A stretch of DNA of 7,760 nt from Candidatus Odinarchaeota archaeon (GTDB lineage: Archaea; Asgardarchaeota; Odinarchaeia; Odinarchaeales; Odinarchaeaceae), in the NCBI GenBank assembly GCA_038826135.1, contig JAWBON010000054.1, positions 1-7,760 of the forward strand, in the 5' to 3' direction. Below, piece after piece: positions 1 through 7,760 of this stretch. Numbering within the stretch: the stretch's first letter is position 1; every line of letters begins with the position of its first letter. The notes beneath the pieces were generated by a model that saw only the letters and a list, made by a program, of their open reading frames with translations, made no database searches and was not told the DNA's origin. Both the position numbers and the translations under genes were made by a program.

Positions 1-234
1 GCTAAACTACTGGAAGGGAAAGGCCGTGAAGTGAAACCTGGCGGTATCATAACTTTCGTTAAAACCAAGGATGAGCTGGGAGTTAAACCACTAGCAATCG
101 CCAGTTTAAACGATATAGATACTGAAAAATACAAGGAAGCTATCGAATCAACATTCGAGCAGGTGCTTGACTCTCTTAACATTGATTTTAAAGAGGTTAT
201 GGGTATTAGAAAACTATCTGATTTCTTCGGTTGA
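1..234 (+). CDS. polB: Family B DNA polymerase, C-terminal end (5'-truncated by the window), PolB1-like
   Basis: Frame 1 is open from base 1 (AKLLEGKGREVKPGGIITFVKTK...GVKP...IDTEKYKEAIESTFEQVLDSLNIDF...LSDFFG*, TGA 232-234). This matches the archaeal PolB1 C-terminal pattern (pGdiIsfVKTk..GVKP....iD.eKY....stfeQ.ld.l). The GTG at 31 in the ORF track is internal. Confidence 0.85.
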   Translation, partial: AKLLEGKGREVKPGGIITFVKTKDELGVKPLAIASLNDIDTEKYKEAIESTFEQVLDSLNIDFKEVMGIRKLSDFFG

Positions 235-270
235 AAACAGTTTGCAGCGGTTATTCCATCAAAATTTAAC

Positions 271-289
271 TTCGTAGTTAAACTACGAA
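271..289. promoter_or_regulatory. Perfect 19-bp palindrome (TTCGTAGTT-A-AACTACGAA), candidate operator
   Basis: 9-bp arms with a 1-nt spacer, read directly. Lies in the polB-trmB intergenic region just upstream of a BRE/TATA-like element. Confidence 0.55.
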
Positions 290-295
290 AATTAT

Positions 296-311
296 AGAAA
301 GATTTTTAATA
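296..311 (+). promoter_or_regulatory. Putative archaeal BRE/TATA promoter of the trmB-GTPase unit
   Basis: AGAAAG followed by ATTTTTAATA. A GGAG Shine-Dalgarno-like motif at 344-347 lies 7 nt before the ATG at 355. Confidence 0.5.
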
Positions 312-354
312 TTTAAATAACATATTAAGTTAATAAATAAACAGGAGTCCTTAT

Positions 355-1182
355 ATGCCGCTTCACGGAACTGCTAATAATATAGTTAAAAAACTAGTAG
401 AACTGGGTTTCACAGCGTATGAAGCTAAAGTATACTTAGTTCTCTCCACAGAAGGTTCACTCAACCCTACAGAGATAGCTGATAAATCCGGTGTTCCTAG
501 ACCAAACGTGTACCGTGTTCTGGAAAAACTGGAAGCTGAAGGATACGCTAGGCGGGAAGCTGTTCCAAGAGGTGCAAGATACTTAGCAGTAAGCCCTGAA
601 GAGGTGGCTGAGAAAATAGAGCAGCGACTTAAAGATAAAGAAATAGCGGTTAAAGAGCTAAAAACACTCATCACAGAGATTAAGCCAGCTGAAATAGTAA
701 GCGCTAGCGAAACAATGTGGCTTGTCAACGGTGTTGAAGAAATAAAAAAGCTAGTAGAAAAATCAATAGTTAAATCAGAAAGAGAGCTGATAATCCTATC
801 TCCACCTCTATTCGGACAGGAAACAGTTGAAGAGAAAAAAATCTTTTTAGAAAAACTGATTAAGAGAGTGAACATGGGCTTGAATTTAATAATAGGGTGG
901 CCTATAAACAGAGATGATATCCATATAGCTAAGGAACTTATGAATAAAGCCACCGTCTATCATTGGAGCCTCGGCGAGGTCCCGATGGGGATATACTGCT
1001 CTGACGGTAAGGAGTGTTTAATAACTTTTATAGGTAAGTGGGCTCCTTTAATAAGCTATGATTTAGGACTTTGGATAAGAAACCCTATATATGTGAAACC
1101 CATAGAGTATTTAGCCAGTAAATTATTAACGATCACAAAACCTGCTGAGGAGCGAATAAATGAACTAATGGGGGAACAATAA
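355..1182 (+). CDS. TrmB-family transcriptional regulator (N-terminal winged HTH plus C-terminal effector-binding-type domain)
   Basis: LVELGFTAYEAKVYLVL...EIADKSGVPRPNVYRVLEKLEAEGY is the TrmB HTH signature. It is followed by a coiled linker and WLVNGVEEIKKLVEKSIVKSERELIILSP, typical of the start of the TrmB C-terminal domain. Confidence 0.88.
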   Translation: MPLHGTANNIVKKLVELGFTAYEAKVYLVLSTEGSLNPTEIADKSGVPRPNVYRVLEKLEAEGYARREAVPRGARYLAVSPEEVAEKIEQRLKDKEIAVKELKTLITEIKPAEIVSASETMWLVNGVEEIKKLVEKSIVKSERELIILSPPLFGQETVEEKKIFLEKLIKRVNMGLNLIIGWPINRDDIHIAKELMNKATVYHWSLGEVPMGIYCSDGKECLITFIGKWAPLISYDLGLWIRNPIYVKPIEYLASKLLTITKPAEERINELMGEQ

Positions 1183-1183
1183 T

Positions 1184-1705
1184 TTGAGTAAAAAATACGT
1201 GTTTAAACTGGTAGTTTTAGGAGATGAAAGAGTAGGGAAAACATCCCTAATATTCAGGTACACTGAGAGAAGATTCCTAGGCGACTATAAACCTACAATC
1301 GGAATTGATTTCTCAGCTAAACTTGTAGAGGTAGGTAAATATAATGTTGACCTCATTATCTGGGACCTAGGTGGACAGGAGAAATACCGGATTTTAAGAA
1401 AACACTATCTGGAAGGCGCTAGAGGCGCCATTCTAGTATTCGACCTAACAAACAGGCAGTCATTTGAGCACCTGAACAGCTGGTACAATGACCTACAACA
1501 AAACTGCAGCGGGGTACCATCCATCCTCGTCGGTAATAAAGCAGATTTAACAGCTGATCGAAAAGTATCACCTGAAGAGGGTAGGAGAAAAGCAGAGGAG
1601 CTTGGAATAAAATACGTAGAGTGCTCAGCCAAGGATGGAACAGACGTTGACGACGCTTTCAAAAACATCACTCAGCAGATGATAGATAAATACGTAACAG
1701 GCTGA
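1184..1705 (+). CDS. Rab/Ras-like small GTPase (eukaryotic-signature-type), TTG start
   Basis: G1 GDERVGKT, G2/RabF1-like YKPTIGIDF, G3 WDLGGQE, G4 NKAD and G5 CSAK are all present. No C-terminal Cys prenylation motif. TTG lies 1 nt after the trmB TAA, with GGGGGA at 1170-1175 upstream. Confidence 0.93.
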   Translation: MSKKYVFKLVVLGDERVGKTSLIFRYTERRFLGDYKPTIGIDFSAKLVEVGKYNVDLIIWDLGGQEKYRILRKHYLEGARGAILVFDLTNRQSFEHLNSWYNDLQQNCSGVPSILVGNKADLTADRKVSPEEGRRKAEELGIKYVECSAKDGTDVDDAFKNITQQMIDKYVTG

Positions 1706-1716
1706 CTTAAAAATAT

Positions 1717-1872
1717 TCAACGATTAACAGGAAACTCATGCCCGCACTGAGGGCATTTACAATAGCCGCAGTCACCTAAAGATCTACTAGGACATGCACC
1801 GCAAGCAAACACCCTAGCATACGATATATCAAACGAGAAACCGCAATTAGGGCATTTAACCAATCCAGCCAT
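1717..1872 (-). CDS. Unannotated 51-aa Cys-rich microprotein (four CxxC pairs; putative double Zn or Fe-S binder)
   Basis: Hand translation of the minus strand: MAGLVKCPNCGFSFDISYARVFACGACPSRSLGDCGYCKCPQCGHEFPVNR* (ATG 1872-1870, TGA 1719-1717). A GTGAT SD-like motif at 1884-1880 lies 7 nt upstream. An alternative in-frame ATG is at 1881. Absent from the ORF track. Confidence 0.85.
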   Translation of the reverse strand: MAGLVKCPNCGFSFDISYARVFACGACPSRSLGDCGYCKCPQCGHEFPVNR

Positions 1873-2095
1873 ACAAACCATCACACTTTAAGCAAAAAAT
1901 CATTTCGCACGTATCTTTTTAAATTTAACCCTTAGCTGTTAAAACCCATTTGGAAACATAGCTAAGCCCAAATAAGATAAAAAAAGACTAATTACCCAAA
2001 AAACCTGCTCCTGTAAAAAGGTAAAACCATAAATAGCCGCTGGGAAAAATAATCAATATAAACTGTGAATAAAACCCCTGGTAAGATGAATAATA

Positions 2096-2713
2096 ATGGA
2101 GATTAAAGGATACATTATTCTAAAAGGAAACATATACCCCGCCGCCGAAATACTGAAAGCCATCGCTAATAACCCACATATAAAAATTTCTTTAACTAGT
2201 AGCGGGGAGCTGGTAATCGACAACTACAAGATTAATAAGTTAAATGAACCTCTCCCAAATATAGTTAGAAACCTCCTCTGCTTCAAAGCATTATCCTACT
2301 GCTGTTCACTAGATAAACCCTGCTCTAACAGGGATCTAGCGCTAGAACTGCTAGGTATAAGTAAAAAAACATATAAAGAGCTTAAAGAAGAACTTGAGAG
2401 AAAAATCCTAGAAAACCTTCAGAACTCTAATATCAGCGAGGAGACCGTGCCCGTTAAAGACATATTTTATAGTAGAAGCGGTTCACGCGATAGTTTAGAG
2501 GACTGGGATTTCTCACCGCTATCTAAACCTGAAAACCCTTATGAAAGTATAAAGCCAGACAGGGAAAGAGTTGAAAAGGAAGCATCCAACTTCTTCTCAG
2601 CTTTAAGCGGAGAAATAACCGCTGAAAAACAAAAAGAAATGTACTGTAAAAGATGCGGGCGAAGTATCGACGCATTTACCAGATTCTGCCCTAACTGCGG
2701 CCTACCCGTATAA
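2096..2713 (+). CDS. Hypothetical metal-binding protein: central CFxxLxYCCxxxKPC...RD motif (methanogenesis marker 9 / COG4008-like) plus C-terminal zinc ribbon
   Basis: Residues 62-105 read CFKALSYCCSLDKPCSNRDLALELLGISKKTYKELKEELERKIL. The C-terminus reads CKRCGRSIDAFTRFCPNCG (C184, C187, C198, C201). The ORF is clear; the family link is from recalled motif similarity. Confidence 0.7.
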   Translation: MEIKGYIILKGNIYPAAEILKAIANNPHIKISLTSSGELVIDNYKINKLNEPLPNIVRNLLCFKALSYCCSLDKPCSNRDLALELLGISKKTYKELKEELERKILENLQNSNISEETVPVKDIFYSRSGSRDSLEDWDFSPLSKPENPYESIKPDRERVEKEASNFFSALSGEITAEKQKEMYCKRCGRSIDAFTRFCPNCGLPV

Positions 2714-2736
2714 AACTTAAAATAATTTATTTAACT

Positions 2737-2867
2737 TAATTTTCAACATTGTTTTCTAGATTTAATTATATAATGCCACGGTAATGTTAACATCGCCTAG
2801 TATATCCTACTATTATAATTTATAGTGAAATAAGAGTTATTATTTGAATAAACAATGTTGAAAATTA
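2737..2867. repeat. Perfect 18-bp inverted repeat pair (2737-2754 and 2850-2867) in an AT-rich intergenic region
   Basis: TAATTTTCAACATTGTTT at 2737-2754 is the exact reverse complement of AAACAATGTTGAAAATTA at 2850-2867, with a 95-nt spacer. Each arm contains the internal palindrome AACAWTGTT. Confidence 0.8.
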
Positions 2868-2952
2868 TTATGAAGTTATAAATTATCTTAAATATTATTA
2901 GTGTTTAATATGTTCACTTAATATTCACTATAAACATTAAAGGGTTTGATGT

Positions 2953-3558
2953 ATGGATGCTATAAAGGAAAGAGATCCGTATAAGATTATTAAAGAGCTT
3001 CTTAACGGTAATCTGAGATATTTAGAGGGTCTTCGATTATGCGATGTGTCGGCTCTTCGACGGGCGAGTATATCGCATGAGCAGAATCCTATCGCAGCTG
3101 TTTTAGGTTGCAGTGATAGTCGAGTTCCGCCTGAACATATATTTGATAAAGGTCTTGGGGAGCTGTTTGTTATCAGGACAGCCGGTCACGTTGTAGGCGA
3201 ATTTGAGATAGGTAGTTTAGAATACGCGTGTAAGCATCTTAAAATCCCTCTTATACTGGTTTTAGGGCATACTGGATGTGGGGCGGTTAAAGCTGCTGTA
3301 AGCGGGGTTAAAGAGGAAGGTGGGTTAAACGCTGTTATAGATGGGATAAAACCTGCTGTTGTTAAAGCTTTAACTGGCGCTTCCCCCATGTCTCATGATG
3401 AATTAGTTAATAAAACTGTGCTCTATCATGTTAAGTTAACGGTGAGTAGAATTATGGATGAGTCTGAGATTATTAGAAAAACTGTTCAAGATGGCGGTGT
3501 AGCTGTAATGGGGGCGGTATACGATCTATACACTGGGAGGGTGAGCTTGCTAGATTAG
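2953..3558 (+). CDS. Beta-class carbonic anhydrase
   Basis: Zinc-ligand motifs GCSDSRV (CxDxR) and LGHTGCGAV (HxxC), plus IFDKGLGELFVIRTAG, GSLEYA and the C-terminal GAVYDLYTGRV. Confidence 0.95.
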   Translation: MDAIKERDPYKIIKELLNGNLRYLEGLRLCDVSALRRASISHEQNPIAAVLGCSDSRVPPEHIFDKGLGELFVIRTAGHVVGEFEIGSLEYACKHLKIPLILVLGHTGCGAVKAAVSGVKEEGGLNAVIDGIKPAVVKALTGASPMSHDELVNKTVLYHVKLTVSRIMDESEIIRKTVQDGGVAVMGAVYDLYTGRVSLLD

Positions 3559-4554
3559 TTATCTGCCCAGATGAGTTTCTCTAAGCTGATTATATCCACT
3601 AGGATATGCATTGTATGTGTATACTTCTTCAGCTGAGACTCTGCTGCTTATTGATTTGATTATATTCAACTCATCTTCACCGGTTATATTCCAGTAAAGC
3701 AGGGATGGTTTAACACCGTTACGCTTGAATGATTCAGCTCCCGTTATCGATGATATGAGTGTATTATACTCCATACTGTTAGCTTCAGGTAATACGGGAG
3801 TCCATGGGTGAATGTTAAATATTATCTTAGTTTCACGGCTTAACATTTCAATACTTTGACCGTACTCTAATTCAATATTACTAATATAATTGGTCGAAGG
3901 CTCCAGGTAAATCTCAGAGTAAACCTCAAGCTTATCGTTAACCTGTTTAACCCGCTCTGCAAGGGTTGTTATCATATTTGCTAGTTTATCAGTGCGCCAC
4001 ATTTTCCATTTAGATTGTAAGTCACTGTCCACATTTATTCTGTTAAAGTCGAATGATTGAGGGATCCCGGCTAAGTTACTGAACTCGGATTTACAGTGAT
4101 CGCAAAAACAATAATTCCTGTTTATAAAAGTGTTGCCTACTAGTATAACTCCTTTAACAGGGTGTTTAGCGATCTCTTTTAAAACCTCGCTAAGATAGTT
4201 AACAGTTATCTCAGATGGGCATATGTGTGTGGCGCTCTTCTCCCCGCCGGATTTCACACTAGAATATTTAGGATCTTCCGCAAGGTAAATGTCCAATAAC
4301 GTGTTGACAACAGCGTAGACGTCGAAAATATCTGATGAAATTTTAACAAATTCTTTTAGGAAATCTCCGTAAACAGGGTCTTTCGGAGCGGTTTTGCTGT
4401 CATAAAATACGCGTCCAGAAGGGGGTTTCACTAAAAGACCGATTTTTGAAAGATTCCCACCGTACTCGGCTATAAACTGGGATGGAGTCATTTTAACAGC
4501 TGAGGGGTCTAATATTAAATTTAAATCGTTTACTAGAAGCTCTCTTATCTCCAT
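3559..4554 (-). CDS. Glycoside-hydrolase-like (GHL10/DUF187- or GH42-like) TIM-barrel protein with CxCxxC motif; catalytic acids appear absent
   Basis: The protein reads on the MINUS strand: the reverse complement of 4569-4552 is TTG AAC GGT GAT CAC ATG, and the TAA stop is at 3561-3559. The likely start is the ATG at 4554, preceded by GGTGAT. Motifs: KPPSGRVFYDSK, HICPS...YLSEVLKEIAKHPVKGVIL, YCFCDHCKSEF and WKMWRTDKL. Confidence 0.65.
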   Translation of the reverse strand: MEIRELLVNDLNLILDPSAVKMTPSQFIAEYGGNLSKIGLLVKPPSGRVFYDSKTAPKDPVYGDFLKEFVKISSDIFDVYAVVNTLLDIYLAEDPKYSSVKSGGEKSATHICPSEITVNYLSEVLKEIAKHPVKGVILVGNTFINRNYCFCDHCKSEFSNLAGIPQSFDFNRINVDSDLQSKWKMWRTDKLANMITTLAERVKQVNDKLEVYSEIYLEPSTNYISNIELEYGQSIEMLSRETKIIFNIHPWTPVLPEANSMEYNTLISSITGAESFKRNGVKPSLLYWNITGEDELNIIKSISSRVSAEEVYTYNAYPSGYNQLRETHLGR

Positions 4555-4751
4555 GTGATCACCGTTCAACTCCTATAGTTAGCATATAAATATATTAGCA
4601 TATATTTATATTTATATCCTGAGATTTTAGTAAAATGTTTTAAACGGGGAGTCTACACTCTCCAGTTCTCTTACCTATCTTCATCTTTGAAATTTATTAA
4701 AACTGGATTATGCAGGATTAAAAAAGACGCTTCAGGTTTAAAATCAAAGCT

Positions 4752-4895
4752 TCAACGGCATATTATTTTCTTAACTATAGGCGGTCTCACTTTATATAAT
4801 ATACGGTAACCGCAATACGGGCATTTTATGCCAGGCATTGTTTTAAGATTTTCAATCGTAACCTCTTTCTTACAGCTTCCGCAAATGTAACTCAT
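4752..4895 (-). CDS. rpoP: DNA-directed RNA polymerase subunit P (Rpo12, homologue of eukaryotic Rpb12)
   Basis: Hand translation: MSYICGSCKKEVTIENLKTMPGIKCPYCGYRILYKVRPPIVKKIICR* (47 aa; ATG 4895-4893, TGA 4754-4752). YxCxxC...IKCPYCGYRILYKxRP is the Rpo12 signature. A TATA-like TTTTTATA sits at 4939-4932 on the minus strand. Absent from the ORF track. Confidence 0.95.
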   Translation of the reverse strand: MSYICGSCKKEVTIENLKTMPGIKCPYCGYRILYKVRPPIVKKIICR

Positions 4896-4963
4896 CTTAA
4901 TCCCTTCCCTAATTGAAAAGCATTTCTTTAATATAAAAATTACGTTTCTATTAAGCGTTAAAC

Positions 4964-4986
4964 AAAGTTTTCGAAAACTTTTATAT
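4964..4986. promoter_or_regulatory. Perfect 18-bp palindrome AAAGTTTTCGAAAACTTT (4964-4981) overlapping a BRE/TATA-like element (GAAAAC-TTTTATAT, 4973-4986)
   Basis: Read directly; lies between the divergent rpoP and aIF1 genes. Confidence 0.55.
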
Positions 4987-5031
4987 TATTAAACTAGGAG
5001 ACTGTTTTCTTTGAAGTAGTGGTTTACTAAG

Positions 5032-5044
5032 CAAAGTTTTATAT
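5032..5044 (+). promoter_or_regulatory. Putative proximal BRE/TATA promoter of aIF1 (CAAAG-TTTTATAT)
   Basis: Same TTTTATAT octamer as at 4979-4986, 58 bp further downstream and about 55-60 nt before the aIF1 ATG. Confidence 0.45.
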
Positions 5045-5097
5045 CTTAATTCTTCTAAATTCATGAATAAAGCGTAAATCATGAGGAAAAGATTCGA

Positions 5098-5409
5098 ATG
5101 GGTTTAGAGATTTGTGCAAAATGCGGTTTGCCTAAAGACTTGTGTGTTTGTGAGCAGATCGGGAAAGAGGAGCAGCGTATAAAGATACGCACAGAGAAGC
5201 GGAAGTGGGGGCGGGACGTCACCGTTATCAGCGGCCTTGATAAAAAAGAAGTTAACATAGATGATTTAACTAGTAAATTAAAGGCTAGCTGCGCGTGCGG
5301 TGGAACATATAAAAACGATCAGATAGAGTTGCAGGGGACTCATAAAGACAAGGTTAAGGATCTTTTGATATCATGGGGGTTCTCCGAGGATAAGATTGAT
5401 ATCAGATAG
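5098..5409 (+). CDS. sui1: Translation initiation factor aIF1 (SUI1 family)
   Basis: N-terminal CAKCGLPKDLCVC, then IKIRTEKRKWGRDVTVISG, LKASCACGGT and IELQGTHKDKV: the archaeal SUI1 pattern. Confidence 0.96.
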   Translation: MGLEICAKCGLPKDLCVCEQIGKEEQRIKIRTEKRKWGRDVTVISGLDKKEVNIDDLTSKLKASCACGGTYKNDQIELQGTHKDKVKDLLISWGFSEDKIDIR

Positions 5410-5418
5410 ATTTAATCA

Positions 5419-5673
5419 GTGAAGAGGAGACTGAGATTGTTTAAAAGAAGTAAGTCCCCCAAGGAAGGGTATACGCTAACTAGGCTGTGCCCTGTATGCG
5501 GTTCTGATAAGCTTCGCGAGTTTAACGCATTATCCGGCTGGTACACTCAGCTTCAATATATTTGCGAGGAGTGCGGGTACTCTGGGACATTGTATTTGGA
5601 GGTTGAGGTTAAAAAATCTGATTTAAACAGTTCCGGGAATTCTAAGCCTGCCCGCCGCGAAGATAATTTATGA
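5419..5673 (+). CDS. Small archaeal zinc-ribbon protein of unknown function (CPxCGS...GW...YxCxxCGYxG)
   Basis: CPVCGSDKLREFNALSGWYTQLQYICEECGYSGTLYLE. The start is GTG 5419, or more likely TTG 5437 (GAGGAG at 5424-5429, 7 nt upstream). Begins 9 nt after the aIF1 stop. Confidence 0.75.
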   Translation: MKRRLRLFKRSKSPKEGYTLTRLCPVCGSDKLREFNALSGWYTQLQYICEECGYSGTLYLEVEVKKSDLNSSGNSKPARREDNL

Positions 5674-6586
5674 ATCTTTTAATCCCGTCTGAAATATTTA
5701 TTTTAGGCTGCCATCCGAGATTTTTTATTTTTTTAATGTCGAGAATCATTCTAGGAACATCACCTACCCAACCTCTTTTTCCACCTGTGAAAGAATATTT
5801 AACGTTTTTCAACTCGAGAATGCTGGTTATTATGTCCGCAATCTCCTTTACGGTTATCCACTCCTCTGAACCGATATTAAAGAAATCGAATCCTCTAATA
5901 TCCCGCTCTTCTAAAAAGAGCGTTGCATCAACGCAGTCATCGATATATAAGTATGATTTTCTCTGGCTTCCATCTCCCAGTATTGTAAGCTCCCGTGGGT
6001 TTTTAACAAGCTTATTATAGAAATCATATATTACACCGTGGGTTGATCTCGGTCCGAAAATATTTGCGTATCTGCAGGAAATTATATTCAACCCGTATGA
6101 TTGAGCGTATGCTGAGCAATACATTTCACAGCTAGCTTTTGAAGCACCGTAGCAGCTTACAGGTTTAAGTAGACTGGTCTCCGGTGTTGGTAGAATATCA
6201 GTATCCCCGTATAGGGTGCCTCCTGAACTTGCGAAAATAATTTTTCTGATATTTCTCCTTCTAGCAGCTTCAAGAATATTCAATGTTCCTAAAGTGTTTA
6301 TCATAAAATTTTCAACAGGGTTCTCAGCGCTAACGTCTACACGCGGGTCAGCTGCTAAATGAAATATTTCATCAATACCTTGAGAGGCGTTTAAAACAGT
6401 TTTAATATCTCTTATATCCCCTTCTATGAAGTTTACTGATTTTTTTTCAGTAAGATGTTTGTAATAGTCTCCGGCTGGGGATGAAAGATTGTCTAAAATA
6501 ATTATTTTATCCCCTCTCTTGATTAAACGGTCTACTATGTGGCTGCCTATGAAGCCAGCTCCGCCTGTTACTAGAATTTTACGCAT
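5642..6586 (-). CDS. NAD-dependent nucleotide-sugar epimerase/dehydratase (extended SDR, UDP-glucose 4-epimerase-like)
   Basis: GGAGFIGSH Rossmann motif, HLAADP, YGASK catalytic YxxxK, RYANIFGPR and GDGSQRKSYLYIDD. The likely start is the ATG at 6586, 8 nt after AGGTGA (6600-6595), which includes the map stop; the in-frame GTG at 6598 is an alternative. Substrate specificity cannot be determined. Confidence 0.92.
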   Translation of the reverse strand: MRKILVTGGAGFIGSHIVDRLIKRGDKIIILDNLSSPAGDYYKHLTEKKSVNFIEGDIRDIKTVLNASQGIDEIFHLAADPRVDVSAENPVENFMINTLGTLNILEAARRRNIRKIIFASSGGTLYGDTDILPTPETSLLKPVSCYGASKASCEMYCSAYAQSYGLNIISCRYANIFGPRSTHGVIYDFYNKLVKNPRELTILGDGSQRKSYLYIDDCVDATLFLEERDIRGFDFFNIGSEEWITVKEIADIITSILELKNVKYSFTGGKRGWVGDVPRMILDIKKIKNLGWQPKINISDGIKRFINYLRGGQA

Positions 6587-6594
6587 AAATAATT

Positions 6595-7530
6595 TCACCT
6601 TGTAGTAACTTCACAGCCGTCATGTGTGACGATCAATGTATGCTCTGCCTGAGATACATAGCTTCCTTTGATATCGGCTAAAACATGGTATTGGTGGAGT
6701 AATCCGCTGTTAACAAGCTCTCTGAAAGCGAGTTTAATCGACCCTAATGGGATGTCTTTTAAAAGCCATCTTTGAGCGAACGGCAAGGTTTTAAACTCTT
6801 CAACTATTTTTTTCAAAGTATTTCTCGCTAATTGTGAGCGTAAGGGTGCTCGGAAAGGGATAAAACTGTAAATGTAAACATAAGGTGTTTCATGAGCGTA
6901 TCCTTGACCTGTTGTCGCGAATGTTTCAACAGCATAAACTTCCCCCTCCAATATTTCTTTTCCGAAAGGAATCTTTATGTTAGGGATGTTTTTAGCACCG
7001 TGTAAATCATATTGACCGAGTATGTGGCCTGAAAGATCTCTTACTGGTCTGTAACCGTATTTTTTAATAGTGTCCTCTATTACTCTACCTATTTCATTGG
7101 TTTTAGCTTTCGGTTTAATCGCCTCAATAGCCTTGTTTAACGCCTCCTCTGAAGCTTCAACTAATCTATTATAATCTCGGTTAAACGATATTGTAAAAGC
7201 CCCGTCGGCGATGTACCCGTCTACGTGGACACCGAAGTCTATTTTTACAACATCTCCCTCACCTATGACTGTTTCATCCCCGGGTGGAGATGTGTAATGC
7301 GCTGCAAGATTGTTTATAGATATGTTAGTTGGGAAAGCCCATTTACCCCCTAACTCTGATATCTTTTTTTCAATCATTTCACATAGGTCAATTAGCTTAG
7401 CGCCAACTTTTATATTCGGTTTTATATAATCGACTACCTCGCGATGTATACTACCCGCTTTCTTATATTTCTCTAATTCCTCCTGCTTGGAGATTTTTTC
7501 ACCTGTTTCAACTCGGCTCAAATCCTTCAC
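6595..7530 (-). CDS. map: Methionine aminopeptidase, type II
   Basis: Reads on the MINUS strand (GTG AAG GAT TTG from 7530; TGA 6597-6595). Motifs FPTNISINNLAAHY, KIDFGVHVDGYIADGAFT, LSGH, AVETFAT and QAEHT, plus the helical insert typical of type II. TTG 7521 is an alternative start, after AGGTGA. Confidence 0.96.
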   Translation of the reverse strand: MKDLSRVETGEKISKQEELEKYKKAGSIHREVVDYIKPNIKVGAKLIDLCEMIEKKISELGGKWAFPTNISINNLAAHYTSPPGDETVIGEGDVVKIDFGVHVDGYIADGAFTISFNRDYNRLVEASEEALNKAIEAIKPKAKTNEIGRVIEDTIKKYGYRPVRDLSGHILGQYDLHGAKNIPNIKIPFGKEILEGEVYAVETFATTGQGYAHETPYVYIYSFIPFRAPLRSQLARNTLKKIVEEFKTLPFAQRWLLKDIPLGSIKLAFRELVNSGLLHQYHVLADIKGSYVSQAEHTLIVTHDGCEVTTR

Positions 7531-7559
7531 CTTTCAAAGAGCGTGATTAATAAATATTT

Positions 7560-7578
7560 TATAGATTCCTAATCTATA
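7560..7578. promoter_or_regulatory. Palindrome TATAGATT-CCT-AATCTATA overlapping the putative map promoter
   Basis: 8-bp arms with a 3-nt spacer. Overlaps the minus-strand TATAAAAT at 7563-7556, about 26-33 nt upstream of the map start. Confidence 0.4.
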
Positions 7579-7640
7579 GGACTTATAAATAATTGGATAA
7601 TAAATATTAAGTATAAGCATCCTTACATTCAATAAATATT

Positions 7641-7654
7641 AAACAATATTGTTT
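7641..7654. promoter_or_regulatory. Perfect 14-bp palindrome AAACAATATTGTTT in the AT-rich region upstream of map
   Basis: Read directly; function unknown. AT-rich, so chance occurrence is possible. Confidence 0.3.
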
Positions 7655-7730
7655 TAAACTGAATAAACATGAAATTATTTATTTAAAATGTTTGAAAGTT
7701 TAATATTCACAATACAGGCGTGATGGGAAA

Positions 7731-7760
7731 TTGGCTGTTAACCGTATTCCTCAAATAGAA
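7731..7760 (+). CDS. Possible 5' end of a next gene, divergent from map (truncated)
   Basis: TTG GCT GTT AAC CGT ATT CCT CAA ATA GAA is open to the window end. GTGAT at 7720-7724 and GAAAG-TTTAATA at 7694-7705 lie upstream. Only 10 codons are visible. Confidence 0.25.
   Translation, partial: MAVNRIPQIE

Follow-up and report, generated by a model that had tools for sequence, protein, structure and literature searches.

The window (the whole 7,760-nt stretch of Odinarchaeal DNA that was analysed) carries two adjoining genes on its forward strand. The upstream ORF (355-1182) encodes a 275-aa TrmB-family regulator with TrmBL2-type architecture (based on Pfam, NCBIfam, an AlphaFold2 model, Foldseek and VIA-align), and the downstream ORF (1184-1705) encodes a 173-aa, Rab-like GTPase of the Ras superfamily that starts with TTG (based on Pfam, sequence motifs and PDB matches); both are open throughout. 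At the junction, a CAA codon (1177-1179) is followed by the TAA stop of the regulator gene (1180-1182), a lone T (1183) and the TTG (1184-1186), leaving one base between stop and start, as the original prediction had it. The SD-like motif it placed inside the trmB 3’ end is also present, as a purine run GGGGG (1170-1174, + strand) that lies 10-14 nt before the TTG within regulator coding sequence; three congeners have a canonical GGAGG at this place, and their regulator stop directly abuts the TTG start. For the regulator, an SD-like AGGAG (343-347, + strand) can be read from the sequence 8 nt 5’ of the ATG. Translation of the GTPase probably begins at the TTG (1184) and not at the GTG further downstream (1199), because relatives with ATG starts keep the sequence KKY(I/V)FK, which is encoded upstream of the GTG.

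The pair is preceded by a promoter block (268-318, + strand) made up of a palindrome and two TATA-like elements, ATTATAG (291-297) and TTTTTAATATTTAAAT (303-318). This block of ~50 nt is near-invariant in all four genus members, and the intergenic DNA flanking it has diverged (alignment A3). The regulator and GTPase genes almost certainly constitute a compact, co-transcribed unit. No RNA library is recorded for window positions 240-1760; the two libraries that match there are labelled metatranscriptomic but flagged as probably DNA, and are available as contigs, one of which (402 nt) spans 937-1335 across the junction and, being a contig, cannot show a single transcript. An Rfam scan of the entire window gave no match at or above a family's gathering score.

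The regulator and GTPase proteins

The regulator has a Pfam TrmB winged-helix-turn-helix (wHTH) domain (PF01978) at residues 16-82 (E 5.6e-18; 65 bits vs. a cut-off of 25.6). In its AlphaFold2 model (pLDDT 83.7), the wHTH (nt ~400-600) is followed by a helix of coiled-coil type (~595-675) and then by the PLD-like domain (~706-1152). Against TrmBL2, the match extends along the entire model (VIA Z 17.4, with 246 of 262 residues aligned; E 1e-15 in Foldseek), while in TrmB only residues 110-243 are matched (Z 14.3, rmsd 2.8). TrmB chains align to the model up to residue 243 (2f5t, 110-243; 3qph, 8-243), which is where the regulator ends (at its own residue 275); it thus lacks the sugar-binding subdomain of the TrmB effector domain (residues ~244-338), according to the structure alignment of the model. 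A role as a sugar sensor was considered and rejected on this structural comparison, the subdomain being missing as it is in TrmBL2. The ‘ligand-sensing’, ‘sugar/nutrient-responsive’ character initially ascribed to the protein is therefore not supported, and the idea of a forerunner of nutrient-to-GTPase signalling loses its support with the subdomain.

By architecture (wHTH, coiled coil, PLD-like domain, no sugar subdomain) the model belongs with TrmBL2, but the regulator scores only 41.6 bits against the NCBIfam TrmBL2 equivalog (NF041141; cut-off 530) and does not count as its ortholog; scores against the TrmB and TrmBL1 equivalogs (NF040851, NF047390) are 49-56 bits, with cut-offs of 600-650. 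Recognition-helix residues P48, R49, N51, V52 and Y53 are invariant in an alignment of 19 orthologs, and Y53 is the counterpart of Tyr50 of P. furiosus TrmB, which reads DNA (PMC4158304). The PLD-like domain is also strongly conserved: 20 positions in the stretch 204-257 are invariant, and there is a C-terminal signature, W204-G207-E208-P210-G212-Y214-D217-C221-G227-W229-P231-W240-N243-P244, that is characteristic of the Asgard regulator.

The GTPase matches the Pfam Ras family at residues 8-166 (E 2.1e-54), and its best 60 PDB sequence matches are all Rabs, headed by Rab14 (E 6.3e-43). All of the motifs G1-G5 are intact (G1, GDERVGKTS at nt 1220-1246; switch I, PTIG; G3, WDLGGQE; G4, GNKAD; G5, SAK), based on the translation and alignment A2. 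No C-terminal prenylation motif (CC, CxC or CaaX) was found; the protein ends in ...QQMIDKYVTG, its last 25 residues are Cys-free and its last cysteine is C146. In a quick tree the regulator-linked GTPases form one clade (support 89); a more careful tree, with an unresolved backbone, neither shows nor rejects their monophyly and does not contradict that clade. The GTPase tree contained no eukaryotic sequences. A complex prediction combining the PLD-like domain (residues 117-275, alignment A1), the GTPase (A2), GTP and Mg scored 0.02 (mark, 0.32), a value that counts neither for nor against an interaction.

Conservation of the gene pair in Asgard archaea

A GTPase gene lies directly downstream of the regulator ortholog, in the same order and on the same strand, in 14 of the 15 ortholog-bearing genomes that could be assessed. 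These represent Odin-, Jord/Frey-, Baldr-, Borr- and Ranarchaeia, with a more distant version of the pair in genomes labelled Hermod/Loki; in Sifarchaeum the regulator is present and the GTPase is not downstream. The regulators of the paired lineages share only 37-58% identity, and all other synteny has been lost, with no other neighbour kept beyond the genus in the ortholog-bearing genomes. When five genomes were searched with the window’s GTPase, the top match in every one was the gene beside the regulator, and the match is reciprocal. Since the genome under study (1.26 Mb) has 16 Ras-family genes among ~1340 ORFs, and yet a GTPase follows the regulator in 14 of 15 genomes, the adjacency is far beyond chance. 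The compact TrmB-GTPase module first proposed from this sequence is accordingly not a peculiarity of one genome, and is shared by deep Asgard lineages.

In relatives the two genes either overlap (ATGA or TTGA) or are separated by 0-1 or 11-14 nt. The assertion that a separate promoter would not fit is correct for Odin-, Baldr-, Borr- and Ranarchaeia, in which the genes range from overlapping to 14 nt apart, but not for Jord/Freyarchaeia, in which a spacer of 100-240 nt separates them. No fused regulator-GTPase protein was found among 21 relatives (155-285 aa) within a searched length range of 151-482 aa, in which a fusion of ~450 aa would have fallen. As had been anticipated, the pairing does not appear to be a described system: we found no published description of it.

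A palindromic candidate operator and its sites

Comparative genomics identified a candidate operator in the promoter block, the perfect palindrome TTCGTAGTT-A-AACTACGAA (271-289, no strand assigned). Its core, GTAG-N5-CTAC, is a variant of TGTAG-N5-CTACA that departs from this consensus at both outermost bases (CGTAG...CTACG), and, unlike the other sites described below, it lies upstream of the TATA-like box; this arrangement suggests that the regulator may control its own operon. The exact 19-mer is unique in its genome. When the whole palindrome (TTCGTAGT-N3-ACTACGAA) was searched in the same genome with up to 3 mismatches, only the operon’s own site was exact, and the 7 loose matches equalled random expectation (6-11). 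A regulon signal emerged only with the shorter core plus consensus flanks, not with the full 19-mer.

The four genus members have 7, 5, 6 and 6 exact TGTAG-N5-CTACA sites, compared with 1, 1, 1 and 0 for the everted motif and 0 for the motif read backwards. With one mismatch allowed, 13 of 26 sites are intergenic (everted control, 2 of 47; Fisher p 8e-6), and the motif is enriched between genes both in Odinarchaeia and in Freyarchaeia. A TATA-like box precedes the sites by 17-20 nt, and the start codon follows them after 2-20 nt; those of Odinarchaeia probably sit at the transcription starts of the genes they serve. In Odinarchaeia these genes include ones for a Ras GTPase, for longin-Arf GTPase fusions and for a stand-alone longin-fold protein, and a congener keeps the sites at orthologous promoters despite differing spacers. 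In a sister family, sites are found in front of two longin/zinc-finger-Arf GTPase genes and one longin-like gene, and also on the flanks of the regulator locus; in Freyarchaeia they stand upstream of the regulator gene and of a further gene for a Ras GTPase. Of the nine strong sites, five belong to genes without an evident connection to GTPases; these encode an RPE65-type oxygenase, a glycosyltransferase, a kinase-like protein (AAA_17), a protein with a zinc ribbon and a 207-aa ORF.

Orthologous regulator genes of other Odinarchaeial lineages and of Jord/Freyarchaeia also have the core motif next to them; for the sister family and one further Odinarchaeial contig, the site is at the promoter of a divergent gene (98-103 aa), 220-400 nt from the regulator start. 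No such site was found within 200 nt of the Baldr-, Ran- and Sifarchaeial orthologs, and the motif is not enriched in Baldrarchaeial genomes, whose upstream regions share TGTAGTAACATTTATTATCACCA, which is not readable as a clean palindrome. The recognition helix reads PRPNVY(R/A)V in motif-bearing lineages and NVY(ET/DT/PS) in motif-less ones. From this genetic linkage, and from the distribution of the motif among related and hence non-independent lineages, we infer that the motif belongs to the regulator.

Proposed role of the pair and comparison with known systems

Given the established gene structure, folds and deep conservation of the pair, we propose that positions 268-1705 constitute a translationally coupled, conserved operon that encodes a TrmB-type regulator, its candidate operator and a co-produced GTPase, and that serves as the control unit of a small-GTPase/longin regulon; we give this reading a probability of about one half. 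The regulator, with its dimerising coiled coil, would bind TGTAG-N5-CTACA as a dimer. At about nine promoters in the Odinarchaeon, the candidate site coincides with the point where transcription probably starts, a repressor-type position, and four of these would be the promoters of the Ras GTPase, the longin-Arf GTPase fusion, the stand-alone longin and the regulator’s own operon, where the variant site upstream of the TATA-like box would mediate autoregulation. The Rab-like GTPase would be produced at a constant ratio to the regulator. It may also, though this is less certain, act on the PLD-like domain of the regulator in place of the missing sugar sensor; that its GTP- or GDP-form docks on this domain and switches DNA binding at the candidate TGTAG-N5-CTACA operators is, in our judgment, doubtful.

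Co-transcription might also be all that unites the two proteins, with the regulator controlling its own operon and perhaps others, and the GTPase being regulated cargo that never binds the regulator and works elsewhere (e.g., on membranes or the cytoskeleton). Other GTPase and longin genes carry the motif with no adjoining regulator gene, so that GTPases appear to be targets rather than inputs of the system; the spacer in Jord/Freyarchaeia permits independent expression, and none of the 21 relatives is a fusion. This simpler reading nevertheless has to accommodate a stop/start overlap or abutment kept in at least five deep lineages while all other neighbours changed, an arrangement usual for proteins needed in fixed proportion, as well as a PLD-like domain that has retained its 20 invariant positions with no assigned ligand; we consider it somewhat unlikely.

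That another factor reads TGTAG-N5-CTACA, or that the motif is a hairpin at the 5’ end of the RNA, seems to us distinctly improbable. The TrmB-like gene would then be just one member of the regulon, perhaps encoding a TrmBL2-like chromatin protein, and it is true that TrmBL2, the closest structural relative, is a chromatin protein that binds DNA with little specificity, that the motif overlaps probable transcript 5’ ends and hence also occurs in RNA, and that Baldrarchaeia have the gene pair without enrichment of the motif. The regulator is, however, the only transcription-factor gene consistently beside the site in the Odinarchaeial genus, its sister family and Freyarchaeia, and its recognition helix differs between motif-bearing and motif-less lineages. 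An AU-rich stem of 5 bp would probably be unstable at hot-spring temperature, and the low identity to TrmBL2 (~22%), like the equivalog score noted above, argues against a TrmBL2-like chromatin role. Least probable by far is an adjacency that arose by chance or hitch-hiking and is functionally meaningless: with so many Ras-superfamily genes in Asgard genomes, some chance adjacencies are expected, but not one that keeps its order, strand and reciprocal-best-match partner between regulators as diverged as these, in genomes that have lost the remaining synteny.

Small GTPases of eukaryote-like type and longin/roadblock proteins are encoded by the dozen in Asgard archaea, and to our knowledge partners, regulators and functions are known for almost none of them. 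The locus described here ties one clade of GTPases to a constant gene partner in at least six Asgard lineages; the partner is a protein of DNA-binding type with a candidate operator that can be guessed, and a short list of GTPase, longin-GTPase and longin promoters appears to share it. With the shared palindrome, ideas on how these eukaryote-like switches are controlled become testable, and recombinant proteins of uncultured organisms would suffice for such tests in vitro. A real regulon would be the first transcriptional circuit to be defined for the ‘eukaryotic signature’ GTPases of Asgard archaea. If the GTPase also gates the regulator, a G protein would directly control a transcription factor acting on small-GTPase and longin genes of the same cell, which would amount to a feedback circuit from GTPase to transcription in archaeal relatives of eukaryotes.

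Among known systems, the best structural match of the regulator is TrmBL2 of Thermococcales (TK0471/PF0496; PDB 5BOX, 5BPD, 5BPI, 5BQT). The two are of similar length (264 vs. 275 aa) and both combine a winged helix, a long coiled-coil helix and a PLD-like domain with no sugar-binding subdomain. In contrast to the Asgard regulator, with its own highly conserved C-terminal signature (W204...P244), TrmBL2 is an abundant protein of chromatin, found on coding and intergenic DNA, and is not encoded with a GTPase.

TrmB and TrmBL1 (Tgr) have the same family of DNA-binding domain, including the conserved recognition-helix Tyr. Known TrmB-family operators are palindromes with the geometry seen here; where they coincide with the start of transcription the effect is repression, and where they precede the TATA box it is activation (PMC4158304). 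The Asgard candidate operator is likewise an inverted repeat, with an N5 spacer, and its sites occupy both positions: most promoters have it where transcription probably starts, whereas its own has it ahead of the TATA-like box; its half-sites differ from those of TrmB (TACT-N3-AGTA) and of TrmBL1 (the TGM, TATCAC-N5-GTGATA). TrmB and TrmBL1 sense sugars through the C-terminal subdomain that the Asgard regulator lacks, and control genes of sugar metabolism, whereas the Asgard candidate regulon contains GTPase and longin genes.

The GTPase resembles other Asgard Rab-like GTPases (e.g., Thor-Rab, PDB 7EZB; Tran et al. 2024, PMC10933270) in its complete G1-G5 and its lack of prenylation cysteines. 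As a rule, genes for Asgard GTPases do not share an operon with regulators, which complicates the assignment of partners (PMC10933270); the clade described here differs in having a fixed gene partner, a DNA-binding protein. The operon of a LAMTOR1-like Roadblock protein, a Rab-like GTPase and a DENN protein (Liu et al., bioRxiv 10.1101/2020.10.19.343400) is similarly conserved across Asgard archaea and similarly includes a Rab-like GTPase, but its Roadblock and DENN partners are of GEF/GAP type, whereas the partner in the window is a winged-helix protein of transcription-factor type.

The regulator-GTPase gene pair and its conservation

The regulator ORF (355-1182, forward strand, 275 aa, ATG start) and the GTPase ORF (1184-1705, forward strand, 173 aa, TTG start) meet at the sequence CAA TAA T TTG, in which only base 1183 separates the stop codon (1180-1182) from the start codon at 1184. 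An SD-like purine run, GGGGG (1170-1174, forward strand), lies 10-14 nt 5' of the GTPase TTG; three congeners have GGAGG in its place and their regulator stop abuts the TTG directly. Regulator residues 16-82 match the TrmB winged helix (Pfam, 65 bits; cut-off 25.6), and the TrmB, TrmBL1 and TrmBL2 equivalog models reach 42-56 bits where 530-650 are required (NCBIfam), an assignment at family level only. GTPase residues 8-166 form a Ras-family G domain (Pfam, E 2.1e-54), and the protein passes the small_GTP domain model (NCBIfam). Junction sequence, ORFs and Pfam together confirm the original prediction of a TrmB-type gene and a Rab-like GTPase gene one base apart. The 1.26 Mb genome to which the window belongs, as contig C54, is 93% complete, and close homologues of the regulator carry the label Odinarchaeia.

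The regulator was searched against 61 related genomes, and the returned loci were scanned with both proteins. Orthologs (E ≤ 1e-50) were recovered in 15 genomes, with a contig-edge fragment in one more, and a same-strand Ras-family gene lies directly 3' of the regulator in 14 of the 15 assessable genomes, so the pairing extends beyond its own genome to several lineages. One contig stops short of the GTPase position, and in the Sifarchaeum genome no GTPase lies 3' of the regulator, a convergent membrane-protein gene occupying that position. Within the genus 0-1 nt separates the two genes; they overlap by ATGA in the sister family and by TTGA or GTG in Baldrarchaeia, and the gap is ~10 nt in a Borrarchaeon and 100-240 nt in Jord/Freyarchaeia. 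Public contigs, which also supplied the lineage names, added two further pairs, in a Ranarchaeon (14 nt) and another Odinarchaeial lineage (11 nt). Among the loci compared outside the genus, no neighbor of the regulator is conserved apart from the GTPase. The regulator-adjacent copy is the best match to the window GTPase in all five genomes tested, and a quick tree united the linked GTPases and one lineage-specific duplicate in a single clade (support 89); the backbone of a more careful tree lacked resolution.

Baldrarchaeia encode a second regulator paralog (37-42% identity to the window's; G032 C9:508880-509674, G049 C313:24532-25326), which none of the GTPase matches found adjoins. In genomes labelled Hermodarchaeota or Lokiarchaeota (loci L021, L018), a distant TrmB-like protein (~27% identity, ~285 aa) precedes a Ras-family GTPase whose switch I is followed by an insert of 15-20 residues, in the conserved four-gene order HIT / TrmB-like / GTPase / nucleotidyltransferase-like. 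Within the window, a 55-aa ORF with eight cysteines in CxxC pairs (1717-1884, reverse strand) converges on the GTPase, their stops 11 nt apart; it shows 78-80% identity in two congeners and is not kept outside the genus. Further on, a 205-aa protein (2096-2713, forward strand) carries a zinc ribbon at its C-terminus and a stretch like methanogenesis marker 9 (TIGR03277; 39 bits, under the cut-off), and weakly resembles (27% over 131 aa) a 204-aa zinc-ribbon protein of contig C10 whose promoter contains TGTAG-N5-CTACA.

Structure of the two proteins

The G motifs of the GTPase are complete (GDERVGKTS, PTIG, WDLGGQE, GNKAD, SAK), its best 60 PDB sequence matches are Rabs throughout, and its sequence has no C-terminal cysteine. 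Baldrarchaeial orthologs (L014, L015, L046, L017, L047; alignment A2) replace the catalytic Gln with His (WDIAGHE vs WDLGGQE). A second member of this GTPase clade is encoded in the sister family (L055, G005 contig C4, 1492-2685, reverse strand; 60% identity to the window's), located away from the TrmB-like gene and ~150 nt downstream of a gene for a 175-aa protein.

An AlphaFold2 model of the regulator, built from 19 orthologs (pLDDT 83.7), resolves into a winged helix followed by a long helix (81-107) and an alpha/beta domain (118-266). The top structural match of the model, over the full length, is TrmBL2 (Foldseek E 1e-15; VIA Z 17.4, 246 residues aligned). The C-terminal domain resembles the N-terminal, PLD-like half of the TrmB effector domain, over chain residues 110-243 alone (Z 14.3, rmsd 2.8), and also PLD-fold proteins, among them Nuc and FAM83B. 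Structure comparison of the model found no counterpart of TrmB residues 244-338, the sugar-binding part, which TrmBL2 lacks too (PMC4158304). Because this part is missing, as in TrmBL2, ligand sensing in the TrmB sense, as originally proposed, is unsupported. The regulator sequence has no HxK(x)4D motif. A TrmBL2-type regulator linked with small-GTPase and longin genes should replace the nutrient-sensor framing. Regulator orthologs retain an invariant recognition-helix core (P48, R49, N51, V52, Y53) and a striking C-terminal signature from W204 to L257.

The conservation of the operon and the folds are established. Persistent translational coupling and an orphan, highly conserved PLD-like domain are the two grounds on which we hypothesize that the GTPase might act on the regulator.

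A candidate operator and its genes

A perfect palindrome, TTCGTAGTT-A-AACTACGAA (271-289), lies 65 nt 5' of the regulator ATG as a candidate operator, within a ~50-nt block that four congeners share almost unchanged, in contrast to the diverged spacer on its flanks. The core GTAG-N5-CTAC also adjoins the regulator gene in the sister family (tGTAGTTAAGCTACa), in another Odinarchaeial contig and in Jord/Freyarchaeia (tGTAGCTAAGCTACa). The bare core totals 15 in the window's genome, which is chance level; sites there form a sharp intergenic class with the consensus ttaTGTAG-N5-CTACAtaa. Counts of exact TGTAG-N5-CTACA are 7, 5, 6 and 6 across the four members of the genus, against 1, 1, 1 and 0 for the everted control CTACA-N5-TGTAG and none for the backwards control. 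Allowing ≤1 mismatch, 13 of 26 motif sites are intergenic vs 2 of 47 everted ones (Fisher p 8e-6). Across the 61 genomes the motif:everted ratio is 61:21 with the ortholog vs 64:92 in the others (p 1e-6), a signal that stems from three related lineages, is missing from Baldrarchaeia and is no more than suggestive.

Nine sites in the window's genome are strong: seven are exact, one deviates by a single mismatch, and the ninth is the variant at the regulator's promoter. The genes served are a Ras-family GTPase (C51), a longin-Arf-like GTPase fusion divergent from a DNA photolyase gene (C57 ~1923, L087), a 152-aa longin-like protein (C31), the regulator-Rab operon (C54), an RPE65-type carotenoid oxygenase (C92 ~2769, L088), a GT4 glycosyltransferase, an AAA_17 protein, a zinc-ribbon protein and a 207-aa ORF. 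A model of the 152-aa protein (pLDDT 72) matches the longin domains of VAMP7 and Sec22b and Ragulator subunits, and a homologue is labelled longin in UniRef; one neighboring gene of the putative regulon has a homologue with the label Candidatus Odinarchaeum yellowstonii. GTPase or longin genes thus account for four of the nine (binomial p ~2e-5, assuming 2% of genes in those classes). The photolyase and RPE65-type oxygenase sites hint that one operator might connect GTPase genes with others related to light or damage.

Similar genes carry the site in relatives. The congener whose genome is complete (single contig, ~1.4 Mb) has five of its six exact sites at orthologous promoters, despite differing spacers. 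All assessable intergenic sites in the sister family fall at Arf-like GTPase, longin-like or regulator loci: an Arf-like GTPase gene with a longin fusion, a second with a RING-like finger fusion, a 150-aa longin-like gene, and the regulator locus, where a divergently oriented 103-aa gene has the site in its promoter. Freyarchaeial sites lie 5' of the regulator gene and of another Ras GTPase gene. A divergent 98-103-aa gene with TGTAG-N5-CTACA in its promoter stands beside the operon in two Odinarchaeial lineages (L035 3425-3736, L081 2294-2590, both reverse strand); it is weakly conserved (36% identity over 52 aa), and the window's genome yielded no homologue.

We infer from these sequence comparisons that the regulator probably reads TGTAG-N5-CTACA, because it is the sole transcription-factor gene consistently adjoining a site, because motif-bearing lineages share the recognition helix PRPNVY(R/A)V and motif-free lineages differ there, and because the site geometry fits TrmB-family operators (PMC4158304).

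Relation to known systems

The two-gene module is real, conserved and apparently undescribed; a literature search found no publication combining TrmB with Asgard small GTPases, and the reading of a small-GTPase/longin regulon is, as far as we have seen, new. Tran et al. (2024) report that Asgard GTPase genes generally lie outside operons with regulators, and speculate on their control by transcription factors (PMC10933270). The Rab-like operon of Liu et al. differs from ours in its partners, which are LAMTOR1-like and DENN proteins (bioRxiv 10.1101/2020.10.19.343400). Strong sites have a TATA-like box 17-20 nt upstream and a start codon 2-20 nt downstream, a spacing that puts the palindrome over the probable transcription start; in the promoter of the regulator itself, the TATA-like elements lie downstream of the site. 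TrmBL1/Tgr uses the same two positions: it represses at transcription-start sites and activates from sites upstream of the TATA box (PMC4158304).

Follow-up and report, generated by a model that had tools for sequence, protein, structure and literature searches.

The gene at 2096..2713 (+ strand, an open ORF from the ORF list) of the window, by which we mean the whole 7,760-nt stretch of DNA analyzed here, codes for a 205-aa cysteine-rich protein that carries one repeat unit of methanogenesis marker 9 (TIGR03277/COG4008). Marker 9 has been listed since 2007 among the proteins exclusive to methanogens and is uncharacterized; its M. maripaludis representative is MMP1704. In the literature searched we found no paper that addresses what marker 9 does. 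Here the unit is embedded in an architecture that is new relative to TIGR03277, as had been predicted: a beta/alpha subdomain, the single unit, a disordered linker and a zinc ribbon follow one another in one chain. The protein is a new architecture of a known but uncharacterized domain, a few relatives of which are already tagged by IMG and NCBI labels.

One marker 9 unit in a composite protein

The N-terminal domain opens with a cysteine-free beta-beta-alpha-beta-beta-beta subdomain (aa 1-50; 2096..2245, +), delineated from the AlphaFold model, and continues into the one marker 9 repeat unit (aa 53-110; 2252..2425, +), which TIGR03277 and hhalign define and which comprises a helix, a Cys loop and a helix-turn-long helix. 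The four invariant cysteines of this unit form the motif C62-x6-C69-C70-x5-C76 (2279..2323, +), a presumed metal or Fe-S site, and are followed by RD..AL.LLG. Next comes an acidic disordered linker (aa 111 to about 180; 2426..2635, +), recognized by its low pLDDT, of about 72 residues with 16 D/E and 10 K/R. The chain ends in a Cys4 zinc ribbon (aa 181-205; 2636..2710, +), whose CKRC-x10-CPNC motif (aa 184-201, nt 2645-2698) completes the set of eight cysteines (62, 69, 70, 76, 184, 187, 198 and 201) and falls within a match to Pfam Zn_Ribbon_1 (PF13240; aa 183-204, 26.3 bits against a cut-off of 25, E 6.3e-6). The folded parts have a mildly basic character, in contrast to the acidic linker. 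The features from which the original prediction set out are all in place: the peptide CFKALSYCC...ERKIL occupies aa 62-105 (nt 2279-2410), exactly where it had been put, and both the charged linker and the C-terminal CxxC-x10-CxxC ribbon are present, the latter scoring over the Pfam cut-off.

The AlphaFold2 model, built from a 27-sequence alignment, is confident for the N-terminal domain (mean pLDDT 84), with block values of 75-89 in the aa 1-50 subdomain. Its elements are strands at 6-9 and 12-15, a helix at 16-25 and strands at 31-33, 39-41 and 44-46; after the subdomain come a helix at 53-60, the Cys loop at 61-76, a helix at 77-86 and a long helix at 90-110. The full-length model retains block pLDDT values of 74-86 for the N-terminal domain, with the minimum at the Cys loop, and about 82 for the ribbon, while the linker averages 39-57 per 10-residue block. 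No solved structure resembles the N-terminal domain, either by sequence or by fold search: Foldseek with this domain returned no PDB match at E <= 0.001, the PDB sequence searches with both profiles returned none, and wide VIA-align comparisons stayed at noise level, the highest Z, 4.7, pairing aa 1-50 with a sliding-clamp sub-element and the rows covering aa 50-112 having Z <= 3.5. Likewise, the ESM Atlas held no usable match for the N-terminal domain or for one small single-unit protein of the kind described below.

The similarity to marker 9 is far beyond chance. The TIGR03277 profile search, one of the checks proposed at the outset, places aa 61-107 on positions 63-109 of the 109-position profile (E 6e-10, 39.3 bits), and at the genome level the 205-aa protein is the single match to TIGR03277 in the window's genome. 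When hhalign sets the Asgard domain against aligned two-unit proteins, the probability is 99.1% (E 1.8e-18). The alignment of the two-unit proteins shows marker 9 to be a tandem of two ~50-aa units with eight invariant cysteines, unit 1 reading C-x10-CC-x5-C and unit 2 C-x6-CC-x5-C, each of which then runs into RD..AL..LG.s..eY..iK. The Cys spacing of the window's motif equals that of unit 2, to which hhalign aligns Asgard columns 58-109 only; further, when separate unit 1 and unit 2 HMMs are run on the Asgard modules the medians are 46 and 52 bits respectively, with unit 2 the best in 25/27. The same residues stand out within the Asgard family, where C62, C69, C70, C76, R79 and D80 are invariant in up to 47 aligned sequences, and where 27 orthologues share an invariant set of G5, A16, C62, L66, C69, C70, C76, R79, L86 and Y93. 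Thus, the single half-domain that had been proposed is borne out by TIGR03277 and hhalign in agreement, as one repeat unit only; of the two similarity tests envisaged, the profile comparison upheld the link to marker 9, whereas Foldseek on the predicted model found no match.

The collinear numbering of the profile match had raised the idea that aa 1-107 represent a full marker 9 domain with a decayed first motif. We rejected it because hhalign covers aa 58-109 only and because aa 1-50 are modelled as beta-beta-alpha-beta-beta-beta; this region is an unrelated beta/alpha subdomain and not the counterpart of marker 9 unit 1. The protein is also not a member of TIGR03277 in the strict sense but belongs to a wider COG4008-like unit superfamily, since it departs from the family in three defining features: its 39.3 bits lie below the curated cut-off of 96.2; it has one motif in place of two tandem units with eight cysteines and two aromatic-CC-x3-KPC motifs; and its host is not MCR-bearing.

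Spread across Asgard archaea and beyond

The window corresponds to contig C54 in an assembly of 1.26 Mb and 93% completeness, and the closest homologues of the protein come from Candidatus Odinarchaeota and Odinarchaeum yellowstonii (60-96% identity). The methyl-CoM reductase domain MCR_alpha (PF02249) was not found in this genome (93% complete), in two near-complete genomes of the same genus or in any of the 201 sampled Asgard genomes (0/201), while the positive controls M. jannaschii and M. acetivorans were both matched. The domain is therefore not tied to methane metabolism. The prediction of a probable non-methanogen host holds for this Odinarchaeon, in whose genome mcrA was not found, and the opposite case, a methanogen with a standard copy, is not what the genome presents, as neither mcrA nor a standard marker 9 copy was found in it. 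A link to a Thorarchaeia-style Mtr remnant was considered as well and dropped, since searches for MtrA found none, either in the genomes with Loki-type two-unit proteins or in that of the window. The proposed extension of the family beyond methanogens stands insofar as Asgard genomes without MCR carry it, and automatic labels already mark relatives: IMG labels one f15 orthologue COG4008, and the NCBI name of the Lokiarchaeota MAG protein MBN2155439.1 is 'methanogenesis marker 9 domain-containing protein'.

Across the phylum, 134 of the 201 sampled Asgard genomes have a TIGR03277 match at E <= 1e-3, none of which reaches the cut-off. Each module-bearing genome has exactly one match, the exception being the fragmented assembly G187 with two partial ones; the gene is nearly always present once, and its inheritance follows the phylum. 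The one-unit form with a ribbon is that of most module-bearing genomes and typifies twelve sampled families, in all of which the three-part architecture is kept (f1, f2, f3, f5, f6, f7, f12, f13, f15, f16, f19 and f26, where f1 is Odinarchaeum, f7 Jordarchaeales and f19 Freyarchaeum). A two-unit form of ~150 aa is found in f9 and f23 (41/44 genomes; 70-87 bits over profile positions 1-108), whose named members are Lokiarchaeota MAGs. The two forms were never found in one genome among the 201. No match was obtained in f4, f14, f17, f20 and f21, nor in several families with one to three genomes sampled. The haem-copper oxidase COX1 was detected in 13/201 Asgard genomes, all without the module; this lack of overlap between 134 module-bearing and 13 COX1-bearing genomes is counted as a link to anaerobes, with three families (f14, f21, f25) as its entire basis.

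We fetched 27 orthologous loci across the phylum. The same three-part protein is found in all but two of the 27, and those two stop before the ribbon, one of them at a contig end. Orthologue identity drops with taxonomic distance from 63% to about 30%, the four ribbon cysteines are invariant in 47 homologues, and the linker ranges from 44 to 164 aa with acidic and polar residues abundant throughout. Of the linkers, 23/47 contain the short motif [DEN][LFIM]xx[LFIV]F, as against 1.3 +/- 1.1 (maximum 5) in composition-preserving shuffles, a count that overstates independence as the 47 sequences are related. In the window protein the D-[LF]-x-x-[LF]-F form is present in degenerate shape, as DWDFSPLS (aa 136-143, nt 2501-2524). 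A further locus, L031 (JAPDJY010000056.1), is labelled 'Thermoproteota archaeon S9B3_HD70'; it is a typical Asgard locus with a one-unit and ribbon protein 65% identical to the Jordarchaeales one, so that its label seems mistaken or not fine enough.

When 1.84 billion representative proteins were searched with a profile, 281 relatives were recovered at E <= 1e-3, and these form four groups. In about 30 the Asgard-type N-terminal domain is complete; most of them bear the ribbon as well and some are truncated. The second group is of two-unit proteins, each recovered with two matched stretches, and includes true marker 9 (P0066, 182 bits) as well as fusions of an MJ0144-type Dus-like barrel to marker 9, namely P0064 and P0089, in which TIGR00736 and TIGR03277 both score over their cut-offs, and P0079 and P0087. 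The third consists of fusions of two units to a ribbon-helix-helix (RHH) domain (P0036, P0038, P0044 and P0154). Finally, there are many single-unit proteins of 54-135 aa in which a charged stretch precedes the unit and, judged from its sequence, looks like a long, coiled-coil-like helix; they bear only coarse MAG labels (Thermoplasmata), and a contig scan for their loci returned two, both of the Asgard type. Two relatives, one two-unit and RHH protein (P0154) and one single-unit protein (P0094), are interrupted by inteins (Intein_splicing and LAGLIDADG) inserted directly before the CC pair at ...NLSY/C...HN/CCSPEKNC (slashes mark the intein boundaries), a placement which suggests that the CC motif matters.

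The repeat unit is thus a free-standing module, carried without methyl-CoM reductase by 134/201 Asgard genomes, and its one-unit and two-unit forms swap between lineages. Taken together, these observations separate the domain from methane metabolism and argue for the unit pair as the working entity.

Genomic neighborhood

Divergently from the gene, a 55-aa microprotein with eight cysteines is encoded at 1717..1884 (-) and constitutes a conserved neighbor. The 211-nt intergenic region between them (1885..2095, no strand assigned) has an A/T-rich TATA-like box before each gene, and the blocks beside each start are conserved in four Odinarchaeum genomes; the region would probably serve as a promoter on both sides. 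The microprotein family displays seven invariant cysteines in the pattern CPxC-x13-CxxC-x7-C-x4-CPxC and had no match to curated families. It occurs in 48/201 Asgard genomes, lies immediately upstream of the gene in 11/27 loci (f1, f12 in genus g20, f13 and f15; on the same strand as the gene in f13) and is 3.5-8.5 kb away in f12 (genus g12) and f7. It was not found in f6 (0/43), f16 (0/5) or f9. Hence, the co-regulated pair that had been envisaged fares unevenly: the microprotein is a conserved neighbor in four Asgard families, but among f6 genomes 43/43 carry the gene and 0/43 the microprotein. Selenocysteine in the microprotein, suggested by in-frame TGA flags in f2, was rejected, as these stops are the ORF ends.

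On the other side, an AT-rich spacer (2714-2952) separates the gene from a carbonic anhydrase gene; it has a perfect 18-nt inverted repeat (2737-2754 and 2850-2867) with an interleaved 11-nt pair (2819-2829 and 2924-2934). Beyond lies a gene for a 336-aa glycoside-hydrolase-like barrel protein with a CFCDHC motif (3559..4569, -; weak Pfam matches to DUF4838 and GHL13), homologues of which are the usual convergent neighbor (16/28 fetched loci, and L031 in addition). The window begins with the C-terminus of a family-B DNA polymerase (1..234, +; NCBIfam PRK05761, E 8.7e-21), and a PolB homologue stands beside the glycoside-hydrolase-like gene in 15/28 loci, so that the two keep company with the Cys-module gene in many Asgard families; in other lineages PolB is followed by the glycoside-hydrolase-like gene in the same orientation, and the Cys-module gene runs convergently towards them. 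Other genes of the window are, like PolB, typical of Asgard or other archaeal genomes: a TrmB-type regulator, a Ras/Rab-like GTPase, the beta carbonic anhydrase, RpoP, aIF1/SUI1 and a type-2 methionine aminopeptidase. Since the microprotein, glycoside-hydrolase-like and PolB genes are convergent or divergent and not co-transcribed with the gene, their linkage to it is no more than suggestive.

Some one-unit loci (L010, L011, L013, L026 and L027, from Jordarchaeales, Freyarchaeum and f16) have a gene for a UEV/E2-like protein close by. L031 shows the Jordarchaeales type, with a UEV/E2-like protein with a coiled-coil tail encoded divergently upstream (1774-2535, -) and then another conserved gene; these two may be an ESCRT-I-type pair. 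The Loki-type two-unit loci are set differently: of the 11 loci L029 and L037-L046, 7 have genes for a DtxR/MntR-like regulator and a P-loop kinase-like protein in their vicinity, together with a small RHH gene, and no neighbors in common were found between two-unit and one-unit loci.

Proposed function and comparison with known systems

With a confidence that stops a little short of even, we favor the reading that this is a metal or Fe-S module which works in pairs and provides the sensing or binding function of a metal- or redox-dependent regulator or adaptor, and not a methanogenesis enzyme. Briefly, Cys 62, 69, 70 and 76 would hold a metal center, either zinc or, more likely, an Fe-S cluster, the latter being judged likelier in these strict anaerobes. 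Two chains would pair such that their two units act jointly, as they would within one marker 9 chain. Contact with nucleic acid or a partner protein would fall to the mildly basic unit and to the zinc ribbon at the C-terminus, and the acidic linker with its short hydrophobic motif might serve to recruit or to auto-inhibit. Metal binding, pairing and the regulatory role are each what we infer from the combined evidence. The pairing idea fits the occurrence of one module per genome, in the one-unit or the two-unit form and never both, and is also supported by the coiled-coil-like stretch that can be read in the small single-unit proteins from elsewhere. [quoted passage not shown] Against it speak the lack of any structural match and of a DNA-binding profile on the unit, as a Pfam search of the 205-aa protein found no HTH or other DNA-binding profile there (HTH none at E <= 1), and adjacent cysteines such as the CC pair are unusual in a simple zinc site; on one possible reading, the LG[IL]S..Y..LK stretch of the helical hairpin (aa 77-110) resembles HTH motifs.

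The fusions to MJ0144-type Dus-like barrels pull in another direction, as in these methanogen-type proteins they point to an enzyme-accessory or electron-transfer role and not to a regulator. Generalized to the Asgard protein, they would make it an Fe-S (or zinc) accessory or electron-transfer module that serves an enzyme and docks on its partner via the ribbon and the linker motif, a possibility that we take seriously while placing it on the unlikely side. It would agree with the presence of the family both in MCR-bearing methanogens and in Asgard genomes without a terminal oxidase, and with the nature of the conserved convergent neighbor, a Cys-cluster TIM-barrel-like protein. However, that neighbor is not co-transcribed, an MJ0144-family gene was not found in the window's genome, and neither the 27 loci nor roughly 30 full-length representatives show a fusion of the Asgard protein to an enzyme. 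We hold it unlikely that the protein is instead a structural zinc-knuckle adaptor, in which the cysteines would stabilize the fold without sensing and which would act together with the microprotein or with nearby replication or ESCRT-type proteins. The enriched linker motif (23/47 against 1.3 in shuffles) would suit such an adaptor, as would the microprotein adjoining the gene in 11/27 loci and keeping within 3.5-8.5 kb in f12 (g12) and f7, PolB in the vicinity in 15/28 and the UEV/E2-like gene upstream in five; yet the microprotein was not found in f6 and f16, both of which have the gene, the neighbors vary by lineage, and gene order without co-transcription is weak evidence for interaction.

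Methanogenesis markers have been reported as remnants in non-methanogenic archaea (PMC9635834), a study in which the marker 9 family goes unmentioned in the main text and one supplement file. With half of the marker 9 domain retained here, the protein might by analogy be viewed as a leftover without function from an ancestral set of methanogenesis genes, now decaying in Asgard archaea. This is scarcely credible in the face of an intact ORF, invariant cysteines and a three-part architecture held in 12 families, almost always in single copy: the invariant cysteines, the conserved architecture and an identity that falls with distance are signs of purifying selection and not of decay.

Extending the favored reading of a paired sensor, one might speculate that the CC unit of ~50 aa is an archaeal module of ancient origin for metal- or Fe-S-dependent sensing and binding that is always paired, by duplication in cis in methanogens and the Loki-type proteins and in trans in most Asgard archaea, although we regard so general a scheme as improbable. 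Were it true, marker 9 would be a general regulator of anaerobic physiology and not a methanogenesis factor, the Asgard archaea would have retained the unit and rebuilt it with a eukaryote-style disordered linker and short linear motif, and the small soluble Asgard protein would be the most practical means of learning what this orphan marker, 20 years old by now, does. The results described above put a small single-copy protein on offer for biochemical study, and Asgard biology gains a Cys-rich family that spans the phylum and combines a disordered linker with a conserved short motif; its gene is usually located near PolB and in several lineages adjoins that of a conserved Cys-rich microprotein.

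Among the systems with which the window protein can be compared, the Loki-type two-unit proteins share its phylum and likewise come from genomes where MCR was not found, and their unit 2 is 35% identical to its aa 60-124. They differ in having two units per chain, the first with a Cys loop enlarged by 11 inserted residues, and in being devoid of the beta subdomain, linker and ribbon; most of these ~150-aa proteins have a hydrophobic [YFL]L.LF at or near the C-terminus. The two-unit and RHH proteins of uncultured archaea resemble the window protein in combining Cys units with a C-terminal module of a nucleic-acid-binding type, but this module is an RHH domain (Pfam RHH_1, 30 bits, over the cut-off) and not a zinc ribbon, and the units are two. 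The small single-unit proteins (P0045-P0155) match it in having one unit with four cysteines that scores best against unit 2, whereas a predicted long N-terminal helix replaces the beta/alpha subdomain and the ribbon is absent. With marker 9 itself (TIGR03277) it has in common the ~50-aa C-x6-CC-x5-C unit with its helix-turn-helix-like hairpin of the form RD..AL..LG.s..eY..lK, and both are uncharacterized proteins of strictly anaerobic archaea. Marker 9, however, consists of two units with eight cysteines in about 110 aa, and in MCR-bearing methanogens it stands by itself or follows a Dus-like TIM barrel, whereas the window protein presents one unit with four cysteines between an unrelated N-terminal subdomain and a linker with a ribbon, in an MCR-less Odinarchaeon.
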